Sequence record: MT995927.1
Direction: 5' to 3' (one strand)
Length of the DNA: 64,000 nucleotides
Within the stretch, counting starts at the first letter, position 1. Every line of letters starts with the position of its first letter. The notes below the pieces were generated by a model. The model saw nothing but the letters and a program-made list of their open reading frames with translations, did not search any database and was not told the DNA's origin. The position numbers and the translations under genes were made by a program. This document shows positions 1 through 64,000 of the stretch, one piece after another.

Positions 1-132
1 TACAGCTTAATATTCAATCTCAGTCTAAACACTGATCCAATTAGGCTGAGATTGAAGACTACTGGGTCAGCTCATTATTGCCTACTTCTAATTTGATATA
101 GGTAAATTATAAATACAAAGTCAGGTAATGTC

Positions 133-507
133 ATGGATTCATTAAAAATACAAAATATTCTCTTATGCAATAAAGCATTCAAGGCGATTGTTGAGCATCC
201 ACTTCAGATTAAATCTAATAGATCTACTAGTATTCAAGTATTAAATAATGAGTTGAATTATGGGTTGACTTATATCTTTCATGATACCGACTCTACTCGT
301 ACAGTTAAATTAACAGTACGTTACGGTAATGTAGTAATCTCATTAGTGGATAGTAATAATAGATTAGAAAAAGAATTTACCTTTGATAATGAAGCTAACT
401 ATCAATTAATGGGTAAAATAGTTTATTGTTATTTACGTAAAAATAAAGATGATTATTATCGTGGATTAAGTGATAGTGGTTATCTACAATGGTTAGGGAT
501 AACTTAA
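133..507 (+). CDS. hypothetical phage protein
   Basis: 124 aa ORF, AGGT SD, followed closely by the next ORF. Confidence 0.75.
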   Translation: MDSLKIQNILLCNKAFKAIVEHPLQIKSNRSTSIQVLNNELNYGLTYIFHDTDSTRTVKLTVRYGNVVISLVDSNNRLEKEFTFDNEANYQLMGKIVYCYLRKNKDDYYRGLSDSGYLQWLGIT

Positions 508-508
508 T

Positions 509-871
509 ATGATATTTAATAAAATCACTCGATCTATAAAAAGAAGGCGATGTAATAAGTCTGAATTAATTGAAATTAATGAACTTATCTTAAAAGCAGC
601 TCGTCGTCAAAACTATGATTTATGTCATCTGATTAGTTATCTTGGTGATGGTAATGATCCAGTAGTTATTGATATTTTAAAGAAAGAATATTCTGAAATA
701 TATGCCTATTATAAATCTGTATTTGACCCTGCTGATTTTGGTAAGAATTATAAAAATAAATTACATAATGATTTATTAGAGGCTATGACCAAAATAGATA
801 AATTTAAAGAATTATGTGAAAAACATAATATCGACTATTCACACATTGTTGAAGATGAAATACCTTTCTAG
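509..871 (+). CDS. hypothetical phage protein
   Basis: 120 aa ORF in a tight operon; acidic C-terminus DEIPF. Confidence 0.75.
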   Translation: MIFNKITRSIKRRRCNKSELIEINELILKAARRQNYDLCHLISYLGDGNDPVVIDILKKEYSEIYAYYKSVFDPADFGKNYKNKLHNDLLEAMTKIDKFKELCEKHNIDYSHIVEDEIPF

Positions 872-882
872 GCGGAAATAAA

Positions 883-1245
883 ATGGAATTAATCAGTGTC
901 AACTCAATGGCATTATTCTTTGGTTTAATTGTAGCGCACTTCATCTTTGATTTTTCATTGCAAAATGATTTCATTGCAAAGGCTAAAAATCATACTACTG
1001 AACTAGGTTCACTATATTGGAAATGGGTATTACCTGCACACAGCTTCATGCATGGTGGCGCAGTTTATTTCATTACTGGTTCATTAGTTTTAGGACTTAT
1101 TGAAACAATTTCTCACTGCATTATTGATTATTTAAAATGTGATAATAAAATTACATTTAATCAAGATCAGTGGTTACACATTGGTTTTAAACTAATGTAT
1201 ACTTATCTAATTGTTTACGAAGTACCTTTCGTGATGTATGGATAA
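883..1245 (+). CDS. DUF3307-like membrane protein
   Basis: Hydrophobic helices with motifs HFIFDFSLQ, HSFMHG, HCIIDYLK, DQWLH. Confidence 0.7.
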   Translation: MELISVNSMALFFGLIVAHFIFDFSLQNDFIAKAKNHTTELGSLYWKWVLPAHSFMHGGAVYFITGSLVLGLIETISHCIIDYLKCDNKITFNQDQWLHIGFKLMYTYLIVYEVPFVMYG

Positions 1246-1256
1246 AGTTATATATT

Positions 1257-1281
1257 ACCCTCTCCTTCGGGAGAGGGTTTT
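1257..1281 (+). terminator. intrinsic terminator
   Basis: ACCCTCTCC-TTCG-GGAGAGGGT followed by a T-run. Confidence 0.85.
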
Positions 1282-1387
1282 ATGTTTAATATTTTTTTTT
1301 ATTAAGTTTTATTACCCAATCTGATAGGGCTATAATGGAGTTTAGTCTTGTGGAAGTTTATAAAACCCTATTGGGAAGAGAACTACA

Positions 1388-1876
1388 ATGGTTATTACAC
1401 ATCAAACTGTAGACCAGATAGATACACAAGTGAGTTTAGGTTTACCTATTGGTTACTATGGTGCTAATGATGATCTATCTACATTAATTAGGATGATTGG
1501 TGATTGGAACATCAGACCCATTGAAGAGCGTAGGACACTAGGTACAGGTTATATTGTAGCTGTCCCATCGAATACTCGTACACGAGTGATTTACACTGCT
1601 GGTCGTAAGAAATGGCTAGAAGCATTAGATTTTAGCCCCGAATTAGCCGAGAAGTATATTCGTGCTTGTAGTGCAATAAAACGATGCTGGGACCACGATG
1701 TCGCAACCTTTGTCCTAACACATAATAAAATTAGCGACGAATTACTTAAAGAATTGATGAGTGTTGAGAATCCTAAAGCTGTACTCAATCACTATAAAAT
1801 TCCTGTAAAGATTTCTAGAAATAGAATAATTGCAGCTTGTCAAATAATCTTCAATATTCGTGGACTAAAAGTCTAA
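1388..1876 (+). CDS. hypothetical phage protein
   Basis: 162 aa ORF with GGGAAGAG SD. Confidence 0.75.
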   Translation: MVITHQTVDQIDTQVSLGLPIGYYGANDDLSTLIRMIGDWNIRPIEERRTLGTGYIVAVPSNTRTRVIYTAGRKKWLEALDFSPELAEKYIRACSAIKRCWDHDVATFVLTHNKISDELLKELMSVENPKAVLNHYKIPVKISRNRIIAACQIIFNIRGLKV

Positions 1877-1966
1877 TACTTTTATAGGAGAGAACCATGA
1901 TGGTTCTCTCTTTTTGACGTAAGTGCATTATTGTTATGATAAGACTTTCGTACAAGGAAAACTACT

Positions 1967-2398
1967 ATGTTACTTTTTGTTGATACAGAATTTGATACGC
2001 CTACTGGTACTCTTATTTCACTCGGTATTGTTAGTGAAGATCGACGTTGTGAATTCTACGAAGTTCTACCATATGACAATATTGAAGATGAATGGGTTAA
2101 AGAAAACGTTATTCCTATTCTTCAAAAAGAACCAATCTCTTTAGAAGAATTCCATGATAGACTAGCCAAGTTTCTTGGTCAGTTTGCTCGATTACATTTT
2201 ATAGCTAATCATGTTAACGATATGGTTTACACTGGTAAAGCTATGGATATGGGTAAAGGTAAACAAGTTGTTGAGTTACCAACTATATTTGAATTAAATC
2301 ATGAGCTAAGTGGAAAAGGTTCTAAAATGCTTCACAACGCACTATTTGATGCTCGTGCAACTCTAGATGACTGGGAGCGTTTAAATGGTGTGAACTAA
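1967..2398 (+). CDS. DEDDh 3'-5' exonuclease (Rv2179c/RNase AS-like)
   Basis: ExoI motif FVDTEF, ExoIII motif HNALFDA, AAGGA SD. Confidence 0.8.
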   Translation: MLLFVDTEFDTPTGTLISLGIVSEDRRCEFYEVLPYDNIEDEWVKENVIPILQKEPISLEEFHDRLAKFLGQFARLHFIANHVNDMVYTGKAMDMGKGKQVVELPTIFELNHELSGKGSKMLHNALFDARATLDDWERLNGVN

Positions 2399-2417
2399 CC
2401 TTTTTGGGATAGCCATC

Positions 2418-3077
2418 ATGACTAACACCTTTGAGAAGATGTCAGGCGACAAAGATAGAAAAAGTCGTCCAGAAATCGTACTGCGTTTGCTGATCGCAAC
2501 CAGTTTTCCTCAATCCGTTTTAGCCGATTTGACTTTTGATATTACTAAGCAAGTTGGTATTACTGATAACGATGAATTAGAGAAGATTGCTAATGACATG
2601 CGTGATGTTGAACGTAAGTTTGACATGACTGATTTCGTTAGATGTATTGATCTACGTCGTAATGGTAATGACGTAAATATAACTGTTAATTGTTGGGATT
2701 TTGATCCACGTGCTAAAACTATCGAGGATCGTGCGGAGAACCATGAATTCCTGGCAAACAGTAATATTACCTTACATTCACCAGAAGCAGATTTTAATGA
2801 TCCACGTGAACTGGCTAGTAAATTAGTTGGACTATTTTTTCGTAGCAAGATAGGTCAAAAGCCGTCAGCTAGTAATTTTACTAAGGGATGGAAAATTCTT
2901 AGTAAACCAATTAGTAAATCTAAAAATACAGGTGATATAGAATCAATCGATCTAGTTGATGCTATTGAACTAGTAGCTCAGAGTTTAGCTAAACGTAGAT
3001 TTAACATTAAAATTACCACAAGCGCTATTTTATTACTTGATCAGAAAAGACGGTTATTTAATATAACGCGTGGTTAA
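2418..3077 (+). CDS. hypothetical phage protein
   Basis: 219 aa ORF ending at a convergent terminator. Confidence 0.8.
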   Translation: MTNTFEKMSGDKDRKSRPEIVLRLLIATSFPQSVLADLTFDITKQVGITDNDELEKIANDMRDVERKFDMTDFVRCIDLRRNGNDVNITVNCWDFDPRAKTIEDRAENHEFLANSNITLHSPEADFNDPRELASKLVGLFFRSKIGQKPSASNFTKGWKILSKPISKSKNTGDIESIDLVDAIELVAQSLAKRRFNIKITTSAILLLDQKRRLFNITRG

Positions 3078-3088
3078 AACAACATAAT

Positions 3089-3109
3089 GCCCTCCCATTA
3101 CGGGAGGGC
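3089..3109. terminator. bidirectional terminator between convergent genes
   Basis: GCCCTCCC-ATTAC-GGGAGGGC flanked by CATAA and TTATG. Confidence 0.8.
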
Positions 3110-3117
3110 TTATGCCG

Positions 3118-5067
3118 TTAAACTTTTACAAGTTTATCATTTTCTATTTTCCAATTAGCATGGAAAGAAATTGGTTGACCAGTGGTCTCATCAAGAATGT
3201 CACCAGTCTTTAACCTATTTTTAATAGCTCGATTATTTCCAAAGAATGGAACTAGTTTGGCTACTGTTACATCGGCTAATCCTGGATCTTTCATTACATA
3301 CCAGCCAGGCGTTGAAGCCAGTTCATCATACTGGACAACTTTAGAAGTATCTGCAAAGATAACAATATCACCATGTCGTCCGTTCTGGACACGTTGTGAT
3401 AGTTTACCCCATGTGGAGTTATTATCATAAACATATACATTAGCTGTATTTAATGTCTCACCAAGGAATGTACGGCGTAATGCAGTCAATACTATTGGTT
3501 TTATATTAATGTTATTCTTATATGCATTCGCTACACGATACATATACTTGGTCATGCTAAGATTAATATATTCATAAATTTTAGCTTTACTTATCCCTTT
3601 ATAATCATCCCATGCCATTGTACCTATAAGGGATGCTTCATTATAAAGAGAAGCAGGTTTTGAACTAAGTACCACTTGATGCTGCATTGTGTAAGTATAA
3701 GGTACACGTACGTTAATACGTATCTGATCATTATCATGGATTAAAAGAGTTGATCCATGAGTTATCAGATCCCACTGAGTAATGCCCTGACTAAATAAGA
3801 ATGATCCAACTAAATAGCCATTTATTTGAATATCGCCTAGATAATCCTGATGGTCAGTACCATTTGAGTAACCTAGATTAAGATCAAAATAACGCTTAGC
3901 TGTTAGTATCTGAGTAGTATCAATAGCTTGGCCATTATCACGTGCAACAAAGATACCATCATCTACACCAACTTGGAATCTAAATGAAATAGCATACGGT
4001 TTATTAGGATTTTCAGATGTCGTACAAAGAAAATTGTAAATGTACTCGCCAGTATGATCGAAGGTAAATTCAGGAATATCTTCTTTGTTATACGCTGGGA
4101 AAGTAACAAGCTTAATCTCACTTTCACTTGAATCACCTTTGATAACAAAGTCAGTTACTTGACCATTACCAATAGATTTATTCATACCTGTAAACAAACC
4201 AGATGATGCAGCTTTTGGTGACCAGCTTAGCATCTGATTTACAGTATATTGAACATCTGACCTATCAACAACACCAGAGAAATAAGAACCAAAATTAAAG
4301 GCTAGTCTATTAGCGGTAAATGCAAAACTACCATTATTTTCTTTAGCATCTTCAATATTAGTGTAATCTCTTGAAGCAGAATCAGTTATAACAAAGATAC
4401 CATTACCCGATTTACGCCAAGTAGCTAGATTATCAATAGTCGCCTGACTCACTCTTTCAGGAGTTAATGCACCAGTATTATGATCTTTAGTAGAGAATAG
4501 AATACATGCATAATACTTATTAAGATCTGTTAAAGTAAGGTCTACTGTGCCACCCATCATTTCTGGGTAATAAACATCATAGGTAGAATCTTGTACACGA
4601 GCAGCCGTATCTAGTATCTTTTTAAAACCATTACCTGACGTATTGAGGACTGAATAAGGTTCACTAGGATTACTATCTGTGATTACTAAGAATTTCTTTC
4701 CAGTTGATTCGTACTTACTACCATTCCTAATAAACCCAATAGCATTATAAAAATATCTTACCCATCCCCATAGATCTTGAGGGTTTGTTGTATTAGCCGG
4801 AATTTGGTAAGTATCATAGTTTAAATTATAGAATTTTGGAAAACTACAATCATAAAGAACATTACCAGTGCCATCTTGCACAACAGCAATAAATGGACTA
4901 CCACCTGTTGCAGGGTCACCATCATAAGCAATGTATTCAGAGAGCACCGGAGGTAACTCCGGGCTCACTGTATAATACACCTTCTGAATATCTGAACTAA
5001 AGTTAAATTTAACTTTAGAGTTTAGTGCCACAGGACCCGGCACTTGCGACGGGACAATAGAAGGCAT
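3118..5067 (-). CDS. 649 aa probable virion structural protein
   Basis: Large, G/T/N/aromatic-rich, predicted beta-rich ORF in the - strand late block; function inferred. Confidence 0.5.
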   Translation of the reverse strand: MPSIVPSQVPGPVALNSKVKFNFSSDIQKVYYTVSPELPPVLSEYIAYDGDPATGGSPFIAVVQDGTGNVLYDCSFPKFYNLNYDTYQIPANTTNPQDLWGWVRYFYNAIGFIRNGSKYESTGKKFLVITDSNPSEPYSVLNTSGNGFKKILDTAARVQDSTYDVYYPEMMGGTVDLTLTDLNKYYACILFSTKDHNTGALTPERVSQATIDNLATWRKSGNGIFVITDSASRDYTNIEDAKENNGSFAFTANRLAFNFGSYFSGVVDRSDVQYTVNQMLSWSPKAASSGLFTGMNKSIGNGQVTDFVIKGDSSESEIKLVTFPAYNKEDIPEFTFDHTGEYIYNFLCTTSENPNKPYAISFRFQVGVDDGIFVARDNGQAIDTTQILTAKRYFDLNLGYSNGTDHQDYLGDIQINGYLVGSFLFSQGITQWDLITHGSTLLIHDNDQIRINVRVPYTYTMQHQVVLSSKPASLYNEASLIGTMAWDDYKGISKAKIYEYINLSMTKYMYRVANAYKNNINIKPIVLTALRRTFLGETLNTANVYVYDNNSTWGKLSQRVQNGRHGDIVIFADTSKVVQYDELASTPGWYVMKDPGLADVTVAKLVPFFGNNRAIKNRLKTGDILDETTGQPISFHANWKIENDKLVKV

Positions 5068-5077
5068 TTCTCACTCC

Positions 5078-5548
5078 TTACGGGGTATACACGGGAATAT
5101 CAGCCGTCTTAATAGGTGAGTCAACTCGAATATAATAAGTGATTGGTACAGACAGGCTATACCCACGGATATTTAAAATCCCTGTAGATGAATCGAGATC
5201 CCAACCAATACTAGCAGAAGCGCTAATAAGCTTACCACTAGTAGGACTAGTAGTTTCAGGGTCGATAATCTTGAGATCAACGATGGCTGTAGCCAGAGTA
5301 TAATCACCCATAGAAGTAATAACTTTGGAAAGATCATAAGTAACTACATCTCCTGGGTTTAATGTACCAGTTTGAAATAGAATTGGTTTTAAACCAGTAC
5401 TAGGACCTGGACCAGGGCCACCACCAGATTCTAGGATGGTTGTTACTTTGTCAACCCACCTTAAAATCGCATTATACATTTCTTCACTGGTGGCTTCAGG
5501 CCCAAGAATAAGATCTTCACCAGTATTAGATGAATGTGGATCAGACAT
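5078..5548 (-). CDS. 156 aa probable virion protein
   Basis: GGGPGPGP linker then a beta-rich domain; co-oriented between the helicase and the 649 aa ORF. Confidence 0.5.
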   Translation of the reverse strand: MSDPHSSNTGEDLILGPEATSEEMYNAILRWVDKVTTILESGGGPGPGPSTGLKPILFQTGTLNPGDVVTYDLSKVITSMGDYTLATAIVDLKIIDPETTSPTSGKLISASASIGWDLDSSTGILNIRGYSLSVPITYYIRVDSPIKTADIPVYTP

Positions 5549-5559
5549 TTCTGTCTCCT

Positions 5560-7671
5560 TTAAAACCGCATATATGCGGGCTGATATGGTTTATACATAC
5601 GTGTATCAAAGTCATTAAAATCAATTGCGATATCATACTTCTCAAATGATTCTTTTAGCATCTGATAAATGATTTTATTTTCATCAAAATTATTATTTTT
5701 ATCAACATAACTTTCTAATGACTCTGTGATCTCAAATGGAGATTTAATACCCATAATAGCTTCAACCATTGCCTGACTCCATTTTAGAATGTCATCTGAC
5801 CTTGTTGAGATATTCGGTTCATCTTCTGTATCGAGAGTACATTGATATACGACTGTTTGTGAATCCTGACCTTTACGGTAAATTCGAGCAATAGCTTGTT
5901 CTAGAATGTAATGCCTAAACGGTGAATTAATTGTCACCATAGTATCAGCCATCGTCATACGGACCGCTGTTGAAAGGGAAGCATATGTAGCTACCAATGG
6001 ATTTAATTTAGGGTCTTTCTCAAATCTACTGATTATTTGAGGTAAATTGTCATTGGTTTTACCATACACCACCGCCGGATGCATACCTAATTTATTGGTG
6101 TACTTATCAACAGTATCAACAACCTCAACAAACGATGTAAATGCAATCGTTTTCTTCATAGTTGATTCAGTGATACCAACCCAGTCAATATACGGTACCA
6201 TGTCCACATGGCACTGAATGCGTTTAGCACCTAAAACCCTTCCCAAACATTCACCTTGTATCTTTAGCATAACGTATTTTATAACTGATTTAATATCTCT
6301 AAAAGCAGCTATTACATTACGAGGTAAAGTTGGCTCTATAAACATTTTTTCATATTGGTTAGATTCTTTAATTTCTTCACCAATGTATCGCGGGTCTTGA
6401 TTCTTCTGAATTATTTTAATCAAATTCTTATAGCGAGCGAAACCATCTTTCTGCGCCTGGGTCTTAAGAGAGTTCTCGTGTATCGCCATTAGTTTAGCCC
6501 AATACTTCTCATCTTCTGGTCGGCGCGCAGCATAGAACTTTACACGTTCTCTAATAAAAGCTTCACAATCACGTTTAATGGCATTAAGAGTATACTGTGA
6601 TCCATTTGGTATCTTGATACGATACGCTTTTATCCTCGGTGGTAAAACCTCAGTATCTTTCTTTTCAATGACGTACGCAATTAACCCAAAGCGATGTTGG
6701 ACAATATCTAATCCTTTCTGTGTCTCTTTTCCAAATGCTTTCTTAAAACGTTCTTCAACCTCATTGGTGAAGAGATCGTCTAATACTCTTAATGCACTTA
6801 CTAATTCAGAACCAAGTGCTTTAACAGGGGTACCTGACGCTAATAATCTGTTATTAGAGTTAGACATAAAACATATTTGCTGGAACTTAAGAGATTGTGC
6901 AGAATTAGGATCGTTCATATTGTGTGATTCATCCAGAATCACCGTAATGTTCTTACCTTTGAATATACCGCTTCTTAATAGATCAATTATTTTATCTTGC
7001 GCCTGGTAATGGGATATAAGTATTCTTTGACCGTTGTAGGCTTTATCATCAATGGTCGACCATACTTTTTGTCTTTCCTTATACATCTCAATAATAGATG
7101 GCTTCCATATTAGATCAATAGACTTCTTTTCACAAACAACTATAATGATATCCGACTCAACCATTTCAGCAATAGCCATCGTCATGAATGTTTTACCAGT
7201 ACCAGGTTTACCTGCAACAATATCACCACGTAAACCATACTGGTCAATTCGATAATTATAATTTTCAAAATAAGCTTTTTGAGACTCATCTGGTGTAAAT
7301 GTCAATTTGTCTAACATCTTGAAATTGAGTCTACCTGGTACAGAGTTGGTATCTACAGGACGAGTATTTTTTAACCAGGTATATTGAAGCATTGCTTCAC
7401 GGATGGCATTAACAGTTTTAATAGAGATGTATCTACTTCTATAATTCTTTACTGCTTCTAGCATGTAATATATTTCAGGAGCAAAGAATTTATAAAATGA
7501 AATACTACGACGACTAACCGTGTTAAATAACTGCGTAGCTAATTTAGTGGTTCGCCAATACTTGTTAATATCTCTAATGAATGCAGCACCATCAAAACCA
7601 CTGATGATAATTTCTTGATCAGTTTCAGTAATTGATAGCGAGCCCATTAGCTTCCTAAATGAGTCTATCAT
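5560..7671 (-). CDS. SNF2/SF2 family helicase (phiKZ gp203-like)
   Basis: Walker A GKPGTGKT, DESH, motif III ASGTP, motif VI QAIARIYRKGQ. Confidence 0.9.
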   Translation of the reverse strand: MIDSFRKLMGSLSITETDQEIIISGFDGAAFIRDINKYWRTTKLATQLFNTVSRRSISFYKFFAPEIYYMLEAVKNYRSRYISIKTVNAIREAMLQYTWLKNTRPVDTNSVPGRLNFKMLDKLTFTPDESQKAYFENYNYRIDQYGLRGDIVAGKPGTGKTFMTMAIAEMVESDIIIVVCEKKSIDLIWKPSIIEMYKERQKVWSTIDDKAYNGQRILISHYQAQDKIIDLLRSGIFKGKNITVILDESHNMNDPNSAQSLKFQQICFMSNSNNRLLASGTPVKALGSELVSALRVLDDLFTNEVEERFKKAFGKETQKGLDIVQHRFGLIAYVIEKKDTEVLPPRIKAYRIKIPNGSQYTLNAIKRDCEAFIRERVKFYAARRPEDEKYWAKLMAIHENSLKTQAQKDGFARYKNLIKIIQKNQDPRYIGEEIKESNQYEKMFIEPTLPRNVIAAFRDIKSVIKYVMLKIQGECLGRVLGAKRIQCHVDMVPYIDWVGITESTMKKTIAFTSFVEVVDTVDKYTNKLGMHPAVVYGKTNDNLPQIISRFEKDPKLNPLVATYASLSTAVRMTMADTMVTINSPFRHYILEQAIARIYRKGQDSQTVVYQCTLDTEDEPNISTRSDDILKWSQAMVEAIMGIKSPFEITESLESYVDKNNNFDENKIIYQMLKESFEKYDIAIDFNDFDTRMYKPYQPAYMRF

Positions 7672-7690
7672 TGCATTTTTCCTTAAGGGG

Positions 7691-7938
7691 TATGTAAATA
7701 TAACTCTAAGTCATAAGATTAGCTAACGAATAAAAATACGCACAGTGCAATGATATAGAGCAAGGCAGTTTGCGTAAAACGCACTGCACTTTAAGGGGGT
7801 GATCCAGTCGTAAATAAACCGGGGTACTAAAGTATCGTCAGGAACGACACGAACCCCAACTACGGTGCCTTGCTACTCACCGACCTCTAGATAGGGGTCG
7901 GACCTATTACATTAAAGGAGCCCACCAGGGGCTCCTTT
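7691..7938 (+). ncRNA. candidate structured ncRNA (~245 nt)
   Basis: ORF-less GC-rich island starting at TATGTAAA; stems 7744-49/7785-90, 7759-67/7866-74, 7821-25/7853-57, 7880-88/7893-901; ends at a terminator. Confidence 0.6.
7914..7938. terminator. bidirectional terminator
   Basis: AAAGGAGCCC-ACCAG-GGGCTCCTTT. Confidence 0.85.
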
Positions 7939-7967
7939 ATGCCATTCATTATAAATTAATTTAAATC

Positions 7968-7975
7968 TATATTAC
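7968..7975 (+). promoter_or_regulatory. phiKZ-type early promoter
   Basis: TATATTAC with AT-rich upstream sequence, ~45 nt before the 8022 ORF. Confidence 0.75.
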
Positions 7976-8021
7976 AGGATTACCATAAAGATATTTATCC
8001 TTTTATAATGAGGAAAAGATT

Positions 8022-8417
8022 ATGTCCGATATTAATAGCACCAATGTAACAGATGAATTAGTACCTTATTTTCCATCGGCGGATGCCATTACTAGTTCTA
8101 CTATTAGGGATGAAGTAATTCCTAATATTTTGTTATTCTACAAGAATGCTTTTAGTGACTTCCAACACGTTAGTAATATCACAGGTACTAACCAGATTGC
8201 ATCAGGTTATTTACCAGGTGTAGGTTATTATTTCGAGTATAGTGTTACCGGTAATGCTAATCTTATTCCACCTGAAGCAATTAAAGTATTACGTAATGTA
8301 ATCACTAAAAATGGATATAAAGATGACATTACCATCACACCAAAAGGTTTTGGCCTAATCAATTGGTTCATTGTAAGAGTATACGTAGATGAGCAAATTA
8401 AGAAGACTACTCAATAA
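8022..8417 (+). CDS. hypothetical early protein
   Basis: 131 aa, GAGGA SD, first gene after an early promoter. Confidence 0.8.
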   Translation: MSDINSTNVTDELVPYFPSADAITSSTIRDEVIPNILLFYKNAFSDFQHVSNITGTNQIASGYLPGVGYYFEYSVTGNANLIPPEAIKVLRNVITKNGYKDDITITPKGFGLINWFIVRVYVDEQIKKTTQ

Positions 8418-8565
8418 AGAATTAGAAAAAGAGTTAGTTAAAAAACTAGATTTTCTAGAACGTGATTTTAGAGCTATAAAAGAAGTTATCAAAACTGGAA
8501 AATATCCTGATCCTGTTAATCCGAATCGCAGACAAAGTGATTATGATTTATCTTTTAATAATTAA
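8389..8565 (+). CDS. small hypothetical protein (58 aa, below the ORF-track cutoff)
   Basis: MSKLRRLLNKELEK...DLSFNN read by hand; fills the gap between ORFs. Confidence 0.55.
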   Translation: MSKLRRLLNKELEKELVKKLDFLERDFRAIKEVIKTGKYPDPVNPNRRQSDYDLSFNN

Positions 8566-8581
8566 CCTATAAGAGGATGCT

Positions 8582-8983
8582 ATGGAAATCACATTTCCAT
8601 CTGTAAAAGAAGTAATGACAACTGATCCAGCATTTATTGATTTGGTTCTGAAAAGTAAATTACTTACTATCCGTAAAGCAATGATTGATGTTATTCGAAA
8701 TATTGAGAATACATCACTAGCATCTAGTAGGCTTGTTAAACAGAAAAGCTATCCATATCAAACTACTTTCGAACTTGTATTTAACCCAAAGGTTTTTAAA
8801 TGGTTTGATAAAACAGATGCTATCAATATTAAAAATATTCTTCATGCTGAAGTAGTTAACCAGGATTGGGAGAGTATTGATATTTCTTATAATGGTAGGG
8901 ATATACATGGTTTTGAAAAAGTGACTATTGTATTAACTCCTATGAAAGATGAAGCTATTAAATATGATCTTTCAAAAGCATGA
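8582..8983 (+). CDS. hypothetical protein
   Basis: 133 aa, GAGGA SD. Confidence 0.8.
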   Translation: MEITFPSVKEVMTTDPAFIDLVLKSKLLTIRKAMIDVIRNIENTSLASSRLVKQKSYPYQTTFELVFNPKVFKWFDKTDAINIKNILHAEVVNQDWESIDISYNGRDIHGFEKVTIVLTPMKDEAIKYDLSKA

Positions 8984-8999
8984 ATTAAGATAACATATA

Positions 9000-9028
9000 C
9001 CCTCCCCTTTATTGGGGAGGGATTATTT
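9000..9028 (+). terminator. intrinsic terminator
   Basis: CCCTCCCC-TTTATT-GGGGAGGG. Confidence 0.8.
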
Positions 9029-9225
9029 ACTTATATGTTTAATAGAATAAGGACTCTACCTTGGAATAATGCTAATGCTCTTCACCAGAGAAAAGAGATA
9101 TATAGATAGACGTATTACACATTATCAGGTTGAGTAGTAAATTAAAACAACCAATAATACGTTATTCAATATTGAAATAGTTGTTATAAAACATTTATAT
9201 TAATCTAATACAGGAAATAAAGAAA

Positions 9226-9936
9226 ATGGGTGATTATGTATATTTAGAAACTCAAGCTAAAGTAAATAATGAATGGATTGGTATCGAAGATATTGAACTA
9301 ACACAGAATTATGATCTTTATGCATATCTACTTGATATTCGCAATTATTGGGATGTAAAACCATTTGCTTACCATAATGGTGTTCCTGATGATCTGAAAA
9401 AGAAACCAGAATGGTGGAGTAGTTATGATGATGATCCACGCTGTGATGCATGGATTAGTGGTGAAGCTATTCTAAAAGGTATGAGTGAGCTTAAACCAGT
9501 TACTAAAACAGTATATATGAGTCTATATACTTATATGTCCTGGGATCGTATGTCAGAACCAGATTGCTATTCACGGTATAGCCCACGTCTTGTAACAGAT
9601 GAACCAAAAATTAATAAAATCTCTCAAAAACAATTACAGTATTATAAGAATTTAACTGAAAGTTTTTATTCTCTAAACCTTAAAGCTAATTATGATTGGA
9701 AGGTTATCGACGGTCGGTTACAACGAGTCGGGCCTAAATGTGGTAAGAATCACCTACGTAATCTACGTCGAGTATCGCGTTATCTATCTTTCTGCAATGT
9801 TCCTAATGAACCTATCAAAGTAACTTATACACTCACGGCTGATCAACAGCGAAAAGAATTTAAACCTTTTATTTATCAAGTCCGAAATGCCGTTCTTAAG
9901 TACGGTGATATCCGTCTTCTAATGAGGGTTAGATAA
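9226..9936 (+). CDS. conserved phage hypothetical protein
   Basis: 236 aa; N-terminal QNYDLYAYLLDIRN...GVPDD resembles a common phage family. Confidence 0.7.
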   Translation: MGDYVYLETQAKVNNEWIGIEDIELTQNYDLYAYLLDIRNYWDVKPFAYHNGVPDDLKKKPEWWSSYDDDPRCDAWISGEAILKGMSELKPVTKTVYMSLYTYMSWDRMSEPDCYSRYSPRLVTDEPKINKISQKQLQYYKNLTESFYSLNLKANYDWKVIDGRLQRVGPKCGKNHLRNLRRVSRYLSFCNVPNEPIKVTYTLTADQQRKEFKPFIYQVRNAVLKYGDIRLLMRVR

Positions 9937-10589
9937 TGGCAATGACAGCTATTGTCGGTAGTCGCTATGCCCCTACATGGGCCCTAGAATTGATGATACG
10001 CGCAGGAAGAACATTTGTTGATCTAGGTATAGGTATTTCATCAGGCGATGCATATGGATCAGATAGAGCTGGTTGGTATGGTGCAATTCAGTCTGATAAA
10101 TGGGATACAGTAGAAAGTCGTATTTACATTATTCGAAATGGATTTCTTGGAAGACGAATTGAGAATCTAGCGTGGTTTCATGATGCCTCCGTATATACTG
10201 ATACCATTCCCACAGCTATGGCAATGGCCTGTGCAGCTCGGGGAAGTTTCAATGGTTTAGGTAGAACAGGTATTGAACTACATACTCGTAATGTATTTCA
10301 AATTCATGGCCATACTTTACGTGAACCTGTTTCAACTATTATTGCATACGGTGAACAAAAGACACCAACCTCTGTAATTAGTGGTGGTACTAATACAGCG
10401 TGGCAGTTGGCATTAGATGCAAATGTGCCAACTATGTATAACCTATACTGGTCCGATGATGTAAAGAGACTAGAAGAATGGTTAAATAAAAATGAATCTG
10501 ATGAGCCATATATGCCAATTGATTGGTCTGAAATCTTAGATCCTAGAGATAGCCGTCTACCTGAATTGATGGATGAATATAATAATTAA
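9936..10589 (+). CDS. DprA/Smf-like (SLOG superfamily) protein
   Basis: IVGSR, ISSGDAYGSD and SGGTNTA..A motifs. Confidence 0.7.
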   Translation: MAMTAIVGSRYAPTWALELMIRAGRTFVDLGIGISSGDAYGSDRAGWYGAIQSDKWDTVESRIYIIRNGFLGRRIENLAWFHDASVYTDTIPTAMAMACAARGSFNGLGRTGIELHTRNVFQIHGHTLREPVSTIIAYGEQKTPTSVISGGTNTAWQLALDANVPTMYNLYWSDDVKRLEEWLNKNESDEPYMPIDWSEILDPRDSRLPELMDEYNN

Positions 10590-10623
10590 TTTTCTCAAAT
10601 GAATTAGTTATAATAGCCAAAAT

Positions 10624-10649
10624 AAACCCTCCTCTTAGTAGGAGGGTTT
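10624..10649 (+). terminator. intrinsic terminator
   Basis: AAACCCTCCT-CTTAGT-AGGAGGGTTT. Confidence 0.8.
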
Positions 10650-10692
10650 ATATCGTCTCAAATTAGATTATCAATTAGAAAAGGAACATCAA

Positions 10693-11793
10693 ATGAATTA
10701 TCGTAATAGCAAACTTACGTTAGTCCAGCAGAAGTGGATTGATCGTTTTATCTCCATTGCTATGGAGGTTGATAATGGCCGTGCAATTTCCAATGCATAT
10801 CGCTATACTCTTAATGAACAGGGAATTAGTTCAGATAGTGAAGATCTACGTATTCACTATCCTTTTGGAGTTGATAGAAAAGAATTCATCAAAGAACAAA
10901 TTTACAAACTATGTGATGAAGTTATAAGCCCTTTAAATCTGAAAGCATTCAGAATTAGTGGTGGTTTTGCATTACTAGATGATGAAGGAATCATTGGTTT
11001 CCTAATGAATGGAATGGAAGGTACCACTAGTCAGAACTTTAGATTATACTCCAATGAAGAACTGATCAAAGTATTTAAATTACGTTTTGAAGAAGTATTT
11101 GATCAGACTCGTCCACCTAGTATTAAAAGAATTCGGGTTAACTATCAAAATAATGAACTATATAGCTTTAGTGAAGTTATTTCTGTTCGTAACTACAATC
11201 CAAATATGATGGAAATGTATCCATTCCTAGATCGATCTCCAGCTGAAATCTGGACTGAATTCGCTGCATCTGAATCTAATGTTCTACTATTGATTGGTCC
11301 TCCTGGTACTGGTAAGTCTAATTATATCAATGAAATTATTCGGGCTCGTGGTTATAATGATCGTAATGTGTATCTAGCTGATCAAGATGATGTACTTGGC
11401 CACGCCGGTTTGACTAATTTTATTCGTGGTGTTGAGGATAATTCACTCATTATTACAGAAGACTCTGATAAAATGGTGGCTAAACGTGTAGATGGTAATA
11501 GTAATATGTCAGGGCTATTAAATGCTACAGCTGGTCTAGTATCTACTAAGACCAAGATTATCATTTCTACTAATCTTCCGACTCTTCGTGATGTTGATGA
11601 AGCTTTAGTTCGACCTGGCCGTGCTTTCGATATTCTTACCTTCAAAACACTTACTGCTGAACAAGCGAATGCAGCTCGTTTAGCTAATGGTCTAGATCCA
11701 GTTGAGTTTGTCGGTAATAATCTTACTTTAGCTGAAGCATTGAATACTAGTTCTTGCAGTAGCCCACGCAAAGCAAGTCGTGTAGGTTTCTAA
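10693..11793 (+). CDS. AAA+ ATPase (classic clade)
   Basis: GPPGTGKS, Walker B IITEDSD, sensor ISTN, Arg finger ALVRPGR. Confidence 0.9.
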   Translation: MNYRNSKLTLVQQKWIDRFISIAMEVDNGRAISNAYRYTLNEQGISSDSEDLRIHYPFGVDRKEFIKEQIYKLCDEVISPLNLKAFRISGGFALLDDEGIIGFLMNGMEGTTSQNFRLYSNEELIKVFKLRFEEVFDQTRPPSIKRIRVNYQNNELYSFSEVISVRNYNPNMMEMYPFLDRSPAEIWTEFAASESNVLLLIGPPGTGKSNYINEIIRARGYNDRNVYLADQDDVLGHAGLTNFIRGVEDNSLIITEDSDKMVAKRVDGNSNMSGLLNATAGLVSTKTKIIISTNLPTLRDVDEALVRPGRAFDILTFKTLTAEQANAARLANGLDPVEFVGNNLTLAEALNTSSCSSPRKASRVGF

Positions 11794-11900
11794 GGAAAAG
11801 TAAGCTGCTTTTAAACTAGCGAAGAAACATGAATTCCAACGTGTTATTTATAATCCTGATGACCTTAAAGTAAAGCATTATTTCACATACGGAGATCAGC

Positions 11901-12503
11901 ATGCAGCGCAATAATGACCCGCAGCAAGTAATCATGTCGATTGAGATGTACAATAGCCTACTGGCTATGGCTAATGATTCACCTCATTACACGACAAAAC
12001 TTATCCAACGTCACGTGCGAAAGATGAATCCTTTTTTACAACCTGCACATCTAAAGAATGTCAGAACTAAGGAAGCTATTCGGTCCCAACGTATTCGTGA
12101 AGCTCGGGCTTTCTTCGAAGCCAATCATAGAAAAATTCTGTACGCAAAGGTTGATATGGGTAACTGTAAAAAAGGAGATGATCCGGTTTACTTCCCATGC
12201 ATATCTGAACGTATTGCCAAGAATAGACAACTAATCCAAGTTCGTCATGCCAATGAAGTTAGTTATGGACGGTGCATCCGGTTGGTAGAGGCTAAATATC
12301 TCACAACCATTATTCCTGATGGATATATCCAAGGAACTGGGCCGTATAAAAAATATCTTGTTAAAGAGAATGGTCCTTACGATATCCGTGAACAAGAAGA
12401 AAAACGTAAACAAGCTTTTTCGAGTGAGATAGCTAAGAAGTTTGAGTTCAAACATGATTCTTACGATATGGATAATCTCAAAAAGAATTATTATACACAA
12501 TGA
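11901..12503 (+). CDS. hypothetical protein, paralogue of 37729..38112
   Basis: Shared N-terminal ~70 aa pattern. Confidence 0.75.
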   Translation: MQRNNDPQQVIMSIEMYNSLLAMANDSPHYTTKLIQRHVRKMNPFLQPAHLKNVRTKEAIRSQRIREARAFFEANHRKILYAKVDMGNCKKGDDPVYFPCISERIAKNRQLIQVRHANEVSYGRCIRLVEAKYLTTIIPDGYIQGTGPYKKYLVKENGPYDIREQEEKRKQAFSSEIAKKFEFKHDSYDMDNLKKNYYTQ

Positions 12504-12594
12504 GATTAGTATAAATGGACATTAGTTTATCTCCAGTATGAGTATTCCAACTTCTTAAATATTACTAAAGAGCAGACTATGAATATATCAGTGT

Positions 12595-12963
12595 TTGCTC
12601 TTTGGAGGTAATTACTCTGGAGCATCTAATATGTGTGCAATTCCTGTAATACCTGTATCAAATGACATCACTGTTATTAAGCCAGGTGATACAGTTTGGT
12701 CAACAGGTGTTCTCGGTATGAAAGCATCCTGTGAGCATCCACCAGCGCTATTCTGTATACGGGGTGATGAACTTGAAGTTCTAGAAATTAGCCCTCCCAC
12801 GGAATATGAGAAAAAAGCAATGTATAAGTGCCGCTTAAAAAGAGGCACTGGTCATTTCTGGATCTATCGTAGTGGGTTTACTAAAATAAAGCCATTTAAT
12901 CACAATATGACTGGTTATGAGTTTTGGGATGGTGAGAAAATTAGAGAATATGGTGGGCATTAG
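12595..12963 (+). CDS. SH3-like small beta-barrel protein (paralogue family)
   Basis: KPGDTV...GDELEV pattern shared with 46351, 46662, 48739. Confidence 0.6.
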   Translation: MLFGGNYSGASNMCAIPVIPVSNDITVIKPGDTVWSTGVLGMKASCEHPPALFCIRGDELEVLEISPPTEYEKKAMYKCRLKRGTGHFWIYRSGFTKIKPFNHNMTGYEFWDGEKIREYGGH

Positions 12964-12974
12964 AGTAAAAGAAA

Positions 12975-13100
12975 ATGGCTAGCGAAAATAATAAATCAGA
13001 CATGCAACATGAACAAGAAGAACCACCCATATTCAAAATGCTTTTTCTAAGTGCAGTTATAGGTGGATCATTATGGGAAATAATTAGACAGTGGTTTTAG
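12975..13100 (+). CDS. 41 aa single-TM micropeptide
   Basis: MASENNK...MLFLSAVIGGSLWEIIRQWF read by hand. Confidence 0.55.
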   Translation: MASENNKSDMQHEQEEPPIFKMLFLSAVIGGSLWEIIRQWF

Positions 13101-13134
13101 CCACTGTCTTTATAATGTATTTTGAGTTATAAAA

Positions 13135-13299
13135 ATGTCCATAGAAAAAGCCTATTCCAATTTAATAGCTTCAATTAAAACAGTTAGAAAACATTTTCCT
13201 AAATTAATTCAAGAGAAGAATTTAGATGAGGAATTACGACGGGAGTTTACGACTCCTATTCAATTCGACCCGACTAAGAAATCGGGAAACTCCTTTTGA
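13135..13299 (+). CDS. 54 aa hypothetical protein
   Basis: MSIEKAYSNL...GNSF read by hand; GAG SD. Confidence 0.5.
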   Translation: MSIEKAYSNLIASIKTVRKHFPKLIQEKNLDEELRREFTTPIQFDPTKKSGNSF

Positions 13300-13315
13300 T
13301 AACGAACAGTCAGAA

Positions 13316-13483
13316 ATGGATAAGTTAAAACCAATCGATGACTTTTGGAAAACTAAAACAATTAAACCATCAGATGCTTATTTAGAAAGAAAGAATGAGC
13401 AACTAAAGATGATTAATCCGCATAAAGTTTATAATCCATTCAATGAAAAAGATACGGTATTAAAACCTATTTCTAAATTATAA
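13316..13483 (+). CDS. small hypothetical protein
   Basis: 3' part of track ORF 13226..13483; start moved to the ATG at 13316. Confidence 0.55.
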   Translation: MDKLKPIDDFWKTKTIKPSDAYLERKNEQLKMINPHKVYNPFNEKDTVLKPISKL

Positions 13484-13495
13484 AAAGGATTTACT

Positions 13496-13915
13496 ATGAA
13501 ACAAGATCATCAATTCTGGCATGATAAACCATTTTCAGAAAATGAAGTTAGGAAGAAACTTGGCGGATCGTCATTATCCAAACTAAGTACAGAACAGATT
13601 TTAGAAGAGTGGCGAACAGAACATATTGAACGTAATACTCCTTTAAGTAAAAGGCTATATGACATTCGTAATAAAGCCATCAATGATTACTCACTTACTG
13701 ATAATCAACAAGTTAATAATTTGTTGCAATGTGCAGTGGATCAAGTCTTAGCAGATGTGATCATTATGTTAGATGGTTCAGTGCCACATAAGCAATTTCA
13801 AATTTCTGAATATGAAATTGAAATGGACAGTAAGGAATTATCGATTAAAGAACATACTCGTCCAATAACTGAAGATCTACTAAAAAATTATTTTGAATTG
13901 GTGAATGGCAAATGA
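13496..13915 (+). CDS. hypothetical protein
   Basis: 139 aa, AAGGA SD, ATGA overlap with the next gene. Confidence 0.8.
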   Translation: MKQDHQFWHDKPFSENEVRKKLGGSSLSKLSTEQILEEWRTEHIERNTPLSKRLYDIRNKAINDYSLTDNQQVNNLLQCAVDQVLADVIIMLDGSVPHKQFQISEYEIEMDSKELSIKEHTRPITEDLLKNYFELVNGK

Positions 13916-14256
13916 CTGAACGTATTCATTACTCAGATCGTAAGTTACCGCTGTGTTTTAAAGGTGTTTATGACATTCCAGTTGTAACCATCGAAAACTA
14001 TTGTAAGTGGTATGGTCTTAATATTGTCTATCCAGATGGGCGTGTTGAATGGGTTGACACTGATTTACTTGCTGAAATAGAACGGGAAAGCAAGTTCGCA
14101 GTAATGGGTGATCACAACTATCATCCAATTCTGCTGGACAAAGTAGCTGAGAAGATTGGCGGGGCGGCATGTGATGTTGCACGTGAGTTGATGACTGGCC
14201 GTTGGGTACTAGAGGTTATGGACGGTGAAATCCCTGGTCAAGAAAAATTCTGTTAA
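13912..14256 (+). CDS. hypothetical protein
   Basis: 114 aa, translationally coupled. Confidence 0.75.
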   Translation: MTERIHYSDRKLPLCFKGVYDIPVVTIENYCKWYGLNIVYPDGRVEWVDTDLLAEIERESKFAVMGDHNYHPILLDKVAEKIGGAACDVARELMTGRWVLEVMDGEIPGQEKFC

Positions 14257-14809
14257 ATGGATGATTAAAATGGGTATTGATGTTTTCCCTGTAGTTACCA
14301 AACGTTCCACACGTTCTTCAGATGGTGCACGTGTACTTAAATTCATTGACATGCATACATGCGAGGCTCTTAACTTTAGCCGTTGCTATTATCTTTGGGA
14401 TTGGTTAACCGATAATAATGAGTATACCAACCGATTCTGTCGACCGACTCTTAAAGGCTGTGGATTTGGTACACTCGTCAGTGATGACTCGCATCCAGTA
14501 TGGAACAACTTTGAAGGTCGCCTTTCACAAATTGTCAATTCCAAACAGGACAATCTAACACCGTACGCCTATTATAGTGAAGATGGTTGGTACCCACTTA
14601 CAATGATCTTCAATATGGAAGACCTCTGGAACTTCGATTATGATCAGAAGCCAACGATGTTCGATCAAGATGTTAATGGTGAAGTCATTTCGGAAAAAAC
14701 CTATCGCCAGCTATTTTTGAGCAATGGTGTGGATGATGGTTATTTCAAGTTCCTGGAAGAAACTAAAAAGATGGAGTGTGTTCACTTCATCGCCCGATTC
14801 TGGGGATGA
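14225..14809 (+). CDS. hypothetical protein (start uncertain)
   Basis: 194 aa ORF. Confidence 0.7.
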   Translation: MKSLVKKNSVKWMIKMGIDVFPVVTKRSTRSSDGARVLKFIDMHTCEALNFSRCYYLWDWLTDNNEYTNRFCRPTLKGCGFGTLVSDDSHPVWNNFEGRLSQIVNSKQDNLTPYAYYSEDGWYPLTMIFNMEDLWNFDYDQKPTMFDQDVNGEVISEKTYRQLFLSNGVDDGYFKFLEETKKMECVHFIARFWG

Positions 14810-14832
14810 TTACTTAACAGGAAAAGTTAAAA

Positions 14833-15402
14833 ATGGCTATTCTATCTGATAAAACAATCACTGACTTATCTAAAGGTCGTGAACCAATGATTACGGATTT
14901 CATTGGTCACCAGGTCCGTGAAAAAGATGGTAAAAAGATTATTAGTTATGGGCTTAGTTCATATGGGTACGATGTAAGGCTAGCCCGTAATTTTAAGATC
15001 TTTTCTAATGTAACAAGTGCAGTTATTGACCCATTAGACCCTAGTGATGGATTCTTAGTAGATTGGACTGGTGATTATTGTATTATTCCACCTAACAGTT
15101 ATATTCTTGGTCATACTGTAGAATCGTTTAATATTCCAGATGATGTCCTAGCTATTTGCACAGGTAAATCAACCTATGCACGACTAGGTGCAATTGTTAA
15201 TGTCACTCCTATTGAACCAGGTTTCAAAGGACAAGTCGTTATTGAGATTGCAAACTGCACTACACTACCTCTAAAAATTTATGCTGATATGGGTATTGCT
15301 CAGTTTATGTTCTTTAGAGGTGATGCCCCATGTGAAGTTAGTTATGCAAAACGTAATGGTAAATATCAAAATCAAATTGGTATCACAACAGCGAGACTTT
15401 AA
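14833..15402 (+). CDS. dcd: dCTP deaminase
   Basis: GLSSYGYDVRL, GKSTYARLG, TPIEPGFKG, KYQNQ motifs. Confidence 0.95.
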   Translation: MAILSDKTITDLSKGREPMITDFIGHQVREKDGKKIISYGLSSYGYDVRLARNFKIFSNVTSAVIDPLDPSDGFLVDWTGDYCIIPPNSYILGHTVESFNIPDDVLAICTGKSTYARLGAIVNVTPIEPGFKGQVVIEIANCTTLPLKIYADMGIAQFMFFRGDAPCEVSYAKRNGKYQNQIGITTARL

Positions 15403-15404
15403 TA

Positions 15405-15641
15405 ATGATTAGTCCTAACCAAGAAAAGTTTGTCAGTCGGCTAACTGAAATTACAAAGGCATCTGATTCAGAACTTTGTGCAGTTAATGATACAATCTCA
15501 TTTGATATTTCAACTGATAACATGCATGCTGAATTCTTTAATTTGGTTGCTGAACTGCATTTTAAGATTGTTCATATGTTTCCAATTAACCAATATAACA
15601 CTCGTTATCGGGTTGTTATTCATGAACCATTCTATCTATGA
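15405..15641 (+). CDS. hypothetical protein
   Basis: 78 aa, coupled to dcd. Confidence 0.7.
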   Translation: MISPNQEKFVSRLTEITKASDSELCAVNDTISFDISTDNMHAEFFNLVAELHFKIVHMFPINQYNTRYRVVIHEPFYL

Positions 15642-15663
15642 TTGACCAACATAGTGGTTTATA

Positions 15664-15702
15664 CATTTAAAGCATTTTAAACAGTATATCACAAATGTGA
15701 TA
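15664..15702 (+). promoter_or_regulatory. early promoter cassette, family A (TATATCAC variant)
   Basis: 37/39 identical to the copies at 42135 and 62831. Confidence 0.75.
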
Positions 15703-15731
15703 TAATCAACATATATAGGAGATTCTAATAC

Positions 15732-16208
15732 ATGTCACGCAATACTATTTCTTCCTGGAGTGAACTTGGTTCAATGCTGGGTGTACAGCCGAAGCCGGTT
15801 CAGAAGAAACAGAAAAATCGAGCTAAAAAGAATCATGAAGCTGCGGTTCGTAAAAATTCTAGGGAAACCTTTATGGACATTGCTGCAAAACAAACTAAAT
15901 CAAGTCCTAACTTCCGTAAGAACAAACAAAAAGATGTTCGTCATTGCAGTGTATGTGATAATATTAAACTAAAAGAAAATGGTATCGAAGAAGGGCGGGC
16001 CAAACCAATTGGTATGACCGAATTAGCTAAGTTCAAAGTTGAGCTAGCAAAAAATGGTCTTGAGCTATTCGGTTGTGAAGTACGTAAGCAAGAATCTTTT
16101 GCAGATGCATTTTATGGTAATAATACCATTTGTGAAGAAACTGCAAAGCTGATTAAAGCATACCAGGAAGAGTTTGATTCAGTCTTCCGTCGCGCTATTA
16201 CTGCCTAA
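15732..16208 (+). CDS. basic early protein with CxxC
   Basis: 158 aa, GGAG SD, K/R-rich, CSVC. Confidence 0.8.
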   Translation: MSRNTISSWSELGSMLGVQPKPVQKKQKNRAKKNHEAAVRKNSRETFMDIAAKQTKSSPNFRKNKQKDVRHCSVCDNIKLKENGIEEGRAKPIGMTELAKFKVELAKNGLELFGCEVRKQESFADAFYGNNTICEETAKLIKAYQEEFDSVFRRAITA

Positions 16209-16214
16209 CGATAT

Positions 16215-16235
16215 AGGGGACCTTCTGGTCCCCTT
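16215..16235 (+). terminator. intrinsic terminator
   Basis: AGGGGACC-TTCT-GGTCCCCT. Confidence 0.7.
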
Positions 16236-16265
16236 AGTCATTATTATTTTTTTTGGATTTTAGCT

Positions 16266-16457
16266 ATGGATGATATTGAAAAGAAAATAGCCAAAATGGA
16301 AGCTCTATTTAGGTACCATGGTATTACCGTTGATATTAACCATAAGTTGAAACCTAATGCTAAGACAAAATTAACTCGTGCGGAAATTAACCGATTACAA
16401 ATACAATATGATAAGCTTTTAGCTGAACGCGAAGAAGCTTTAAAAGCAATTCCTTAA
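16266..16457 (+). CDS. small coiled-coil hypothetical protein
   Basis: 63 aa. Confidence 0.65.
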   Translation: MDDIEKKIAKMEALFRYHGITVDINHKLKPNAKTKLTRAEINRLQIQYDKLLAEREEALKAIP

Positions 16458-16461
16458 ATTA

Positions 16462-16692
16462 TTGAGGATTTATAAAATGTTCAAGCGCGTTATGAGATAT
16501 ATTCGTGTTTTGAAATTAATTGTTATTTTCTATGTTAGGCGACAACTGGGTTTACACGATTATTGTACACGAAAAAATACAATTGCATTAGATCGTGAAA
16601 ATAATAAACGTGTTCAAATAAATGCTATTTCTCGTAAAGTCGAAGAAGCATTATTTAAAGTTGAACTAGTTGCGATAATGAGTAAGCGGTAA
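16462..16692 (+). CDS. small hypothetical protein (ATG start ~16477 likely)
   Basis: GAGG SD upstream of the internal ATG. Confidence 0.6.
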   Translation: MRIYKMFKRVMRYIRVLKLIVIFYVRRQLGLHDYCTRKNTIALDRENNKRVQINAISRKVEEALFKVELVAIMSKR

Positions 16693-16704
16693 TGTTGTCA
16701 TAAA

Positions 16705-16749
16705 GCCCTCCCTTCGGGGAGGGCTATTGCACTAAATTTTATTTGAGAT
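16705..16749 (+). repeat. 45-bp terminator + promoter cassette, copy 1
   Basis: Identical to 32690..32734; followed by TACATTAT. Confidence 0.9.
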
Positions 16750-16802
16750 CTACATTATAGATTAGCATATACTAATGGAAACATCTACATGAGGTAATTA
16801 TC

Positions 16803-17102
16803 GTGAACGAAGCTATTATTTCACTGGACCGCAGAGGAGCCCATCATTTAGGATCTCGCGGTTATCCAATTAGATCAATTGGAGATGTTACAGTATTTGA
16901 TTTGAATCATAATCAACTATATCCCAAAATCCATTCTCTTAAAGATCAAAATCATGATGGATGGCACTCCATTAGTGTTGATGATGAAAATGGAGTAACA
17001 GCGTATACGTTTGTTTTGAATATGGATCTTAATCTAGGATGGCTAAGACCTAAGCAGCCTAATGTTGGTGGTGGATATATCAAAATCAAATTTGAACAAT
17101 AA
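16803..17102 (+). CDS. hypothetical protein
   Basis: 99 aa, GAGG SD, GTG start. Confidence 0.75.
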   Translation: MNEAIISLDRRGAHHLGSRGYPIRSIGDVTVFDLNHNQLYPKIHSLKDQNHDGWHSISVDDENGVTAYTFVLNMDLNLGWLRPKQPNVGGGYIKIKFEQ

Positions 17103-17151
17103 GCGGTGTGTACACCGCTTTTATTCCGTGTTTATACTCAAAAGGTAATTT

Positions 17152-18285
17152 ATGATTATGTTTAAGTACTTAAAAAATGTTATTGATAGTTTTAACAAAC
17201 CAAAAAAGGTAGATACATTAGAACAAAAGATAGCTGATCTAAATGATAAATACATCAGAGAAAATGTAGATGTTGATAAAATTGATATTTTGTCAGGTTA
17301 CTTCACAGGAATGCTATCTGGTAAATTACATGATCGAAGTTTAGCATGGGGTTATTATACCAAAGAAACTAAGACATGGATGATTTATTTTGTTGAACAA
17401 AATTTTGATTCATTCATGTATAAAGTAACTAATAATTCATTAGATATTATTAATCTAACTGATATAGAAGATCTTAAATTATTCTATTTTTCTAATGAAC
17501 AATACTTACCTTTAAATACACCAATCAATAGTGATCTAAATGTGGCTGTAATTTTCACATCAAAATCACTCACTAAGGATTTCATTGATCCATCTTTAAT
17601 AGATCAAGTTAAATCAGTTAATAGTAATTACAAGATTGTGATGGATGGGTTATCTGATAATTCCAAATTTGATAGTAACCCAATAACTCTAATTGTAGAG
17701 TCTTATGAAGCAGATGGTGATATCGTCGTAGTTGAACTAACTAATGGTACAACTGTGGCCATCAATAGAAAACTACTTAATATGTTTATGTATCAGTCAA
17801 GAATAGTTGATACATGTAATAACTCAAAAGTGCTTATAGATTTCAATGGACGGCTAAAGTTCACACCTATGGAGAATCATTTAGGTGGTATAAATAGTGC
17901 AATGCATTATTGGTCAAGTAATGGAATTATCAAAATTAGGTGTGACTATAGTATCATATTAGATCTAGATAAGTTTCCAGAGATTGCTAATCATATTGGA
18001 AACTGGATACATATTGAAGCTAAGACAATTGCAAAAGTAATTGACTCGGTTGTGGTACCATACTTAACAAATGGGGAGCTTAGTACGCTCATTGTTGATT
18101 TAGATAATATCGATATTCAGTATCGTGGTTTAACATTATCTGGTAATATCAGCTTGCGTGATCGTTTAGATAAATGCAAAATCAAACTGATAAATCCATC
18201 AACTGATCCATATGAGATACCTAGTCTAAATGGTAAACGTGATGTCCATGGTTTTTATAGAGTAGATGGAAGTTTATTAAAATGA
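17152..18285 (+). CDS. hypothetical protein (377 aa)
   Basis: Long ORF, AAGG SD. Confidence 0.8.
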   Translation: MIMFKYLKNVIDSFNKPKKVDTLEQKIADLNDKYIRENVDVDKIDILSGYFTGMLSGKLHDRSLAWGYYTKETKTWMIYFVEQNFDSFMYKVTNNSLDIINLTDIEDLKLFYFSNEQYLPLNTPINSDLNVAVIFTSKSLTKDFIDPSLIDQVKSVNSNYKIVMDGLSDNSKFDSNPITLIVESYEADGDIVVVELTNGTTVAINRKLLNMFMYQSRIVDTCNNSKVLIDFNGRLKFTPMENHLGGINSAMHYWSSNGIIKIRCDYSIILDLDKFPEIANHIGNWIHIEAKTIAKVIDSVVVPYLTNGELSTLIVDLDNIDIQYRGLTLSGNISLRDRLDKCKIKLINPSTDPYEIPSLNGKRDVHGFYRVDGSLLK

Positions 18286-18752
18286 TTAAATTAGTGATTA
18301 GTCTTTTTTATAAAATAGTTAATGAAAAGATGTCTCCCACATATAAGAAATTAGTTACATTAGATAGAAATGGATACATTTTCAATAATAAACAAGATCT
18401 GTATTCGATTAATCTTTCACTCTATCTTGAACTCATTCATTCAGTGACGAATGACTATATTGTTCAAGAAATTATAATGTGTCTAAGTTCTAAGCCACAA
18501 GCAGTGAAAGAACTATTCCTTGAAGACCTAAGTACTAATAATCAACTACATTATTCATTGTTAGCTTGTAAAATAATGAATGAGAGGAAAATCATTAATA
18601 AGAATATTAATAAAGCGTGTGCTAAAAATATGGCTACTTTTTTAAAGGGTTATTTCCCAAGAGACTACTTCACTTGGTATAGTTGTCTCTATTTAGCCCT
18701 ATCGGCTAAAAATAAAGCTGAGAATAACAAAGTATCTGTTATTAATGAGTAA
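18282..18752 (+). CDS. hypothetical protein
   Basis: 156 aa, ATGA overlap. Confidence 0.7.
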   Translation: MIKLVISLFYKIVNEKMSPTYKKLVTLDRNGYIFNNKQDLYSINLSLYLELIHSVTNDYIVQEIIMCLSSKPQAVKELFLEDLSTNNQLHYSLLACKIMNERKIINKNINKACAKNMATFLKGYFPRDYFTWYSCLYLALSAKNKAENNKVSVINE

Positions 18753-18854
18753 ATACAATACTATGTAGTAGTATTTCTATTACGTACCTTTCGAGGCATA
18801 TACTCCATGACTTATGTTGTGGGGTATATGTGTTATAATGTTTAAGAGGTTAAA

Positions 18855-19202
18855 ATGCAAAAGCAACTAAATTCTGATGATCTAGATGTTCTTGACTCCT
18901 TTAATGCAGCATGGGAAATTGTTAAGGAAGAACATACTGATCTATTCTCACGTATAGCGATGATGGCTATTAATAAGTTAACTGATGATGATATCTCAGT
19001 CAATGATACTAAAGTAAGTATTCAACAAGTAGTTAATTTCCATGAGCGAATTCGAGATATCATTCCTAGCTCTGAGATTGTTAATCTTACGATTGTTAAA
19101 ACTATCTTAGGTGAAATGAATGGTTGGTTAGAATTTGATGAACTTAATGAAGAACTATTTACAGCTTTAGGCAAAGCTTATAGCACTGTTAACTTTAATT
19201 GA
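18855..19202 (+). CDS. hypothetical protein, possibly late-expressed
   Basis: 115 aa, GAGG SD, TATGTAG ~80 nt upstream. Confidence 0.75.
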   Translation: MQKQLNSDDLDVLDSFNAAWEIVKEEHTDLFSRIAMMAINKLTDDDISVNDTKVSIQQVVNFHERIRDIIPSSEIVNLTIVKTILGEMNGWLEFDELNEELFTALGKAYSTVNFN

Positions 19203-19270
19203 TCATTAATATGAAAATTAAAACAATATAAGTGAGGCATGTGCCTCACTACATAGTAGAGGACTGACAC

Positions 19271-19603
19271 ATGCAGATTCAATTAGATCCATTAATGGTT
19301 TACCATGGCAGCACTAGATCTTTATTTGATGAAGATTCTAGTTTAAATGTTGTCGATGTAAGAGGCATTCAATTAAATGCTGAAGGGATAGCTGATAATA
19401 AAAATTACTATTTTGATTATGGACGTAAGAAAGATGATGATGGTGAAATACTCACTATTTACGTACATGATCGAAATGCAGCTAAAGATTTTATTGTACT
19501 ATACGTTGAATTCCATTTAGATACACATAAATTTCATACGTATGTACATCCACAATATCGGCATAAATTTCCAGTATTAGTACTGGAATTATTATTTGTT
19601 TAA
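19271..19603 (+). CDS. hypothetical protein
   Basis: 110 aa, GAGG SD. Confidence 0.75.
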   Translation: MQIQLDPLMVYHGSTRSLFDEDSSLNVVDVRGIQLNAEGIADNKNYYFDYGRKKDDDGEILTIYVHDRNAAKDFIVLYVEFHLDTHKFHTYVHPQYRHKFPVLVLELLFV

Positions 19604-19791
19604 CATTAAGGGACTCTCATTAAGAGTCCCTATTTATTTTGCGTAAATACATGTATGAAAAAGAAAGCATTTATTGAAACTAGCCTAAAATATTCAAACA
19701 CCAAATATAACAAAGCGATTATCTGTAATGAAATAAAATTCAAACAGTACTAAACATACTAACCCTATGAATTAAAACGCACGGTGGTTGT

Positions 19792-20190
19792 ATGAAAATC
19801 TATGGTTCTTCTTTTCATGAGGTCACACTAGAATATGGAAAACCCTTTATACGCAATGGGGTTTTAAAACATTTACCTGATCTAGGTACACCAGACTTAG
19901 GATGGACTGATTTTAATATCCTTGAAATTATTCCAGGACCAGGTTATATCGATAAGAATACTCTAAACTTTTATAAAGAAAGAGATTGCTTATTTCCAGC
20001 AATCGTCAGGTTTACTGTATTTGAAGAAGAGCGTAATCGTATTATATCAACAATTAATGTTGATCTGGCGAAAAAGGAATTAGAGTGGAATAAGACTGAT
20101 CGTTTTTGGGAAATCGAAAACTTTGCAATTAGATTCCAATTAACTCAAAATCCTTATTCAGTTTTATGGGCATCCAATGGATCACTATAG
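19792..20190 (+). CDS. hypothetical protein
   Basis: 132 aa. Confidence 0.7.
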   Translation: MKIYGSSFHEVTLEYGKPFIRNGVLKHLPDLGTPDLGWTDFNILEIIPGPGYIDKNTLNFYKERDCLFPAIVRFTVFEEERNRIISTINVDLAKKELEWNKTDRFWEIENFAIRFQLTQNPYSVLWASNGSL

Positions 20191-20611
20191 GTGTCATATG
20201 CTTACAATGGTTCCGTTATACCCTGGTGTGAGAGGATATCTTGAAGACTCGGTATTTTCAAAGAATGGGATTAATGATATTGGTTATCATAAATGGCTAT
20301 CCCCTAAACGAGTGGTAGGTCCAGATGGACTAATCATTAGTGAGGTAAAGATAACTCCACGTATAGCCAGAATGGAAGGCGAAGTAATTCTTAAAGTATG
20401 GGATAAATGGCGAAGAGCCCAGCCTAAGCTAGTTGCTACTGTGTATATTGATCCTAAAGATAATTCATACAGGGTAGAAGTAGAGCCTTTTTATGCATGT
20501 CGTCGGATATTACTTGAAGTGGATTTATGGGCTCAAGTAATACCTGGTGACCGTGCACCATTTGTAAATGACTCTGTAGATGGTACATGGGCATCAAGAG
20601 ATATTATTTAA
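20177..20611 (+). CDS. hypothetical protein
   Basis: 144 aa. Confidence 0.7.
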   Translation: MDHYRCHMLTMVPLYPGVRGYLEDSVFSKNGINDIGYHKWLSPKRVVGPDGLIISEVKITPRIARMEGEVILKVWDKWRRAQPKLVATVYIDPKDNSYRVEVEPFYACRRILLEVDLWAQVIPGDRAPFVNDSVDGTWASRDII

Positions 20612-20907
20612 TGCTTATACCAATTAAACTTCGTAAGACATTTAAAAGACTGGGCAAAAGACATTCTAAAAGAGTGTTGGCTGCCCAGTCATCTTTTCTG
20701 CCGTTTGGTGAATTAACGTTGAGGAAGCAAAGAATGCCTAAGAAAAATAAAGAATATATTCTTGATGTTATTGATACTAATACTAAAGAACTACAGGCAC
20801 AGATTAATACGTTAAGTGAACTTGTATGTGAGCAACAGAAACAAATTAGTTTACTAAACAGAACACTAGTTGAGTTACAAGATAATTTGAAAAAAGATAG
20901 GGATTAA
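20587..20907 (+). CDS. hypothetical coiled-coil protein
   Basis: 106 aa, C-terminal heptads. Confidence 0.65.
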   Translation: MGIKRYYLMLIPIKLRKTFKRLGKRHSKRVLAAQSSFLPFGELTLRKQRMPKKNKEYILDVIDTNTKELQAQINTLSELVCEQQKQISLLNRTLVELQDNLKKDRD

Positions 20908-20909
20908 AA

Positions 20910-21239
20910 ATGAATGTAGATTATGTGTACCTACTTTTGACCTTATTCTGGATAGTTGTTTTATTTTCATTTAGCTATGTATCTCAACGTTATAAACGAA
21001 TTAAAGAAAAACGAAGAGCTGATTTTCTAGTTAAAAGAAAATTAGTATATAATTATTTCAAAGTAACAGATCCTTCTGAATTAACTAATGATTCTATAGA
21101 AAGTATCATACTTAAATTAATTGGTGATAATTATAGAAAATTAACAGATATACAGAAAGTAGTAATTAGGGCAGCAGCAGCTCGTGGTTATATGAATAAC
21201 CCTAATAAACCAATTGGCAAACATTTGAAATATATGTGA
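20910..21239 (+). CDS. single-TM membrane protein
   Basis: N-terminal hydrophobic helix followed by basic residues. Confidence 0.7.
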   Translation: MNVDYVYLLLTLFWIVVLFSFSYVSQRYKRIKEKRRADFLVKRKLVYNYFKVTDPSELTNDSIESIILKLIGDNYRKLTDIQKVVIRAAAARGYMNNPNKPIGKHLKYM

Positions 21240-21249
21240 GTTATAAAAA

Positions 21250-21765
21250 ATGTCAGAAAACTGCCCGTTATATATAGCTGCTATTAAAAAAGATCTTTTA
21301 AAAACAACAGGTTTGTATAAACCTTATAGTGATTCACCAATAGCTGTGGTTAGTAATGAAACCAGTAAGTGGCATGTAATGCTAAATATGTTACGACATG
21401 GTTGGGAATGGATTGAAATACCTGATGGTGAGATTAAACAACCGGAAAGCTACCATGACTATGTTATTCTAGCATTAACCACTGTATTAACTGATACTTT
21501 AGATTATAAAAATGATCCTAACTCTGACAAATATATCAAGCAAATAATCTGTACTGATATAGCACTAAAAGTTGAATATGATAAATTAATCAATGTGTTA
21601 GAGACAAGTAACGAGTTAGATTTAGCTGATGAATACACCTTTACTAAACAAGGTAATCTCAGAGGATATTTTCATTATGATGAGTATTATGGTTTAGATG
21701 TACTGGCATGTGCATCTTATGTGATCTGTTCACATATCGAACTAACACCTAGAAATGTTAAATAA
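21250..21765 (+). CDS. hypothetical protein
   Basis: 171 aa. Confidence 0.75.
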   Translation: MSENCPLYIAAIKKDLLKTTGLYKPYSDSPIAVVSNETSKWHVMLNMLRHGWEWIEIPDGEIKQPESYHDYVILALTTVLTDTLDYKNDPNSDKYIKQIICTDIALKVEYDKLINVLETSNELDLADEYTFTKQGNLRGYFHYDEYYGLDVLACASYVICSHIELTPRNVK

Positions 21766-21777
21766 TAGGAACTACTG

Positions 21778-22377
21778 ATGAAAAAACGTACCGCTTATAT
21801 CGATCGTGCTAAATTCCGAGATTTTCTAGCCGAGAAAAAAATTAGCGTAAGTAGCCGACAGTGGATTGAAAAGAGCCATCCAGATCATAAAGAATATTAC
21901 AAGGCAATCCTAGATTACGTCGTATCTAATGTAAAATTCAAAGAAGAACGTTATATTGAAAAGGCAAATGAGGTTATTATTAATGGGTGTATTCGATATC
22001 ATCTACCCATTCACGCTCAACGTGCACTAACTGTAGTTGAAGAAGAATTCATTAATAATGCTAGTCTTCAATTTACTTATCTGAATGACAATGATACTAA
22101 TATTGCCAATATTAACTTTGAAGAAGTTCTTGATGCACAAGTAACTGAGAATGAAACTGAACTAAGACAAAGTTGGGAATATGTCAATTGTGATATCAAC
22201 CCATCAGAATACTTTATTGATGTTGTTGATGTACCAGAAGAACTAATTCTTCGTCTATCTGTATTCCGTTTTGTACACAGTATCAAGAAACTGGAAGTAA
22301 AAGATAAGTTAGATCTTGCCGATGTTGTAGGTAAAGATCTAGTTATTGAAGATGGTAACGTTAAGGTTGTAGAATGA
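21778..22377 (+). CDS. hypothetical protein
   Basis: 199 aa, AGGA SD. Confidence 0.8.
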   Translation: MKKRTAYIDRAKFRDFLAEKKISVSSRQWIEKSHPDHKEYYKAILDYVVSNVKFKEERYIEKANEVIINGCIRYHLPIHAQRALTVVEEEFINNASLQFTYLNDNDTNIANINFEEVLDAQVTENETELRQSWEYVNCDINPSEYFIDVVDVPEELILRLSVFRFVHSIKKLEVKDKLDLADVVGKDLVIEDGNVKVVE

Positions 22378-22430
22378 TTTAAGGCTATTTTAGTAGCTTT
22401 ATATTCTGATCTTAGCAACCTAGGTACAAC

Positions 22431-22799
22431 GTGATGCAATGTTTAACACACGTAATGAAGTTAGTGGCCGTATTAAGTACGTTGTTATACGTATCAAACC
22501 CACTAGCTGCATCGTTGGTAGTTGACGAGAATTACTGTAATGGTGTTGCACTTATAGCACATGCCACAGCAGAAGCACGTCAGCGTAAAACACCCATTTT
22601 ACAATGGGAAGAAAACCTACGATCCCTAAAAGGGTACGGCGTGAAGAACAAAGATAACGTTCTTTACAATGTTCTCCCAGCAGCAATTAAAGAGGTGCAC
22701 GTTGTGTATTCACGTAGACAAAGCCCACGTGATGCATACGTTACATCATTTAAAACCTGTATGGATAACAACTACGGTAAAGCTGTGGTTGTAAAATAA
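22431..22799 (+). CDS. exported two-Cys helical protein (distant member of the 36-39 kb family)
   Basis: Signal peptide ending NPLAA, ENYC near the N-end, KTC near the C-end. Confidence 0.65.
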   Translation: MMQCLTHVMKLVAVLSTLLYVSNPLAASLVVDENYCNGVALIAHATAEARQRKTPILQWEENLRSLKGYGVKNKDNVLYNVLPAAIKEVHVVYSRRQSPRDAYVTSFKTCMDNNYGKAVVVK

Positions 22800-22801
22800 A
22801 T

Positions 22802-22823
22802 ACCAGCCCTTCGGGGCTGGTTT
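22802..22823 (+). terminator. intrinsic terminator
   Basis: ACCAGCCC-TTCG-GGGCTGGT-TT. Confidence 0.85.
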
Positions 22824-22834
22824 ATTTCATCTAG

Positions 22835-23152
22835 ATGAGAATCTGTGGGTTGCAAATGTATAAAGTATTTGTTATATCAATGATAACACTAACGGCTATA
22901 TCAACATGTGTAACTTTCATTATTAATATAAAAAATCATTATATTCACTGGATGGGTGTTTATAAGGTTAGATATGTATTAGATAAAATGCCCAATGGCA
23001 TAAGTTATTTTTTCTATCAAAATGCTGTCCAAGACATTATAGATAAAGAATCATCTAAAATAACAAATCAACATATTTTTACATCTTTTATTTACGATAT
23101 CAACTCATTGATTATATTAAAATGTAATAATAGGGAAACAGCAAATGAATGA
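22835..23152 (+). CDS. single-TM protein, paralogue of 23145
   Basis: TM helix plus LDKMPNGISYFFY. Confidence 0.7.
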   Translation: MRICGLQMYKVFVISMITLTAISTCVTFIINIKNHYIHWMGVYKVRYVLDKMPNGISYFFYQNAVQDIIDKESSKITNQHIFTSFIYDINSLIILKCNNRETANE

Positions 23153-23435
23153 TATCATGACAGTAATTATAGGTATTTTGTTTCTGATTATAATGATGGC
23201 TTTAATTAACTGGGGTTATTATGCCATCAAACACACGATAAAGTGTAACAGGCTTTATAAAGAAGCACTATCAATTATTGACAATATGAGTGATGGTTTA
23301 TCTGAATACCAGTATACAGTAGCTATTGGACGTTTACGTAAAAAGGCATACTCTATCGACCATTTAACTGCTGTTAAAATGTTTGAAGCATTAGACTTAG
23401 TTATTAAAGATAAGTCAAGAAAGAAAAATAAATAA
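23145..23435 (+). CDS. single-TM protein, paralogue of 22835
   Basis: TM helix plus IDNMSDGLSEYQY. Confidence 0.75.
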   Translation: MNDIMTVIIGILFLIIMMALINWGYYAIKHTIKCNRLYKEALSIIDNMSDGLSEYQYTVAIGRLRKKAYSIDHLTAVKMFEALDLVIKDKSRKKNK

Positions 23436-23443
23436 GCATAAAT

Positions 23444-23467
23444 AGGAGAGCTATTTAGCTCTCCTTT
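23444..23467 (+). terminator. intrinsic terminator
   Basis: AGGAGAGCT-ATTT-AGCTCTCCT-TT. Confidence 0.8.
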
Positions 23468-23471
23468 ATTG

Positions 23472-23501
23472 CATTAAATTTTTTTTGAAATCTATATTAC
23501 A
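23472..23501 (+). promoter_or_regulatory. early promoter cassette, family B
   Basis: CATTAAAT8GAAATCTATATTACA, identical to 39450..39479. Confidence 0.85.
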
Positions 23502-23536
23502 TATTTGGTCAAGTCATATCAAAATAGGTAGTTATA

Positions 23537-23710
23537 ATGCTAGCATTACATTCACTACTATTATTAGTTATAGTGATTTGTTATATAATTCATAAGTGGT
23601 TGTGGTATACTTTCAATATGTTTAAACTAAAAGACATTATTAAAAATAAAGACAATTTAACTAATGATGAACTATTAAAATTACTCATTGATAAAATAAA
23701 GGCAACCTAA
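23537..23710 (+). CDS. 57 aa single-TM early micropeptide
   Basis: MLALHSLLLLVIVICYIIHKWLWY... read by hand; TAATG coupling to the next gene. Confidence 0.65.
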   Translation: MLALHSLLLLVIVICYIIHKWLWYTFNMFKLKDIIKNKDNLTNDELLKLLIDKIKAT

Positions 23711-24177
23711 TGTATCCATTCTTTACAGGTAATGAGAAAGTTACTGTAGATGTTCTTGATGATAAACATAATCTACACAGAAGCTGGACAGATTATAAAC
23801 ATCCCATCACGACGCGTGTGGATGGTAAACTAACTAATGTGTGGTATAAAGTTGAACCACCGATGAGTGCTAAGGATATTGAAAATAACTTTACAATTGA
23901 CAAAGATAAAGTTAAATTATCTAATCGTTTGCACCAGGCTTTAGATGCATCGTTGATTAAAAATGAATTAGATGAGTTTAACAAATTAATTGAGCTATGC
24001 GTAAAACATGTTAATTCAGTTAGTATTCATCTAGGCCTTACTATTTGGAAATTAGCAGATACTGTAAAATATGAAAAAGCAGATTTAAAGAAATTATTTA
24101 ATGTGCATTATACCAAATCTACTGAACTTGTAAAAGAAAAGAATATAGTGCCCTCAGTAGAAGATATCTTCCTATAA
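23710..24177 (+). CDS. hypothetical protein
   Basis: 155 aa. Confidence 0.75.
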   Translation: MYPFFTGNEKVTVDVLDDKHNLHRSWTDYKHPITTRVDGKLTNVWYKVEPPMSAKDIENNFTIDKDKVKLSNRLHQALDASLIKNELDEFNKLIELCVKHVNSVSIHLGLTIWKLADTVKYEKADLKKLFNVHYTKSTELVKEKNIVPSVEDIFL

Positions 24178-24199
24178 TTTATTTAAAGGTAATACAAAT

Positions 24200-25108
24200 A
24201 TGCTTAAGGTAAAATCATTACTCACTGGCCATATTCTTCGAGCTACCTATGATTGGTTTCTTGAAAATAACTTCAGAGATATTCTAATTGTAGCACATAC
24301 TCAATTAGTACCTGATTTATCTGAGGTAGCTCTAAAGCATGCGAAAGAAGATCACACTATCACTTTCAATATCCATCCACGCTGTGCAAAGAATTTTTAT
24401 ATCAGTGACGAATATATCTCTTTCAATGTAACAGTAAATGGAGTTGGGGTCAGTATTAAACTTCCTCTTTATGCAGTATTGGGTGTAGTTACACCTATTG
24501 ATGATAATTCTAACGCATTCTTTGAAATGCCGCTAGTAGATAGATATCTCAATGCAGATACTATTCGTGCAACATTAGAAGGAACTGTTAATAATGTAGT
24601 TGACAAAAACCCAGTATTAACTACTGTAGGTAATGTCACTGAGGTTAATTTTAAAAATAAAGCCGATACCACTAATGGTAAGTTAGTTGTAAGGAATACA
24701 TCTGAGAATGAGCATGATCAGATGATTGAAAACGCCATTAACAGAGTAACTGAATTTAGTAATCCAGAATTAGATGCACATATTAGAGTAGCGGTAACTG
24801 CAATTAAACAGAATGCACCAGAATTAATTATGGATTGGTGTGAACGGGTTATTAATTGTACACGTAATGAAAACTATCAGGATAACATCAATGTACTTAT
24901 GATGGAACTCCTCAGTTACCCTATTTCAAATGTGATTAGTGAATCAACTGTTGACTCAGGTGATGATACATCTAATTCATTTGACAATGATGTAAATAAG
25001 ATGGTTGAGGATTTCAATAATTCTTCCAATTCGCAGGTCATTATTAATAAACCTTCTCGTCCTACTGGTCCACCAAAACTCACTGTTATTAAAGGTGGTA
25101 AGAAATGA
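24200..25108 (+). CDS. sspB: SspB-like ClpXP adaptor with an inserted central domain
   Basis: LRATYDW, ITFNIHP, ISFN...LPLYAVLG match the SspB core; C-terminus PKLTVIKGGKK resembles the ClpX-binding LRVVK tail. Confidence 0.8.
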   Translation: MLKVKSLLTGHILRATYDWFLENNFRDILIVAHTQLVPDLSEVALKHAKEDHTITFNIHPRCAKNFYISDEYISFNVTVNGVGVSIKLPLYAVLGVVTPIDDNSNAFFEMPLVDRYLNADTIRATLEGTVNNVVDKNPVLTTVGNVTEVNFKNKADTTNGKLVVRNTSENEHDQMIENAINRVTEFSNPELDAHIRVAVTAIKQNAPELIMDWCERVINCTRNENYQDNINVLMMELLSYPISNVISESTVDSGDDTSNSFDNDVNKMVEDFNNSSNSQVIINKPSRPTGPPKLTVIKGGKK

Positions 25109-25362
25109 ATGTAACTTTAGCAATTCTTTTTAGTAGTATCAGTATCGCTGGTTATCAAGCCAATGGTGCATCGCAGTCAACCACTGAGTTCTCTGACATG
25201 ACTACTTGTTTTAGCGCGATTGAGCGTATTCAAAAACTAGCTAAAGCAAGTGCTATTCGTAATAATGTAGAGACTGTAAAAATCAGCGATGGTGTTCTAT
25301 TACGTTATTTTTCTTCTAGTACCAGTAAAGTAGAACATACTCTAATCTGTGTAAATAAATAG
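25105..25362 (+). CDS. small exported protein with two Cys
   Basis: Hydrophobic N-terminus, AxG/A cleavage-like site. Confidence 0.65.
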   Translation: MNVTLAILFSSISIAGYQANGASQSTTEFSDMTTCFSAIERIQKLAKASAIRNNVETVKISDGVLLRYFSSSTSKVEHTLICVNK

Positions 25363-25370
25363 GTACGGAT

Positions 25371-26078
25371 ATGTCTGAGAAAATGTATTTATCTTTTTCT
25401 GGAATTGGACACAATGACGTAATCAAACAAGATCTTAATGGATTCATTCCAATGGATGTATCAACTATTGATACTGAAGTGGCTGATCGATTATTTTATA
25501 CTCCATTCAATAGTTCTGAACCAGATACGTCATTACCTAATGTTGCTAATGTGGTATTCAAGGTATTGCCTATCCATATCGAGGATAACACTATCTGTGT
25601 TTTAGATAGTTGTTCTAGTACCGAATACTCATTGAATGACCTAGTTGATACCAGTGTCTCATCATTAGAAACATATGGACCATTATTAGATTTACGTAGT
25701 AGTGATCCAATTGAGACATATGCTAATCAGGCAGTGTATACTTGGTTAAATAAGAATATCTGTAATATCGAATTTGAAGTACATGGCGGGTTGCAAGTGC
25801 AACTAACTGCTGACCAAGTACGTTCCAATGTTAATGCATTTGTAGCAGGTATTGATCTTGACATCGACGATAAATTGATGGTATATGTGGTGATTAAAAT
25901 CAATGATCGTTTATACGATGCTTGGTCTAGTCAACATGTGGTGGAACCATTAACAATGTATCATGTGCAAGGTGGCCATGAACCTATTGTCTATAGTGAA
26001 ACCCATATTGAAAATAGCCTATTGCGATATGCCAAAGAGAAAGGTTGGGCTGAAATTTTGACTCGTATTGGTCTGTAA
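25371..26078 (+). CDS. hypothetical protein
   Basis: 235 aa, AGGT SD. Confidence 0.8.
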   Translation: MSEKMYLSFSGIGHNDVIKQDLNGFIPMDVSTIDTEVADRLFYTPFNSSEPDTSLPNVANVVFKVLPIHIEDNTICVLDSCSSTEYSLNDLVDTSVSSLETYGPLLDLRSSDPIETYANQAVYTWLNKNICNIEFEVHGGLQVQLTADQVRSNVNAFVAGIDLDIDDKLMVYVVIKINDRLYDAWSSQHVVEPLTMYHVQGGHEPIVYSETHIENSLLRYAKEKGWAEILTRIGL

Positions 26079-26142
26079 TAAAAATACTTTTAATAGATTA
26101 ATATTATAGGCAAAATACTGGCCGATTGGTTAGTTGCGCTTA

Positions 26143-26162
26143 GGGAGTCCTTCGGGACTCCC
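26143..26162 (+). terminator. UUCG hairpin upstream of the thyA operon (terminator or 5' stabiliser)
   Basis: GGGAGTCC-TTCG-GGACTCCC with no T-run. Confidence 0.55.
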
Positions 26163-26183
26163 GTATACCGTCTAGGAGGTTTT

Positions 26184-26477
26184 ATGTATACAGTTACACT
26201 TGAACAAGTAGGACACCGTATACAGTCTAGTTTAAGTGCTTTTGTAATTAGACCGTTTGAAAATACCATTACGCATAATGATACGTCTTATTACTTGATC
26301 ATGGGTAAAGATGATTTCGATAACATGCACATGGAATGGCGAGATGTAGCTGTAGTTGATAGTCAAGCCGTTATAGTTGCTACATACACTCCATCGAAAA
26401 ACTCATTTAATCTTGTAAAAAATGAATTAGGTATTCCAGTTAATATCAAATACAAACGGATAGAGGTTGATCTATGA
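26184..26477 (+). CDS. hypothetical protein
   Basis: 97 aa, AGGAGG SD. Confidence 0.8.
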   Translation: MYTVTLEQVGHRIQSSLSAFVIRPFENTITHNDTSYYLIMGKDDFDNMHMEWRDVAVVDSQAVIVATYTPSKNSFNLVKNELGIPVNIKYKRIEVDL

Positions 26478-26504
26478 TTACCAGTAAGGTTAGAGGAATG
26501 AAGT

Positions 26505-26705
26505 ATGGATCGTCTTGATGAAAGAATCGCATTCAGTGTAAAGTCGTACAAAATTTTCAATGCTCTCACCCATGGTCGAGTTCGGGCATTGATTATTAAC
26601 TTTAAAGATGGTAAGGGTACGATCGTATCTATTAGTGATGATCGCCGCCATGATAAACATCTCTGGTTCAACTGTGGACTAGTAGACAATCCGAGGATCA
26701 AGTAA
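26505..26705 (+). CDS. small hypothetical protein
   Basis: 66 aa, GAGGA SD, TAATG coupling to thyA. Confidence 0.7.
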   Translation: MDRLDERIAFSVKSYKIFNALTHGRVRALIINFKDGKGTIVSISDDRRHDKHLWFNCGLVDNPRIK

Positions 26706-27775
26706 TGGAACAATATCTTAATTCAATTCGTTTAGTTAAAGAACACGGTGTGCATAAAGGTGACCGTACTGGTACTGGTACTCAGAGCATGTTTGGTCAA
26801 CAAGAACGTTATAGTTTACGTAACAACGTTCTACCCGTAGTAACTACTAAGAAAATTCATCTTCCATCTGTTATCCATGAATTGTTCTGGATGCTTTCTG
26901 GTGATACTCGTGTAGATTATTTAATTGAAAATGGCGTACGCATTTGGAATGAATGGGTTAAACCAAATACCGCGATGTATCGTGAGTTAAATCAAGAAGA
27001 GCTTGACTCAGCTATTCTAAAGAAAGTTGGTGGTCCATTTGCTCTTTATTTCCATTCTCTAGATGATGACGTAATCATTTATACTAGAGATGATTTCGAG
27101 GTGTCTTTAAATAATGATGAGAAAGTTAGCTTTTGGAATCAATATCCAACCATTAATATCGAAGCTACCCATGTAGTTGGTGTTAACGCCGACCGCTGGA
27201 AGTTAGTATCTACTCTAGATTTCGATGAAAGTGTGACACCAGAACTAATTAAATATGAATATGGTAAACGACTATATAAATTGCTATTTGGTGTTAAGCC
27301 TCTAAAACTCATCGGGGGTGATCTAGGTGCCGTTTACGGTAAGACATGGCGTGATCTCGAAGATACCCGTGTGATCCCAAAACACGAGTGGGCTGTTTAC
27401 GAGGCACGTGGCTTTGACTTCGTAGTTGATATTCCAGGTACTTACATGGAGAATGATCGGTGTGTTGTAACACGTCGTATTGATCAAATTCAAGACGTGA
27501 TTGATCAACTTAAGACAAACCCTGATTCCCGTCGAATCATCGTTTGTGCGTGGTCACCGCAACTCGTTGATGAACAGGCGCTCCCACCATGTCATAGCTT
27601 CTTTCAGTTCTGGACTCGTGAACTGACGCTAGAAGAACGGTATGACTGGGTCAAACTTAACGACACTGAAGCTCAACGTATTTTCCTTGAAGGTGCGCAA
27701 CCGGAAACTGATCACGCACTGTGGGATAAACTTGGTGTTCCTAAACGTGCATTGAGCTGCCAGCTCTACCAGCGT
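26705..27775 (+). CDS. thyA: thymidylate synthase, exon 1
   Basis: DRTGTGT, PVVTTKK, IWNEW, GDLGAVYG, DQIQ, SRRIIVCAW, ALPPCH (catalytic Cys), LSCQLYQR. Confidence 0.95.
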
Positions 27776-28865
27776 TAAATACTAGCGCCTTCTAGGAGCA
27801 ATCCTAGTCGAATAACCTATCTAAACGGGGAAACTCTCTATGAGACAATCCCGTGCTAAATTGACTACGGTCATAAATGCCTAACGACTATCGAAACCAC
27901 TCTGAGAAGAGGAAGGGAGTAGAGTAGGACCAAGTGGTCCGAAAAGGTAGGGGTCTCTTTTTAAGAGATCGTGATATAGTCTGTCCTGCATGGAGACATG
28001 CAGCGGTTTACTTAATGACTCCGCCAGATAAGGAGGGTGTTATTAATGACGTAGCTTATGTGTATTGCCTATTCACCAAAGAAGGAAAGGTATATGTCGG
28101 AAGTGCGCGAGATTTAGTTAAGCGCGTTCAACGACATTTCAGAGACCTTAGTAATTCCAAGCACCATAACTACCCATTACAACAAGAATACGATAACGGT
28201 GAAAGATTCTCGTTAAAGTACTATCGTTGTGAAAGTCGGGAATCAGCATTTACACTCGAACAGATGTGGATAACCAAGCATGAAGAAGAAGGTAACCTTC
28301 TTAATATTGGTAGACACTCCAAGGGTGGTGATAACTTAACCAGGCATAACCTCAAAGAACAAATCATCGAGAAGCGGAGTGATACAATACGTATCAGACT
28401 TGATGAGATTGGAGCCGAGGCTCGTCAGGAAAAGTATGGTCGACCAGGTGAGCAGAATGGGATGTATGGTCGTACTCACACAGAAGAAGTTAAGGTAGCT
28501 CTATCCGAGTTACACACGGGTAACACTTACCGTCTTGGCATTAAAGCTAGTGATGAGACAAGAGCCAGGATGTCGGAGATAGCTTCTCAGAGAACAGGCG
28601 AACGTAATCCATTCTACGGTAAAACACATTCCGAAGAAACCAGAAAAAAGTTGGCGGATAACAAACGCGGTATAAAGCCAACTAACTCAAACAAACTTGA
28701 AGTGGACGGTGTTGTTTATTTATCCCAGGCCGATGCAGCTAAGGCTCTCGGAGTATCACAGGGTACAATAACATACCGAATTAACAGCAAGAATCCAAAG
28801 TATTCTGGTTATAAAGTCATTTAAGTAAACGGCTCAGGATTAACGACCCTGGGTGAACATAAGAG
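27776..28865 (+). mobile_element. group I intron (IA2, T4 td-like), 1090 nt
   Basis: Exon ends in U, intron ends in G; P1 GCGU|UA pairs with UAGCGC; td-like core CTATCTAAACGGGGAA..GACAATCCCGTGCTAAAT, AATGCCTAACGACTATC, GATATAGTCTG..CTGCATGG.GACATGCAGC, GATTAACGACC..TGAACATAAG; splicing restores YQR/SVDTFLG. Confidence 0.95.
28015..28824 (+). CDS. intron-encoded GIY-YIG homing endonuclease (I-TevI/I-BmoI-like)
   Basis: YVY..KVYVGSA.D..KR..RH, catalytic E and N positions, two NUMOD3 repeats (GMYGRTHTEE, PFYGKTHSEE), C-terminal HTH; start codon uncertain. Confidence 0.9.
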   Translation: MTPPDKEGVINDVAYVYCLFTKEGKVYVGSARDLVKRVQRHFRDLSNSKHHNYPLQQEYDNGERFSLKYYRCESRESAFTLEQMWITKHEEEGNLLNIGRHSKGGDNLTRHNLKEQIIEKRSDTIRIRLDEIGAEARQEKYGRPGEQNGMYGRTHTEEVKVALSELHTGNTYRLGIKASDETRARMSEIASQRTGERNPFYGKTHSEETRKKLADNKRGIKPTNSNKLEVDGVVYLSQADAAKALGVSQGTITYRINSKNPKYSGYKVI

Positions 28866-29168
28866 AGCGTCGATACTTTCTTAGGAAAACCCTTTAACAT
28901 CACGTTCTATAGTCTGCTTACTCATATGCTGGCTAACCAAATGAATATGATTGCTGAAGAGTTTATCTGGGCTGGTGGTGATGTACATATTTACTCTAAC
29001 CACCAAGAACAAACTGATCTTCAATTAACTCGTGAGCCAAAGGTTCTACCTATCATCCGCTTTAAAGAAGAAGCTATTGGTAAAGATATTCGGGAAATTG
29101 GTGTAGATGATTTTGTTATCGAGAACTATGAATATCATCCACACATTGCCGGTAAAGTTGCTGTTTAA
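28866..29168 (+). CDS. thyA: thymidylate synthase, exon 2
   Basis: SVDTFLGKPFNITFYSLL...GDVHIYSNH...HPHIAGKVAV; spliced product 457 aa. Confidence 0.95.
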   Translation, partial: SVDTFLGKPFNITFYSLLTHMLANQMNMIAEEFIWAGGDVHIYSNHQEQTDLQLTREPKVLPIIRFKEEAIGKDIREIGVDDFVIENYEYHPHIAGKVAV

Positions 29169-29175
29169 CATAAAC

Positions 29176-29200
29176 GCCTCCCTTCGGGGAGGCTTTATTT
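29176..29200 (+). terminator. intrinsic terminator
   Basis: GCCTCCC-TTCG-GGGAGGC-TTT. Confidence 0.85.
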
Positions 29201-29252
29201 TCCCTTGGTGGAATAATGAACTTCTTGCTTTTTGAAAAAAGGTAGGTGAATA

Positions 29253-30086
29253 ATGGATCCACGTCATCCGGTTAGTGGCGAGATGCGTTCAGTCATTGAT
29301 ACAGAACTAACTAGAATTGAACAGAAATATGGTGTAAAGATTATTTATGCCTGTGAGTCCGGTAGTCGTGGTTGGGGTTTCGCTTCTACTAATAGTGATT
29401 ATGATGTTCGCTTTATTTATGTTAACCATCCGAGACATTACGTTCGTGTGGATAATGAAGCACGTGATACTATCGAAGAGATGGTATCTAAAGAACTAGA
29501 CCTTGCTGGTTGGAACATCACTAAGACTCTTCAACTTGCTTACAAGTCTAACCCCACTCTCTTGGAATGGCTAAACTCCCCAATCGTTTACCGTAAGGTT
29601 GATTGTGACTACAAGTTAATCCGTGATGCTGCACTAAAGCACTTCATCCCTGAATCGAGTTACATGCATTATATCTCGATGGCCAAACAAAACAAAATGC
29701 GTTGGTTGTCAGATGAGAAGGTCCGGATGAAGAAGTACTTCTATTCTCTTCGTCCTCTGTTGGCTGCAATGTGGGTCCGTGAAAGTCCGGAACATCCACC
29801 GATGGTATTCCATGACCTACTGCCTCTTCTGTCAGATCCTATCCTTTATAAACGTATCCAAGAACTGGTTAATGATAAGGTTGGGTCTATTGAACAGGAT
29901 CTGATAGATCGTTGCCCTATATTAGATCAGTTCATCGATTTTCAATTGAGTCGTGAGAAACCAGACTTCGGTAAATACGAACGTCCGGACATCTATACAC
30001 TTACCGATCTAGCCTGGCATTTTGTTGACCAATACAAGCTCGACACATTCGCGAAACTACAGGATATCGAACGAAGAAAATATTAG
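29253..30086 (+). CDS. RlaP/YcgL-type Pol-beta nucleotidyltransferase
   Basis: ESGSRGWGFASTNSDYDVRFIY, DLAGW, SNPTLLEWLNSP, KKYFYSLRPLLA. Confidence 0.9.
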   Translation: MDPRHPVSGEMRSVIDTELTRIEQKYGVKIIYACESGSRGWGFASTNSDYDVRFIYVNHPRHYVRVDNEARDTIEEMVSKELDLAGWNITKTLQLAYKSNPTLLEWLNSPIVYRKVDCDYKLIRDAALKHFIPESSYMHYISMAKQNKMRWLSDEKVRMKKYFYSLRPLLAAMWVRESPEHPPMVFHDLLPLLSDPILYKRIQELVNDKVGSIEQDLIDRCPILDQFIDFQLSREKPDFGKYERPDIYTLTDLAWHFVDQYKLDTFAKLQDIERRKY

Positions 30087-30135
30087 TCAATAAAGAAAAA
30101 AGTTTAATACCATCTTATTAAAAGGAAAATATTTT

Positions 30136-30636
30136 ATGCTATTTAAAGATGAACTATGCATCGAAAATATCTTAGTAAAAGAAAAACTATATCTAGTTAG
30201 AAATATTGGTAGGAATCGTGAGGTATATCCTAATCCAGAAGTAATGTATAAGGATATTAAGAAGTTCACTAAAACGTATGGTGTGATTCCAATGCAGTTC
30301 TTAGGGCCACTACTTCATGAAATCGTTGAACGAGAAGATTTCGCCTTAAGAGAAAAAGAAGCACAGAAATTCATTGATAATAATCCTTATACTTTAGTTG
30401 AACCTATCGGTAATATTCATCTTGACTACGTTATTCGTAATTATATTATCCCAACTACTACTGATCCAGATTGTAATAAATTCACTATTAATCTTTATAA
30501 GTATAAAGAATTTTTAGAAGCGGTTACTAATAGGTTAAACATGCCATCTTTTTGGGCTGGCTGGATGCCTAATCGTAATTACTTACTGGCGATGCGTGAA
30601 CGTCTACTTACCATCCAGGATATTGTGGAAAATTAA
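30136..30636 (+). CDS. hypothetical protein
   Basis: 166 aa, AAGGA SD. Confidence 0.8.
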   Translation: MLFKDELCIENILVKEKLYLVRNIGRNREVYPNPEVMYKDIKKFTKTYGVIPMQFLGPLLHEIVEREDFALREKEAQKFIDNNPYTLVEPIGNIHLDYVIRNYIIPTTTDPDCNKFTINLYKYKEFLEAVTNRLNMPSFWAGWMPNRNYLLAMRERLLTIQDIVEN

Positions 30637-30735
30637 TGAAGTTTAGAATGTTAAAAGTTAATGTATTCAATTTACTCTACTACATACTTTACCCTACTCC
30701 ATATTGGGGTAGGGGTATTAAGGTGGAGTATAAAT

Positions 30736-31029
30736 ATGTCAAGCAACAAACTAACTGCACAACTTAATCGTCATCACAATACTCGTATAGTTAATTATTA
30801 TGTTTCACTAGCCGCGAGTCTTTATAATGACACTAATCCTTCAGCAAAGGCTAAAGGTAAATGGCGTAAACATAATCCGTTTAACTGCGGTAGGTCTCGT
30901 TGTATGCTATGTGGTAATCCGCGTAAACATTGGAATAGGATTACTCTTAATGAATTAAAAATAAATATTTCATTAAAAGAGCAACTCAATGATCTTTATG
31001 TAGATTATGCTACGCTGACTGAGGATTAA
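30736..31029 (+). CDS. conserved phage protein with CxxxxCxxC Zn motif
   Basis: KHNPFNCGRSRCMLCGNPRK; start moved to the ATG after GGAG. Confidence 0.75.
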   Translation: MSSNKLTAQLNRHHNTRIVNYYVSLAASLYNDTNPSAKAKGKWRKHNPFNCGRSRCMLCGNPRKHWNRITLNELKINISLKEQLNDLYVDYATLTED

Positions 31030-31100
31030 ATTATGCATGAAGAATATGAAGCAATTTAATAGTTTAAATTAATCTTTTGAAATAAATTTGGAATTAACAA

Positions 31101-31229
31101 ATGAAAGTTAAAAATAAGCAACAACCTAAGTTTGTCAATCTAGCGACCATGCAAGTTGCTTGGCGTTTAAATAACACCCTGCAAGAGCTTAAAGCTAAGC
31201 GAGAAGCTAAAGAGAAACAAAAAGAGTAA
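31101..31229 (+). CDS. 42 aa basic micropeptide
   Basis: MKVKNKQQPKFVNL...KE read by hand. Confidence 0.5.
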   Translation: MKVKNKQQPKFVNLATMQVAWRLNNTLQELKAKREAKEKQKE

Positions 31230-31317
31230 AACTATTTAGTTGCATAAAGAGAGAGGAATTTATCCTCTCTCTTTTTTATGTTGTTTTATAATTTGTATAC
31301 TACAGGTATATTTCAAT

Positions 31318-31734
31318 ATGGAATCTTATTTACACGTACCACTGCTGAATGCAGCTATTCATGCAATGCATAATGAAATGATGCGTATTCTATCATCGAA
31401 GTATTCTTTAAATAAACTGCCACAAATTTTAAATAAGAAATACGATATTGGGGATGATGTATTTTTTAATATAGCTTGTAACATGGTGAACCATACGCCT
31501 AATTTAATTACAACTACAATTGAAGTTAAAGCATACATTCCGGATTTATCTATATCTGAATATATGTATCGCTTTATTTTTTCTAACACTTATATAAAAA
31601 ATAATGATCTAACATCAATAGCCAATGGAACTATTCAACTAAGTATTAAAGATGATTATGAACTAGATAGAAATATCCTAACTGATATGTTTGTTCTTTA
31701 TTCTCGGATCACTGAACCTAAAGAGGATTTTTAA
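31318..31734 (+). CDS. hypothetical protein
   Basis: Start moved from TTG 31240 to ATG 31318 (AGGT SD). Confidence 0.7.
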   Translation: MESYLHVPLLNAAIHAMHNEMMRILSSKYSLNKLPQILNKKYDIGDDVFFNIACNMVNHTPNLITTTIEVKAYIPDLSISEYMYRFIFSNTYIKNNDLTSIANGTIQLSIKDDYELDRNILTDMFVLYSRITEPKEDF

Positions 31735-31735
31735 G

Positions 31736-32218
31736 ATGGTTGAGCATTTAAATAAAGATAACTTCTTTTCATGGGGTGCTGTAGTAGGTGGTGCGCTATT
31801 ACAGTATTTTGAAAATGGTAAACTTGAAGGTGGGTATGATATATTTAAATTCAGTGATGATACCAACGGCCTAGTTATTACAGGTGGTATAACGCATCGA
31901 AAAAATATCGGGATCCTGAGTGGTCAAGGTGATGATGAAGATCTGTTTTTAGTATTTGTCATAAGTAATACCAATAAACCATATGTCGTATGGTATTATG
32001 ATATTTATAAAGATAATGAAGGTATTTGTTTTACGAATGCTTCACCTACCAGTGGTCGTATTTTTAAATCAGATACTGATGAAAATAATGACCTGTCGAT
32101 AAGTCAATTACTTAAAGTAGTTAAATACCTAGTAGATGAACGAGTTCGTTTAAATAAAAATATAGTTAATTCACCAGGTTATGAAATAATTGAAGAAGAT
32201 AAAGACTTTCAACTATAA
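31736..32218 (+). CDS. hypothetical protein
   Basis: Start moved to ATG 31736 (GAGG SD). Confidence 0.75.
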   Translation: MVEHLNKDNFFSWGAVVGGALLQYFENGKLEGGYDIFKFSDDTNGLVITGGITHRKNIGILSGQGDDEDLFLVFVISNTNKPYVVWYYDIYKDNEGICFTNASPTSGRIFKSDTDENNDLSISQLLKVVKYLVDERVRLNKNIVNSPGYEIIEEDKDFQL

Positions 32219-32245
32219 TAAGTCTTTTACAAAGTTACCATAAAG

Positions 32246-32266
32246 GCCTCCCTTCGGGGAGGCTTT
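32246..32266 (+). terminator. intrinsic terminator
   Basis: GCCTCCC-TTCG-GGGAGGC-TTT. Confidence 0.85.
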
Positions 32267-32303
32267 ATATTGTGTTTTTTTGTATTCAAACATATTTTAA
32301 CAG

Positions 32304-32311
32304 TATATTAC
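32304..32311 (+). promoter_or_regulatory. early promoter (family A-like)
   Basis: TTTTAACAG-TATATTAC. Confidence 0.8.
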
Positions 32312-32347
32312 TAACTTGAATTCAATCTTGAAAAAAGGAGATATGTC

Positions 32348-32677
32348 ATGAATATGTCAACTATTTCCACTGGTGTTCTGGTACTAGGTGGCATCGCATT
32401 TGGTTACCATCTCTTTGATGGGGCACGCTCCATTTATAAAGAATGGTCGATGGAATACATTTACAAAAAGCAAATGGCTAAGGTAAAGGAGCAGCTTACC
32501 GAATATGAAAATAAGTATGTTGAGATTCCATCAATAGCTGAAATAAATATCTATATCGAACCAGTTCTAACTGAAGCTTTAAATAAACTTGATCGGTATA
32601 GCTACAGCTGCTTCTTACATGATGTCGAACAGTACATCGAGTTTATTATTGATAATTATCGTGTAGTTAATCGATAA
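32348..32677 (+). CDS. early N-terminal-TM protein; positional candidate for a phiKZ gp241 homologue
   Basis: Monocistronic early unit; TM GVLVLGGIAFGYHLF; three genes upstream of the gp244-like late gene. Confidence 0.55.
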   Translation: MNMSTISTGVLVLGGIAFGYHLFDGARSIYKEWSMEYIYKKQMAKVKEQLTEYENKYVEIPSIAEINIYIEPVLTEALNKLDRYSYSCFLHDVEQYIEFIIDNYRVVNR

Positions 32678-32689
32678 TAAGAGCATATG

Positions 32690-32743
32690 GCCCTCCCTTC
32701 GGGGAGGGCTATTGCACTAAATTTTATTTGAGATATATATTAC
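32690..32743 (+). repeat. 45-bp terminator + promoter cassette, copy 2, with TATATTAC at 32736-43
   Basis: Identical to 16705..16749. Confidence 0.9.
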
Positions 32744-32788
32744 ATGTGTGTATTACAAAATCAAATTAATGTGTCGAGGTTTTAATAG

Positions 32789-33226
32789 ATGGACGTAGTT
32801 ACTAACATTTGGGAGGACGTTCTTACGAACGTGCATCACAAACTAAAGGTAATGGCCACTACTGCTGGCGATGTCATTCATACAGTGGAACCCAAATTAA
32901 ATGAAATGATTAAATCGAATATTAATCAACTACAGACAGAAAGGTATAGTCTTAGTTTAAACAAAACTAAAGACAATAAATACTACGCAAAATACCATGA
33001 TAATCATCATGGCTGGGATGTTTATTTATTTGTTGAACAAACTAGGTATGGGGCTATTGTTGGTAGTGGGTTACGCCATCGTGCTAAAGAAGCTTGGGGG
33101 CTTAATAAATTCAGAGAATATAATCTTATCAAAGTAAGGTGTACTCGACAAAATAGTGTTGTTGATAGTATTGTCTTCTTCGATGATCCATCTGAATATT
33201 TTCTTAGAGCTGTAAATAAATTTTAA
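32789..33226 (+). CDS. hypothetical early protein
   Basis: 145 aa, GAGG SD. Confidence 0.8.
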   Translation: MDVVTNIWEDVLTNVHHKLKVMATTAGDVIHTVEPKLNEMIKSNINQLQTERYSLSLNKTKDNKYYAKYHDNHHGWDVYLFVEQTRYGAIVGSGLRHRAKEAWGLNKFREYNLIKVRCTRQNSVVDSIVFFDDPSEYFLRAVNKF

Positions 33227-33246
33227 ATTAACTAAAAGGTAAAAAA

Positions 33247-34143
33247 ATGAATAATCTACAAGTTAATACCACTATTAAAGAATTACATAAACTTTTAATC
33301 TGTAATATTATTGATGGTAAACTAATTGAATATAATGATATTGTGAAAGAACTGAAAATTACTAATGATGAATTAGATAATCTACTAATAGCTATTTCAA
33401 AGCTATCTGATACACCAATTAATAATATCTTTAAATCACTTTCACTAGCAATTGATCTACGTACAATTACATCCGTCATTGAAAAACTTAGTAATTCTAC
33501 GAAACTATCTAAAAAAGAAATCCAGCTAGATCTGTTAACTAGGTTAGGAATAAAAGATAATTATTTTTCGAATAGTTTTACCAACGTGTATCATGAACTA
33601 AGTGATATTATCAAAAAGCTTGAATATAGTGATAAACTATATCAATCAGATTATCAAAACTTTATTATTGATAAAGTAACTAGTCATTTTAAAGATGTAT
33701 TATATTCAGCTGGTTATGCAATCAATGATATTTATAAGTACACTGATTCTAAAGTAGTTAATGTAGATGAAAATGGACTATTGATAGGTATGAGCATTAC
33801 CAATTATGACTTCCATAATGAGGACGAACCAATTAGAACTATTGGTTTTTCATTAATTGATGAAACTAAGGGTTGTGTTGGAAAATCTGAAACTATTAAA
33901 AAGTTTGATGTTGAATATTTTCTTAATGCAATGGATACTATCAATATTAACCCTGCTGTTATTATTTTTTCAAATCAGTATCGAGAAAAAGACTTAGCCA
34001 TTCATAATGCTATCATGAATGAATTTAAGGTGAACAAGATTTCAAATAATACACGTGACAATATAGTATCTTATCATACTGTCATGATGGGGCATAACTG
34101 TATTATCTCATTTAATCACAATGGGTTCCTATTGAAAATTTAA
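33247..34143 (+). CDS. hypothetical protein (298 aa)
   Basis: AAGG SD. Confidence 0.75.
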
Positions 34144-34167
34144 TAGAATATCAATTAAAAATTATCT

Positions 34168-34174
34168 TATGTAG
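34168..34174 (+). promoter_or_regulatory. late promoter (TATG type)
   Basis: TATGTAG ~30 nt before the 34201 ORF. Confidence 0.6.
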
Positions 34175-34200
34175 TTTATCTAATTAAGGAAACAAAAAGA

Positions 34201-34557
34201 ATGCCAACTTATATTGAATTAATCAATATTGTCAATGATGATACTCCTGTAGATGATGCAGTTATTAGTGATCTGATGAGTCAAATGAATGATAAACAAA
34301 CTGTTCTTGACAGTTGTCGTATCAATCATAAAGGCTATGCTTATTTTAAGTTCCATGTTAAGGGATCAATTAGTAAGGATAAACTTAAGGCTCTAAATGA
34401 AACTTTAAAAGATTCTAATCTTGTTGTGACTGATGCTAGTACACAACGTGGTTTCATGCCACCTAATAAGTTTGATGATATCACTTATACTGAAGAGAGT
34501 GTTGGTTATAGGGCAATGGTCTGGACAAGCTTCACTATTGAAAAGCTACTTGTATAA
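34201..34557 (+). CDS. probable late/structural protein (phiKZ gp244-like by position)
   Basis: 118 aa, own TATGTAG promoter and terminator inside an early region. Confidence 0.55.
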   Translation: MPTYIELINIVNDDTPVDDAVISDLMSQMNDKQTVLDSCRINHKGYAYFKFHVKGSISKDKLKALNETLKDSNLVVTDASTQRGFMPPNKFDDITYTEESVGYRAMVWTSFTIEKLLV

Positions 34558-34559
34558 TA

Positions 34560-34579
34560 AGAGCCCTTCGGGGCTCTTT
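34560..34579 (+). terminator. intrinsic terminator
   Basis: AGAGCCC-TTCG-GGGCTCT-TT. Confidence 0.8.
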
Positions 34580-34607
34580 CTATTTCGCAATTAGGTATCT
34601 GTATTAA

Positions 34608-35042
34608 ATGGATAAGTATCCTATTCTACAAGCTATGTCTAAAGAAGAGGCATTTAGACTTTTAGACATACAAGGTGAGTTTAGAAAAACTCAAATGAAA
34701 GAAAGGTATTGGAATGAGGAAACTGGTCTATGGTGGTGGGAACAACATCCCGATGTGAAATTAAGGATAGTTGCCGCCTGCAATAGATGGAAGGATGTTT
34801 ATTTCATTGCAGCGAGGCATTCATCAATCCTAATGACACAACAGCAGCTAATGTATGGTGGTCTTAAGGTATTGCATGAATATGCAGGTGATGATCATGA
34901 ACAAGGTTTCATTGATCAATATGAGAATTTCTACACTAGAGAAGAGGCAGCAGTTATTGCAAAGAATAATAATCAGTTATATCGAGCTGAATTAGAAAAT
35001 AGGTTAGTAACTAAATATTTATTTAGTGAAGACCTATATTAG
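34608..35042 (+). CDS. conserved phage hypothetical protein
   Basis: ARH...QGFIDQ..FYTREEA..IA....Q...LFSEDLY family pattern. Confidence 0.75.
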   Translation: MDKYPILQAMSKEEAFRLLDIQGEFRKTQMKERYWNEETGLWWWEQHPDVKLRIVAACNRWKDVYFIAARHSSILMTQQQLMYGGLKVLHEYAGDDHEQGFIDQYENFYTREEAAVIAKNNNQLYRAELENRLVTKYLFSEDLY

Positions 35043-35072
35043 GTTTCCAATAATTTAAATAGGAATATAGCT

Positions 35073-35729
35073 ATGCTAATGAATGAAATTATCGATATTC
35101 TAGAAGGAGGGAAAGAGAATATTCTCTTAACTAACCATCTAGGTAATGGCAAATATTCCAATGCGGGTAATGCAATGGCTGCATCATATGCCATTGCGGC
35201 ACATACTGCTGTTGGTCAATTGCGAGATGGTTCAGGAAAACCTTACTGGCATCATTTATTACAAGTAGCTGAGATGGCGCAATTATTCGACCTATCTCAC
35301 GCTGCTTATAAAGCAGCATGGTTACATGATGTAATTGAGGATACTGCTGTAACTGCTTCTGATCTAACTAAACTATTCTCAATCCCTGTTGTTAATTTAG
35401 TAACTGAACTAACAAATGTAACTTACGAAGGTAATCGTAAAACTAGGATTAGTTTACAACATGAAAGACTTTCTCGCATTTCATGGAGTGGTCAATCTCT
35501 TAAGTTACTAGATTCCATTTCAAACATGTGGTCGATTGTTAATGATAAGCCTGATTTTGCTGAACTGTATCTGACTGAGAAAGCTCAACTAATCAGTAAG
35601 TTAAATAATTGTCACCCCGCTATTAAAGATCTGGCTATATCTGTTCTCTATGGCAGGTGTACTATGGTTGGTGGGGATGCACTAAAAGAATATAATAAAC
35701 TATTTTCTGATAATGAAATTGTATGTTAA
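35073..35729 (+). CDS. RelA/SpoT-type HD hydrolase (small alarmone hydrolase, Mesh1-like)
   Basis: AAH.GQ.R..SGKPY..H...VA, AAWLHDVIEDT, V.ELT, LKLLD..SN. Confidence 0.85.
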   Translation: MLMNEIIDILEGGKENILLTNHLGNGKYSNAGNAMAASYAIAAHTAVGQLRDGSGKPYWHHLLQVAEMAQLFDLSHAAYKAAWLHDVIEDTAVTASDLTKLFSIPVVNLVTELTNVTYEGNRKTRISLQHERLSRISWSGQSLKLLDSISNMWSIVNDKPDFAELYLTEKAQLISKLNNCHPAIKDLAISVLYGRCTMVGGDALKEYNKLFSDNEIVC

Positions 35730-35747
35730 AATAATTACTTAATATAC

Positions 35748-35770
35748 ACCCTCCCTTCGGGGAGGGTTTT
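35748..35770 (+). terminator. intrinsic terminator
   Basis: ACCCTCCC-TTCG-GGGAGGGT-TTT. Confidence 0.85.
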
Positions 35771-35806
35771 ATTTATCTTTTTTTGTATTTAAACTATTTA
35801 AAAAGC

Positions 35807-35814
35807 TATATTAC
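35807..35814 (+). promoter_or_regulatory. early promoter
   Basis: TATATTAC followed by AAATATGA. Confidence 0.8.
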
Positions 35815-35847
35815 AAATATGAATTTAATAACCAAGAGGGCAATACA

Positions 35848-36111
35848 ATGACTGAACGTTTGAAATCCGTATGGTGCGCTTGCAGCTTACTGCGTGAACG
35901 CTGGAGACACATCCAAGACATTGCTGTCGGGGATGAACATCATGTCATAGTAAAAAACGATATGCTGATGGTGTTTCGTGGTCAAGTACCGGTAGGTAGC
36001 ATGTACCGGGGTGACAGTGACCCACTCATCTACGAGGGTGGTGCACTGGAAGAATTTACTAAAGTTGTATTGGATTTAGAATTCAATACTCGTGGTGAAA
36101 CCAATAGTTAA
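35848..36111 (+). CDS. hypothetical early protein
   Basis: 87 aa, GAGG SD. Confidence 0.75.
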   Translation: MTERLKSVWCACSLLRERWRHIQDIAVGDEHHVIVKNDMLMVFRGQVPVGSMYRGDSDPLIYEGGALEEFTKVVLDLEFNTRGETNS

Positions 36112-36137
36112 TAAAATTAATTTTGAGGTAATTCATT

Positions 36138-36545
36138 ATGAAATATGTAATTGTATTTATGTTGTCTATTGTAACTATCACTGCTAACTCGGCTGTCATG
36201 TACACTAATCGTGATTCATGCATCGAGTTTGTAAAACAGGCAGATGAATTGTTTGTAAAAGGTGCATCTGTAACTGAAGTGCAAATGAAGACTTATGAAA
36301 GGATTCATTATATCCTTAATAACACTAAAGATCTAAAGACCAACCAGTCTAAAGTTGAAGAACTCACTGGTCTATTTTACCTATGGTCTAAGGTAGATAA
36401 AATGGCAATTGAGGCAAGTTTGCCACGTGCAACAAATGCTGCTAAAGTCTATAAGACCACTCCTGAGAAATTCATCATTGATGGTTATTTCCAGCGTTGT
36501 GTAGCGGCAGGTGCGTTTGAAGCAAAACCACTTACTCTAAAATAA
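36138..36545 (+). CDS. exported two-Cys helical protein
   Basis: Signal peptide ..TANS/A; RDSC...QRC. Confidence 0.8.
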   Translation: MKYVIVFMLSIVTITANSAVMYTNRDSCIEFVKQADELFVKGASVTEVQMKTYERIHYILNNTKDLKTNQSKVEELTGLFYLWSKVDKMAIEASLPRATNAAKVYKTTPEKFIIDGYFQRCVAAGAFEAKPLTLK

Positions 36546-36557
36546 TGGAGGTACAAC

Positions 36558-36917
36558 ATGCTTAAGAATTGGCTATTATTCCTTTTCCTGCCAATCCTGT
36601 CCATTGCATGTCAGCCTGCCCACGCTGTAGAAGTGGGTATTACTAAGAAATCATGTAATGTGGCAGTAAATCTTTCACAAAAAGCAACTGAGCTTTATGA
36701 TAAGAACCTATCCCAATTTGAGATAATGATGCAGTTAGATATGATCTCTCGTAAGGATATGGATGACTTAGAGTTCTATGCAGGTACCGTATATGCTAAA
36801 TTAAACTTAGTTGATATTCGCGTAAATAAACGAAAAGGATTTACCAATGGAGCTATTCTAGATAGGCTAGCTGAAAACTGTGTTGAAGCAATTGGTACTA
36901 AATTTAACTTGGAGTAG
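36558..36917 (+). CDS. exported two-Cys helical protein
   Basis: Signal peptide ..PAHA; KKSC...ENCVEAIGTKF. Confidence 0.8.
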   Translation: MLKNWLLFLFLPILSIACQPAHAVEVGITKKSCNVAVNLSQKATELYDKNLSQFEIMMQLDMISRKDMDDLEFYAGTVYAKLNLVDIRVNKRKGFTNGAILDRLAENCVEAIGTKFNLE

Positions 36918-36920
36918 AAT

Positions 36921-37715
36921 ATGGTTAGTATTTATATTGTCATTATACTCATGGCTATGCTAGCTGCATTGACATGTGGTAATTTGGTAGATAGCTGGGT
37001 AAGGCCAGCTATTCTAAAGTGGTTAAATGATGATGTCGCTATTCATTTCACCAATGCTACCTGGATGGTTGGGGGGATCCCTAATAGTGTTCCAATGCAA
37101 CTAGGTAAAGCTGTTTGGTTACCCAAATACGTGGGTGACGGAATACGTCTTTATATCACGGCTGATGAAATAAAATTTGGATGGAATGGTAAAGAAAAAG
37201 ATGCTTTAGCACGAGCCATTGTTGAAGTTATCTTTATTGGTAAAAATCCAAATAGTAAACTTCTTGAAGTAAGTATTAAACCTATTTGGTTACACCCTTC
37301 TATCCAAAAAGAAAGTTTCTATTTAATGTTTGATTGGGAAAAGCTTTATACAAAAAATGAAGAGATGCGTATTTGTTGGAAGACAATACGTCACACTTTT
37401 TTCTATGGATTCCTAGGTTTGCTATTTGGCGGTAGTGCCAATGCAGATAACCTTGTATTAACTGAACGTGGATGTGATCAATATGAAGCAATGGTGAGAA
37501 CTATTGCATCTAAAGCTTATATTGGATTAGATCCAGTTATGGGTAGGGAATTCATTATTAATGATCCTGATATGTTAAATGCCCGTGAGAAAGCACAACG
37601 TAATACCCGTATCATTATCGATATGGTGGAAACTGGACAAGAACCCAAAGACATTGCATTATGGATGAATACTCAATGTAAACAAGAAGCAGTGTCAAAT
37701 TTAATCAAACAGTGA
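36921..37715 (+). CDS. TM protein fused to an internal signal peptide and a two-Cys domain
   Basis: N-terminal TM; in-frame ATG at 37365, ..GGSANA/DNLVLTERGC...TQC. Confidence 0.75.
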   Translation: MVSIYIVIILMAMLAALTCGNLVDSWVRPAILKWLNDDVAIHFTNATWMVGGIPNSVPMQLGKAVWLPKYVGDGIRLYITADEIKFGWNGKEKDALARAIVEVIFIGKNPNSKLLEVSIKPIWLHPSIQKESFYLMFDWEKLYTKNEEMRICWKTIRHTFFYGFLGLLFGGSANADNLVLTERGCDQYEAMVRTIASKAYIGLDPVMGREFIINDPDMLNAREKAQRNTRIIIDMVETGQEPKDIALWMNTQCKQEAVSNLIKQ

Positions 37716-37728
37716 AAAAGGCATAGAT

Positions 37729-38112
37729 ATGAAAAGAAATTTTGAAGATGATCACGTGGTAATGGCAGTGGAAGTATATGAGAAACTGAAAGAAGCTGCT
37801 GCTTATTCATTACACTCTTCTGAAATTAGTAAGATCGAACGACATATGCGTAAGTTTAATCGTGTTCAACGCGATAAACATATTGAAAATATGCATATGG
37901 AAATGCTTGAGAAACGCGAGGCTATTAGAAAAGCAAAATCTTTCTTTTCTCAAAATGCCGGTAAAATTGGTTGCGTAGTAGATAGGCTTGTCAAAGTATG
38001 TGAAGTGTATAAAATGGATAAGTCTATGGTGGTTGTTGAGTTTCTCCAACATAAATCTAAAATTAAAGTTCCAGTAAATCCTGAAAAAATTACTATTCTT
38101 ACCATTAAATAA
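37729..38112 (+). CDS. hypothetical protein, paralogue of 11901
   Basis: VMAVEVYEKL..IERHMRK..IRKAKSFF. Confidence 0.8.
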   Translation: MKRNFEDDHVVMAVEVYEKLKEAAAYSLHSSEISKIERHMRKFNRVQRDKHIENMHMEMLEKREAIRKAKSFFSQNAGKIGCVVDRLVKVCEVYKMDKSMVVVEFLQHKSKIKVPVNPEKITILTIK

Positions 38113-38129
38113 ATGAAGAAGGATTTAAA

Positions 38130-38585
38130 ATGAAAAATGTAATTGCAGCAGCTTTCGCTGGTCTCATTGCCATTACCGGTATCATGTTCAATACCGCAAT
38201 GGCTGAAATCAAGATTGGTAAAAAAGATGCTCAACTCACTGTGCAGTCGTGTGCAATGGTTGAAACCATTACTAAACAAGCTGTATTTCGAATGAGTGAA
38301 GGTCATAGCGCAGATGAAGTTGGTGTGCTTATGCTCAACAACTCTGCTAAACTCAAAGATGAGTTGGATACCAATAATTGGATTGCGTTAACATTCGTAT
38401 TCAATAGTCTTAATAAAATCAATAATGACCTTAACAGTAAAGAGATCCATGATTATATCCGTAGTCAAGGTTACAATGTGACTACTCCTAATCTGGCAGC
38501 TTTTATCAGCGGGTATTATGGCAATTACTGCATGAAGCATATTGGTGAGAAATTCACTCACATGGTAATTGTTGAACTCATTTAA
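38130..38585 (+). CDS. exported two-Cys helical protein
   Basis: Signal peptide ..TAMA; VQSC...NYCMKHIGEKF. Confidence 0.8.
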   Translation: MKNVIAAAFAGLIAITGIMFNTAMAEIKIGKKDAQLTVQSCAMVETITKQAVFRMSEGHSADEVGVLMLNNSAKLKDELDTNNWIALTFVFNSLNKINNDLNSKEIHDYIRSQGYNVTTPNLAAFISGYYGNYCMKHIGEKFTHMVIVELI

Positions 38586-38617
38586 TTCATATCGAATACT
38601 TTCAAAAGGAAAATAGG

Positions 38618-38995
38618 ATGAAATACGTCTTCTCGCTCATTATCACTATGGTAGCAATGTCGGTTAATGCACAACCCGTAACCGTGTCATCTTGCTACGT
38701 GCTGCACAGCTTGGCAAAGAATATGGTTCAATTCTACACTAATGGCGGTGAGCCATTGGAGATGTATGCAATACTGCAAGATGAACTATCCATTGCCATA
38801 GATAAAAACCAGAGTGATAAGGCACTCGCTATTAATATCGCATTGGATAATGTCGATGTAATATACCAAAATCTCACTGATCCCGCACTTAAGCTTTTGG
38901 CAAAGAGCGAGGGAAGTGATCTTGGTGAGATGCTGACTGAAAAACTCAGTAATGGGTGTTTCAATATAGTCGGCGAGGAGTTGTATGATAACTAG
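38618..38995 (+). CDS. exported two-Cys helical protein
   Basis: Signal peptide ..SVNA; VSSC...NGCFNIVGEEL. Confidence 0.8.
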   Translation: MKYVFSLIITMVAMSVNAQPVTVSSCYVLHSLAKNMVQFYTNGGEPLEMYAILQDELSIAIDKNQSDKALAINIALDNVDVIYQNLTDPALKLLAKSEGSDLGEMLTEKLSNGCFNIVGEELYDN

Positions 38996-39224
38996 AATCA
39001 TCCTAATTGTTGCATGGGTATGGGTAATCTCTCTTATGGGAATGATTACGTATGTTCTTTATGATACGTATCAATTTCGTAAGAAATTAGAAATGCCTGT
39101 TGTAGAATGGGAAGATAAGGCGAAGGACACTCCTGTTAAGAAGTGTCCAGATGAAGTATTATTCGCTGAAGACCCAAAGGATGGCAAACTCAAAATGGGA
39201 TGCCCTGAGAGTTATAAGAAATAA
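38985..39224 (+). CDS. single-TM protein with a C-terminal Cys pair
   Basis: TM helix; KKCP...MGCP. Confidence 0.7.
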   Translation: MITRIILIVAWVWVISLMGMITYVLYDTYQFRKKLEMPVVEWEDKAKDTPVKKCPDEVLFAEDPKDGKLKMGCPESYKK

Positions 39225-39226
39225 TT

Positions 39227-39250
39227 AGAGGACCTTCGGGTCCTCTTTTT
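39227..39250 (+). terminator. intrinsic terminator
   Basis: AGAGGACC-TTCG-GGTCCTCT-TTTT. Confidence 0.85.
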
Positions 39251-39423
39251 AACCGACTGGACGGTTAAAACTAGGTGGGATAAATTAAACTATTTGAGGA
39301 AATCTAATGCAACTTAGTAATGAACTTTTCTATGTGGGTATGGTAGCTGTATCAATGTCAATCGGTATGCTATTTAGCTATATTTATCACACTCATAAGA
39401 AAAAATATAAATAAAGTCATAAA

Positions 39424-39448
39424 CCCTCTCCCAAAGGAGAGGGCTTTT
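39424..39448 (+). terminator. intrinsic terminator
   Basis: CCCTCTCC-CAAA-GGAGAGGG. Confidence 0.75.
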
Positions 39449-39449
39449 A

Positions 39450-39479
39450 CATTAAATTTTTTTTGAAATCTATATTACA
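39450..39479 (+). promoter_or_regulatory. early promoter cassette, family B
   Basis: 30-bp identity with 23472..23501. Confidence 0.85.
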
Positions 39480-39517
39480 CTAATACAACATTAAACTATT
39501 AAATAGGTAATTAAAAA

Positions 39518-39892
39518 ATGAATGAAAATATTAAACGCTCATTTATTGGTATGCCACTGTCTATCAATATTGGTAAAGATATTGATTTATCAATGTATGA
39601 ACGAATTGTATTTGTATCACAAGTAGATAAAAATGATATAAAATACTTTGTTTATAAATTAAATAAATCCAAATTTAAACATGAACCAAATGTAGTTAAT
39701 TACGCCGAAACAGATAAGGATATTATTATTTATCCCCCGCTTGATTTCATTCAGACAATTAATGAATATTATCGAGTATCATTGGAAAATGAATTTATGT
39801 GTCATCCTGTTATTCTAAAAGCAGATGATAGTAATAATCAAGAAGTATTTTTGAAAACTATTAAAATGGTACATGAGTATGTCGATGAATAA
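39518..39892 (+). CDS. hypothetical early protein
   Basis: 124 aa, AGGT SD. Confidence 0.75.
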   Translation: MNENIKRSFIGMPLSINIGKDIDLSMYERIVFVSQVDKNDIKYFVYKLNKSKFKHEPNVVNYAETDKDIIIYPPLDFIQTINEYYRVSLENEFMCHPVILKADDSNNQEVFLKTIKMVHEYVDE

Positions 39893-40340
39893 CTGCGCAT
39901 TTATTAATTTAAGGCAACGTTTAGTTAATGATAAACTAACCTATGTGATTCATCCCATAGTGAAGGTTTATGATTTCACTAGAAAGGCTATTAGACAATT
40001 AACTGATTTTGCTATTTTAGATAGTTATAACTTCCCAGAGGAAACTTCCAATATTAGTGTTCAGCCAACTATCACAGATGATACTAATAATAGAAATTCT
40101 TTGATACATCTTGGGGTTATAGAAGAGCCTGATTTTGGACCAACTAGATTATACGCCATCTTAGATAGAGAAATCAAAGATGATTCTAATCTAATTGAAA
40201 CAACTGATGATGGCTGGTATACATTGGATGAGTTAATTCTAGTTGAAGACGATATGGATGAATTCGCGCGACTTATTGTTCAGTACTTGCGAACTATCCC
40301 GAGGAAGCCACAATGGTTAACTTCGACAAAAGATGTTTAG
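39873..40340 (+). CDS. hypothetical protein (possible degenerate Nudix-like fold)
   Basis: IHLGV...WYTLDEL; no Nudix box seen. Confidence 0.6.
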   Translation: MSMSMNNCAFINLRQRLVNDKLTYVIHPIVKVYDFTRKAIRQLTDFAILDSYNFPEETSNISVQPTITDDTNNRNSLIHLGVIEEPDFGPTRLYAILDREIKDDSNLIETTDDGWYTLDELILVEDDMDEFARLIVQYLRTIPRKPQWLTSTKDV

Positions 40341-40543
40341 AAATAGAGCCTAATCAGTTAGGTTATGTATTTACAAAGATCGGTTGGGAAATATGTGTTA
40401 CTATTGGCATACGACATATATGTGCTAAAACCTATTATACAGTGTATTCACTTAATGATAAATGCATTTATTACATTGAGCATTCAGCGCAATTTACTAA
40501 ACGCATAAAACCAAACTATATACAAAGGTTTCATGTTCTATGA
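40313..40543 (+). CDS. small hypothetical protein
   Basis: 76 aa, overlaps both neighbours. Confidence 0.55.
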   Translation: MVNFDKRCLEIEPNQLGYVFTKIGWEICVTIGIRHICAKTYYTVYSLNDKCIYYIEHSAQFTKRIKPNYIQRFHVL

Positions 40544-41226
40544 TCAATACAACCGATAAAACTATAGTTGGTATAGGATTTGAAACAAAGGTTTCAGATT
40601 CACCGATTGAACAACCTGTAAAGAAAACTAAGACTCCTAAGATAAATAAACAAAAAGAATGGGAGAAAGTAGATGATCCGAGAGAATATACAAAAGAGGA
40701 ACAAACTTCTCTCTTTGTAAATTGGCTTCAAAGCACACGTAATTACTGGCATAAACAGTATACCGATACTCAAAATACAGATAAGGCACTATCTATCAGA
40801 GATATGCTTGATGGATTTATATATAGCATCGCAGCTGGCCTAGATGGCAATGATCCAAATATACCCGGATTCAAACTTATACCTAATGTTACTCAAGAGG
40901 ATATTGACTACCTAATAAGTATTGGTGAGAATTATTGGCCAGTAAACCCAGTTGAAAATTTAAAAGATAATATCCGTGCAAAGTGTGATGCAGTTGATAT
41001 TTCTGGTAATCTACGTTATCAAGTTTCTAAGACATTTACGGAACCTTTCAAAGGACCACATGCACTATTGAACCATTTCCTTAGTTTAGCAGGTGAGAAA
41101 CCTGTTAAGTATTACTCGGGTAATTTTACGCAAGAGCAACTTGCTATGTTAGTAGAAAAAGCTAAAGAAAAAGCGGAAAAGATACAATCACAAATAGCTG
41201 ATGATATCAGTCGAATAATGCGTTAA
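40540..41226 (+). CDS. hypothetical protein, LDG-PxFxLxP family
   Basis: AAGLDGNDPNIPGFKLIP..GENYWP. Confidence 0.8.
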   Translation: MINTTDKTIVGIGFETKVSDSPIEQPVKKTKTPKINKQKEWEKVDDPREYTKEEQTSLFVNWLQSTRNYWHKQYTDTQNTDKALSIRDMLDGFIYSIAAGLDGNDPNIPGFKLIPNVTQEDIDYLISIGENYWPVNPVENLKDNIRAKCDAVDISGNLRYQVSKTFTEPFKGPHALLNHFLSLAGEKPVKYYSGNFTQEQLAMLVEKAKEKAEKIQSQIADDISRIMR

Positions 41227-41270
41227 TGAACTAATAAATTTATAAGCTACTGATAACAAGGTATGTAATT

Positions 41271-41645
41271 ATGATCTATTTTGAAGGCGATGGTAATGTT
41301 AAACCTGTAACACAGGAACAAGTTAAAGAACTATTTATTAGTAGTGTTGTCAATATGCGTGATAATGCTATCAATAACTCTAAACTTGATCAATTTACAG
41401 AGCCAGCTGATCGGGACAGGGCTGTAGCAGATAGTGTCATTACAGGCATGCTAGATATACTAGATGGCAATAATGACGATTGCCCAGCGTTTCATTTAAT
41501 TCCAGCAGTTGGTGAGGAAGAATATTTAGCGGCTGTAGAAGCAGGTGCTGATTATATCCCTTATGATGATGGTAGTGATAATTATCAACCATTAGATTTA
41601 GCTGGTGAACTACGAGATTATTTTATCTTTGTTAATAGGGGTTAA
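41271..41645 (+). CDS. hypothetical protein, tandem paralogue of 40540
   Basis: DILDGNNDDCPAFHLIP..GADYIP. Confidence 0.8.
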   Translation: MIYFEGDGNVKPVTQEQVKELFISSVVNMRDNAINNSKLDQFTEPADRDRAVADSVITGMLDILDGNNDDCPAFHLIPAVGEEEYLAAVEAGADYIPYDDGSDNYQPLDLAGELRDYFIFVNRG

Positions 41646-41647
41646 TA

Positions 41648-42082
41648 ATGGCTGATATAGTAATTGCACTAATCCTGTCAGCAATTATTGTTTATCTAAT
41701 TAATATTTTTAAACACCCAAAAATAATTTATGCCAATAGTGTAAATGATAATGTCTTCATTGTTACTGGTTGCTCTTATATATCTGAAAATAATGAAGAT
41801 GGTACATTAACAACTTTTTCACCTAAATTAAATAATAGGTTAATAATTGATTTAACTAAAGGTCAACCCAATAAAGACTTTTATATTTCAGTATTAGATA
41901 ACACACTTAAATTCCATCACACTGTTGATGAAATCATCACAGCTAATAAATGGGAAGCTTTATTTAAAATTAGCATAACCAAAGAGGATGTGTGTATCTC
42001 AGGAATGTCTCTTAAAAATAAACACATTAAATGTAATTTACACTGGGTTATAGTACCAGGTAAAATGGCGAATAAATTGTAA
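41648..42082 (+). CDS. single-TM protein
   Basis: N-terminal IVIALILSAIIVYLI. Confidence 0.7.
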   Translation: MADIVIALILSAIIVYLINIFKHPKIIYANSVNDNVFIVTGCSYISENNEDGTLTTFSPKLNNRLIIDLTKGQPNKDFYISVLDNTLKFHHTVDEIITANKWEALFKISITKEDVCISGMSLKNKHIKCNLHWVIVPGKMANKL

Positions 42083-42095
42083 TAGTTATTATATT

Positions 42096-42118
42096 GCCCT
42101 CCCATTGCGGGAGGGCTT
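42096..42118 (+). terminator. intrinsic terminator
   Basis: GCCCTCCC-ATTGC-GGGAGGGC-TT, near-identical to 3089. Confidence 0.8.
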
Positions 42119-42134
42119 ATATTTTATTTTTTTG

Positions 42135-42173
42135 TATTTAAAGCATTTTAAACAGTATATTACAAATGTGATA
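42135..42173 (+). promoter_or_regulatory. early promoter cassette, family A
   Basis: 39-bp identity with 62831..62869; TATATTAC at 42156. Confidence 0.9.
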
Positions 42174-42206
42174 AAACTATCTAAATTTCAAATAGGTAAA
42201 TCAATT

Positions 42207-42566
42207 ATGTTGGATTATGCTTTGGAAAAGTGTCGCGAGATCCCTTATGTAAAACATCGTCAACGTGTTTATTCAGTCATTACTGATAAGCGTGGCAGGA
42301 TTATTAGTGAAAGCCAAAATATGTATGGTAAAACACATCCTGTTCAGAAACGTTATTCTCTAAAAGCAGGATTGTCTGATCTACGTTGTGAGATGCATAG
42401 TGAGTTGCGTTCTATCATCCTCTCCAAAGGAAAAGGATATAGGATCTATGTTGCGCGGGTCGGTGCTGATGGCAGGCCATTGGATGCGTATCCGTGCCCC
42501 ACTTGTCAGATGGCAATTAATGACCATGGTAAATTAAAAGAGGTAATTGTATCTATTGGTAAATAA
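42207..42566 (+). CDS. Zn-dependent deaminase-fold protein
   Basis: HSE ... PCPTC; start moved to the ATG after AGGT. Confidence 0.75.
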   Translation: MLDYALEKCREIPYVKHRQRVYSVITDKRGRIISESQNMYGKTHPVQKRYSLKAGLSDLRCEMHSELRSIILSKGKGYRIYVARVGADGRPLDAYPCPTCQMAINDHGKLKEVIVSIGK

Positions 42567-42619
42567 TAAACCATCAAAACGCGTATTAAAATTTATTTAA
42601 CTCACGGGGAACTGATACG

Positions 42620-42964
42620 ATGACTCTTGGTATTTCAAAATCTCTTTTGGAAAATGCAATCAAAACTCTTCAAATAGAAACTGGCAATTGCTCTATTCCG
42701 ACCAAAAATGAAATTCATGCAATGTTGGTTGAACGGCAAGCCAATGAAGTCTGTGCGGGTATTCGGAGAAAGATGCTTGAAGACCTACCTGGTTTCAACA
42801 ACTTCCATTTTATTCGCAGTTATGAAATTGTTGTCGAACATAAGGATGAAATTGCTCCATCTGTAATGAAGGTTGTTAAAGCACGACTGCGTGAAGCGGG
42901 CTGGAGAAAAGTCGAGTTCGGTGAGCACAATTGCGGTATTACAAAGATTAGGATTAAGCTATGA
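42620..42964 (+). CDS. hypothetical protein
   Basis: 114 aa. Confidence 0.8.
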   Translation: MTLGISKSLLENAIKTLQIETGNCSIPTKNEIHAMLVERQANEVCAGIRRKMLEDLPGFNNFHFIRSYEIVVEHKDEIAPSVMKVVKARLREAGWRKVEFGEHNCGITKIRIKL

Positions 42965-43383
42965 AAAATACACGCTTAGTTGAAGTAGCAACACATGCTT
43001 ATTGTCTGGTTGGTGGACTTCCTAAACCAGAAGAAATGGATGAGGCTGAAAAAGAGTATTGGGCATCTGTACCAAGTGAGGATATTAAATTAGCTTCATA
43101 TTGGAAAATGGTTCAACCACCACTATATGCCCTAGTGATGAAATATAGTGGAATTGATTACGAAAGATTTTATCCTTATCCTGGTGGTCCTTCTCTTAAC
43201 ACTGACGAGCTAAAGACTTTCAGGCTCAATGATATCGATGAAGGTGCGCTTATTTGGCGTGATGTCTGCATTACTTGGTATAAACGACCAGGACGGTGTA
43301 TGTGTGTTTCACGCGACATCGCAGATGATGAACTCGTGCAACTTGAACAGGAACTCATTAAAGCTATCGCAAAACCGAAATAA
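42961..43383 (+). CDS. conserved phage hypothetical protein
   Basis: 140 aa, ITWYKRPGR. Confidence 0.8.
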   Translation: MKNTRLVEVATHAYCLVGGLPKPEEMDEAEKEYWASVPSEDIKLASYWKMVQPPLYALVMKYSGIDYERFYPYPGGPSLNTDELKTFRLNDIDEGALIWRDVCITWYKRPGRCMCVSRDIADDELVQLEQELIKAIAKPK

Positions 43384-43434
43384 CTTATAAAAGAAGTTTA
43401 ACAGATTTTTAATCCAACTAAAAGGAAATTGTAA

Positions 43435-43668
43435 ATGCAACATGTAACTGTAAAAACTATGAACTCTGGACTGAAAGTCATTGATCTGGATGGTATCCGA
43501 CTCAAAGACAAAAATATTATCCAGCTACGTTCTATTATGAATCACGATGCAGCAAAGCAATCGTCAGCTTTTATGCATCACGATAGCCAGTTCAATAATG
43601 TACGTATTGAATTTTGGCGCGAACCATCAGCGCGAATTATCTCGCTGATTAAAGATGCGGTCGCATGA
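43435..43668 (+). CDS. hypothetical protein
   Basis: 77 aa, AAGGA SD. Confidence 0.75.
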   Translation: MQHVTVKTMNSGLKVIDLDGIRLKDKNIIQLRSIMNHDAAKQSSAFMHHDSQFNNVRIEFWREPSARIISLIKDAVA

Positions 43669-43695
43669 CCGCTTTCTTTTAAGAAGGTAACTAAT

Positions 43696-43974
43696 ATGTC
43701 TATCTCTGATGTAGTATATGAAGCCGCTGTCAAAAGTGGTGTTAGTCTTGAACACCTTGGTAAAGAAGAGCCTATTCTAAAAATTCGCTCTGTTAAAGAA
43801 AGTGATGGATGGGATATCATCCTCTATTATCCTGGTAAGATTACCAAGACTGTGAAACTACTATCAAGCGATGTAGCTGGGTCAGATGCATCAAAGTTTA
43901 TTGAACATGTATTTGGAGATGTTCAATTTGCTAAAGAAGCAGTACGCAATGCTGAAGGCATTGTAATAAAATAA
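43696..43974 (+). CDS. hypothetical protein
   Basis: 92 aa. Confidence 0.75.
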   Translation: MSISDVVYEAAVKSGVSLEHLGKEEPILKIRSVKESDGWDIILYYPGKITKTVKLLSSDVAGSDASKFIEHVFGDVQFAKEAVRNAEGIVIK

Positions 43975-44000
43975 TCAATCTGGAAAAAAAGGAAATATAA

Positions 44001-44420
44001 ATGTATATTGATGAAAAGTACTGGGCTCATTCTGTAAAAGCTATGGATAACAAACATCCAGTTTTGGTGAATGTGCATGGTCTTCATTGGTGTTCACCGT
44101 CTTTGGTTAATTGGAGCCTAACTGCCGTCAAACGCGATGGATCACTTTCATCAAAAGAAGTGTTTGATATCACTAGCAAATATGCCAGCCATCTCATTGA
44201 TCATGAAGTTAAAATCGTTAATGATCAATTGGTCTACCTGATCAAAAATAATCTGATTAGTGGCATTACTGAGCTTGATGATGGTTTCTTTGTATTTGCA
44301 AATATTGATGGCGAGTCATGGTCCATGCATGTTGTAATTGAATGCTTGATGGAACATGAAGAAAATTGGGAAAAACTCGCTGCCGTTAAGTGCAATGAGT
44401 TGACCATTTCTGCATTCTAA
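44001..44420 (+). CDS. hypothetical protein
   Basis: 139 aa. Confidence 0.8.
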   Translation: MYIDEKYWAHSVKAMDNKHPVLVNVHGLHWCSPSLVNWSLTAVKRDGSLSSKEVFDITSKYASHLIDHEVKIVNDQLVYLIKNNLISGITELDDGFFVFANIDGESWSMHVVIECLMEHEENWEKLAAVKCNELTISAF

Positions 44421-44498
44421 TTAATTATGAAAATGGGGGTCTAAAGACCCCCTATCTATTTAATAGAATGAAACTAATCTTAATAATGGTGAATACTA

Positions 44499-44795
44499 AT
44501 GAATAAATATTACCATTTGAAGAAACAGAAGGATGCTACATGGACAATTGAATTTCTAGGAAAGATGCGTAATTTTAAATTCAACCATGTAACTAAACAG
44601 AATAATAGCTGGGTTAGCATGGGTATTGAAGGTTATCCAGCACTTAAATTTAACTGTGATGGATTTGGTAGATTAGAAAGTATTCAACCCATTGATGATG
44701 ATTTAACCATCGATGAAATATTTATTCCACGTAAACATTCTGTTTCACAGTGTATCGATATAACAACACTTTACATAGGTGGTCAATGTGACTGA
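44499..44795 (+). CDS. hypothetical protein
   Basis: 98 aa. Confidence 0.7.
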   Translation: MNKYYHLKKQKDATWTIEFLGKMRNFKFNHVTKQNNSWVSMGIEGYPALKFNCDGFGRLESIQPIDDDLTIDEIFIPRKHSVSQCIDITTLYIGGQCD

Positions 44796-45225
44796 GATAA
44801 TATTAGTTATTTTATCATTGTTTGTTCTTTCAGTCATAACCGGCTATTGTATAACCCGGTTAGAGAAAACCGAAGATATAGCCTATTATGTTAAATCAAT
44901 TACGTATTACTTAGGTGAATCCGGTGATACATTTTTTAATAGTGAACCCAAAGTAATACAGCTGGATAACCCTGTAAAACTAGTTTTCACTAATGAACCA
45001 GTTCAAATAAAAACACTTTATTTAGACCTAGATAAGAAAGAATTATATCTTAATCATCCCGAACATGCTTGTATTGTAATGCGTGTTATTTTCTTTTTAA
45101 ATTATCATAACCAGAAAAAACTCATCGGTTATTCAGATGAGTACTATCATGACAATGAGTATGTTGATAGTGAGTTTGATATGGTCATAAAGAAAATTAG
45201 TGTAGAATGCTATAAAGGTTTATAA
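44779..45225 (+). CDS. single-TM protein
   Basis: N-terminal hydrophobic helix. Confidence 0.7.
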   Translation: MVNVTEIILVILSLFVLSVITGYCITRLEKTEDIAYYVKSITYYLGESGDTFFNSEPKVIQLDNPVKLVFTNEPVQIKTLYLDLDKKELYLNHPEHACIVMRVIFFLNYHNQKKLIGYSDEYYHDNEYVDSEFDMVIKKISVECYKGL

Positions 45226-45261
45226 TGGTCAATTTTATAGACCATCAATCAGGAGTTAATA

Positions 45262-45693
45262 ATGAGTGTTCTACAACAGCTAGGAAGTTTCCCAGTATAT
45301 AAGAAAACTAATGGTGAAACTCGATTTCTATTAGACCATGATGTTGCTATCAGCATGGTTACAACTGAGCAAGGTAGTTTTATGACTGCCCCACTAAAAA
45401 CAGATGGGGTAGAGTTCAATCTATCTGAAGTCTTTGGTGATTATAAAAAATTCGATAATGTGATTGTAGATAAACTCTACTATCGTGATTTATCTGGTAA
45501 AATGCAGTCTAAAAAAGTACCAACTATCCCACAGCTTTATAAAGACATGACTGTATTTAAAAGTGGGTATACCACTAAAATAAATAACCTTCGCTGGGGT
45601 TATTGTGTAACTATTAAAAATGATGGTACAGCTAAAATTTGGACAGATTCTAATAGTCCTATTTGTGGTGTGTCAATTCGTTTCACAATGTAA
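45262..45693 (+). CDS. hypothetical protein
   Basis: 143 aa, AGGAG SD. Confidence 0.8.
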   Translation: MSVLQQLGSFPVYKKTNGETRFLLDHDVAISMVTTEQGSFMTAPLKTDGVEFNLSEVFGDYKKFDNVIVDKLYYRDLSGKMQSKKVPTIPQLYKDMTVFKSGYTTKINNLRWGYCVTIKNDGTAKIWTDSNSPICGVSIRFTM

Positions 45694-45703
45694 CGTCATA
45701 ATG

Positions 45704-45725
45704 GCCTCCCTTCGGGGAGGCTTTT
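45704..45725 (+). terminator. intrinsic terminator
   Basis: GCCTCCC-TTCG-GGGAGGC-TTTT. Confidence 0.85.
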
Positions 45726-45755
45726 ATATCCCTTTATATAAACAGGTATATTCAA

Positions 45756-46058
45756 ATGAAAATGAATAATAAGGTAATTGACTCGGCGTCGTATATGTTG
45801 GCTAATACCGATAAGTTCATTAGTACTGTATTCGCTGGTGAAGACCGGTATATTGAGTCCTGTACTGGGCTCATTAGCGCACATGGTGATAAGGTGGAGC
45901 AGTACCGTAATGGTTGGGAAGAGGCTGGATTAGACTTTAATAAAGCACAAATAATCTATCTTCTAACCTATACTAAACTACTAGGTGATACTCCTAAGTA
46001 TATGTCTAATCAATGGGTGATTGACAACTATTCTAAATACAGTGAACTATTGCCATAA
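45756..46058 (+). CDS. hypothetical protein
   Basis: 100 aa. Confidence 0.75.
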   Translation: MKMNNKVIDSASYMLANTDKFISTVFAGEDRYIESCTGLISAHGDKVEQYRNGWEEAGLDFNKAQIIYLLTYTKLLGDTPKYMSNQWVIDNYSKYSELLP

Positions 46059-46350
46059 TGCATAAATGGTTTATTATAAGTAAATTTAAAAATATATAAT
46101 AACCATGCTAAGTTAGATAATCATTATTTGAGGTACTCAAAATGGAAGGAATCAAATATGTAGCACTGTTTTTGATTATAGCTATTTTAAGTAGTACATT
46201 AGTTGGTATTAATAAAATTATTAGTATAGGTGATATCGATGGATATAGATCAGAAAAAGAAAGAATCACCGAAATTCAATCCCATCATAAATAGTATCTT
46301 TAACAAGTCATGGTTAACTGAAGATAAAAGTGGTAAAGAGGTAAAAAGAA

Positions 46351-46653
46351 ATGAGTACAACAGTGAGCTGTCTAGCAAACGTGCTAGCTAATGGTATTAG
46401 TCTTATCGCTAAGAATAAAGTTCAAGTAGGTATGATTCTACAAGCAACACAGGATATTTGGATCATGCGTACTTGTAAAAAGAATGGTTATTTAGAATGG
46501 AAGTTTGCTAATGAAGGTGATGACCTAACCGTATTAGGTGTTGATGAGGGTAATCCCGAAGGCGGCTTTAGAGTTTTAAATGCCGACAATTATAATCAAA
46601 TTGAAACTGTACAATGTACAGATATGGATGATATTCTTCACGCCTATAACTGA
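46351..46653 (+). CDS. SH3-like paralogue
   Basis: VGMILQATQDI...ANEGDDLTV. Confidence 0.7.
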   Translation: MSTTVSCLANVLANGISLIAKNKVQVGMILQATQDIWIMRTCKKNGYLEWKFANEGDDLTVLGVDEGNPEGGFRVLNADNYNQIETVQCTDMDDILHAYN

Positions 46654-46661
46654 GGTGATAT

Positions 46662-46874
46662 ATGTCAAATTCATTTAAAGCCGGTGACAAAGTTGTAGTC
46701 AACACAGATATTATTAATAGCACTGGTGAATGCGGCTATGATCTTACACTATGCAAAGCTGGTACTGTAGTTATAATCGAATCTGTTAATGGAGACCATC
46801 TGTTAGTATATCCATCTAATAGCGGTCCTAGTAATGGATTTTATGTTCATCTACATCAGGTTAATGCACAATGA
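46662..46874 (+). CDS. SH3-like paralogue
   Basis: AGDKVVVNTDI...CKAGTVVII. Confidence 0.7.
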   Translation: MSNSFKAGDKVVVNTDIINSTGECGYDLTLCKAGTVVIIESVNGDHLLVYPSNSGPSNGFYVHLHQVNAQ

Positions 46875-47248
46875 AACTTGAATGCGTAAGAGATACTGCA
46901 CAGATCCTCTACAGTAAAAGAGCTTTTATAAAAGGTAATTATATTGGTAGCGAATATCATATTTACCAATTACTAACCCATCTTCATCATCGTATCGTTA
47001 ATGCGCTTATTGAAATATATGATGATGATTCACTAGCTGATGTGCTAAATAAAAGTCCTGATGATATTATTATCTTATTCTCTAAACATGCGACTAATGC
47101 GTATCAGCATTACAAAGTTCTTCGCCAAAATATAAATGCTAAGATTGAAGAAGTAAATGCATCACGAAATAGGTATACTCTATGGTCTAACTTAGTAGAG
47201 GATATTCTTAAGTTTAGACTATATTGCAGTAAACTAAAGGTGGGTTGA
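46871..47248 (+). CDS. hypothetical protein
   Basis: 125 aa. Confidence 0.75.
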   Translation: MKLECVRDTAQILYSKRAFIKGNYIGSEYHIYQLLTHLHHRIVNALIEIYDDDSLADVLNKSPDDIIILFSKHATNAYQHYKVLRQNINAKIEEVNASRNRYTLWSNLVEDILKFRLYCSKLKVG

Positions 47249-47249
47249 G

Positions 47250-47615
47250 ATGATCGAAATTAATTCTGCTGAAGTGGAAATGCTTGTTAAAACAATTACT
47301 GGCGATTTACTCTACTCTATCCACGATGGTACATATCCAGCTGAAGTTCATTGGATGTTTAAAGCAGATGTTGCAATGCTGGATGCATGGTTTGCTAAAA
47401 TTTATCAGTTTGGTATGTCAAAGCAAATCCCATATGCCAGTATTCCATTTGCCAATCTAGTGGATGTATCAACTGAGTGGCTATTCCAATATATGGCCAA
47501 TCTGTCAGCTAATCTAGGTGATTTTGAAGAGGTCCAAGAACCTATTTTCAATATCATCAATAAGATCCATTCAATGTGGTCAGTTTATGATAAGTATTCA
47601 TGGACTGGTAGCTAA
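47250..47615 (+). CDS. hypothetical protein
   Basis: 121 aa. Confidence 0.75.
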   Translation: MIEINSAEVEMLVKTITGDLLYSIHDGTYPAEVHWMFKADVAMLDAWFAKIYQFGMSKQIPYASIPFANLVDVSTEWLFQYMANLSANLGDFEEVQEPIFNIINKIHSMWSVYDKYSWTGS

Positions 47616-47658
47616 TACTTGACCGTCCAATTAGATAGTTATAGGACGGGAATTAGCC

Positions 47659-47994
47659 ATGTTTATAGTTGATGATAAGTGTTATAGTTGGTCAAGTACT
47701 TCGCACGGTCGTGGGAAAAGAAGCGAAATAGTTGGAGCAGGTGTTTACGTTATTGAACACATTGCAACTGGGAAGTATTTGGTAGGACTTTCAAAGACTG
47801 TTAGTAATGAAGTTGATAAACATATCGCTGCATTACGTAATAATAGTCATCAAAATAAGGCGATGTTAGGTTTAGTACATCGGGATATGGATTTACGTTT
47901 ATTAGAATATCCCATTAGTAAGGTTAGTGATCAGAAAGCTCTTATTGCCAAGATCCGAGCCACTACTGAACCTAAATATCTAATGCTTAACTAG
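47659..47994 (+). CDS. stand-alone degenerate GIY-YIG domain protein
   Basis: GVYVIEHIATGKYLVG...H...LRNNSHQN; catalytic Arg position is Glu. Confidence 0.65.
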   Translation: MFIVDDKCYSWSSTSHGRGKRSEIVGAGVYVIEHIATGKYLVGLSKTVSNEVDKHIAALRNNSHQNKAMLGLVHRDMDLRLLEYPISKVSDQKALIAKIRATTEPKYLMLN

Positions 47995-48039
47995 GGAGGG
48001 TAATACCTCCCTTTCTTATATAAGAAAAGGAAATATACA

Positions 48040-48726
48040 ATGAGTAATCCGTTAGTTATCAAATCGGCAAGTGATTTAGTAGAGCCGAAAGGAACAGACT
48101 ATAAAGCACCTATTTTTAAGACTAGTTATGAATATTCAGCTATTCGTGAAAATAGTCGAAAGCAAATCGAAGAACAAATGAAGCGGTCCAAACAACCATT
48201 CGTTGTGCTTGAACGAGATGGTGATATTGGTTCGAATGTCGTATATTACACGTGCGGATGTAATAAAGAAGATCCTCTGTTTCCTGAACTAGTAATCACT
48301 GCCTGTATTACTAAGGAATCAGCCATCAACACTATCTATGCTATTTTTGAAAAATTAAAAGAAGTTAAGCAAATTACAGGCGGCGTAGAAATTGCAGATC
48401 TTCTAAGTGCATTCGAAGAAGATCAACGAATGGGTCGGCAACCGAAGTTTGGTATTCGTCCAATTGATGCGCATCAATTTGTTTATGGCTTTGGTGGTAA
48501 ACTACATGCGTATTACAATATGGATGACTATTATAACCAATTACCAATTTGGCAAATTCTCATTAGCGATATTGAAGGATTCCTACCTACCGACAGTGGT
48601 TACCTGCAAACAGTTTGCCCACAATTTCTTTTAGCGGATAAACCATTTGGACAGGCTGGTAATATCTATCCGACAGATATTTTCAAAACTATGACATGTC
48701 GTCCTTCTACTGCAATTATTCATTAA
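48040..48726 (+). CDS. DUF4262-like protein
   Basis: YYTCG...FPELVI and WQILISDIEGFLP..GY...PQ. Confidence 0.6.
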   Translation: MSNPLVIKSASDLVEPKGTDYKAPIFKTSYEYSAIRENSRKQIEEQMKRSKQPFVVLERDGDIGSNVVYYTCGCNKEDPLFPELVITACITKESAINTIYAIFEKLKEVKQITGGVEIADLLSAFEEDQRMGRQPKFGIRPIDAHQFVYGFGGKLHAYYNMDDYYNQLPIWQILISDIEGFLPTDSGYLQTVCPQFLLADKPFGQAGNIYPTDIFKTMTCRPSTAIIH

Positions 48727-48738
48727 GAGGTTAATATA

Positions 48739-48978
48739 ATGCGTGAGTTTCGTACTGGTCAATATTGTATTACTAAAATTGATATCCCTCACCCAAAACC
48801 CAATGCATTAACTGGTCCAACTTATTTAACAGCTGGGCAGCAGTGTCAGATCATCGTCTATGATCCATCGAAAACACCTTCTACTGGTATTCGTAAAGAA
48901 GGTGAAAACTTTGCAATGGTTTATGTAGATGAATCTGCATTAATTGCTGATCCATCAAAACCGGTTCCAACTCTATGA
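48739..48978 (+). CDS. SH3-like small protein
   Basis: TGQYCITKIDI...LTAGQQCQII. Confidence 0.65.
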   Translation: MREFRTGQYCITKIDIPHPKPNALTGPTYLTAGQQCQIIVYDPSKTPSTGIRKEGENFAMVYVDESALIADPSKPVPTL

Positions 48979-49334
48979 TATTTAAATTCTTTGATGTTAA
49001 TGGAGAATATGATCCACGTAACTTATGGTTACCCGCTGCACGTCAGCTATACATCTCTATTATTAATCCAGAGGGCCATGATGTACTCTGGTATGCTAGA
49101 AAGCCAGGCACCAATGTTGCCATTTGGACACCAAAGCGAGATGATTATGAGTTAGTTAATTGCTCAGAAATCATAAAAGCTAGACAGGTGCTATTAGCCA
49201 ATCATGAGGCAGGTTCAGTAGAAAAGGCATTACATGAATATGACTTACCTGTTAAAGGTAAATATAAATTAGCAAGTCGTACATGGGAATGTAGTGAACT
49301 ATTCACTCTCCAATTTATTGAATATAATTTTTAA
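48975..49334 (+). CDS. hypothetical protein
   Basis: 119 aa. Confidence 0.75.
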   Translation: MIFKFFDVNGEYDPRNLWLPAARQLYISIINPEGHDVLWYARKPGTNVAIWTPKRDDYELVNCSEIIKARQVLLANHEAGSVEKALHEYDLPVKGKYKLASRTWECSELFTLQFIEYNF

Positions 49335-49348
49335 ACAGGTAATTATAA

Positions 49349-49870
49349 ATGGCTCTTATTTGTGGATATGGTGAAAATGCCGTACTATTCGGCGGTGATG
49401 TTGATGTAGTCGATTATGCAATGTCTCAAAGAAAATATACCTTAGATAATAAATTCATTATCCGTGGTATCGCTGTTATGAGTGCTGATAAAGAAGCACG
49501 ACATAGTTTCTGCCGAGCTAATAGAGAGCTATTTCTTAGTCATCGCACAAAAGACTATAATGTAATCACACAACAATTCCAAGAATCGGTTAATAATTAT
49601 AAAGTGATGGTTTATATTGTATTCGATGATGAGTTAGCTGTCTTTGTACCGAATACACCAATCACTGTACTGAATTATAAAAATAACCCGGATGGAGTTA
49701 CTGTGATTAATAAAGGTTTCCGCTATAAACAGAGGGAGAGGCTTAAAGTTCTCATTAAAACATATCACAATGATCTACTGCTATTGGCTAAGAATATTGC
49801 AGATAATTCATTGAAAGATGTTAATCAACTAACTGTCTTTAAAGACGGAACTACCCAACGGTTTATTTAA
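49349..49870 (+). CDS. hypothetical protein
   Basis: 173 aa. Confidence 0.8.
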   Translation: MALICGYGENAVLFGGDVDVVDYAMSQRKYTLDNKFIIRGIAVMSADKEARHSFCRANRELFLSHRTKDYNVITQQFQESVNNYKVMVYIVFDDELAVFVPNTPITVLNYKNNPDGVTVINKGFRYKQRERLKVLIKTYHNDLLLLAKNIADNSLKDVNQLTVFKDGTTQRFI

Positions 49871-49881
49871 GGTATCTTTAC

Positions 49882-50181
49882 ATGACCACTAAACAACAGC
49901 GCATTACCTATCACTACCACTGTAAAGGTCTTAAACAGACATATCACCCAGTCATTGGTAAAGATGGGGAATTGAAACTGTCTGTACTTACACCTGATAA
50001 TATTTATAGTCAATATCCATTATACGAGGATGTAGAAGATGAAGCTATCGATAAATTATGCGATCAGGTAGAACTACTACTGAGAAAAGAACTTGTGGGT
50101 GTAATTGCTATTAAATATAATGTCGATTATCTAGCTACCCCTGGTGAGAAATTAAAAGAAGTATATAGACTCGTAATTTAA
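49882..50181 (+). CDS. hypothetical protein
   Basis: 99 aa. Confidence 0.75.
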   Translation: MTTKQQRITYHYHCKGLKQTYHPVIGKDGELKLSVLTPDNIYSQYPLYEDVEDEAIDKLCDQVELLLRKELVGVIAIKYNVDYLATPGEKLKEVYRLVI

Positions 50182-50194
50182 TAATGGTATAATT

Positions 50195-50214
50195 GCCCTC
50201 CTTCGGGAGGGCTT
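50195..50214 (+). terminator. intrinsic terminator
   Basis: GCCCTCC-TTCG-GGAGGGC-TT. Confidence 0.8.
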
Positions 50215-50239
50215 CTATTTCGTAAAAAGGAAAATACAA

Positions 50240-50680
50240 ATGAAAGCGTTCATCCCAAAATGGCGCCAAGACCCAAATAACGTTGACCATAAGTATGGTT
50301 ATGAACTGAATGCATACACCTCTGTTTCTGGTACTCGCGTCTTCATCGAACGTCGTGTTGAATACTACAATAAGAAAAAGAAACAATGGTGCGATGAAAC
50401 AATTCAAGTAATTCATCTTGGTAAACTGAATTGTTATATTTGGAAACACTATCCAGTTATCAGTTTCAGAGATGTTGGTGTAATCTACGGTCGGTTAGAA
50501 TTTGATGAACTAAAGAAAGTAAATAAACTTATTCAGAGTTCAAATTCCGTATCTATTGAACTGATGGAATCTATTTCAAAAGAATATCAGGTTTATATCA
50601 CAGCTGTAATTAATAACATCAAATATGTGTTCAGCCCTGAACGTACTTATGTATCTGATGAGGGTTACGTAGATGACTAA
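50240..50680 (+). CDS. hypothetical protein
   Basis: 146 aa, AAGGA SD. Confidence 0.8.
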   Translation: MKAFIPKWRQDPNNVDHKYGYELNAYTSVSGTRVFIERRVEYYNKKKKQWCDETIQVIHLGKLNCYIWKHYPVISFRDVGVIYGRLEFDELKKVNKLIQSSNSVSIELMESISKEYQVYITAVINNIKYVFSPERTYVSDEGYVDD

Positions 50681-51134
50681 AGCAACTACTAATATCGTAA
50701 TACAAGAGAAGCTTAAAGAACTCCGTCATAATAGTGATTGGATGTATTACATGACTTCCCAGTTCACTAACTGGATGTCAATGACTCCAGGTGCACTGAA
50801 TTATAAAAACAACATGACACCAGATGAGTATTACGAGCATCTGGTAACTTGGCGGGTGATGACTGAGGATCTAATCCGAGTTCGTAAATCAATTGGTATC
50901 AGTATGTCAGGTATGATTAGTGATACACTAACACATCTTGATGTAAATGAAGTAATGTGTGAGTTCAGTGTATCAGCTAAACTACGTGTTCATCGCAATC
51001 ATTGGAAAACCAATATGCTTTACTTGGGTCTTGACTGCGGTGATCATCTATGGCGTCCTAAAGAACGAGTATTCGTAGTTGGTCAAACGGAATGGTCTCG
51101 TTTCCGCGATGCTATTGTCAATGGTGTTTACTAA
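50673..51134 (+). CDS. hypothetical protein
   Basis: 153 aa. Confidence 0.8.
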   Translation: MTKATTNIVIQEKLKELRHNSDWMYYMTSQFTNWMSMTPGALNYKNNMTPDEYYEHLVTWRVMTEDLIRVRKSIGISMSGMISDTLTHLDVNEVMCEFSVSAKLRVHRNHWKTNMLYLGLDCGDHLWRPKERVFVVGQTEWSRFRDAIVNGVY

Positions 51135-51166
51135 GTGATTCCTTTATGTATTTAGGATAATTAAAA

Positions 51167-51679
51167 ATGGCAAAAACACTCCGTGTAGTACGTGTCCGTG
51201 ATGGGATCGTTGATAGTCTTAATAACGATGGTCTATGGGTTAACAAACATACCTTTTGTATGGAAGAGGTATGGGAAGCCCACAAACAAACAACCCAATT
51301 CCAGTCTTACAACTGGGGGACTATGTACTTCGTTAGTGAAAATGATGTAGCATGTAATCCATATCCTCATCATCAATACCGTGAAGTATGGATCTGTCAA
51401 CGAGGTGTGCAACAAAAACTAGAACTATGTGAGGATTTAGAATCCGGTATAGTTGGGGATGATCATGTTGTAGTTATTATGACTACCACGGATGGATTAG
51501 ATTATAGTTTTGTGAGTGGTGTGTATGGCGACCGTATTAACTACAGTCCTTACTATGGTGATGCCATTTCTATACCTTGTACCAATAATCAAGAAGCAGA
51601 CGATGTCTATCATATTCTAGCTAAAATGGCTAATGGCATAAGTCTATCTGTTCCTCTAGTAATGAAGCTGATTAAATAA
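51167..51679 (+). CDS. hypothetical protein
   Basis: 170 aa. Confidence 0.8.
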   Translation: MAKTLRVVRVRDGIVDSLNNDGLWVNKHTFCMEEVWEAHKQTTQFQSYNWGTMYFVSENDVACNPYPHHQYREVWICQRGVQQKLELCEDLESGIVGDDHVVVIMTTTDGLDYSFVSGVYGDRINYSPYYGDAISIPCTNNQEADDVYHILAKMANGISLSVPLVMKLIK

Positions 51680-51686
51680 AGGAGTA

Positions 51687-52052
51687 ATGATTATGGATTA
51701 TAAATGGCATGATAAGTTCATTATAGAAATTATTAGTAAAAGTTGTAAAAAAGATGGAATTGGTAAAAGTTACTTAGTGCGTAAAGATTGGAGAGATGTT
51801 AATCAGCGTGATTACGCCATTCTATCACGTATTGGTTTCCATGATGCTCTTTTGCTTGATGAACATGAAGTCGAATACTATTTGAACAATGTAGCATTTG
51901 ATATCGCAAAGGCCGTATGGGAGTCTGAAGGTAAACCAAAAGATACTGATATGCATATTCGGGCATTGCGCGTAGATATGGATAGCCTATCTAATAGATT
52001 CAAGATATATACTGATATAAAACTAGATATGGATAAGCACCGGAAATCGTAA
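51687..52052 (+). CDS. hypothetical protein
   Basis: 121 aa, AGGAG SD. Confidence 0.8.
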   Translation: MIMDYKWHDKFIIEIISKSCKKDGIGKSYLVRKDWRDVNQRDYAILSRIGFHDALLLDEHEVEYYLNNVAFDIAKAVWESEGKPKDTDMHIRALRVDMDSLSNRFKIYTDIKLDMDKHRKS

Positions 52053-52092
52053 AAGATATCCATCGTATACATTTATTAATAGGAACCTACAA

Positions 52093-52449
52093 ATGCAACT
52101 AGATAAAGACAAATTGAAAGAATTGGTAAATATCATTGAAGAGAATACACGCCTTAAAGGTAAAGTATTCCACCAGGAAACCTACTCCAGTATTCATGGT
52201 GAAATAGAGGTTCGCAGTTACGCTGGTAATTTCATTTTCTATAAAAATCATACTACTGAACAATATGCAATGTTCAATGTAGAGTTTGACACACATGGTA
52301 AGGTAGTTAGATTCATAGCACCTGCACTATTACGTGCGACTATTATTTGGGAATTGAACGAAGAACCAGAATACTACAAAATCAACATCGAGCAAATGCT
52401 GATCGAAGCAGTAACCAATCACTTCAATACTGCCACACTACTACCTTGA
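52093..52449 (+). CDS. hypothetical protein
   Basis: 118 aa. Confidence 0.8.
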   Translation: MQLDKDKLKELVNIIEENTRLKGKVFHQETYSSIHGEIEVRSYAGNFIFYKNHTTEQYAMFNVEFDTHGKVVRFIAPALLRATIIWELNEEPEYYKINIEQMLIEAVTNHFNTATLLP

Positions 52450-52483
52450 AGTTAATTGATAACCATAACTCTTATAAAGCATA

Positions 52484-53011
52484 GTGGATTTTATTATGAA
52501 TAAACCAGAATTACTTTACCATGGTTCTCTTTATAAACAAGATGAATTAATGCCAGGATTTAAAAGATCTGGTGAACTTGTTATGTGGGATGGTATTGAG
52601 TCTAACCAATACCTATATGCAACGTCATCTGAAAAAGATGCATCTTATTTAGGTATTGGTAGCGCTATCGAAAAGTTATTTGATAGTGATAGATATGCTA
52701 CTGTTGATAGGGATATTACAATCTATTGTCAAAATAATATCGATAAAAGTGATATTTTAAAAATGGTTGTGTATGTTTATACCATTCCATTTAGGGACTC
52801 TGACAAATGGATTAAGAATAATAATCCTCACAATAGCATTGATACTGAGTGGATTACGAAAAACACTATCCATGATGTTACTGTAAGGAAATTAGATATT
52901 GGTGAATTTTTAAAAGGTGCTCGCTTAACTGTCACTAAAGCACCAGTGGATGTTGATCCATTAAACATCATGTCACAATATCGTTCAGTAACAGAGCGTT
53001 ATCTGTTTTAA
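52484..53011 (+). CDS. ADP-ribosyltransferase-fold protein (Arr-like, H-Y-E)
   Basis: LYHGS..LMPG..SG...NQYLYAT...A...VYVYTIP...TEWIT. Confidence 0.6.
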   Translation: MDFIMNKPELLYHGSLYKQDELMPGFKRSGELVMWDGIESNQYLYATSSEKDASYLGIGSAIEKLFDSDRYATVDRDITIYCQNNIDKSDILKMVVYVYTIPFRDSDKWIKNNNPHNSIDTEWITKNTIHDVTVRKLDIGEFLKGARLTVTKAPVDVDPLNIMSQYRSVTERYLF

Positions 53012-53026
53012 TTAAATAGGTTAATT

Positions 53027-53491
53027 ATGTATCACATATCGACAGTATACCTTGGGGATTATGTTTTATTAAGGCCATATATTCCAAGTAATAGAGCTGA
53101 TGGCGAAGACAGTGTAACCAACCGTATATGTGTGGCCCCATCAGTTATTGAATGTATTGCAGCTAAAAGCGGGAGTTATGATATCGATCTTAATTTACTT
53201 GGTTCTAAATCAACTATTTACGCATACCGAAGTAATTCTACTGACTACATTATAGGAAATGTACCTGATCAAAAACAATATAGGGAACACTGGTATTTAA
53301 AACCAACTTTATTTGCGTATGTTGGCTCTCTGCAATTATTAGAGACTGGGGTGATTAAGGTAAGTAGTGAAGTCGATATGCATTCTAAATTAATGGTATC
53401 ACATCGGTTAAACTACTTCAATAATATTATTAGTAAAGAAGAACTAATACACCATTGGCATATAGAGGCTTTATCTATTTTAAATGGTTAG
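53027..53491 (+). CDS. second ART-fold-like protein
   Basis: MYHIS..LRPYIP..ED..TNRICVAPS..C...IYAY...VPD...REHWYLKP...VG. Confidence 0.5.
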   Translation: MYHISTVYLGDYVLLRPYIPSNRADGEDSVTNRICVAPSVIECIAAKSGSYDIDLNLLGSKSTIYAYRSNSTDYIIGNVPDQKQYREHWYLKPTLFAYVGSLQLLETGVIKVSSEVDMHSKLMVSHRLNYFNNIISKEELIHHWHIEALSILNG

Positions 53492-53511
53492 ATCATAATT
53501 TATTTAAGATC

Positions 53512-53519
53512 TATATTAC
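53512..53519 (+). promoter_or_regulatory. early promoter (family B-like)
   Basis: AATTTATTTAAGATC-TATATTAC. Confidence 0.8.
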
Positions 53520-53546
53520 AAGTGTACTATCAATAAACTAATAGGA

Positions 53547-53909
53547 GTGATACAAGTGGATTTTATAATTGAAATTATCGATAATCCCAATAGTGATACT
53601 GCGTTGTATGTTTATGATTATTGGGGTACCCTAACTACGGTTGTGGGTAATGCAAAAACCCTGGCAGAAGCATATAGTTTTAAATATTCATCCATTGACA
53701 GCATTGAAAAATTAAAAGCTGTCATTGGTAAAAATATCGAATGCATTTTTAAAGAAATGCATGATCAATCGAATAAGGTAATTCGTGTTAATATCGTAAA
53801 AGTAGATCTAGAGAATAAGATTATTAGTAAGCGCATCGAAATTGTAAAAAGCTATAGTGTTATCAATAGTGATGGTGAACTTATTCTAATCACAGATGTA
53901 GTACGGTAA
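53547..53909 (+). CDS. hypothetical early protein
   Basis: 120 aa, AGGAG SD, GTG start. Confidence 0.75.
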   Translation: MIQVDFIIEIIDNPNSDTALYVYDYWGTLTTVVGNAKTLAEAYSFKYSSIDSIEKLKAVIGKNIECIFKEMHDQSNKVIRVNIVKVDLENKIISKRIEIVKSYSVINSDGELILITDVVR

Positions 53910-53950
53910 TTGAATAAATAATTCATTAATTTAACATAGGTGATATAACC

Positions 53951-54823
53951 ATGGCACGTCGTTCTAATAAAATTCGTATTGGTTTTAACGTATCGCTTAA
54001 AGCGCTTGAACGAAATGGATCTGATGTAATTAAACTACATGATGACATCATATCTTGTTTTAGTGAACTATATCAAAATTACGTAAAAATTGATACAACT
54101 ACTGACAAAGATGACAAATCACTAAAACAAGGCATTATTGATGTCGTGGTGTATGTCGATCTAAATACAGCGAACCAAGCCATTCGTTTTAAAGGTATTA
54201 GTGATCTGGTAAACCATCTACAGTTTAATGTAATGGCGAATGATGTTATCGTCGATACAAGTGAATATATTCAGCCTAGCCATATGTCATATATCGAAGA
54301 TGGTCACCTGAATATGTTAGTGCGTCGAGAAGGTAAAGAGGTTATCAAAACCATTTTCACTGATGAATATGGTGTTGATCCACTAGTTAATAATGGATCA
54401 ATAGGAGATGGATGTAGTGTTTCCGGGATCTATCTAATCGGTGAAGAAAATCGGGTTAATAAACTGGCACGTATTGTTTCTAACAACATTCGCAACGGAG
54501 AGTTTAATTTCAAGACCGAAATAGGTATCCGTAAATTCTATTGGAGTGTACTCGGAAAACCAAGTGCGCAATTTAAGTATATCCACAGTGTGGTATTTAA
54601 GTACATCCACAATGAAATATGGAACCGTAATAGTTTCTATGTGGATACACTGATTAAGCTAACCAATGGCAAAGTTTATAGCTATGCTAAGAATGGTTTT
54701 GTTGGTGGACCTACTGAACTAGAATTCCATTATTATGGTGTAACTGATCGAGAAAATTGGGATAATGCGTCAGACAATTTCCTATATCAGGAATTCGAGC
54801 AAAGTTGGTCTGTAAAAATCTAA
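53951..54823 (+). CDS. hypothetical protein, probable paralogue of 54880
   Basis: 290 aa; CSV.GIYLIGEENRVN and KNGF. Confidence 0.8.
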   Translation: MARRSNKIRIGFNVSLKALERNGSDVIKLHDDIISCFSELYQNYVKIDTTTDKDDKSLKQGIIDVVVYVDLNTANQAIRFKGISDLVNHLQFNVMANDVIVDTSEYIQPSHMSYIEDGHLNMLVRREGKEVIKTIFTDEYGVDPLVNNGSIGDGCSVSGIYLIGEENRVNKLARIVSNNIRNGEFNFKTEIGIRKFYWSVLGKPSAQFKYIHSVVFKYIHNEIWNRNSFYVDTLIKLTNGKVYSYAKNGFVGGPTELEFHYYGVTDRENWDNASDNFLYQEFEQSWSVKI

Positions 54824-54828
54824 TACAT

Positions 54829-54857
54829 AAAGGGCTCTTCGGAGCCCTTTATTTTTT
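54829..54857 (+). terminator. intrinsic terminator
   Basis: AAAGGGCTC-TTCG-GAGCCCTTT then a T-run. Confidence 0.8.
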
Positions 54858-54879
54858 CTTTATTTGGCAGGAATATAAA

Positions 54880-55665
54880 ATGCATCGTCGAACTATGTAC
54901 AGATTTAGCTTATCATATTCCAATAAACTTATTAATAATAACCCACTTGGTTTTACAGTCGAGAGTTATCTTGAAAGCTGGTTTGACAAACTCAAGTGTC
55001 GATTAACTAAAGGTTATACCAAAAGCCATGCTATTCATTTTCGTGGAAGTTGGAAATACTTTGAATTAGATCAATATAAGAACAATGCTTTCTTCAATCA
55101 ATATCACATGGTGATGCAGTCACTAGAAGATCTAGAAAGAAAGATTAGTGGAGTGATTGGGTTAAGTATCAAAATCACTAAACCAGAACGACATTTATTT
55201 CATGTTCTATTTAACCATGAAAAGATTATTCTATCCCCTAATGGCATTATCTTTGATGTACGTGTTCCAAAACACACCGTGATAGCTAATCCTGATGTTA
55301 TGGGATATCGTAATTGCAATGTAGATAAACTGACGGTATTTGGCGAGCGCTCTAAAGTTAACTATGTGGTTAAACAAGTACGTTATGCCTTAAAGCAGAA
55401 AGGGGTGACAACTGTTGCCAATAGTTCAATGACTCGTTTTTTATATGACCTATTTCATCCAAAATACAGAGACAATCAAATTTATAACTACGGCATGACT
55501 ATGTCTGATGTTTATGTAATGGCCGTATTCAAAAATGGGTATACGGAAATCTATGGTAAAGATGTAGGTGAAATATTTGAAAGTCATACTCTAGATTTTC
55601 TAGAACGTGAATACATGATCTGTGGACAATATTTTCCTAAGCTATCCAGAGGGATGCTAGTATGA
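54880..55665 (+). CDS. hypothetical protein, probable paralogue of 53951
   Basis: CNVDKLTVFGERSKVN and KNGY; start moved to ATG 54880; ATGA overlap with the Bcs1-like gene. Confidence 0.75.
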   Translation: MHRRTMYRFSLSYSNKLINNNPLGFTVESYLESWFDKLKCRLTKGYTKSHAIHFRGSWKYFELDQYKNNAFFNQYHMVMQSLEDLERKISGVIGLSIKITKPERHLFHVLFNHEKIILSPNGIIFDVRVPKHTVIANPDVMGYRNCNVDKLTVFGERSKVNYVVKQVRYALKQKGVTTVANSSMTRFLYDLFHPKYRDNQIYNYGMTMSDVYVMAVFKNGYTEIYGKDVGEIFESHTLDFLEREYMICGQYFPKLSRGMLV

Positions 55666-57188
55666 TTATAGAAACCTTATTGCAATATTACGCCATGTTC
55701 ATCGATATCTCTCAGAAGAATATGGTTATGGGTGGAGCTATCGGAATGGCAATTGGTGGTTTATTCTGGACCACTCTAAGAGGCTTACCAAGTAAACTAG
55801 CTAGGTTCGCATTAAATCAGTTTACAGTTAGTCTACATATTACCAACATGGGTAATGGGCTGAACGAGAAGAACTTTGATTGTTTCATGGAATGGTATAT
55901 TAAGCAGCCATTAGCTGGATTTAATCGACGTTTTTCAACTAATGTTGATGAGCAAAGTTATAGTGCAACTAAACAGAAAATTGGTGTTGGTTTTGGCTTA
56001 CATTTCTTTCTGTTTAAAGGTAGGTTATTCTGGTTTGTAAAAGCACGCCGGGATAGTCAAAATGCCAGTCGAGATCAAATGGATATTACTATCCGTGGAT
56101 TATCTAGGAGTAGTAAACTAATTATTGATTTAGTAGATGCTTACCATTGGCGCCCAAATGAAAGGGGTCTGACTATTTCACATTGGGATGGTAACCGTTG
56201 GGGCAATGAGATTGAAGTTACTAAACGCGATATCAACACGGTGATTTTGCGTAAAGAGATCAAAGAAGAATTCCTTAATAAGATTGAAGAATTCTATTCT
56301 GATCGGAAATGGTACGATGATCGTGGACTACCCTATAAATTCACTTGTGTTCTAACAGGTCCTCCTGGTACTGGTAAAACCTCAATCAGTAAAGCGATTG
56401 CCTCACATTTTAATAAAAATGTTAGTGCACTGTCATTAGCCTCTATGACCAATGATAGTCTTAGGCGGGCATTTACTACACTACCTAAAGGTAATATTCT
56501 TCTAATTGAAGATTTCGATGATACCCCGGCAGTTAAAGATCGTGTTTTAAATGATCCTGTAAAACTAGATAAAGAGATAAAGGAATTAGAGAGGAAATAT
56601 TCTTTTATTGATTTAATTGAAAAATATCCGTCTGCATGGGTTGATCTTAAAGATGACTATGAAGGATACTCTGTAGTTGGGTTTAATGACACCATCTATA
56701 TCTTTGATGAAAATAGCGATGATCAAGGTTTTGGGATAAGTGCTTATGCTATGGCTGAACTGGGTGTTTCAAAATGGGCCGATGAAAAAGATCCATTATT
56801 TACCACAATTCGCCGATGGTGGAAATTAAAGAAGTGCATGAAGAATGGAATCACGTATGAACAACCAGCTAGCGGATTAACTTTGTCAGCTCTATTAAAT
56901 GGGCTAGATGGCATTGTTCCACTAGATGAGACTATGACCATTCTAACTACAAACCATCCTGAGAATATTGATAAAGCACTTCTAAGGAAAGGTCGCGTTG
57001 ATTACATGGTGGAGATTCCATATCTACGAGATCAAGAAGTTAGGGAGTATATTAAACTAATGTTCCCTGACTTCGATATTCCTGAAGATATCAGATTTAA
57101 AGATCAGCCAGGGTGTGATGTAATGGCGGCTTTTTCAAATAACCGTTATGACCCTAATGCTTTTATCAATAGTCTATTGAAATATTAA
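55662..57188 (+). CDS. Bcs1-like membrane-anchored AAA+ ATPase
   Basis: N-terminal TM (MGGAIGMAIGGLFW), BCS1_N-like FTVSLHIT..FMEW..GFGLHFFLFKG, KWYDDRGLPYK, GPPGTGKT, LLIEDFD, TLSALLNGLDG, TTNHPENIDKALLRKGRVD. Confidence 0.85.
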   Translation: MIIETLLQYYAMFIDISQKNMVMGGAIGMAIGGLFWTTLRGLPSKLARFALNQFTVSLHITNMGNGLNEKNFDCFMEWYIKQPLAGFNRRFSTNVDEQSYSATKQKIGVGFGLHFFLFKGRLFWFVKARRDSQNASRDQMDITIRGLSRSSKLIIDLVDAYHWRPNERGLTISHWDGNRWGNEIEVTKRDINTVILRKEIKEEFLNKIEEFYSDRKWYDDRGLPYKFTCVLTGPPGTGKTSISKAIASHFNKNVSALSLASMTNDSLRRAFTTLPKGNILLIEDFDDTPAVKDRVLNDPVKLDKEIKELERKYSFIDLIEKYPSAWVDLKDDYEGYSVVGFNDTIYIFDENSDDQGFGISAYAMAELGVSKWADEKDPLFTTIRRWWKLKKCMKNGITYEQPASGLTLSALLNGLDGIVPLDETMTILTTNHPENIDKALLRKGRVDYMVEIPYLRDQEVREYIKLMFPDFDIPEDIRFKDQPGCDVMAAFSNNRYDPNAFINSLLKY

Positions 57189-57211
57189 TATACTAAAAAG
57201 GAATCTGTAAA

Positions 57212-57400
57212 ATGAGTCTACTCAACATTCTAAATACCGTTGCGGCTGCTAATGGTAGGGAAGTAGATGATTTTAATATCACCTATTTAAACGATACGGA
57301 TGTGTCATCTAGTTATACCTCATTTCGATATCGGTATGTTGATGAGGATCGTATTGCACATATTTTCATTGTTTCTGAAAAAATCGAACAGGTTCGCTAA
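57212..57400 (+). CDS. small hypothetical protein
   Basis: 62 aa, AAGGA SD. Confidence 0.7.
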   Translation: MSLLNILNTVAAANGREVDDFNITYLNDTDVSSSYTSFRYRYVDEDRIAHIFIVSEKIEQVR

Positions 57401-57548
57401 TTTGTATTGTTGGCAAAACTAACTGGTTACAATGTAACTGTAAATACATGTATTTAATTTTGAAAACATACTGGAGTTATTGATGTATTGAGTTGAAACT
57501 CAATAATAACTCCTACTTTAATTTAAAAAATACAAAAGGAATATTTCC

Positions 57549-58202
57549 ATGGCGTCAATCATTAGTCTACCTTTTATCAAACTAGTAATCAGCCGTAATA
57601 ATAATTACACTGTTAACCATCAGTCAGGTGCTGATAATGTACCTCATCTATGTGTTAAAGTAAAACATTCTAACGGTTATGCCTGGTTCGGTATTATCAT
57701 TGTTGATTATGAAAAACGTACCAGTGGTTGGACTGAAGAAGAATTCAATGCAGTTGTAACTCGTTTCCATGAAGCAATGAATTCTCAATGTGATATCCAA
57801 CGATTAGAAACAGACATTAACCGACTAATGGATTCCATCCAAGATGTTGTTACTGGTCGGAAACGACCAACCCTATTCGGCGGTGATAGTAATGACTTCA
57901 TTCAAATGCATCTTCAAAATAATATCCAACTTGATATTTATCGGAATGAAATTAACGAAGATACTCTAACCTATGGTGGGTATCGTGGTAAAGTAAGTCT
58001 TCGCCATGGTTATGAAGAATATAACTTCTTCCTGTACCATCGTGGTATTATTTTAAATCATTACATCGATGCAGAAATCGCTAAAGAGCTAATTGAAGAC
58101 GCTCTTAATAGAACCTTCCCTGAGATCACTTATCTGCCACAAGCTATTGTTGAAACTACGGCAGTTGAGCGTACTCGCAATAGGCATACGGATAGAAACT
58201 GA
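57549..58202 (+). CDS. hypothetical protein
   Basis: 217 aa, AAGGA SD. Confidence 0.8.
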   Translation: MASIISLPFIKLVISRNNNYTVNHQSGADNVPHLCVKVKHSNGYAWFGIIIVDYEKRTSGWTEEEFNAVVTRFHEAMNSQCDIQRLETDINRLMDSIQDVVTGRKRPTLFGGDSNDFIQMHLQNNIQLDIYRNEINEDTLTYGGYRGKVSLRHGYEEYNFFLYHRGIILNHYIDAEIAKELIEDALNRTFPEITYLPQAIVETTAVERTRNRHTDRN

Positions 58203-58204
58203 AA

Positions 58205-58618
58205 ATGTCAAGTCAGCTTATTGTAGTTGATTTACAAAATCCTAGAAATAAACATATATACAGTGAATTAACTCATGAACATCCTAGAACAATAACATCG
58301 CATCTAGTTGAAGAATTAGATGATTTTGATGTTCATCAATATTCATACCAAGCGGAGTATAAATCTGGGATTGATCTTAGATTAATATTCTTTTGGGATG
58401 GACCATACACTGAACCAAGAGAAGAAGGTTACGAACCAACTGATCTAGAGAAAAGGTGTGTGAAGTTGTGTAAGCAATATGAGGCTGCGATTAACGGGCA
58501 ATTATCTGTAGTTGATCACTCTCGGTTCCGGACGGTGTGTACCTTCAGGTCAGATAATAGTTTACCAACAGCTTTAGATTGGATTCATAAAGAACCCCCA
58601 TCTAAAGAGGTTGTGTAA
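58205..58618 (+). CDS. hypothetical protein
   Basis: 137 aa. Confidence 0.75.
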   Translation: MSSQLIVVDLQNPRNKHIYSELTHEHPRTITSHLVEELDDFDVHQYSYQAEYKSGIDLRLIFFWDGPYTEPREEGYEPTDLEKRCVKLCKQYEAAINGQLSVVDHSRFRTVCTFRSDNSLPTALDWIHKEPPSKEVV

Positions 58619-58645
58619 AAAATAGTAAAAGAAATACACTATTCT

Positions 58646-58738
58646 ATGTAGTTCCTTTACGATTGCTCTTTTATCTTAGTTTCAGTTTTGCTGAAGAAGT
58701 ACCAATGAGATACCCTCCCCTGATCGGGGAGGGTTTTT
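58646..58738 (+). ncRNA. candidate small RNA (~90 nt)
   Basis: TATGTAG start (ATG immediately followed by TAG), TTCAG/CTGAA hairpin, closed by terminator 58712..58738. Confidence 0.35.
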
Positions 58739-58759
58739 GACATCTAAGAGGAAAATATA

Positions 58760-59146
58760 ATGTGCAAACAACACCGCGTCGTATCTATGAAAGTTACATG
58801 CACGCAAGCTCGTTATCCGATCGGTCTACGCGATCTCGGATTTGATAATGCTGCTGAAGCTCGGCAATATCTAATGGATGTCGTCGAATACAATATGGAT
58901 CGTCTCCACCCACAGGATGCTGATACATACCAGTTCCAGCTACAGGATCTGCATGATGGTTTTGTAGTTTCTTACGATATCGAACAAAATGGAAGTATTT
59001 GTTTACGATTAACACTAGCTGCTGTGGCATACCTAACAATCGAACTTGATTTGGGTGTTACTAACAAAGAATCTAAATATATTCCTGTTATAATCAAAAA
59101 GTGGATCAATGGTGATTATACTGAAGGAAATAAATACTTACAGTAA
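58760..59146 (+). CDS. hypothetical protein
   Basis: 128 aa, GAGGA SD. Confidence 0.8.
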   Translation: MCKQHRVVSMKVTCTQARYPIGLRDLGFDNAAEARQYLMDVVEYNMDRLHPQDADTYQFQLQDLHDGFVVSYDIEQNGSICLRLTLAAVAYLTIELDLGVTNKESKYIPVIIKKWINGDYTEGNKYLQ

Positions 59147-59151
59147 TACCA

Positions 59152-59272
59152 TATGTAAAGAATTCCCAAATCGGGATCTCCCGGACTATCTCCCTTCAGC
59201 GTTCCCGTCCGCATATGAAGGTGCCGCAGAGATCCCACCTATTATAATAAAGCTCTCCTTCGGGAGAGCTTT
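59152..59272 (+). ncRNA. candidate pseudoknotted small RNA (~120 nt)
   Basis: TATGTAAA start; closing stem 59173-80/59229-36; crossing stems 59182-86/59207-11 and 59193-98/59216-21; terminator 59249..59272. Confidence 0.6.
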
Positions 59273-59310
59273 ATTTCGTTTAGGGCTTTTATGTTATTTG
59301 AGGAGGATAA

Positions 59311-60045
59311 ATGACTTACATTGTTAATGATGGTAAAGTCATGATTGCTGATTGTCTATTAATTACACGTGATACTGCTACTGATGCACTTGGACGATTA
59401 CCAGTGTTAGACAATAAGTATTTGGACCTTAATGCTAGCGCTAAAGGGGTTGATATTTATTATAATGATTGTCACAAAATCATATTTCACCCAACTGCTA
59501 CATGGCGGGGTAAAAGAATTAAAACACTCGCTTTTGCTGGAACCACAGATAATGTTTATGATTTACTGAATTCACTTACAGCTGGTGTTGATTTAAATGA
59601 CTGGTTTAAAGTTGAAGTAAATATCCTGCCAATTTCAGAACGCAGGATATTTAATGGTAAAACTTCAATGATGTATACCATGGAGGATGGCCGCATTTAT
59701 ACAGCTATTCTCAATAATGTTGATATTGACATTACTGAGAAAAAATGGGCACATTTAGGTAGTGGTGTGGATGCAGTGAATAGTGTAATTGATTTTATCC
59801 CTAATTGTAATAATAATGGGATAATTGAACTAACTGCACTAGAAGCATTTGCTATTGCTTGTGCACATACGCACACAGTAAGCCGTAAGTTTGATTATTT
59901 TATCCATGCTACTGGTGAGTATAAACAGAATCAAGAACTATCTACTAGACAACTTAAATGGATCTTAGCTCGTATTCAGAAACGTATGGATCTTACATGT
60001 ATCTACACTGATGTAAAATATGCTAATGATGTATGGAGTGAATAA
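59311..60045 (+). CDS. HslV/proteasome-beta-like Ntn hydrolase
   Basis: N-terminal M-Thr, MIADC, HKII, LAFAG, HLGSG..A, ALEAF.IA. Confidence 0.7.
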   Translation: MTYIVNDGKVMIADCLLITRDTATDALGRLPVLDNKYLDLNASAKGVDIYYNDCHKIIFHPTATWRGKRIKTLAFAGTTDNVYDLLNSLTAGVDLNDWFKVEVNILPISERRIFNGKTSMMYTMEDGRIYTAILNNVDIDITEKKWAHLGSGVDAVNSVIDFIPNCNNNGIIELTALEAFAIACAHTHTVSRKFDYFIHATGEYKQNQELSTRQLKWILARIQKRMDLTCIYTDVKYANDVWSE

Positions 60046-60047
60046 GC

Positions 60048-60557
60048 GTGAATATTTCTAAGATGGGTATGTTAGATTATTCTAGTAATACTTGGGATGA
60101 GTATTATAGTCATGTAAAACAACGTGCAGATGACACGGTTAAGATAATGTATAAACCGGAATATTCTGATCTTATAGACGATGCCTGTAGACCATTGATT
60201 AAATGGTTTAATCAGTTCTCCAATATTGCAACTGTTTATTGTTGTTCTGGTCATGTCGATGAACAGGATGGTGGAAGCTGCGGGTATATTAGTCTACTAT
60301 TTAAGGATACCGTTACAGAGTGCTCTGTGCTGCGTTTACTGCGAGAATCTATGTGTATAGGGCGTATTAGCAAGATTCCATTTGAAATTGAATTAGGTGC
60401 CTATTACGGACATTTACACGATACTATTGATCAAGATCAATGGGTGCCAAATTTAATTATTCGTACTAATAGTTATAAACGTAAATCTACGTATGATAGA
60501 TATTGGCATAAGCTGTACAACATTATTACTAGTTGTAATAAAGAGGGTTTACTGTAA
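60048..60557 (+). CDS. TYW3/Taw3-like phage protein
   Basis: IDDACRPLI..FN....TVYCCSGH. Confidence 0.6.
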   Translation: MNISKMGMLDYSSNTWDEYYSHVKQRADDTVKIMYKPEYSDLIDDACRPLIKWFNQFSNIATVYCCSGHVDEQDGGSCGYISLLFKDTVTECSVLRLLRESMCIGRISKIPFEIELGAYYGHLHDTIDQDQWVPNLIIRTNSYKRKSTYDRYWHKLYNIITSCNKEGLL

Positions 60558-60728
60558 TTAAAACAATGAGATAACTTAATGAGTGATATTACAAATACAT
60601 TATTAGTTAGATTAAAGAGGAAACAAAAAGCTAAGTGTATAGATAAATTACAAAGACTAGGGTTATGGTCTATTCTATTGTTATGCGTAATTAATCTATT
60701 TGTTCAATTAATAAAAGGTATATTCTAA

Positions 60729-61409
60729 ATGTCAGAAAAGCTCAGTTTTGCTGATATATTTAAGATGGCTAAAGAGGAAAATGTTAAGCTTGAATTGCAT
60801 TGTCTAATTGGTACTCGGCCAGTTAGGGGTCTTATTAAAAGTTTAAACTTTAATCCAATCAGACCTGATGTATACGAATCTGTTAATTTATATGTAGATG
60901 TATTTTCTAAGGTAGTAGAGACTAAAATAGATCCATCAAGTACTACTGCTGATTATGGTTGCTGGAGAATGACGCCAGAAACTAAGAATTATGTAGATAG
61001 TAAATATAACTTACCAGAAAAAATGGATATCACTAATCCAGATATCGTTAGGAGTAATATTAATTATTACCTCAGTTTACCTACTAAGGAACGCACTGAG
61101 TTATTTAATAAAATAAATAATCCTAATGTCATTGATGCGATAAACAAAGAATGGTCTAAAATGGTTGTAGAGTATTATCAATCTGAGATCGATTCGTTTA
61201 TTGGATTAATTGATTTCGATCATGTCCTTATCAGTAAGTTCATGGTATTTAACTGGATGGATGATCTGTTTGAATATGCTTTAAATATCCCATTAAAACA
61301 AACCAATACAGTAAATGAAGGCACCTGTTGCTTACTGGTTCACAAAGATAAAAAGGCAACATATACCCATTTTACTGATATTAAAAATCTTATCAAAGTA
61401 AGTGTATAA
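60729..61409 (+). CDS. hypothetical protein
   Basis: 226 aa. Confidence 0.8.
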   Translation: MSEKLSFADIFKMAKEENVKLELHCLIGTRPVRGLIKSLNFNPIRPDVYESVNLYVDVFSKVVETKIDPSSTTADYGCWRMTPETKNYVDSKYNLPEKMDITNPDIVRSNINYYLSLPTKERTELFNKINNPNVIDAINKEWSKMVVEYYQSEIDSFIGLIDFDHVLISKFMVFNWMDDLFEYALNIPLKQTNTVNEGTCCLLVHKDKKATYTHFTDIKNLIKVSV

Positions 61410-61421
61410 TTACGGCATAAA

Positions 61422-61443
61422 CCCCTCTCCACATGGAGAGGGG
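61422..61443. terminator. bidirectional terminator
   Basis: CCCCTCTCC-ACAT-GGAGAGGGG between convergent genes. Confidence 0.8.
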
Positions 61444-61470
61444 CTATGTCTTTATTTTTTTTATTTAAAC

Positions 61471-61860
61471 TCACTTAGAAAAATCTTCTACTGGAATATC
61501 ATCCAGCCAATCATTAAGTAGTTTAAATTGATGAGGGTGTTGCATCTTAGTAACTTTACCATACTTAACACTAACTGCTTTACCAGTAGACACGGCAAGA
61601 TCAACTAGTTTCTTTTCGTATGCATTAAACTCATCATACCACCGAGTATGAATAAGTTTTGCTAGGCGATCGTAAGCCGTCTTTCGATAATGATCTTCTT
61701 GTTCGCGACGTTGTTCATCAAGTAGTTCTTTTTGACGTTGTTCTTGCTGACGCTTTTCTTCTTCCTTTTTCTCTTTCTCTAGTCGTTTCTTCTCAGCAAA
61801 ATATGATAGAACCGGTAGTTTGAAAAGTAGGCTTAGAAGTAGTTGAAAGAATTGTTTCAT
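61471..61860 (-). CDS. N-terminal-hydrophobic, charged coiled-coil protein
   Basis: Start moved to MKQFF (GAGGA SD); amphipathic N-end plus EK/EQ-rich helix. Confidence 0.75.
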   Translation of the reverse strand: MKQFFQLLLSLLFKLPVLSYFAEKKRLEKEKKEEEKRQQEQRQKELLDEQRREQEDHYRKTAYDRLAKLIHTRWYDEFNAYEKKLVDLAVSTGKAVSVKYGKVTKMQHPHQFKLLNDWLDDIPVEDFSK

Positions 61861-61940
61861 TAGTATTTCCTCAGTTTGATTAAATAGATAATTTACAAAT
61901 GGCAATCCGCCTAGTTACATACTAGATAGCTGTAAGTATT

Positions 61941-62351
61941 TTAATCCGTTACAATATCTGGATAACGTTCATCAATTAATGATTTCCTATATGCAAACTC
62001 ACGCACTTCTACCTCTAACTTTTCTTTAGTTGCATCTGTGGTGCCGATTACAATAATTGAATCATCATTAATTGATAACTCTACATCATTATCTTTCCCA
62101 AATACTAATTTAAAAACAGTATTTAATTCATCTAATTGATCTTGAATGGGTACTGTATCATCATGGATTGCCCTAGACGGTTCCTCTAATAGACCCTCTA
62201 GCGCTTTATAAGACTTTATAAAAAGAGTATCATTAAAATCTTCTTTTAGCCATGCTAATTCAAGTGTATATAAATCAACCACTCTATTAAGATTTGAAGT
62301 AGTTATATCTGTTTTCCATTCATAACCTAGATAGTTAGTTTCATTACTCAT
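61941..62351 (-). CDS. acidic hypothetical protein
   Basis: 136 aa, AAGGAG SD. Confidence 0.8.
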   Translation of the reverse strand: MSNETNYLGYEWKTDITTSNLNRVVDLYTLELAWLKEDFNDTLFIKSYKALEGLLEEPSRAIHDDTVPIQDQLDELNTVFKLVFGKDNDVELSINDDSIIVIGTTDATKEKLEVEVREFAYRKSLIDERYPDIVTD

Positions 62352-62393
62352 TATAAACTCCTTTGATTAATACATATTAAATAATCTGGAGTA

Positions 62394-62570
62394 TTATTTC
62401 TTTGTAATACGATAACCAACTGACCACAAATCTACACGGATGAAACCTTTTCCATCATGTTGACCATATACACATACACGTAACATTCTATTGCCTGGCT
62501 TCATGTCAATTCGTGTTATCTCAAATTTATTAGTAATGTATTCTTGGATGATAAATAATAGATGACTCAT
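62394..62570 (-). CDS. 58 aa hypothetical protein
   Basis: MSHLLFIIQEYITNK...YRITKK read by hand; AGGA SD. Confidence 0.65.
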   Translation of the reverse strand: MSHLLFIIQEYITNKFEITRIDMKPGNRMLRVCVYGQHDGKGFIRVDLWSVGYRITKK

Positions 62571-62601
62571 TTTATACTTTCCTGATTAATGACAAACATA
62601 A

Positions 62602-62621
62602 GCCCCTCCATATGGAGGGGC
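62602..62621. terminator. terminator downstream of the tRNA
   Basis: GCCCCTCCA-TA-TGGAGGGGC. Confidence 0.75.
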
Positions 62622-62699
62622 AATATGATTTACTGAGTCTTTCGCGTTCAATCCCATCCTAACTAATATATTTAAGAATAGTTTAAACCTCAGTAAATT

Positions 62700-62776
62700 T
62701 GGTGCCGCCACTCCGAATCGAACGGAGGACCTACGCATTACAAGTGCGTTGCTCTACCTAGCTGAGCTATAGCGGC
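62700..62776 (-). tRNA. trnT: tRNA-Thr(UGU) with encoded CCA
   Basis: Acceptor GCCGCUA/UGGCGGC-A-CCA, D-arm AGCUCAGCUAGGUAGAGC, anticodon loop CUUGUAA, T-loop GUUCGAUUC. Confidence 0.97.
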
Positions 62777-62784
62777 GGAATCTT

Positions 62785-62791
62785 CTACATA
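62785..62791 (-). promoter_or_regulatory. late-type promoter for the tRNA
   Basis: TATGTAG on the - strand, 8 nt upstream of the tRNA 5' end. Confidence 0.6.
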
Positions 62792-62830
62792 TAGTGTATA
62801 TGAAAGTATTATTTTATTATAATAAAGTTA

Positions 62831-62869
62831 TATTTAAAGCATTTTAAACAGTATATTACAAATGTGATA
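62831..62869 (+). promoter_or_regulatory. early promoter cassette, family A
   Basis: 39-bp identity with 42135..42173. Confidence 0.9.
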
Positions 62870-62915
62870 TTACTAAAAGTAATATTTTCTATTAATTGTA
62901 AATAGGGTACTAAAT

Positions 62916-63053
62916 ATGAACATTGATCCAAAAACTCTTGGTATTATTGTTAGCGCCACTATTGGCACCGTAGGTGCTCTTATTCTTACGTATGGTATCG
63001 TGAGAGCAGTACGCGGAAATAATAAACCCGATGTAAAAGATGTAGCAGAGTAA
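62916..63053 (+). CDS. 45 aa early TM micropeptide
   Basis: MNIDPKTLGIIVSATIGTVGALILTYGIVRAVRG..., alone between promoter and terminator. Confidence 0.75.
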   Translation: MNIDPKTLGIIVSATIGTVGALILTYGIVRAVRGNNKPDVKDVAE

Positions 63054-63061
63054 GATAACAT

Positions 63062-63088
63062 AGAGCTAGCCCCTAGTGGGCTAGCTCT
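63062..63088. terminator. bidirectional terminator
   Basis: AGAGCTAGCCC-CTAGT-GGGCTAGCTCT. Confidence 0.85.
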
Positions 63089-63112
63089 TATATTTATTTT
63101 TTTTTATTTGTT

Positions 63113-63784
63113 TTAACTTGGGGTACTATAATAAATAAATTTAGTTAATTCGGCTTCTTGCTCTTTGGCTATATCATTTTTCGTTTGCTTAACATTAGTG
63201 TAAGATTCAATAAATAACCAACGCTGATCATATTCGGCTAAGTCATTGAATTCAATTTTCTCGAATCGCCATGACTGAACAGTGGTTCTAATCAGATTAC
63301 CCGACTTATTAACAATATATCCTTGCATAGTATCAAATAACTTATCCGATTCACCGGGAATAAATATTAGATATACATCATCTGTATTTTTAGTATGCAT
63401 TGATTTTAATTTATAGACACATGGTCTAAAAGAATCATAATCTTTATAATGTTCTTTGATTTCTAGAACAGCATCAATCATCATCTTGGCACTATTTTGA
63501 ATGCCATTATTAAGTAGATATTCATTAAGTTCTTTTAATGAATCATCCGTCAGTGATGCATCTATATGTTCTTCGCTTATAGGATACCTATAAACTAATT
63601 TATTAATAGCTGAATTAACAATATTTAGTTTATCAACATCATGAACTACTAATGTTTGCTTACCAACTTTTATTTTTAATCCTTTATTTGAATTATTAAT
63701 AAAGTTGTCTAGATCTACTTCAGTAAAATGAAAAGCCATTTTAATCACCTTTATGTTTTCCGTAGTGTTAAATTTTATTAACAC
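63113..63784 (-). CDS. hypothetical protein (start may be ATG 63739)
   Basis: 223 aa ORF. Confidence 0.75.
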   Translation of the reverse strand: MLIKFNTTENIKVIKMAFHFTEVDLDNFINNSNKGLKIKVGKQTLVVHDVDKLNIVNSAINKLVYRYPISEEHIDASLTDDSLKELNEYLLNNGIQNSAKMMIDAVLEIKEHYKDYDSFRPCVYKLKSMHTKNTDDVYLIFIPGESDKLFDTMQGYIVNKSGNLIRTTVQSWRFEKIEFNDLAEYDQRWLFIESYTNVKQTKNDIAKEQEAELTKFIYYSTPS

Positions 63785-63859
63785 CCGGTTTCTAGTTGAG
63801 TTATATGTAGGGTTAACCTACAAATAATATTGACTTTATGTATAATTTTACTTATAAAT

Positions 63860-63883
63860 AGACCCCTCTATATAGAGGGGTCT
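63860..63883. terminator. terminator
   Basis: AGACCCCTCTA-TA-TAGAGGGGTCT. Confidence 0.8.
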
Positions 63884-64000
63884 TATGTCGTATAAAGTTA
63901 TTTTAGTATAGGTCTAAATACAAACATCACATCAACTGCATTAGCTATGTCAACATCATGTTCAATACCATCGTTATCGATAGCAACTAGCATGGTATTA

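Follow-up and report, generated by a model that had tools for sequence, protein, structure and literature searches.

Phage phiKZ encodes a structured noncoding RNA (ncRNA) between two divergent genes, and an invariant strand of this RNA is complementary to the 3' end of Pseudomonas 16S rRNA. This RNA gene is genuine and more than a chance fold, because it is conserved in distant phages with compensatory changes in its helices. Its relatives form a new structured RNA family that is well supported whatever its function. Judging from sequence, we propose that the ribosome may be a direct target of this folded RNA. What is known of how phages take over translation concerns mainly proteins. phiKZ is a model jumbo phage whose protein nucleus separates transcription from translation, and the ncRNA may bear on how this phage manages host ribosomes.

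An RNA gene between gp203 and gp204

The window analysed is a 64,000-nt stretch of record MT995927.1, which is phage phiKZ. The ncRNA element lies in a 350-nt gap (7672–8021) between gp203, an SNF2 helicase gene on the minus strand (5560–7671), and gp204, which begins at 8022 on the plus strand. A first-pass annotation of the DNA letters had described a GC-rich island without an open reading frame (ORF) between divergent genes, and both the G+C profile and the ORF list confirm it: G+C is 0.45–0.53 at 7750–7950 against ~0.33 in the flanking DNA, and the gap holds no listed ORF of at least 30 amino acids. The plus strand of 7691–7945 folds at −79 kcal/mol (z = −4.4), which none of 200 shuffles equalled; the minus strand gives z = −3.1.

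A predicted middle-type promoter, AAAAATAC (7732–7758, plus strand), marks the 5' end. It consists of an A-rich stretch and TAC, followed by 19 nt from the C of TAC to the G of TATAG. This spacing is identical to that of the published phiKZ middle promoters P005, P014 and P038, and TAC and ATATAG are unchanged among AT-rich relatives. The conserved motif points to a transcription start at G7758 (±2), hence probably to a middle rather than a late transcript. The annotation had begun a late RNA at TATGTAAA (7691–7698), but positions 7691–7740 are conserved in no relative and the conserved upstream motif is of middle type. Nor does its suggestion of an RNA antisense to the helicase leader hold: the published gp203 start lies on the minus strand at window position 7712; the leader that follows (7712–7672) does not overlap an RNA starting near 7758. 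The late promoter of gp203, P107, abuts the 5' end of the element. ONT-cappable-seq of phiKZ called no transcription start at the predicted ncRNA start.

At the 3' end, a 10-bp hairpin with the loop ACCAG (7914–7938) and the tail TTTATGCC form a terminator (7914–7943, plus strand) whose stem carries compensatory changes across relatives. The tail is typical of phiKZ terminators and also follows published terminator T093. From promoter to terminator, the whole predicted ncRNA spans ~186 nt (7758–7943, plus strand). A shorter form of ~148 nt is also predicted, ending at 7905, the site of published plus-strand 3' end T095 (AF399011 213001), 4 nt past hairpin P5. This 3' end is all that is on record for the locus, which is absent from the published phiKZ ncRNA table; a published Grad-seq experiment on cells 10 min into infection did not report the ncRNA, and the literature we searched holds no description of it.

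Promoter motif and terminator stay with the ncRNA while its neighbours and their orientation change. Across phages the ncRNA is mostly found near the helicase gene. It is divergent from that gene in phiKZ, Psa21 and contig L171, which has the phiKZ layout and a helicase 55% identical to gp203; it lies upstream on the same strand in PhiPA3, and other genes intervene in 201phi2-1 and Phabio. The genes downstream vary from phage to phage. In phiKZ, the terminator and a separate early-type promoter lie between the ncRNA and gp204.

Fold and phylogenetic spread

The conserved core (7758–7875, plus strand) matches our covariance model, R1, at 102 bits (E = 5e-22). Helix P1 joins AGCAAGGCA (7759–7767) to TGCCTTGCT (7866–7874). 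It folds unaided in every member of the family and shows double changes at 6 of 8 modelled pairs, for example GTGTTGGTAG/CTACCAACAC in L145 and ACAGGT/ACCTGT in L112. Hairpin P2 (7765–7787) has an outer GCAG/CTGC stem (7765–7768/7784–7787) and an inner TGCG-TAAAA-CGCA hairpin (7771–7783); all four modelled pairs covary, and GCAG/CTGC in L044 becomes GTAC/GTAC in L181. P1 and P2 have 3 nt in common (7765–7767). P3 pairs GGGGT (7821–7825, part of CGGGGT at 7820–7825) with ACCCC (7853–7857) and covaries at five of five pairs; its domain (7821–7857) encloses hairpins at 7823–7836 and 7837–7848. The second of these occupies the place of the relatives' P4 hairpin, which covaries at all three of its pairs and has a GNGA loop (GGGA, GAGA, GCGA or GUGA).

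Across these four helices, 90% of cells are paired, against 30–41% in slid controls, and 18 of 20 pairs show double changes, values that none of 500 shuffles reached in counts taken from an alignment fitted to the covariance model itself. This model-based alignment was used in place of full-set MAFFT alignments, which for some members put the P1 3' strand in the wrong place. RNAalifold drew a 3-bp mini-hairpin inside the invariant block; its columns are invariant, and it was excluded from the pair counts.

The stems and coordinates in the first-pass annotation are all exact. It had looked to compensatory substitutions among homologues as a check, and these are present in four helices, including its long-range stem (P1), its hairpin extension (P2), whose competing overlap with P1 occurs in every homologue examined, and its GGGGT/ACCCC-closed domain (P3). 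For its 9-bp hairpin P5 (7880–7901, plus strand), a hairpin recurs at the site in five close relatives (PhiPA3, 201phi2-1, Phabio, PS119XW and L055), with a different sequence and as read by eye only. Its pseudoknot fared less well: AGTGCA (7744–7749) and TGCACT (7785–7790) are present on the plus strand of phiKZ, but PhiPA3, Phabio and PS119XW lack the pairing, and transcription is predicted to start downstream of the 5' arm.

Searching with R1 returned one copy in the window (7758–7875), homologues across six genera of Pseudomonas jumbo phages, with PhiPA3, 201phi2-1, Phabio, PS119XW and Psa21 among the carriers, and homologues in 12 metagenomic (IMG/VR) jumbo-phage contigs. A member in phage DT01, where a spurious ORF is annotated over the ncRNA, was added from a BLAST match read by eye, outside R1 scoring. 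The family includes L117, whose DNA polymerase marks it as a distant chimallivirus, and every member with a known host infects Pseudomonas. No member was found beside the helicase gene of six chimalliviruses that infect hosts other than Pseudomonas (Goslar, RTH11, RP12, pEa_SNUABM_54, Desertfox and Moabite). Rfam 15, the database against which the annotation would have had the element checked, covers tmRNA, RNase P, 6S, SRP, riboswitches, ribozymes and known sRNAs. At gathering score it matched only a group I intron and a tRNA in the whole window, both elsewhere; when E was relaxed to 10, the matches to the element region (16–20 bits) stayed at chance level, and 12 related loci gave none. These results support the annotation's structured, ORF-less ncRNA gene that ends in a terminator, on the plus strand and in a class absent from Rfam. 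Whatever its function, the family could enter RNA databases and correct phage annotations such as that of DT01.

Complementarity to the 3' end of 16S rRNA

The strand joining P2 to P3, UAAGGGGGUGAUCCAGUCGUA (7792–7812, plus strand), is invariant and complementary to Pseudomonas 16S rRNA 1522–1542, over 21 nt without a gap, by Watson-Crick pairs and three G-U pairs. The paired 16S stretch takes in the anti-Shine-Dalgarno (anti-SD) tail (1530–1542) and reaches into helix 45 on its 3' strand. More than 120 Pseudomonadaceae contigs match the Pseudomonas 16S 3' end exactly over 82 nt, which verifies the target sequence. All 19 members carry a gapless complementary run of 14–21 nt, against a mean of ~8 nt in shuffled sequences, and in all 19 the run ends at 16S position 1541 or 1542, leaving an overhang of 0–1 nt. 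Gapless runs were used instead of RNAduplex z-scores, which we set aside as very large interior loops inflate the shuffled values. The complementarity, the most informative feature of the element, had been missed in the first-pass annotation.

The way the block varies preserves pairing. It is 100% conserved in relatives in which nearly all other sequence differs. Opposite 16S 1528–1541, the only substitutions are G/A exchanges opposite U; opposite G1525–G1526, they are mostly C/U exchanges, and pairing is kept in both. In the group formed by L044, L068, L075 and L181, pairing extends through helix 45 to ~27 bp with one bulge. The calculated energy of the block-16S duplex is −37 kcal/mol, with −23 for the last 14 nt alone. 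Identity of the block to the reverse complement of 16S 1525–1542 is 17 of 18 positions in PhiPA3 and the L044 group and 16 of 18 in phiKZ.

A second block resembles 16S rRNA less exactly. Joining strand J3/1, AACUACGG, and the 3' strand of P1 (together 7858–7874, plus strand) are colinear with the first block and antisense-like to 16S 1498–1514. The local alignment gives p ~0.013 in phiKZ and 0.000–0.033 in seven members including phiKZ, and the likeness is not significant in the remaining members. The 5' strand of P1 resembles 16S 1499–1506 in sense. Beyond the two blocks, the ncRNA has no similarity to 16S rDNA.

Thermodynamic folding gives the block no clear exposure. The block lies in a junction between covarying helices, with a mean unpaired probability of 0.45 against 0.38 elsewhere; its G-run often pairs with neighbouring C/U-runs, and forcing the block open costs 2.5–8.4 kcal/mol. 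In mature 30S subunits, 16S 1522–1529 and 1498–1514 are base-paired or buried. The phage relies on the same rRNA tail: Shine-Dalgarno sites of phiKZ genes have a median of −5.6 kcal/mol against −0.9 at random sites, so a general block of the anti-SD would hurt the phage too. No site complementary to the block at up to three mismatches occurs in the 64-kb window that might serve as a phage target.

The Enterobacterales 16S 3' region carries GGUUGG, unlike that of Pseudomonas. A viral-contig scan, a model search and BLAST yielded no homologue with an Enterobacterales-type (CCAAC) block, the model search covering L207–L293 of the 118 loci retrieved among the matches listed. The sole long CCAAC match, in the record of Aeromonas phage AP1, proved to be an rrn-operon fragment (the 16S end with tRNA-Ile and tRNA-Ala), and the annotation of that record is poor. 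An unrelated, experimentally detected small RNA of P. aeruginosa phage PAK_P3 contains AGGAGGUGAUCCAG, as does its counterpart in Pakpunavirus tRNA clusters. These unrelated Pseudomonas phages may have arrived at the same solution independently.

Possible action on the ribosome

The best reading of these observations, which we infer from sequence and hold at just short of an even chance, is that the ncRNA targets the 16S 3' end as an antisense RNA acting in trans. The gene would specify a ~150–190-nt RNA of Pseudomonas jumbo phages, started near 7758 from a middle-type promoter and ended either by P5 or by the terminator. P1 closes a multi-helix body with P2 as its 5' hairpin and P3 and P4 as an inner domain, most often capped by a GNGA loop. 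The P2–P3 joining strand complements the last 17–21 nt of host 16S rRNA, and J3/1 with the P1 3' strand extends the antisense, less exactly, to 1498–1514. Fold, family and complementarity are shown by the sequences; the mode of action is proposed. The ncRNA would act in trans on the 3' minor domain, with the exposed tail of a 30S subunit, or 16S rRNA that is nascent or still immature, docking on the invariant strand; the calculated docking duplex is −23 to −37 kcal/mol, against a median of −5.6 at phiKZ Shine-Dalgarno sites. From there, pairing could move on into the base of helix 45 as the P2 extension takes up the freed 5' strand of P1. The bound subunit or precursor would lose its anti-SD for initiation, and small subunits would be sequestered or inactivated, or their maturation blocked, in mid-infection.

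It is quite possible, without being probable, that a structured phage antisense RNA thus captures, silences or reprogrammes small subunits or blocks their maturation, as the first natural RNA known to target the anti-SD in trans. If the mechanism holds, viral RNA would pair directly with rRNA where mRNAs are selected and so give the virus control of the ribosome. The idea lends itself to direct test, since it involves a single small gene, a single 21-nt site and a target that is defined.

The same RNA might instead serve another partner, for instance a protein of phage or host or one of the phage RNA polymerases, with the invariant strand as a protein-binding or tertiary-contact motif and the 16S match as captured antisense rDNA ancestry. 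Conserved helices with GNGA loops are typical of RNAs that make tertiary or protein contacts, and the partial occlusion of the block in predicted ensembles, the weak 16S likeness of the second block in many members and the phage's own need of the anti-SD all point the same way. A relic of rDNA would decay, yet 15 nt have stayed pairing-competent in 19 sequences whose helices have fully turned over. The G-to-A and C-to-U changes fit pairing with a fixed partner, and the complementary run stops exactly at the 16S 3' terminus. We consider another partner unlikely, if still plausible. Pairing might, alternatively, protect the 16S 3' end from 3'-to-5' exonucleases and from endoribonuclease toxins that cut the anti-SD. 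A duplex reaching 1541 or 1542, as it does in all members, would remove the single-stranded entry site of exonucleases and hide the anti-SD from single-strand-specific toxins of abortive-infection systems. RNase R is reported to degrade 30S subunits from the 16S 3' end (PMC10901742), and a MazF toxin to remove the anti-SD (PMC12274833), both in keeping with protection. An anti-SD under such a shield would be unusable for initiation, and the RNA would be required in near-stoichiometric amounts. We know of no defence attacking the 16S 3' end that acts on phiKZ, and we regard protection, which is conjectural throughout, as improbable.

Readings that do without a trans-acting RNA fit less well. 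The position between divergent genes, the abutting late promoter P107 and the helicase gene that is usually close by could suggest a cis-acting or DNA-level element, be it a leader or attenuator, a divergent-promoter block, or a replication or packaging signal. Its orientation to the helicase and downstream genes varies among phages, it has its own predicted promoter and its own terminator, and compensatory changes in four helices are the signature of single-stranded RNA, not DNA; we think this reading very improbable. An mRNA for a very small peptide behind an exceptionally strong Shine-Dalgarno site is hardly credible at all. The block is a perfect extended Shine-Dalgarno-like sequence, and elsewhere among phage contigs the same 15-mer precedes genuine genes as their ribosome-binding site, as in L100, where ATG follows directly. 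In the ncRNA, no ATG, GTG or TTG lies 4–12 nt past the G-run, and the sole GTG overlaps the G-run. The sequence after the block differs in length and frame (4 codons in phiKZ, 10 in PhiPA3), and a small ORF was rejected for want of a start codon at a usable distance and of a conserved frame. An RsmA/CsrA sponge seems unlikely too, as most members carry GGGGG and hence lack the GGA core.

Known systems share single aspects of the proposed mechanism. STAB-SD elements, 5' stabilisers of the Bacillus cryIIIA type reportedly described by Agaisse and Lereclus in 1996, are also Shine-Dalgarno-like sequences without a start codon, thought to bind the 16S 3' end untranslated. STAB-SD works in cis, as a short element within the 5' UTR of the mRNA that it stabilises, whereas the phiKZ ncRNA is separate, terminated and multi-helix, with 17–21 nt of complementarity reaching past the anti-SD into helix 45; with a terminator before gp204 and differing downstream genes, it is no part of the 5' UTR of a stabilised mRNA. 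Synthetic oligonucleotides and PNAs against the 16S 3' end (1978–1998) block formation of initiation complexes at the anti-SD. They share the target site of the ncRNA block but are artificial, unstructured and 8–15 nt long, and we found no natural, phage-encoded, structured counterpart described in the literature searched.

Other factors make the anti-SD unavailable and so alter which mRNAs initiate. RMF is a ribosome-silencing factor that covers the anti-SD. Bacteroidetes ribosomes sequester theirs (PMC7797042). Both work through the cell's own proteins or rRNA-protein contacts, not through a viral RNA. An archaeal Val-tRNA fragment binds the small subunit and inhibits initiation (PMC11009984), and is thus a small noncoding RNA on the small subunit, as proposed for the phiKZ ncRNA; it is a decoding-site binder processed from a cellular tRNA, not an antisense of the rRNA 3' end or a viral gene.

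The same phages encode further small, terminated RNAs, among them 5'UTR_gp40, 3'UTR_PHIKZ298 and sRNAgp182 of phiKZ and sRNA005 of 201phi2-1, the last also conserved between genera. These differ from the ncRNA in locus and sequence; they are 5' UTR-derived and have no reported rRNA complementarity. One of three intergenic sRNAs of 201phi2-1 might be a homologue of the phiKZ ncRNA.

A new class of conserved, structured RNA

The window is from Pseudomonas phage phiKZ. The 350-nt gap between the divergent genes gp203 (SNF2/ResIII helicase, 5560-7671, minus strand) and gp204 (starting at 8022, plus strand) spans window positions 7672-8021. Adding 205,096 gives the AF399011 coordinate, with 100% identity over 7600-8100. 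None of the annotated phage records listed carries a feature in this gap, and three listed records are without any annotation. The first-pass annotation had placed an ORF-less structured RNA here, within a GC-rich island. Each of its stems and coordinates proved exact on re-check, and G+C is indeed 0.45-0.53 over 7750-7950 vs ~0.33 around it. Folding of 7691-7945 gives -79 kcal/mol on the plus strand (z = -4.4, equalled by 0 of 200 shuffles) and a z of -3.1 on the minus strand. The annotation had recognized no known class, and Rfam 15 likewise gave no match to the element at the gathering score or at E values up to 10. Elsewhere in the window, Rfam matched a group I catalytic intron at 27766-28003 (+) (RF00028, 69.4 bits, model matched full length) and a tRNA gene at 62703-62776 (-) (RF00005, 67.8 bits).

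Pieces of the gap matched by BLAST in PhiPA3, 201phi2-1, Phabio and the PS119XW group, each time in an unannotated gap of ~260-320 nt. The alignment showed a core conserved from ~7740 to 7880, plus the terminator, and pattern scans of IMG/VR added members in metagenomic jumbo-phage contigs. A covariance model, R1, built from eight sequences finds exactly one copy in the window (7758-7875, 102 bits) and recovers sequences outside its training set, namely Psa21 (56 bits) and loci L044, L068, L075, L181, L117, L121, L148, L145 and L112. A homologue in P. aeruginosa phage pPa_SNUABM_DT01 was matched by BLAST and read by eye, without an R1 score; an annotated 40-aa hypothetical protein on the opposite strand over it (PA10_00263, 2498-2620, -) is probably a spurious gene call. 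Contig L171 shares the divergent layout of phiKZ, its helicase being 55% identical to gp203, and the L117 DNA polymerase shares 45-48% identity with chimallivirus DNA polymerases. Pseudomonas is the host of every member whose host is known. The 4-20 kb around the helicase gene yielded no member in Goslar, RTH11, RP12, pEa_SNUABM_54, Desertfox or Moabite.

Comparison of these homologues, a check proposed with the original call, revealed compensatory changes in P1 to P4. The long-range closing stem P1 (7759-7767/7866-7874) is formed by 18/18 sequences, each folded singly. Across P1-P4, 90% of cells are paired in a model-based alignment of 18 distinct sequences, vs 30-41% in controls with the 3' partner slid by 1-3 columns; 18 of 20 pairs changed on both sides, and 0 of 500 shuffles reached the observed values. 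An alignment fitted to the model favours structure, yet the size of the effect and the individual compensatory cases argue that the helices are real. P1 reads GTGTTGGTAG/CTACCAACAC in L145 and ACAGGT/ACCTGT in L112; P2 (7765..7787) reads GTAC/GTAC in L181 vs GCAG/CTGC in L044; and P3 (7821-7825/7853-7857) occurs as GATAC/GTATC, GGTAC/GTACC, GGGGT/ACCCC, GGAACG/CGTTCC and GGAGTG/CACTCC. The inner hairpin P4 is usually tipped by a GNGA tetraloop (GGGA, GAGA, GCGA or GUGA). The competing GCAG/CTGC extension noticed in phiKZ turned out to be general, with P1 and P2 competing for 2-4 nt in every member. The 9-bp hairpin P5 (7880-7901) has counterparts of different sequence, read by eye, in PhiPA3, 201phi2-1, Phabio, PS119XW and L055; in G+C-rich relatives the terminator directly follows P1. 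The proposed AGTGCA/TGCACT pseudoknot did not hold up: its arm at 7744-7749 lies upstream of the predicted start, and the pairing is absent in PhiPA3, Phabio and PS119XW. The element, ORF-less and terminator-ended, is a real, conserved and covarying RNA family and represents a new class.

Predicted promoter, ends and neighbouring signals

Upstream of the RNA, AT-rich relatives share an A-rich run and TAC, then ATATAG with its G 19 nt past the C of TAC. The same A-rich and (T/G)TAC element, again with 19 nt from C to start G, is present in P005, P014 and P038, published as phiKZ middle promoters. Because motif and spacing agree, we predict from sequence that the RNA starts at G7758 ± 2 nt from a middle promoter. 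The start originally placed at 7691 was accordingly dropped, as 7691-7740 is not conserved in the alignment of relatives. Published phiKZ ONT-cappable-seq called no plus-strand transcription start site (TSS) at the RNA. The same data place a plus-strand 3' end, T095, at 213,001 (window 7905), unassigned to a transcription unit and 4 nt after P5. The gene upstream is transcribed in the opposite direction, so T095 independently supports plus-strand transcription of the element. Past the terminator hairpin (7914-7938) comes TTTATGCC, and an identical tail follows the published terminator T093. From the gp203 late promoter P107, minus-strand transcription begins at 7712, so the helicase leader (7712-7672) does not overlap the RNA, contrary to the suggestion that the two are antisense.

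The phiKZ-type terminator stems are followed (7936-7945; T093) by (C)TT(T)ATGCC(G/A)T, a tail conserved in the whole family that contains the TATG core of late promoters. After the RNA terminator and ahead of gp204, TCTATATTAC at 7966-7975 (+) resembles the phiKZ early promoter core; it also lies behind the RNA in Phabio and L011, and no TSS has been published for it. Contig L145 has a second small unit right after the RNA (~2945-3060, +), with a different body, its own terminator and a near-identical promoter region (AGTATTTGTTTGTGTA...ATATAG). Goslar carries a ~125-nt ORF-less unit directly upstream of its helicase gene (~19830-19965, +), with the family's TTAC...AATATAG promoter motif and an annotated terminator. 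It has neither an R1 match nor the anti-16S block described below, and may be a diverged or replaced counterpart.

Complementarity to the 16S rRNA 3' end

The strand joining P2 and P3 is the sole long unvarying stretch, with AGG(G/A)GGTGATCCA identical in all members, and this block is the complement of the 16S rRNA 3' end. As target we used the last 82 nt of Pseudomonas 16S rRNA, which matched exactly in >120 Pseudomonadaceae contigs (P. paraeruginosa, P. nitroreducens and Stutzerimonas among them). In phiKZ, 7792-7812 forms 21 gapless pairs with 16S 1522-1542 (18 Watson-Crick and 3 G-U). In 19 of 19 members, 14-21 pairs form an unbroken run whose end lies at 1541 or 1542; for shuffles tested on the last 46 nt, the mean run was ~8. 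Between 1528 and 1541, substitutions are confined to G/A changes facing U1537 and U1541. At the positions facing G1525-G1526, C/U changes predominate, with A in DT01, and Phabio alone departs further, with mismatches opposite 1525-1527. Judged by sequence, these are the substitutions that a fixed pairing partner would allow. The footprint takes in the anti-Shine-Dalgarno (anti-SD) sequence, running on into the 3' strand of helix 45; in L044, L068, L075 and L181 it continues through the helix 45 loop (~27 pairs, one bulge). Calculated duplex energies are -37 kcal/mol over all 21 nt and -23 kcal/mol over the free-tail part (14 nt, 1529-1542), where phiKZ ribosome-binding sites in the window have a median of -5.6 kcal/mol.

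A second block, comprising the post-P3 junction and the P1 3' strand, resembles antisense of 16S 1498-1514 with the order kept (in L171, CTACGGTACCTTGT vs CTACGGCTACCTTGT). The likeness has p values of 0.000-0.033 in seven members, is not significant in the rest and is suggestive only. It would fit an origin as an antisense copy of the rRNA 3' end with the top of helix 45 replaced by P3/P4, and would allow two-sided invasion of the helix 45 base.

No description of the RNA was found: Putzeys et al. do not list it in their phiKZ ncRNA table, and it does not appear in the Grad-seq, dRNA-seq and antisense-oligomer papers. Full-text literature searches for an RNA directed at the 16S tail found nothing. 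In the literature searched, its complementarity to the 16S 3' end is undescribed. Conceptually closest are cis STAB-SD elements, synthetic anti-16S-tail oligonucleotides, anti-SD-covering proteins and ribosome-binding tRNA fragments; the RNA belongs to none of them. Poppeliers et al. described a conserved jumbo-phage sRNA at another locus, upstream of the gp182 homologue; the 201phi2-1 copy of the present RNA might be one of their three intergenic sRNAs.

A possible action on the ribosome, and the motif elsewhere

We propose that the RNA, made mid-infection, would act in trans on the 16S 3' minor domain. The invariant strand would serve as the dock for a free 16S tail, either nascent or in a 30S subunit, and pairing may spread into helix 45. 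The P1 3' strand could then switch to rRNA while its 5' strand is taken up by the P2 extension, and the conserved P1/P2 overlap would thereby have a function. A bound 30S subunit could not use its anti-SD, and the outcome could be sequestration, inactivation, a maturation block or protection. Several points count against this model. In mature subunits 16S 1498-1529 is engaged in pairing, SD sites are in use by phiKZ genes as well, and the block does not stand out as single-stranded in predicted ensembles (0.45 unpaired vs 0.38 elsewhere), with forced opening costing 2.5-8.4 kcal/mol. Nor has ribosome association been reported; the published Grad-seq took its samples at 10 min of infection, when the RNA's promoter has probably yet to fire.

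The block could instead be a protein-binding site whose match to 16S is a relic. Alternatively, the duplex could protect against RNase R, whose attack on 30S begins at the 16S 3' end (PMC10901742), or against toxins that remove the anti-SD, as a MazF toxin does (PMC12274833). A cis or DNA-level role, the alternative raised at the outset, is unlikely because orientation and neighbours vary among phages while promoter, helices and terminator stay together; a mini-ORF mRNA is also unlikely. Outside the family, the 15-mer AAGGGGGTGATCCAG serves genuine genes of other phage contigs as their ribosome-binding site, and by a rough estimate chance occurrences may be many in a collection of that size. 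The argument for rRNA pairing therefore rests on conservation within the family, not on the motif alone.

The 15-mer is also kept in three more IMG/VR groups (L097, L114, L118, L127, L143, L165, L184, L196 and L203; L096 and L134; L135 and L182), where it is constant while its flanks diverge. Their contexts look non-coding and terminator-ended, and none matches Rfam. In PAK_P3, an 80-nt RNA detected by ONT-cappable-seq (85937-86017) contains AGGAGGTGATCCAG, which can pair over 14 nt with 16S 1527-1540. This segment (PAK_P3 ~377-457, JG004 and C2-10_Ab02 ~380-450 in our extracted loci) lies inside tRNA gene clusters, is conserved across Nankokuvirus-Pakpunavirus in 164 P. aeruginosa phage records, and may be an independent case of the anti-16S idea. 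The Aeromonas phage AP1 record contains, at 1266-1527 of its locus, part of a bacterial rrn operon (16S 3' end, tRNA-Ile, tRNA-Ala) amid fragmentary gene calls, suggestive of chimeric assembly or of capture from a host. In the phage collection, several further records are simply bacterial sequences bearing 16S.

Follow-up and report, generated by a model that had tools for sequence, protein, structure and literature searches.

The superinfection-exclusion protein Spackle (Sp, gp61.3) of phage T4 is a small, helical and non-enzymatic protein that is made early, reaches the periplasm by means of a signal peptide and is dispensable in the laboratory. Llp of phage T5, an early protein as well, and Cor of phages phi80 and N15 are outer-membrane lipoproteins that block the receptor. 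In eukaryotes, the SAPLIPs (saposins A-D, NK-lysin, Na-SLP-1) are lipid binders in which six conserved cysteines form three disulphides. Six proteins of the Pseudomonas jumbo phage phiKZ, five of them encoded in one predicted early unit, share features with each of these systems. They are like Spackle in being small, predicted early and exported, helical and non-enzymatic, but the likeness is a functional analogy only: the list of 50 PDB fold matches does not include Spackle, no exclusion-annotated PHROG was matched, and Spackle is a single gene whereas the phiKZ family forms an array. The gp248-type members recall Llp and Cor in their small size, their predicted early expression and a conserved lipobox cysteine followed by Q/T-P; however, no similarity was found in any library, the phiKZ fold is all-helical and the putative lipidation is absent in some orthologues (P0012). 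The resemblance to SAPLIPs lies in the length of about 80-95 residues and in a four-to-five-helix bundle whose first and last helices are predicted to be tied by a disulphide, while the phiKZ family differs by having two cysteines, extra terminal strands, no SapB Pfam match and fold matches with E about 1.

Work on phiKZ-like phages has centred on the cytoplasm, that is, on the phage nucleus, import, spindle and phage polymerases, and in a 2025 review of the field none of the terms periplasm, signal peptide, receptor and envelope appears. The DNA analysed here, a stretch of 64,000 nt from MT995927.1 (the window), is that of phiKZ, with 100% match to the T2P/U1B/U5 type. A sequence-only reading of it had described an array of exported two-cysteine paralogues and placed all six ORFs correctly; they correspond to gp247, gp248, gp249, gp251 and gp252, and to the outlier gp229 (Table 1). 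The matching PHROG clusters (27482, 15284, 22383, 22400, 26535 and 16193, respectively) are all annotated as of unknown function and held as separate families, that of gp248 being weakly matched by gp251 alone (E 0.0026). The unity of the six clusters as one family is new and unrecorded in PHROGs. Searches of Pfam, NCBIfam, PADLOC and PDB sequence profiles found nothing for the family, and the statement that no function has been described holds. The proteins named gp247, gp248 and gp249 in PMC10643120 and PMC10299810 are those of other phages.

Early promoters of phiKZ consist of an AT-rich extended -10 and an upstream T-rich element (PMC8244752), a description that fits the motif located ahead of the first gene of the unit. 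In its extended form, this motif recurs at eight other intergenic sites on the + strand of the window. Between the motif and the closing hairpin no terminator-like site was found on the + strand. The earlier claim that the array lies in one unit behind an early promoter at 35807 agrees with this arrangement of upstream hairpin, motif and next terminator, and the sequence fits early transcription of the array as a single unit, from the early-type motif to that terminator. Consistent timing has been reported for the Churi homologue of gp248, whose protein was detected 15 min into infection (PMC11849849). The unit also holds genes outside the family. One of them, gp250, is a paralogue of the window ORF 11901-12503, and another, gp253, shows the highest conservation in the unit (96% identity to L006).

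Table 1. Features of the phiKZ early unit and of the outlying gene gp229 (arrows mark predicted cleavage sites; spacing is between the two cysteines of the mature part)
Feature	Position	Strand	Length (aa)	Cleavage site	Cys-Cys spacing	Remarks
gp229	22431..22799	+	122	LAA↓S	74	Signal peptide; mature Cys9, Cys83; ATG at 22434 likelier start
Intrinsic-terminator-like hairpin	35748..35767	+				Ends upstream unit (gp246); 8-bp stem, 6 GC pairs, then T-run
phiKZ early-promoter-type motif	35779..35814	+				Motif match: T-rich tract, gtatttaaa, TATATTAC (35807-35814)
gp246.1	35848..36111	+	87			First gene of unit; without export signal; not a family member
gp247	36138..36545	+	135	NSA↓V	93	Signal peptide; mature Cys9, Cys102; ends C-V-A-A-G; probable member
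gp248	36558..36917	+	119	AHA↓V	75	Signal peptide; mature Cys10, Cys85; ends CVEAIGTKF; widely conserved core member
gp249	36921..37715	+	264			N-terminal hydrophobic segment; domain of about 125 aa; second hydrophobic segment; two-Cys domain
gp249, second hydrophobic segment	37365-37445	+		ANA↓D (residue 175)		
gp249, family-type two-Cys domain (gp249C)	37446-37715	+			68	
gp250	37729..38112	+	127			Unrelated gene within array; without export signal
gp251	38130..38585	+	151	AMA↓E	93	Signal peptide; mature Cys16, Cys109; ends CMKHIGEKF
gp252	38618..38995	+	125	VNA↓Q	88	Signal peptide; mature Cys8, Cys96; ends CFNIVGEEL; core member
gp253	38985..39224	+	79			Co-transcribed; not a family member; N-terminal membrane segment; tail with two Cys (C-x18-C)
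Terminator-like hairpin	39424..39443	+				Closes unit; next early-promoter motif at 39471-39478

Export signals were judged by rules that ask for K/R in the n-region, a hydrophobic core free of charges and a small-x-small site. By this reading all six proteins present a signal-peptide-like segment with an AXA-type site, as had been claimed, the segment of gp249 being internal. Each mature part contains exactly two cysteines, the first located 8-16 residues past the site. The second had been placed some 70-100 residues further on, which is right for five members and slightly off for gp249C. The three C-terminal motifs singled out before (those of gp248, gp251 and gp252) are exact, and in the nine core sequences aligned, from five phages, C-x4-G is invariant. 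Export features and two invariant cysteines were seen in 18 proteins of seven phages. Applied to the 696 six-frame ORFs of the whole phiKZ genome (280 kb), a filter written from the architecture of the sequence-only reading selected six, five of which were ORFs of the array reading and none of which lay outside the window; gp230 passes the filter but resembles a membrane anchor, and it was rejected as a member. By simulation, P is about 1e-4 for five of the seven pattern-positive genes to fall within six genes in a row. The family members would be exported by the Sec pathway, have their signals cleaved and reside in the periplasm, where the two conserved cysteines, whose positions suit a staple between the first and the last helix, would form a disulphide.

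The intervening sequence had been described as diverged almost beyond recognition, a fair description given that the best E in pairwise phmmer comparisons between window ORFs, that of gp251 with gp252, is 0.01, too weak a value when taken alone. Profiles were more sensitive. With signal peptides removed, a profile of gp248 orthologues detected gp251 at 2e-4 and gp252 at 2e-3; the matches to gp251, gp252 and Psa21 gp333 span 2e-4 to 4e-3, and the reverse search works too. Homology of gp248, gp251 and gp252 is proven at the level of sequence. Against the HMM of this core, gp247 was the best non-member (E 0.04), with a score reached by one of 2000 shuffles, which supports gp247 as a probable member. 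The score of gp249C was reached by 30 of 2000 shuffles, a marginal link, and that of gp229 was at chance; neither the core HMM nor hhalign detected sequence similarity of gp229 to the array. Membership of gp249C and gp229 is argued from matches between predicted folds, not from sequence. The claim of a paralogous family stands by profiles for gp248, gp251 and gp252 and by shuffles for gp247, and only by fold for gp249C and gp229. The window ORF 25105-25362, considered as a seventh member, gave no HMM signal.

The gp248 model (pLDDT 87, pTM 0.77, from an alignment of only 8 rows) consists of a strand, five helices and a strand, with one cysteine where helix 1 begins and the other where helix 5 ends. 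The gp229 model, obtained from the single sequence (pLDDT 66), has secondary-structure elements of the same order and lengths. Among the independent models of BFVD, the gp248 model matches A0A5C1K8Y4, a gp229 orthologue of 58% identity, with TMq 0.78 and prob 0.99; a 264-aa entry, taken as gp249 by length only, with TMq 0.71 and rmsd 1.8 over 85 columns; and a 151-aa entry, taken as gp251 also by length only, with TMq 0.74. The 135-aa PA7 entry, gp247 by length, is a weak match (TMq 0.39). The entries A0A494WC04 and A0A494W8Q1 were assigned to phiKZ genes by length alone. In reciprocal searches of BFVD with gp229-type and gp248-type proteins, orthologues of the other type come up at ranks 3, 4 and 7. 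A common fold, as expected from the sequence-only reading, is found for the gp248 and gp229 models and for the 264-aa and 151-aa entries. Taken together, the six are very probably a real paralogous family, one family of predicted exported, helical proteins. The best PDB matches form a saposin-fold cluster (saposin A, saposin C, Na-SLP-1 and the swaposin insert of prophytepsin), with TM 0.5-0.71 (TMq 0.5-0.61, TMt up to 0.71), prob at most 0.72 and E about 1, so that the predicted topology may be called weakly saposin-like. This topology had gone unnoticed in the earlier reading.

Individual members differ in distribution and in their probable attachment to the envelope. While gp247 is found only in the phiKZ species and in one relative at 72%, orthologues of gp248 occur in phiPA3, Phabio, PS119XW, Psa21 and 201phi2-1. 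The N-terminus of gp248 contains a lipobox-like L-S-I-A-C followed by Q-P-A-H-A, and its UniRef label is 'Lipoprotein'. The strict lipobox pattern is present in the gp248-type proteins of phiPA3, Phabio, PS119XW and 201phi2-1, and a looser PROSITE-type pattern fits, by eye, those of phiKZ and L006. In P0012 and Psa21 gp331 the lipobox is absent or non-canonical, hence lipidation is not universal, and an AXA site five residues past the lipobox cysteine offers an alternative. Judged from these patterns, gp248-type members are probably lipoproteins, lipid-anchored; gp247, gp251, gp252 and gp229 have no lipobox. The conserved lipobox was missed previously, as was the nature of gp249, a membrane protein of two segments and not a simple secreted one. 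The domain of about 125 aa between its segments has no known relatives. Translation of gp249 from an internal start at Met149 was considered and discarded, as GAAGAG directly adjoins the ATG and no spaced RBS precedes it. The core member gp251 carries a helical insertion, and genes of its orthologue type are Psa21 gp333 and PS119XW gp301. Orthologues of gp229 (PS119XW, PA1C, Phabio, RVTF4 and 201phi2-1) are 39-55% identical to it and all have a cysteine spacing of 74, within the 73-75 common to gp229-type and gp248-type proteins.

The family was found only in Pseudomonas chimalliviruses, in one to three adjacent copies, with a gp229-type gene additionally present in those checked for one, and most other Pseudomonas phages lack it. 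Every Pseudomonas chimallivirus examined retains at least one or two members, which suggests a conserved, undescribed function directed to the envelope. A search of 1.84 billion representatives, with an alignment built from window sequences alone, gave no cellular homologue, all matches being to phages; word-indexed homologue searches gave close relatives only, and a search of viral contigs with the P0012 sequence found nothing. Compared with L006, which is roughly 80% identical, cysteines and signal peptides are conserved and dN/dS is 0.03-0.16 for all members, comparable to that of neighbouring genes, these values being rough since dS is saturated. Diversifying selection was rejected on these values. 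Purifying selection on all members implies that the divergence is old and that each copy is stable now, and it counts against a fast arms race. The notion of a diversified effector or immunity repertoire is not supported, both because of this selection and because no likeness to effector, immunity or exclusion proteins was found.

We propose that small phage-specific proteins would leave the cytoplasm through the Sec pathway early in infection and form, outside of it, a compact bundle of five helices framed by an N-terminal and a C-terminal strand that pair with each other, a single disulphide joining helix 1 at its start with helix 5 at its end. The members have no catalytic motif and their surface charge varies strongly, from -10 (net charge of gp252) to +5. 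They would most likely be non-enzymatic binding modules, each old paralogue having a different envelope target. The gp248-type copies would be lipid-anchored, gp249 would bear the module on a membrane protein, and the others would probably be soluble in the periplasm. In this way the infected cell would be shielded at its envelope: a receptor, or a lytic activity coming from outside, would be blocked, which amounts to superinfection exclusion of the kind known from Spackle, Llp and Cor. This role, suggested by analogy, is in our view the most likely one and is put forward tentatively. No similarity to characterised exclusion proteins was found in Pfam, PHROGs, NCBIfam, PADLOC, PDB sequences or the 50 PDB fold matches listed, and no report of exclusion of a second infection by family members was found in the literature searched. 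To the complete reading, one exported helical family that acts in exclusion, we assign a probability of about 0.4.

Next in order, though rather unlikely, the proteins could modulate host periplasmic enzymes or sensors, such as peptidoglycan hydrolases, proteases or the MucA/MucB/AlgW envelope-stress pathway, to keep the envelope intact and restrain the stress response during the long infection. The predicted early expression and periplasmic targeting fit this role, purifying selection suits conserved host targets better than fast-evolving rival phages, and gp249 joins the module to a probable cytoplasmic domain in a sensor-like manner. AlgU-type promoters are strongly enriched among the infection-specific host transcription starts upon phiKZ infection (PMC8244752), but this link is circumstantial; moreover, there is no similarity to known families of lysozyme or protease inhibitors, and most other Pseudomonas phages meet the same host pathways and lack the family. 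It is less likely still that the proteins are saposin-like lipid binders, whose bundle would open, or present a hydrophobic face, to bind lipids of the envelope, be they phospholipid, lipid A or lipoprotein acyl chains, and would so remodel or stabilise the membranes of the swollen infected cell. The coherence of the saposin-fold cluster, the disulphide from first to last helix that saposins have and the family is predicted to have, and the lipoprotein annotation of two BFVD analogues in other phages speak in its favour. However, E is about 1 for every saposin match, and TM values of 0.5 are common among small helical bundles. The family has one disulphide against the three conserved in saposins, no Pfam SapB match was obtained, and the terminal strand pair is foreign to saposins. 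A bolder form of this idea is yet more doubtful: a first bacteriophage saposin-fold lipid-binding module, exported early, would seize or reshape envelope lipids, and gp249 would wire it through the membrane to the cytoplasmic domain, sensing or signalling the state of the envelope, e.g. the attack of a second phage. Least probable is that only gp248, gp251 and gp252 are a true family and the rest unrelated exported proteins of like architecture, whose fold matches would stem from the few folds available to small helical bundles. For it speak the hhalign probabilities obtained without secondary structure (2% or less for gp247, itself at 1%, gp249C, gp229 and PS119XW gp302), the chance score of gp229 and the poor match of the 135-aa model; against it stand an architecture unique to the window within the genome, the agreement of gp229-type and gp248-type proteins in cysteine spacing and secondary structure, the reciprocal BFVD retrievals and the shuffle result for gp247.

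In all, phiKZ devotes one early-type unit and one outlying gene to six predicted exported relatives of a single fold. Phages of the phiKZ type, which include OMKO1 and KTN4, are used or considered for therapy, so effects on the cell surface and on co-infecting phages of a cocktail are of practical interest. The family also offers small, well-behaved proteins for structural and localisation studies. The phage stays viable with a transposon inserted into orf252 (bioRxiv 10.1101/2025.11.23.690004) and the array falls inside the orf184-304 non-essential region, which together indicate the accessory status of the array.

The phage can be identified from bases 35800-39300, which are 100% identical to phages T2P, U1B, U5, phi9_PA9 and phiKZ itself; by this sequence the window belongs to a phiKZ-type Pseudomonas aeruginosa jumbo phage. 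The array ORFs are phiKZ gp247, gp248, gp249, gp251 and gp252; gp250 is interspersed among these, gp246.1 and gp253 flank the set, and the outlying ORF at 22431 is gp229 (Table). All array genes and gp229 are annotated by number only; searches of their proteins against Pfam, NCBIfam and PADLOC gave zero matches, and PHROGs places each in a separate cluster of 'unknown function'.

Table. Features of the array, its transcription unit and other loci of the window
Feature	Position	Strand	Cleavage-type site	First Cys after site	Cys-Cys spacing
gp229	22431-22799	+	LAA↓S	9	74
gp230	22835-23152	+
gp231	23145-23435	+
85-aa ORF	25105-25362	+
Thymidylate synthase	~26700-30100	+
Strong hairpin with T-run, ends gp246 unit	35748-35767	+
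TATATTAC, after T-rich tract and gtatttaaa	35807-35814	+
gp246.1	35848-36111	+
gp247	36138-36545	+	NSA↓V	9	93
gp248	36558-36917	+	AHA↓V	10	75
gp249 (site internal)	36921-37715	+	ANA↓D	10	68
gp250	37729-38112	+
gp251	38130-38585	+	AMA↓E	16	93
gp252	38618-38995	+	VNA↓Q	8	88
gp253	38985-39224	+
Terminator-like site closing the unit	39424-39443	+
Other intergenic motif copies	7968, 23493, 32304, 32736, 39471, 42156, 53512, 62852	+
Exact TATATTAC without such context	1251, 48242
Exact TATATTAC without such context	7465, 38858	-

The export signal and two-cysteine architecture described by the sequence-only reading is present in all six ORFs when export is predicted by sequence rules, without a signal-peptide predictor, and the three C-terminal motifs it listed are exact. 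In every protein a short, charged n-region is followed by an uncharged hydrophobic core and a small-x-small site, these elements being internal in gp249 (residues 149-175), and the mature part contains exactly two cysteines. Of the 696 ORFs in a six-frame reading of the complete phiKZ genome, six passed the architecture used as a filter, five of them ORFs of that reading and the sixth gp230, adjoining gp229; no ORF passed in the ~216 kb outside the window. Finding five of the seven pattern-positive genes within a run of six genes has P ~1e-4 by simulation, and the pattern is not due to chance. The mature proteins carry net charges between -10 and +5, so that their surfaces must be very different, a point missed by the sequence-only reading. 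Beside gp229, gp230 and gp231 are small proteins with N-terminal membrane segments, and gp230 starts with MRIC, as does the internal export segment of gp249. The 85-aa ORF at 25105 has a family-like look, with Cys35 and Cys82 near both ends and a signal-like N-terminus that contains no K/R in the n-region; it gives no signal with the family HMM (1056 of 2000 shuffles reach its score).

Two further points had been missed. In gp248-type proteins a Cys stands in a lipobox-like context followed by Q/T-P-x-x-A. The strict lipobox pattern matches those of phiPA3, Phabio, PS119XW and 201phi2-1, while phiKZ and L006, an ~80%-identical relative, fit the looser PROSITE-type pattern by eye; the database homologue P0012 has no lipobox Cys. 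Judging from these patterns, and with 'Lipoprotein' as the UniRef label of gp248, the gp248-type proteins are probably lipid-anchored. As for gp249, its Met149 has no spaced ribosome-binding site, and the second hydrophobic segment is preceded by MRICWKTIRH and followed by acidic residues, a charge distribution that would leave the ~125-aa middle domain cytoplasmic and the family domain outside. The protein is better read as a single membrane protein.

The paralogues have diverged greatly, and pairwise comparison among 216 ORFs gives only gp251 and gp252 as reciprocal best matches, at a marginal E ~0.01. Diverged gp248 orthologues occur in phiPA3 (gp303, 39%), Phabio, PS119XW, Psa21 and 201phi2-1. 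A profile built from gp248 orthologues alone, signal peptides removed, and run on 344 ORFs matched gp251 (2e-4), gp252 (2e-3) and Psa21 gp333 (4e-3); in the reverse search a gp251-type profile picked up gp248 orthologues at 1e-5 to 1e-2. The invariant columns of the nine-sequence core alignment are the two cysteines and a Gly five residues past the second. gp248, gp251 and gp252 are thus proven members of one family. gp247 is a probable member: it is the best non-member against the core HMM (E 0.04), its score is equalled by just 1 of 2000 shuffled versions of the sequence, and a short hhalign segment places its first Cys on that of the family. The C-terminal two-Cys domain of gp249 is marginal (30 of 2000 shuffles reach its score), and gp229 and PS119XW gp302 are at chance with the core family in HMM shuffles and hhalign. 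The latter (L005:5803-6252), third gene of the PS119XW array, has a signal peptide and the two-Cys architecture and gives no sequence signal with the family HMM (149 of 2000 shuffles). After the Psa21 array, gp334 (L004:6244-6852) has two Cys in its C-half at a mature spacing of 70 and no clear export signal.

Structure models would extend the family further. From eight sequences AlphaFold2 gave a confident model of mature gp248 (pLDDT 87, pTM 0.77): a short strand at the N-terminus, five helices (7-25, 30-42, 48-59, 61-69 and 74-88) and a C-terminal strand, 92-94, spanning the K-F of the C-terminal motif. Cys10 opens helix 1 and Cys85 lies close to the end of helix 5, a placement from which we infer a Cys10-Cys85 disulphide. 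Searched with this model, the viral structure-model database BFVD returned gp248 orthologues (E 2e-6 to 5e-4) and further entries: A0A494W8Q1 (151 aa, TMq 0.74) and A0A494WC04 (264 aa, TMq 0.71, with an rmsd of 1.8 Å across 85 columns), which by their lengths would be gp251 and gp249, respectively; A0A5C1K8Y4 of PS119XW (121 aa, TMq 0.78, prob 0.99); and I7DAI5 of PA7 (135 aa, the length of gp247), at TMq 0.39. A0A5C1K8Y4 is 58% identical to gp229 and hence its orthologue. The single-sequence model of gp229, of moderate pLDDT (66), repeats the order and lengths of the gp248 elements, and in its BFVD search the gp248 orthologues of Psa21 and phiPA3 come third and fourth (prob 0.85, 0.77). A Cys spacing of 73-75 is common to gp229-type and gp248-type proteins. 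According to these models, the gp249 C-terminal domain and gp229 have the family fold and are likely very distant members.

When a three-paralogue profile was run exhaustively with HMMER against 1.84 billion representatives, seven proteins were found, all from phiKZ-like phages but one, a spurious ankyrin-repeat kinase. Genes of gp248 and gp229 type are in every Pseudomonas chimallivirus lineage examined, those of gp251 type also in Psa21 and PS119XW, and gp247, gp249 and gp252 only in phiKZ and one metagenomic relative. The local array holds one copy in phiPA3, Phabio and 201phi2-1, two in Psa21 and three in PS119XW. Against L006, dN/dS is 0.03-0.16 for all members and similar for neighbours (rough values, dS being saturated), and the cysteines, signal peptides, gp248 lipobox and gp249 internal segment are kept; the copies must therefore have diverged deeply long ago, and each is now constrained. 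The family is new and narrowly distributed, while its general kind, small exported phage accessory proteins, is known. Within the unit, evolution is fastest in gp250 (60% identity to L006, dN/dS 0.23), the sole cytoplasmic-looking gene inside the array and a paralogue of 11901-12503 (phmmer E 2e-10). The most conserved gene is gp253 (96%, other compared genes 60-91%), which has a membrane segment and a C-x18-C tail and overlaps the gp252 end; its product may act together with the exported proteins as a partner. Fragments P0003-P0006, P0015 and P0020 are encoded on very short contigs (232-718 bp) that bear the label Klebsiella pneumoniae at NCBI; most are 86-100% identical to phiKZ gp247 or gp248, and they are probably phiKZ-type phage reads inside those assemblies.

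The virion RNA polymerase early promoter has been described as an extended -10 and an upstream T-rich element (PMC8244752; PMC7598289), and the motif at 35807, after the gp246 terminator hairpin, fits it in sequence. Nine intergenic copies of the extended motif lie in the window on the + strand, several directly behind terminator hairpins. Between this promoter motif and 39424 the + strand has no terminator-like site, and a further copy of the motif stands at 39471; the unit would therefore run from gp246.1 to gp253.1, in agreement with the proposed single unit behind an early promoter; it contains no broken genes. In Churi, a phage nearly identical to this one, proteomics picked up the gp248 homologue at 15 min of infection (PMC11849849). 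Phage with a transposon insertion in orf252 are viable, and orf184-304, where the array is located, is for the most part non-essential (bioRxiv 10.1101/2025.11.23.690004).

The best PDB fold matches (TM 0.5-0.71) are proteins of the saposin fold, namely saposin A, saposin C, Na-SLP-1 and the prophytepsin insert, all at E ~1. The family has one predicted disulphide whereas saposins have three, and no SapB domain was found in it; the modelled likeness is topological, not membership. Weak BFVD analogues in unrelated phages, annotated 'Lipoprotein' or 'Exported phage protein', hint that small exported proteins of phages may form a broader structural class.

We propose that the family proteins would be non-enzymatic binding modules, exported early and acting on envelope targets. 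Their most likely purpose, tentatively, would be to exclude superinfection or to protect the cell against incoming lytic activities (probability about 0.3); none of the searches run matched an exclusion, immunity, inhibitor or effector protein already known, and T4 Spackle is absent from the 50 PDB fold matches listed. Modulation of host periplasmic enzymes or stress sensors, with which the induction of the AlgU regulon in phiKZ infection (PMC8244752) would agree, is a less likely purpose, and lipid binding is more doubtful still. The observations of the sequence-only reading hold throughout, and its interpretation is borne out in part. The family points to an envelope-directed programme, so far unstudied, in a phage group that has otherwise received much attention.

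Elsewhere in the window, the thymidylate synthase annotation is split in two by a homing-endonuclease ORF, and GC rises to 0.40-0.42 in this stretch; just 12 of 57 related records cover at least 80% of bases 25000-31000. The ~548 bp by which the window exceeds the phiKZ reference probably stem from this variable stretch.

Follow-up and report, generated by a model that had tools for sequence, protein, structure and literature searches.

The window analysed here, a 64,000-nt stretch of sequence record MT995927.1, belongs to a phiKZ-type jumbo phage and contains two adjacent genes, gp282 and gp283, which on the basis of their structural models probably encode small enzymes of the ADP-ribosyltransferase (ART) superfamily, independent of each other, early and dispensable. 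Both proteins are predicted to have the ART fold and to keep key active-site residues. They are new sequence families inside a well-known superfamily, and their interest lies mainly in the phage that carries them: phiKZ serves as the model for nucleus-forming jumbo phages, and the majority of its early genes lack an assigned function. If active, gp282 and gp283 would offer two testable entry points to how a phage whose transcription is independent of the host RNA polymerase uses NAD+ to manipulate its host or to counter defences. In the literature searched, no published naming of gp282, gp283 or any phiKZ ADP-ribosylating enzyme was found. The accessible part of the jumbo-phage survey reports ARTs in all jumbo-phage groups and as commonest in the groups without their own RNA polymerases (Iyer et al., 2021).

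The window shows a GC content of 31-42% and carries nearly all genes on the + strand. The 4-kb around gp282 and gp283 is 99-100% identical to about 40 Phikzvirus phages of Pseudomonas aeruginosa, and the 1008 bases flagged in the initial annotation (52484-53491) match phiKZ at 99.9% and contain PHIKZ282 and PHIKZ283. This interval holds two same-strand ORFs, as annotated, but its GTG start at 52484 is displaced: the match to PHROG 13483 opens at residue 5 of the GTG-started ORF, and the ATG at 52496 is the start in all gp282 homologues, including PhiPA3 gp341 and 201phi2-1 gp406 (516 nt each), so gp282 is placed from this ATG (Table 1). In the phiKZ reference, the CDS of gp282 begins 18 codons downstream (MPGF) and is missing the first beta-strand and the conserved His; this late start would probably mislead annotation and expression constructs. 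The gp282 product shows a predicted ART core at approximately residues 1-140, followed by a C-terminal extension (residues 143-171); in gp283 a compact predicted ART-fold domain extends from residue 1 to near 115, and two C-terminal helices modelled with low confidence (118-153) come after it. Each gene is single-copy in the nearest relative genome compared (G001), and no paralogue of either was found in that genome or in the window. In some records gp283 is left unannotated or gp282 is named 'recombinase', a name for which nothing was found in support.

Table 1. Features of the gp282-gp283 region, in window coordinates
Feature	Position	Strand	Basis or remark
Strong terminator-like hairpin after gp277	50195..50212	+	7 pairs, 6 GC, then T-rich tail TTCTATTT
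Upstream GTG and four codons, in ORF list	52484..52495	+	probably untranslated
gp282 (PHIKZ282 orthologue), 171 aa	52496..53011	+	ORF, ATG supported by 46 homologues
H9-G10-S11 codons, gp282, triad position 1	52520..52528	+	ends strand 6-11 (model)
Y41 codon, gp282, LYAT strand, triad position 2	52616..52618	+	strand 40-43, then helix 46-62
E118 codon, gp282 (TEW), triad position 3	52847..52849	+	opens strand 118-121
Spacer gp282/gp283, 15 nt	53012..53026	+	sequence
gp283 (PHIKZ283), 154 aa	53027..53491	+	ORF, 179 remote relatives, AF2 model
H3 codon, gp283 (YH[VIL]S strand beta1), triad position 1	53033..53035	+	strand 2-5
R33-I34-C35 codons, gp283 (RICVxP), position-2 strand	53123..53131	+	strand 33-37, then helix 40-48
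D81 to E87 codons, gp283 (VPD...T.E.W)	53267..53287	+	E87 just before strand 88-90
TATATTAC, phiKZ early-promoter core motif	53512..53519	+	gp283/gp283.1 spacer, T-rich stretch upstream
Strong terminator-like hairpin after gp284	54827..54852	+	11 pairs, then T run

Judged by sequence searches, gp282 and gp283 each appear to found or join a family that no curated database describes. The word search recovers 46 relatives of gp282 (39-98% identity) and the profile search 162 clusters, all named 'hypothetical'; the family is conserved among nucleus-forming phages of Pseudomonas and among metagenomic contigs as large as jumbo-phage genomes. For gp283 the word search finds near-identical Phikzvirus copies only, and an exhaustive HMMER scan finds 179 representatives at E<=0.001, all of them covering residues 1 to about 105; the relatives outside Phikzvirus are 24-40% identical and scattered over other phage-like contigs. 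Searches of Pfam, NCBIfam, PHROG annotation and PDB sequences, with single sequences or profiles, gave nothing named for either protein, nor do the source names of the relatives include a named family; in the Pfam, NCBIfam and PDB sequence and profile searches no sequence-level relation to any known ART was found. Two families with at least 162 and at least 179 database clusters, respectively, are absent from Pfam and NCBIfam. A relation of gp282 to DUF6886, suggested by the Atlas, was not reproduced by HMM scans and is a lead only.

Residue conservation was counted in family alignments of 121 sequences for gp282 and 151 for gp283. H9 of gp282 is present in 119 of the 121 sequences and the other two are N-terminally truncated, that is, all 119 full-length sequences have it; within the same HGS motif, G10 is found in 109 and S11 in 116 of these 119. 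W31, D32, E35, N37, Y41, Y95, N110, N113, E118 and T121 are invariant in the gp282 alignment. The gp283 family keeps R33 (149 of 151), D81 and E87 (148 each), W89 (146), C35 and C43 (145 each) and Y67 (144). H3 occupies 135 of the 149 residues at its column, and about 10% of the relatives are without this His. The strand motifs listed in the initial annotation are present as described: LLYHGS (residues 6-11), YLYAT (39-43), VYVYT (92-96) and DTEW (116-119) in gp282, and MYHIS (1-5), RICVA (33-37), IYAY (65-68) and EHW (87-89) in gp283. Since they lie in predicted beta-strands and comprise the most conserved columns, these motifs are the conserved core of two real families.

The split beta-sheet alpha/beta core of the ART superfamily is recognised by structure comparison in the models of both proteins. 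The AlphaFold2 model of gp282, built from the family alignment, shows a pLDDT of 93.8 and a pTM of 0.86. Its Foldseek PDB list is formed almost wholly by pertussis toxin S1, KptA/Tpt1, ParT, Arr, RES, TreTu, cholera toxin and DarT, with weak E-values (>=0.06), and in the viral model library it also matches models annotated as Arr, ART-PolyVal and DarT. The AlphaFold model of gp283 shows an overall pLDDT of 83.2; within residues 1-105 most values exceed 88 and the lowest stretch, residues 51-60, falls to 69, and the C-terminal helices are at 60-70. The top Foldseek matches of gp283 are cholera toxin A, TreX and Arr; an independent language-model search puts it beside clusters of Arr-ms (0.95, with 170 features in common) and, by structure, near DUF3990 (TM 0.47). 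The fold had been assigned by eye and a Foldseek comparison with ART structures proposed as a check; this comparison bears the assignment out, as confident models of both proteins retrieve almost only ART-fold structures. It is very unlikely that the assignment is an artefact and that gp282 and gp283 are small alpha/beta proteins which resemble ARTs and have another function, because two search engines and the language-model search agree on one superfamily for two unrelated proteins. The only competing matches of gp282 are C-terminal subdomains of adenylating enzymes, which cover residues 43-171 and skip the conserved N-terminal strand, and the structural list of gp283 contains no peptidase or other competing fold. 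In the gp283 variant of the artefact reading, the conserved Cys and His could form a thiol hydrolase; a cysteine hydrolase was set aside because the structural matches do not include such a fold.

Three positions are diagnostic in ARTs: a His or Arg that ends beta1, a Tyr or Ser-Thr-Ser on the core strand that follows and leads into a helix, and a Glu, Asp or Gln that opens the fifth core strand. With residues equated by secondary structure, strand order and aligned ranges, not by superposition, gp282 is predicted to have the canonical H-Y-E arrangement, formed by H9, Y41 and E118, with the His-Gly-Ser signature. HGS at the end of beta1 is the nicotinamide-site motif of the H-Y-E class of ARTs. 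An invariant Asn-rich loop (N108, N110 and N113) precedes E118. On the same equivalences, the predicted site of gp283 is divergent: positions 1 and 3 are kept, position 2 is a Cys, and R33 and D81 are conserved in addition. The beta1 strand of gp283 reads H-[VIL]-S, with no Gly after the His. Residue 1 of the gp283 model is aligned to residue 7 of pertussis toxin S1, so that H3 would face the catalytic Arg9 of the toxin. The second core strand, R33-I-C35-V-A-P, shows a Cys where Tyr or Ser-Thr-Ser is normal and where gp282 has Y41; E87 is the residue at triad position 3 and D81 is located in the preceding loop. Neither protein shows an S-T-S strand or an E-x-E motif, and both have His in beta1. 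gp283 is therefore best described, from its model, as a putative divergent minimal ART (H...R-x-C...D...E-x-W) of a family sporadic over other phage-like contigs. Of the two proteins, gp282 is the one more likely to be enzymatically active.

We infer NAD binding, catalysis and class of target as follows. Each protein would bind NAD+ in the split beta-sheet cleft, where the beta1 His (H9 in gp282, H3 in gp283) and the residues that follow it would hold the NAD+, and the Glu that opens the fifth core strand (E118 and E87, respectively) would activate the ribose-nicotinamide bond. The ADP-ribose may then be passed to a host macromolecule, as an aid to takeover or to disarm a defence.

The closest structural neighbour of the gp282 model is the C-terminal NAD+ lobe of KptA/Tpt1 (for example, T. 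kodakarensis KptA 9ld3 and mouse Tpt1 7yw2), and its neighbours include the nucleic-acid ARTs KptA, Scabin and DarT. These likenesses raise a sub-case of the preferred explanation with another target, in which gp282 would be KptA/Tpt1-like or DarT/Scabin-like and would ADP-ribosylate RNA or DNA ends or bases, or remove 2'-phosphates, for RNA repair or to mark nucleic acid of the host or the phage. We consider this target unlikely. Only KptA residues 90-180 align, the N-terminal RNA-binding lobe of KptA has no equivalent in gp282, and Pfam PTS_2-RNA (PF01885) matches neither gp282 nor gp283 and is found nowhere in G001 at E<=10. In addition, gp282 is acidic (pI 5.4; family median 6.4) and protein-targeting toxins score within 1-2 Z units for it. 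Two further differences from KptA/Tpt1 are the invariant Glu at triad position 3 of gp282 and a family-specific insert, W31-D32-x-x-E35-x-N37, between beta1 and beta2. The DarT family model matches neither protein.

The identity with the rifampin ADP-ribosyltransferase Arr (2hw2, 9iaf) is just 11-14% in structural alignments, gp283 differs from it by the Cys in place of Tyr at position 2, and Pfam Arr-ms (PF12120) has no match to gp282, gp283 or their aligned relatives, nor any in G001 at E<=10. gp283 is 8-13% identical to the ART domains of pertussis-, cholera- and LT-type toxins and of TreX/TreTu. The pertussis, cholera and LT toxins have an Arg in beta1 and an S-T-S strand, whereas gp283 has a His in beta1 and an R-x-C second strand, and it lacks secretion or delivery domains; the Pfam toxin and ART families have no match to either protein. 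T4 Alt, ModA and ModB are phage-encoded ART-fold enzymes which modify the host RNA polymerase and other proteins, and the initial annotation used them as a functional analogy; ModA and ModB are expressed in the early phase, as are gp282 and gp283. No sequence match and no listed structural match to Alt, ModA or ModB was found for the two proteins. The T4 enzymes belong to the R-S-E class, and the features of this T4 or toxin class (Arg in beta1, S-T-S, [QE]-x-E) are absent from gp282 and gp283. Because phiKZ genes are transcribed by its own polymerases, this phage has no evident reason to redirect that of the host. AcrIF11 (6kyf), listed as an anti-CRISPR, appears in the structural match lists of both proteins; it is an ADP-ribosyltransferase, a small stand-alone anti-defence enzyme of Pseudomonas mobile elements.

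In published RNA-seq data at -2, 2, 4, 6, 8 and 10 min (Gerovac et al., 2024), PHIKZ282 shows values of 0, 133, 342, 481, 604 and 738, and PHIKZ283 of 0.2, 218, 550, 842, 1057 and 1333. Both genes are therefore early, with RNA by 2 min; in the same data, the values of PHIKZ001-004 and other non-early genes do not reach 30 (Gerovac et al., 2024). The RNA of gp281 is four-fold above that of gp282, gp282 is 1.6-1.8 fold below gp283, and gp283, gp283.1 and gp284 are level, which points to attenuation before gp282 and then to a start site at, or greater RNA stability from, gp283. The two terminator-like hairpins of Table 1 are the likely 5' and 3' limits of a gp278-gp284 transcription unit. Around the gp282-gp283 spacer no strong terminator was found, and the one hairpin there (52982-52998) is weak, with 5 bp. 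The motif TATATTAC begins 21 nt past the gp283 stop and is the core of the phiKZ early-promoter consensus (PMC7058600, Table 2); the window contains 13 copies of this 8-mer against 8.9 expected, which is no enrichment. The earlier proposal that the two genes are co-transcribed and end just before an early promoter agrees with the position of this motif and with the 15-nt gap free of a strong terminator, but no rise in RNA-seq follows the motif (218 for gp283 and 224 for gp283.1 at 2 min). Co-transcription and use of the promoter motif at 53512 are plausible.

Both proteins are detected by Grad-seq mass spectrometry, with log10 iBAQ of 8.86 for gp282 and 9.48 for gp283: gp282 peaks in the light fractions 2-3, with 63% in the pellet, whereas 71% of gp283 is pelleted and the remainder peaks in fractions 18-20 and, to a small extent, in the light fractions (Gerovac et al., 2024). 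Among the entries covered of an SEC-MS table, PHIKZ283 is present and PHIKZ282 is not (Fossati et al., 2023). Neither gene is needed by the phage in the laboratory. Of the two phage TnSeq tables, one gives 8 insertion sites in gp282 and 7 in gp283, and the second gives 16 and 19, respectively. The TnSeq authors describe phiKZ orf184-304 as largely non-essential, many insertion mutants of phiKZ genes that are not essential have been isolated, and a natural isolate (Wadjak 2, below) carries a deletion that extends into gp282. For the two antisense oligomers directed at PHIKZ283 the phenotype field is blank; for others it reads +, +++ or tox.

gp282 and gp283 are accessory genes of two unrelated families, not a coupled pair. 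A common origin was rejected on the basis of hhalign, which gives a probability of 0.5% between the two family profiles, that is, no relationship. The gp282 orthologues PhiPA3 gp341 and 201phi2-1 gp406 have unrelated flanks with no gp283-family ORF nearby, and BLASTP finds no conserved gp282 neighbour across phiKZ, PhiPA3 and 201phi2-1. Conversely, gp283 relatives are found in small-ORF phage-like contexts without gp282, and no conserved adjacency or co-occurrence of the two families was found in the phages and contigs compared. In the natural phiKZ-like isolate 'Koomba boorn-mokiny kep-wari Wadjak 2', a 2131-bp deletion between imperfect 21-nt repeats (window 50589-52719) runs from the last part of gp278 through the whole of gp279-281 to codon 75 of gp282, so that H9 and Y41 are lost, and leaves gp283 intact. 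The initial annotation had read the genes as a two-gene module with a possible regulatory partner, in which one ART-fold protein would regulate, activate or neutralise the other in the fashion of a toxin and its partner. The two genes are adjacent on one strand, separated by 15 nt, and both early, as this reading expects, but it is highly improbable and disfavoured: the profiles are unrelated, each family occurs apart from the other, and in Wadjak 2 gp283 persists although the catalytic half of gp282 is gone. The Grad-seq profiles of the two proteins are also unlike, and their RNA levels are apart by the factor given above.

ART folds are also in non-catalytic use, for example in IcmQ, AvrPphF ORF2 and PARP13. 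The main rival to the preferred explanation, especially for gp283, is that the fold is right and the proteins are non-catalytic, acting as a sponge or sensor for NAD+, ADP-ribose or a defence signal derived from ADPr, or as a protein-binding scaffold; we consider it unlikely, if the most serious alternative. IcmQ, AvrPphF ORF2, PARP13 and Agrobacterium 6b, which are inactive or ligand-binding ART folds, are among the structural neighbours, and Tad1 is a signal sponge that phiKZ already uses. gp283 departs from both canonical triads, and it sediments mainly with the heavy fractions and the pellet, a behaviour that could suit a protein bound in stoichiometric amounts to a large complex. Against this reading, all gp282 relatives of full length keep H, Y and E although they are just 36-66% identical, D81 and E87 hardly vary among the gp283 relatives, which are 24-40% identical, and the fusion partners of the relatives are enzymes. 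The conservation of these residues suggests chemistry over mere binding, in line with the preferred reading of gp282 and gp283 as enzymes.

The fusions were found for both families. P0245, of 314 aa on a 125-kb contig, contains a gp282-like domain, 46% identical and with all motifs kept, joined to a YAcAr SLOG domain (40.3 bits; cut-off 28.2). In the accessible part of the jumbo-phage survey, YAcAr SLOG is a jumbo-phage domain known or predicted to use NAD+ for ADPr-derived signals (Iyer et al., 2021). G001, the nearest relative genome compared, has no stand-alone YAcAr, Arr-ms or PTS_2-RNA gene. The P0245 fusion may hint at a nucleotide-centred conflict role for gp282, and the heavy sedimentation of gp283 could reflect docking on a large host complex. 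Taken further, the gp282 family may represent a new H-Y-E clade, a conserved accessory function of nucleus-forming jumbo phages of Pseudomonas, active in ADP-ribose or nucleotide conflict and not as a classic protein toxin, and gp283 a mechanistically unusual ART (His/Arg-Cys/Asp-Glu site) docking on a large host complex. The two would form an undescribed NAD+-dependent layer of takeover, in which gp282 might ADP-ribosylate nucleic acid of host or phage or a cytoplasmic defence component in the first minutes of infection; this broader proposal is speculative and rather improbable. P0150, of 1083 aa, contains a gp283-like domain at residues 433-538, adjoining a GNAT acetyltransferase domain, and some of the clusters that the Atlas places near gp283 carry GNAT domains or ankyrin repeats. 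The gp282-like and gp283-like fusions fit effector-type enzymatic modules.

The reference phiKZ records (AAL83183.2 and NP_803848.2) start PHIKZ282 at an internal methionine, 18 codons downstream of the start common to all homologues. Since the annotated start is 18 codons late, the deposited protein does not contain the LYHGS strand, which is strand beta1 of gp282 and bears the conserved H9, and the truncated form has been carried over into the expression, TnSeq and proteomics tables built on the reference annotation. Naming in related records also differs. In two of them, AP019418.1 (phage PA02) and OP953026.1, the gp282 orthologue is labelled 'phage-associated recombinase' or 'recombinase', a label that none of the searches in this analysis backs, and in PA02 gp283 is unannotated despite 99.9% identical DNA. 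Record MT995928.1 (phage U5) shows features labelled capsid maturation protease, terminase large subunit and portal protein in this region, where every other record has hypothetical proteins; the annotation of MT995928.1 appears to be offset.

Coordinates of the features described (window positions unless another record is named)
Feature	Coordinates	Remark
Segment missing from reference PHIKZ282 CDS	52496-52549 (phiKZ AF399011 256554-256607)	start comparison with homologues
gp282 orthologue, PA02	L001 4494-5009	
Wadjak 2 deletion	50589-52719	2131 bp
Direct repeats flanking deletion	about 50567-50588 and 52720-52741	21 nt, imperfect
gp281 to gp282	52093-53011	read-density fall
Hairpin within gp281	52323-52338	weak
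gp283	53027-53491	
P0150	L007 2971-6222	1083 aa
gp284	53951-54823	290-aa product

Phage 'Koomba boorn-mokiny kep-wari Wadjak 2' (L010, OP310984.1) shows a natural deletion flanked by direct repeats. It takes out the 3' end of gp278 and all of gp279-281 and extends 75 codons into gp282; what is left of gp282 carries the annotation of a CDS of 82 aa.

In the RNA-seq table of PMC10914614, read density falls about four-fold from gp281 to gp282 and increases again about 1.7-fold at gp283, relative to gp282. A weak hairpin is found within gp281. The fall and recovery in read density may be caused by attenuation, processing or an internal start. In the Grad-seq table of the same study, gp283 is located in the heavy fractions 18-20 and, for 71%, in the pellet; most small phage proteins, by contrast, remain in fractions 1-3. 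Its authors also used antisense oligomers against gp283, with no phenotype recorded (PMC10914614).

Two relatives are multidomain proteins: P0150 combines a gp283-like domain with a GNAT domain, and part of it weakly matches the shikimate-kinase family, below the threshold; P0245 (314 aa), encoded on a 125-kb contig, has a YAcAr SLOG domain fused with a gp282-like domain. Downstream of gp283, residues 32-220 of gp284 match the Pfam model for the N-terminal domain of Legionella SidC below threshold, with 18.2 bits for a cut-off of 25 (E 0.0013).
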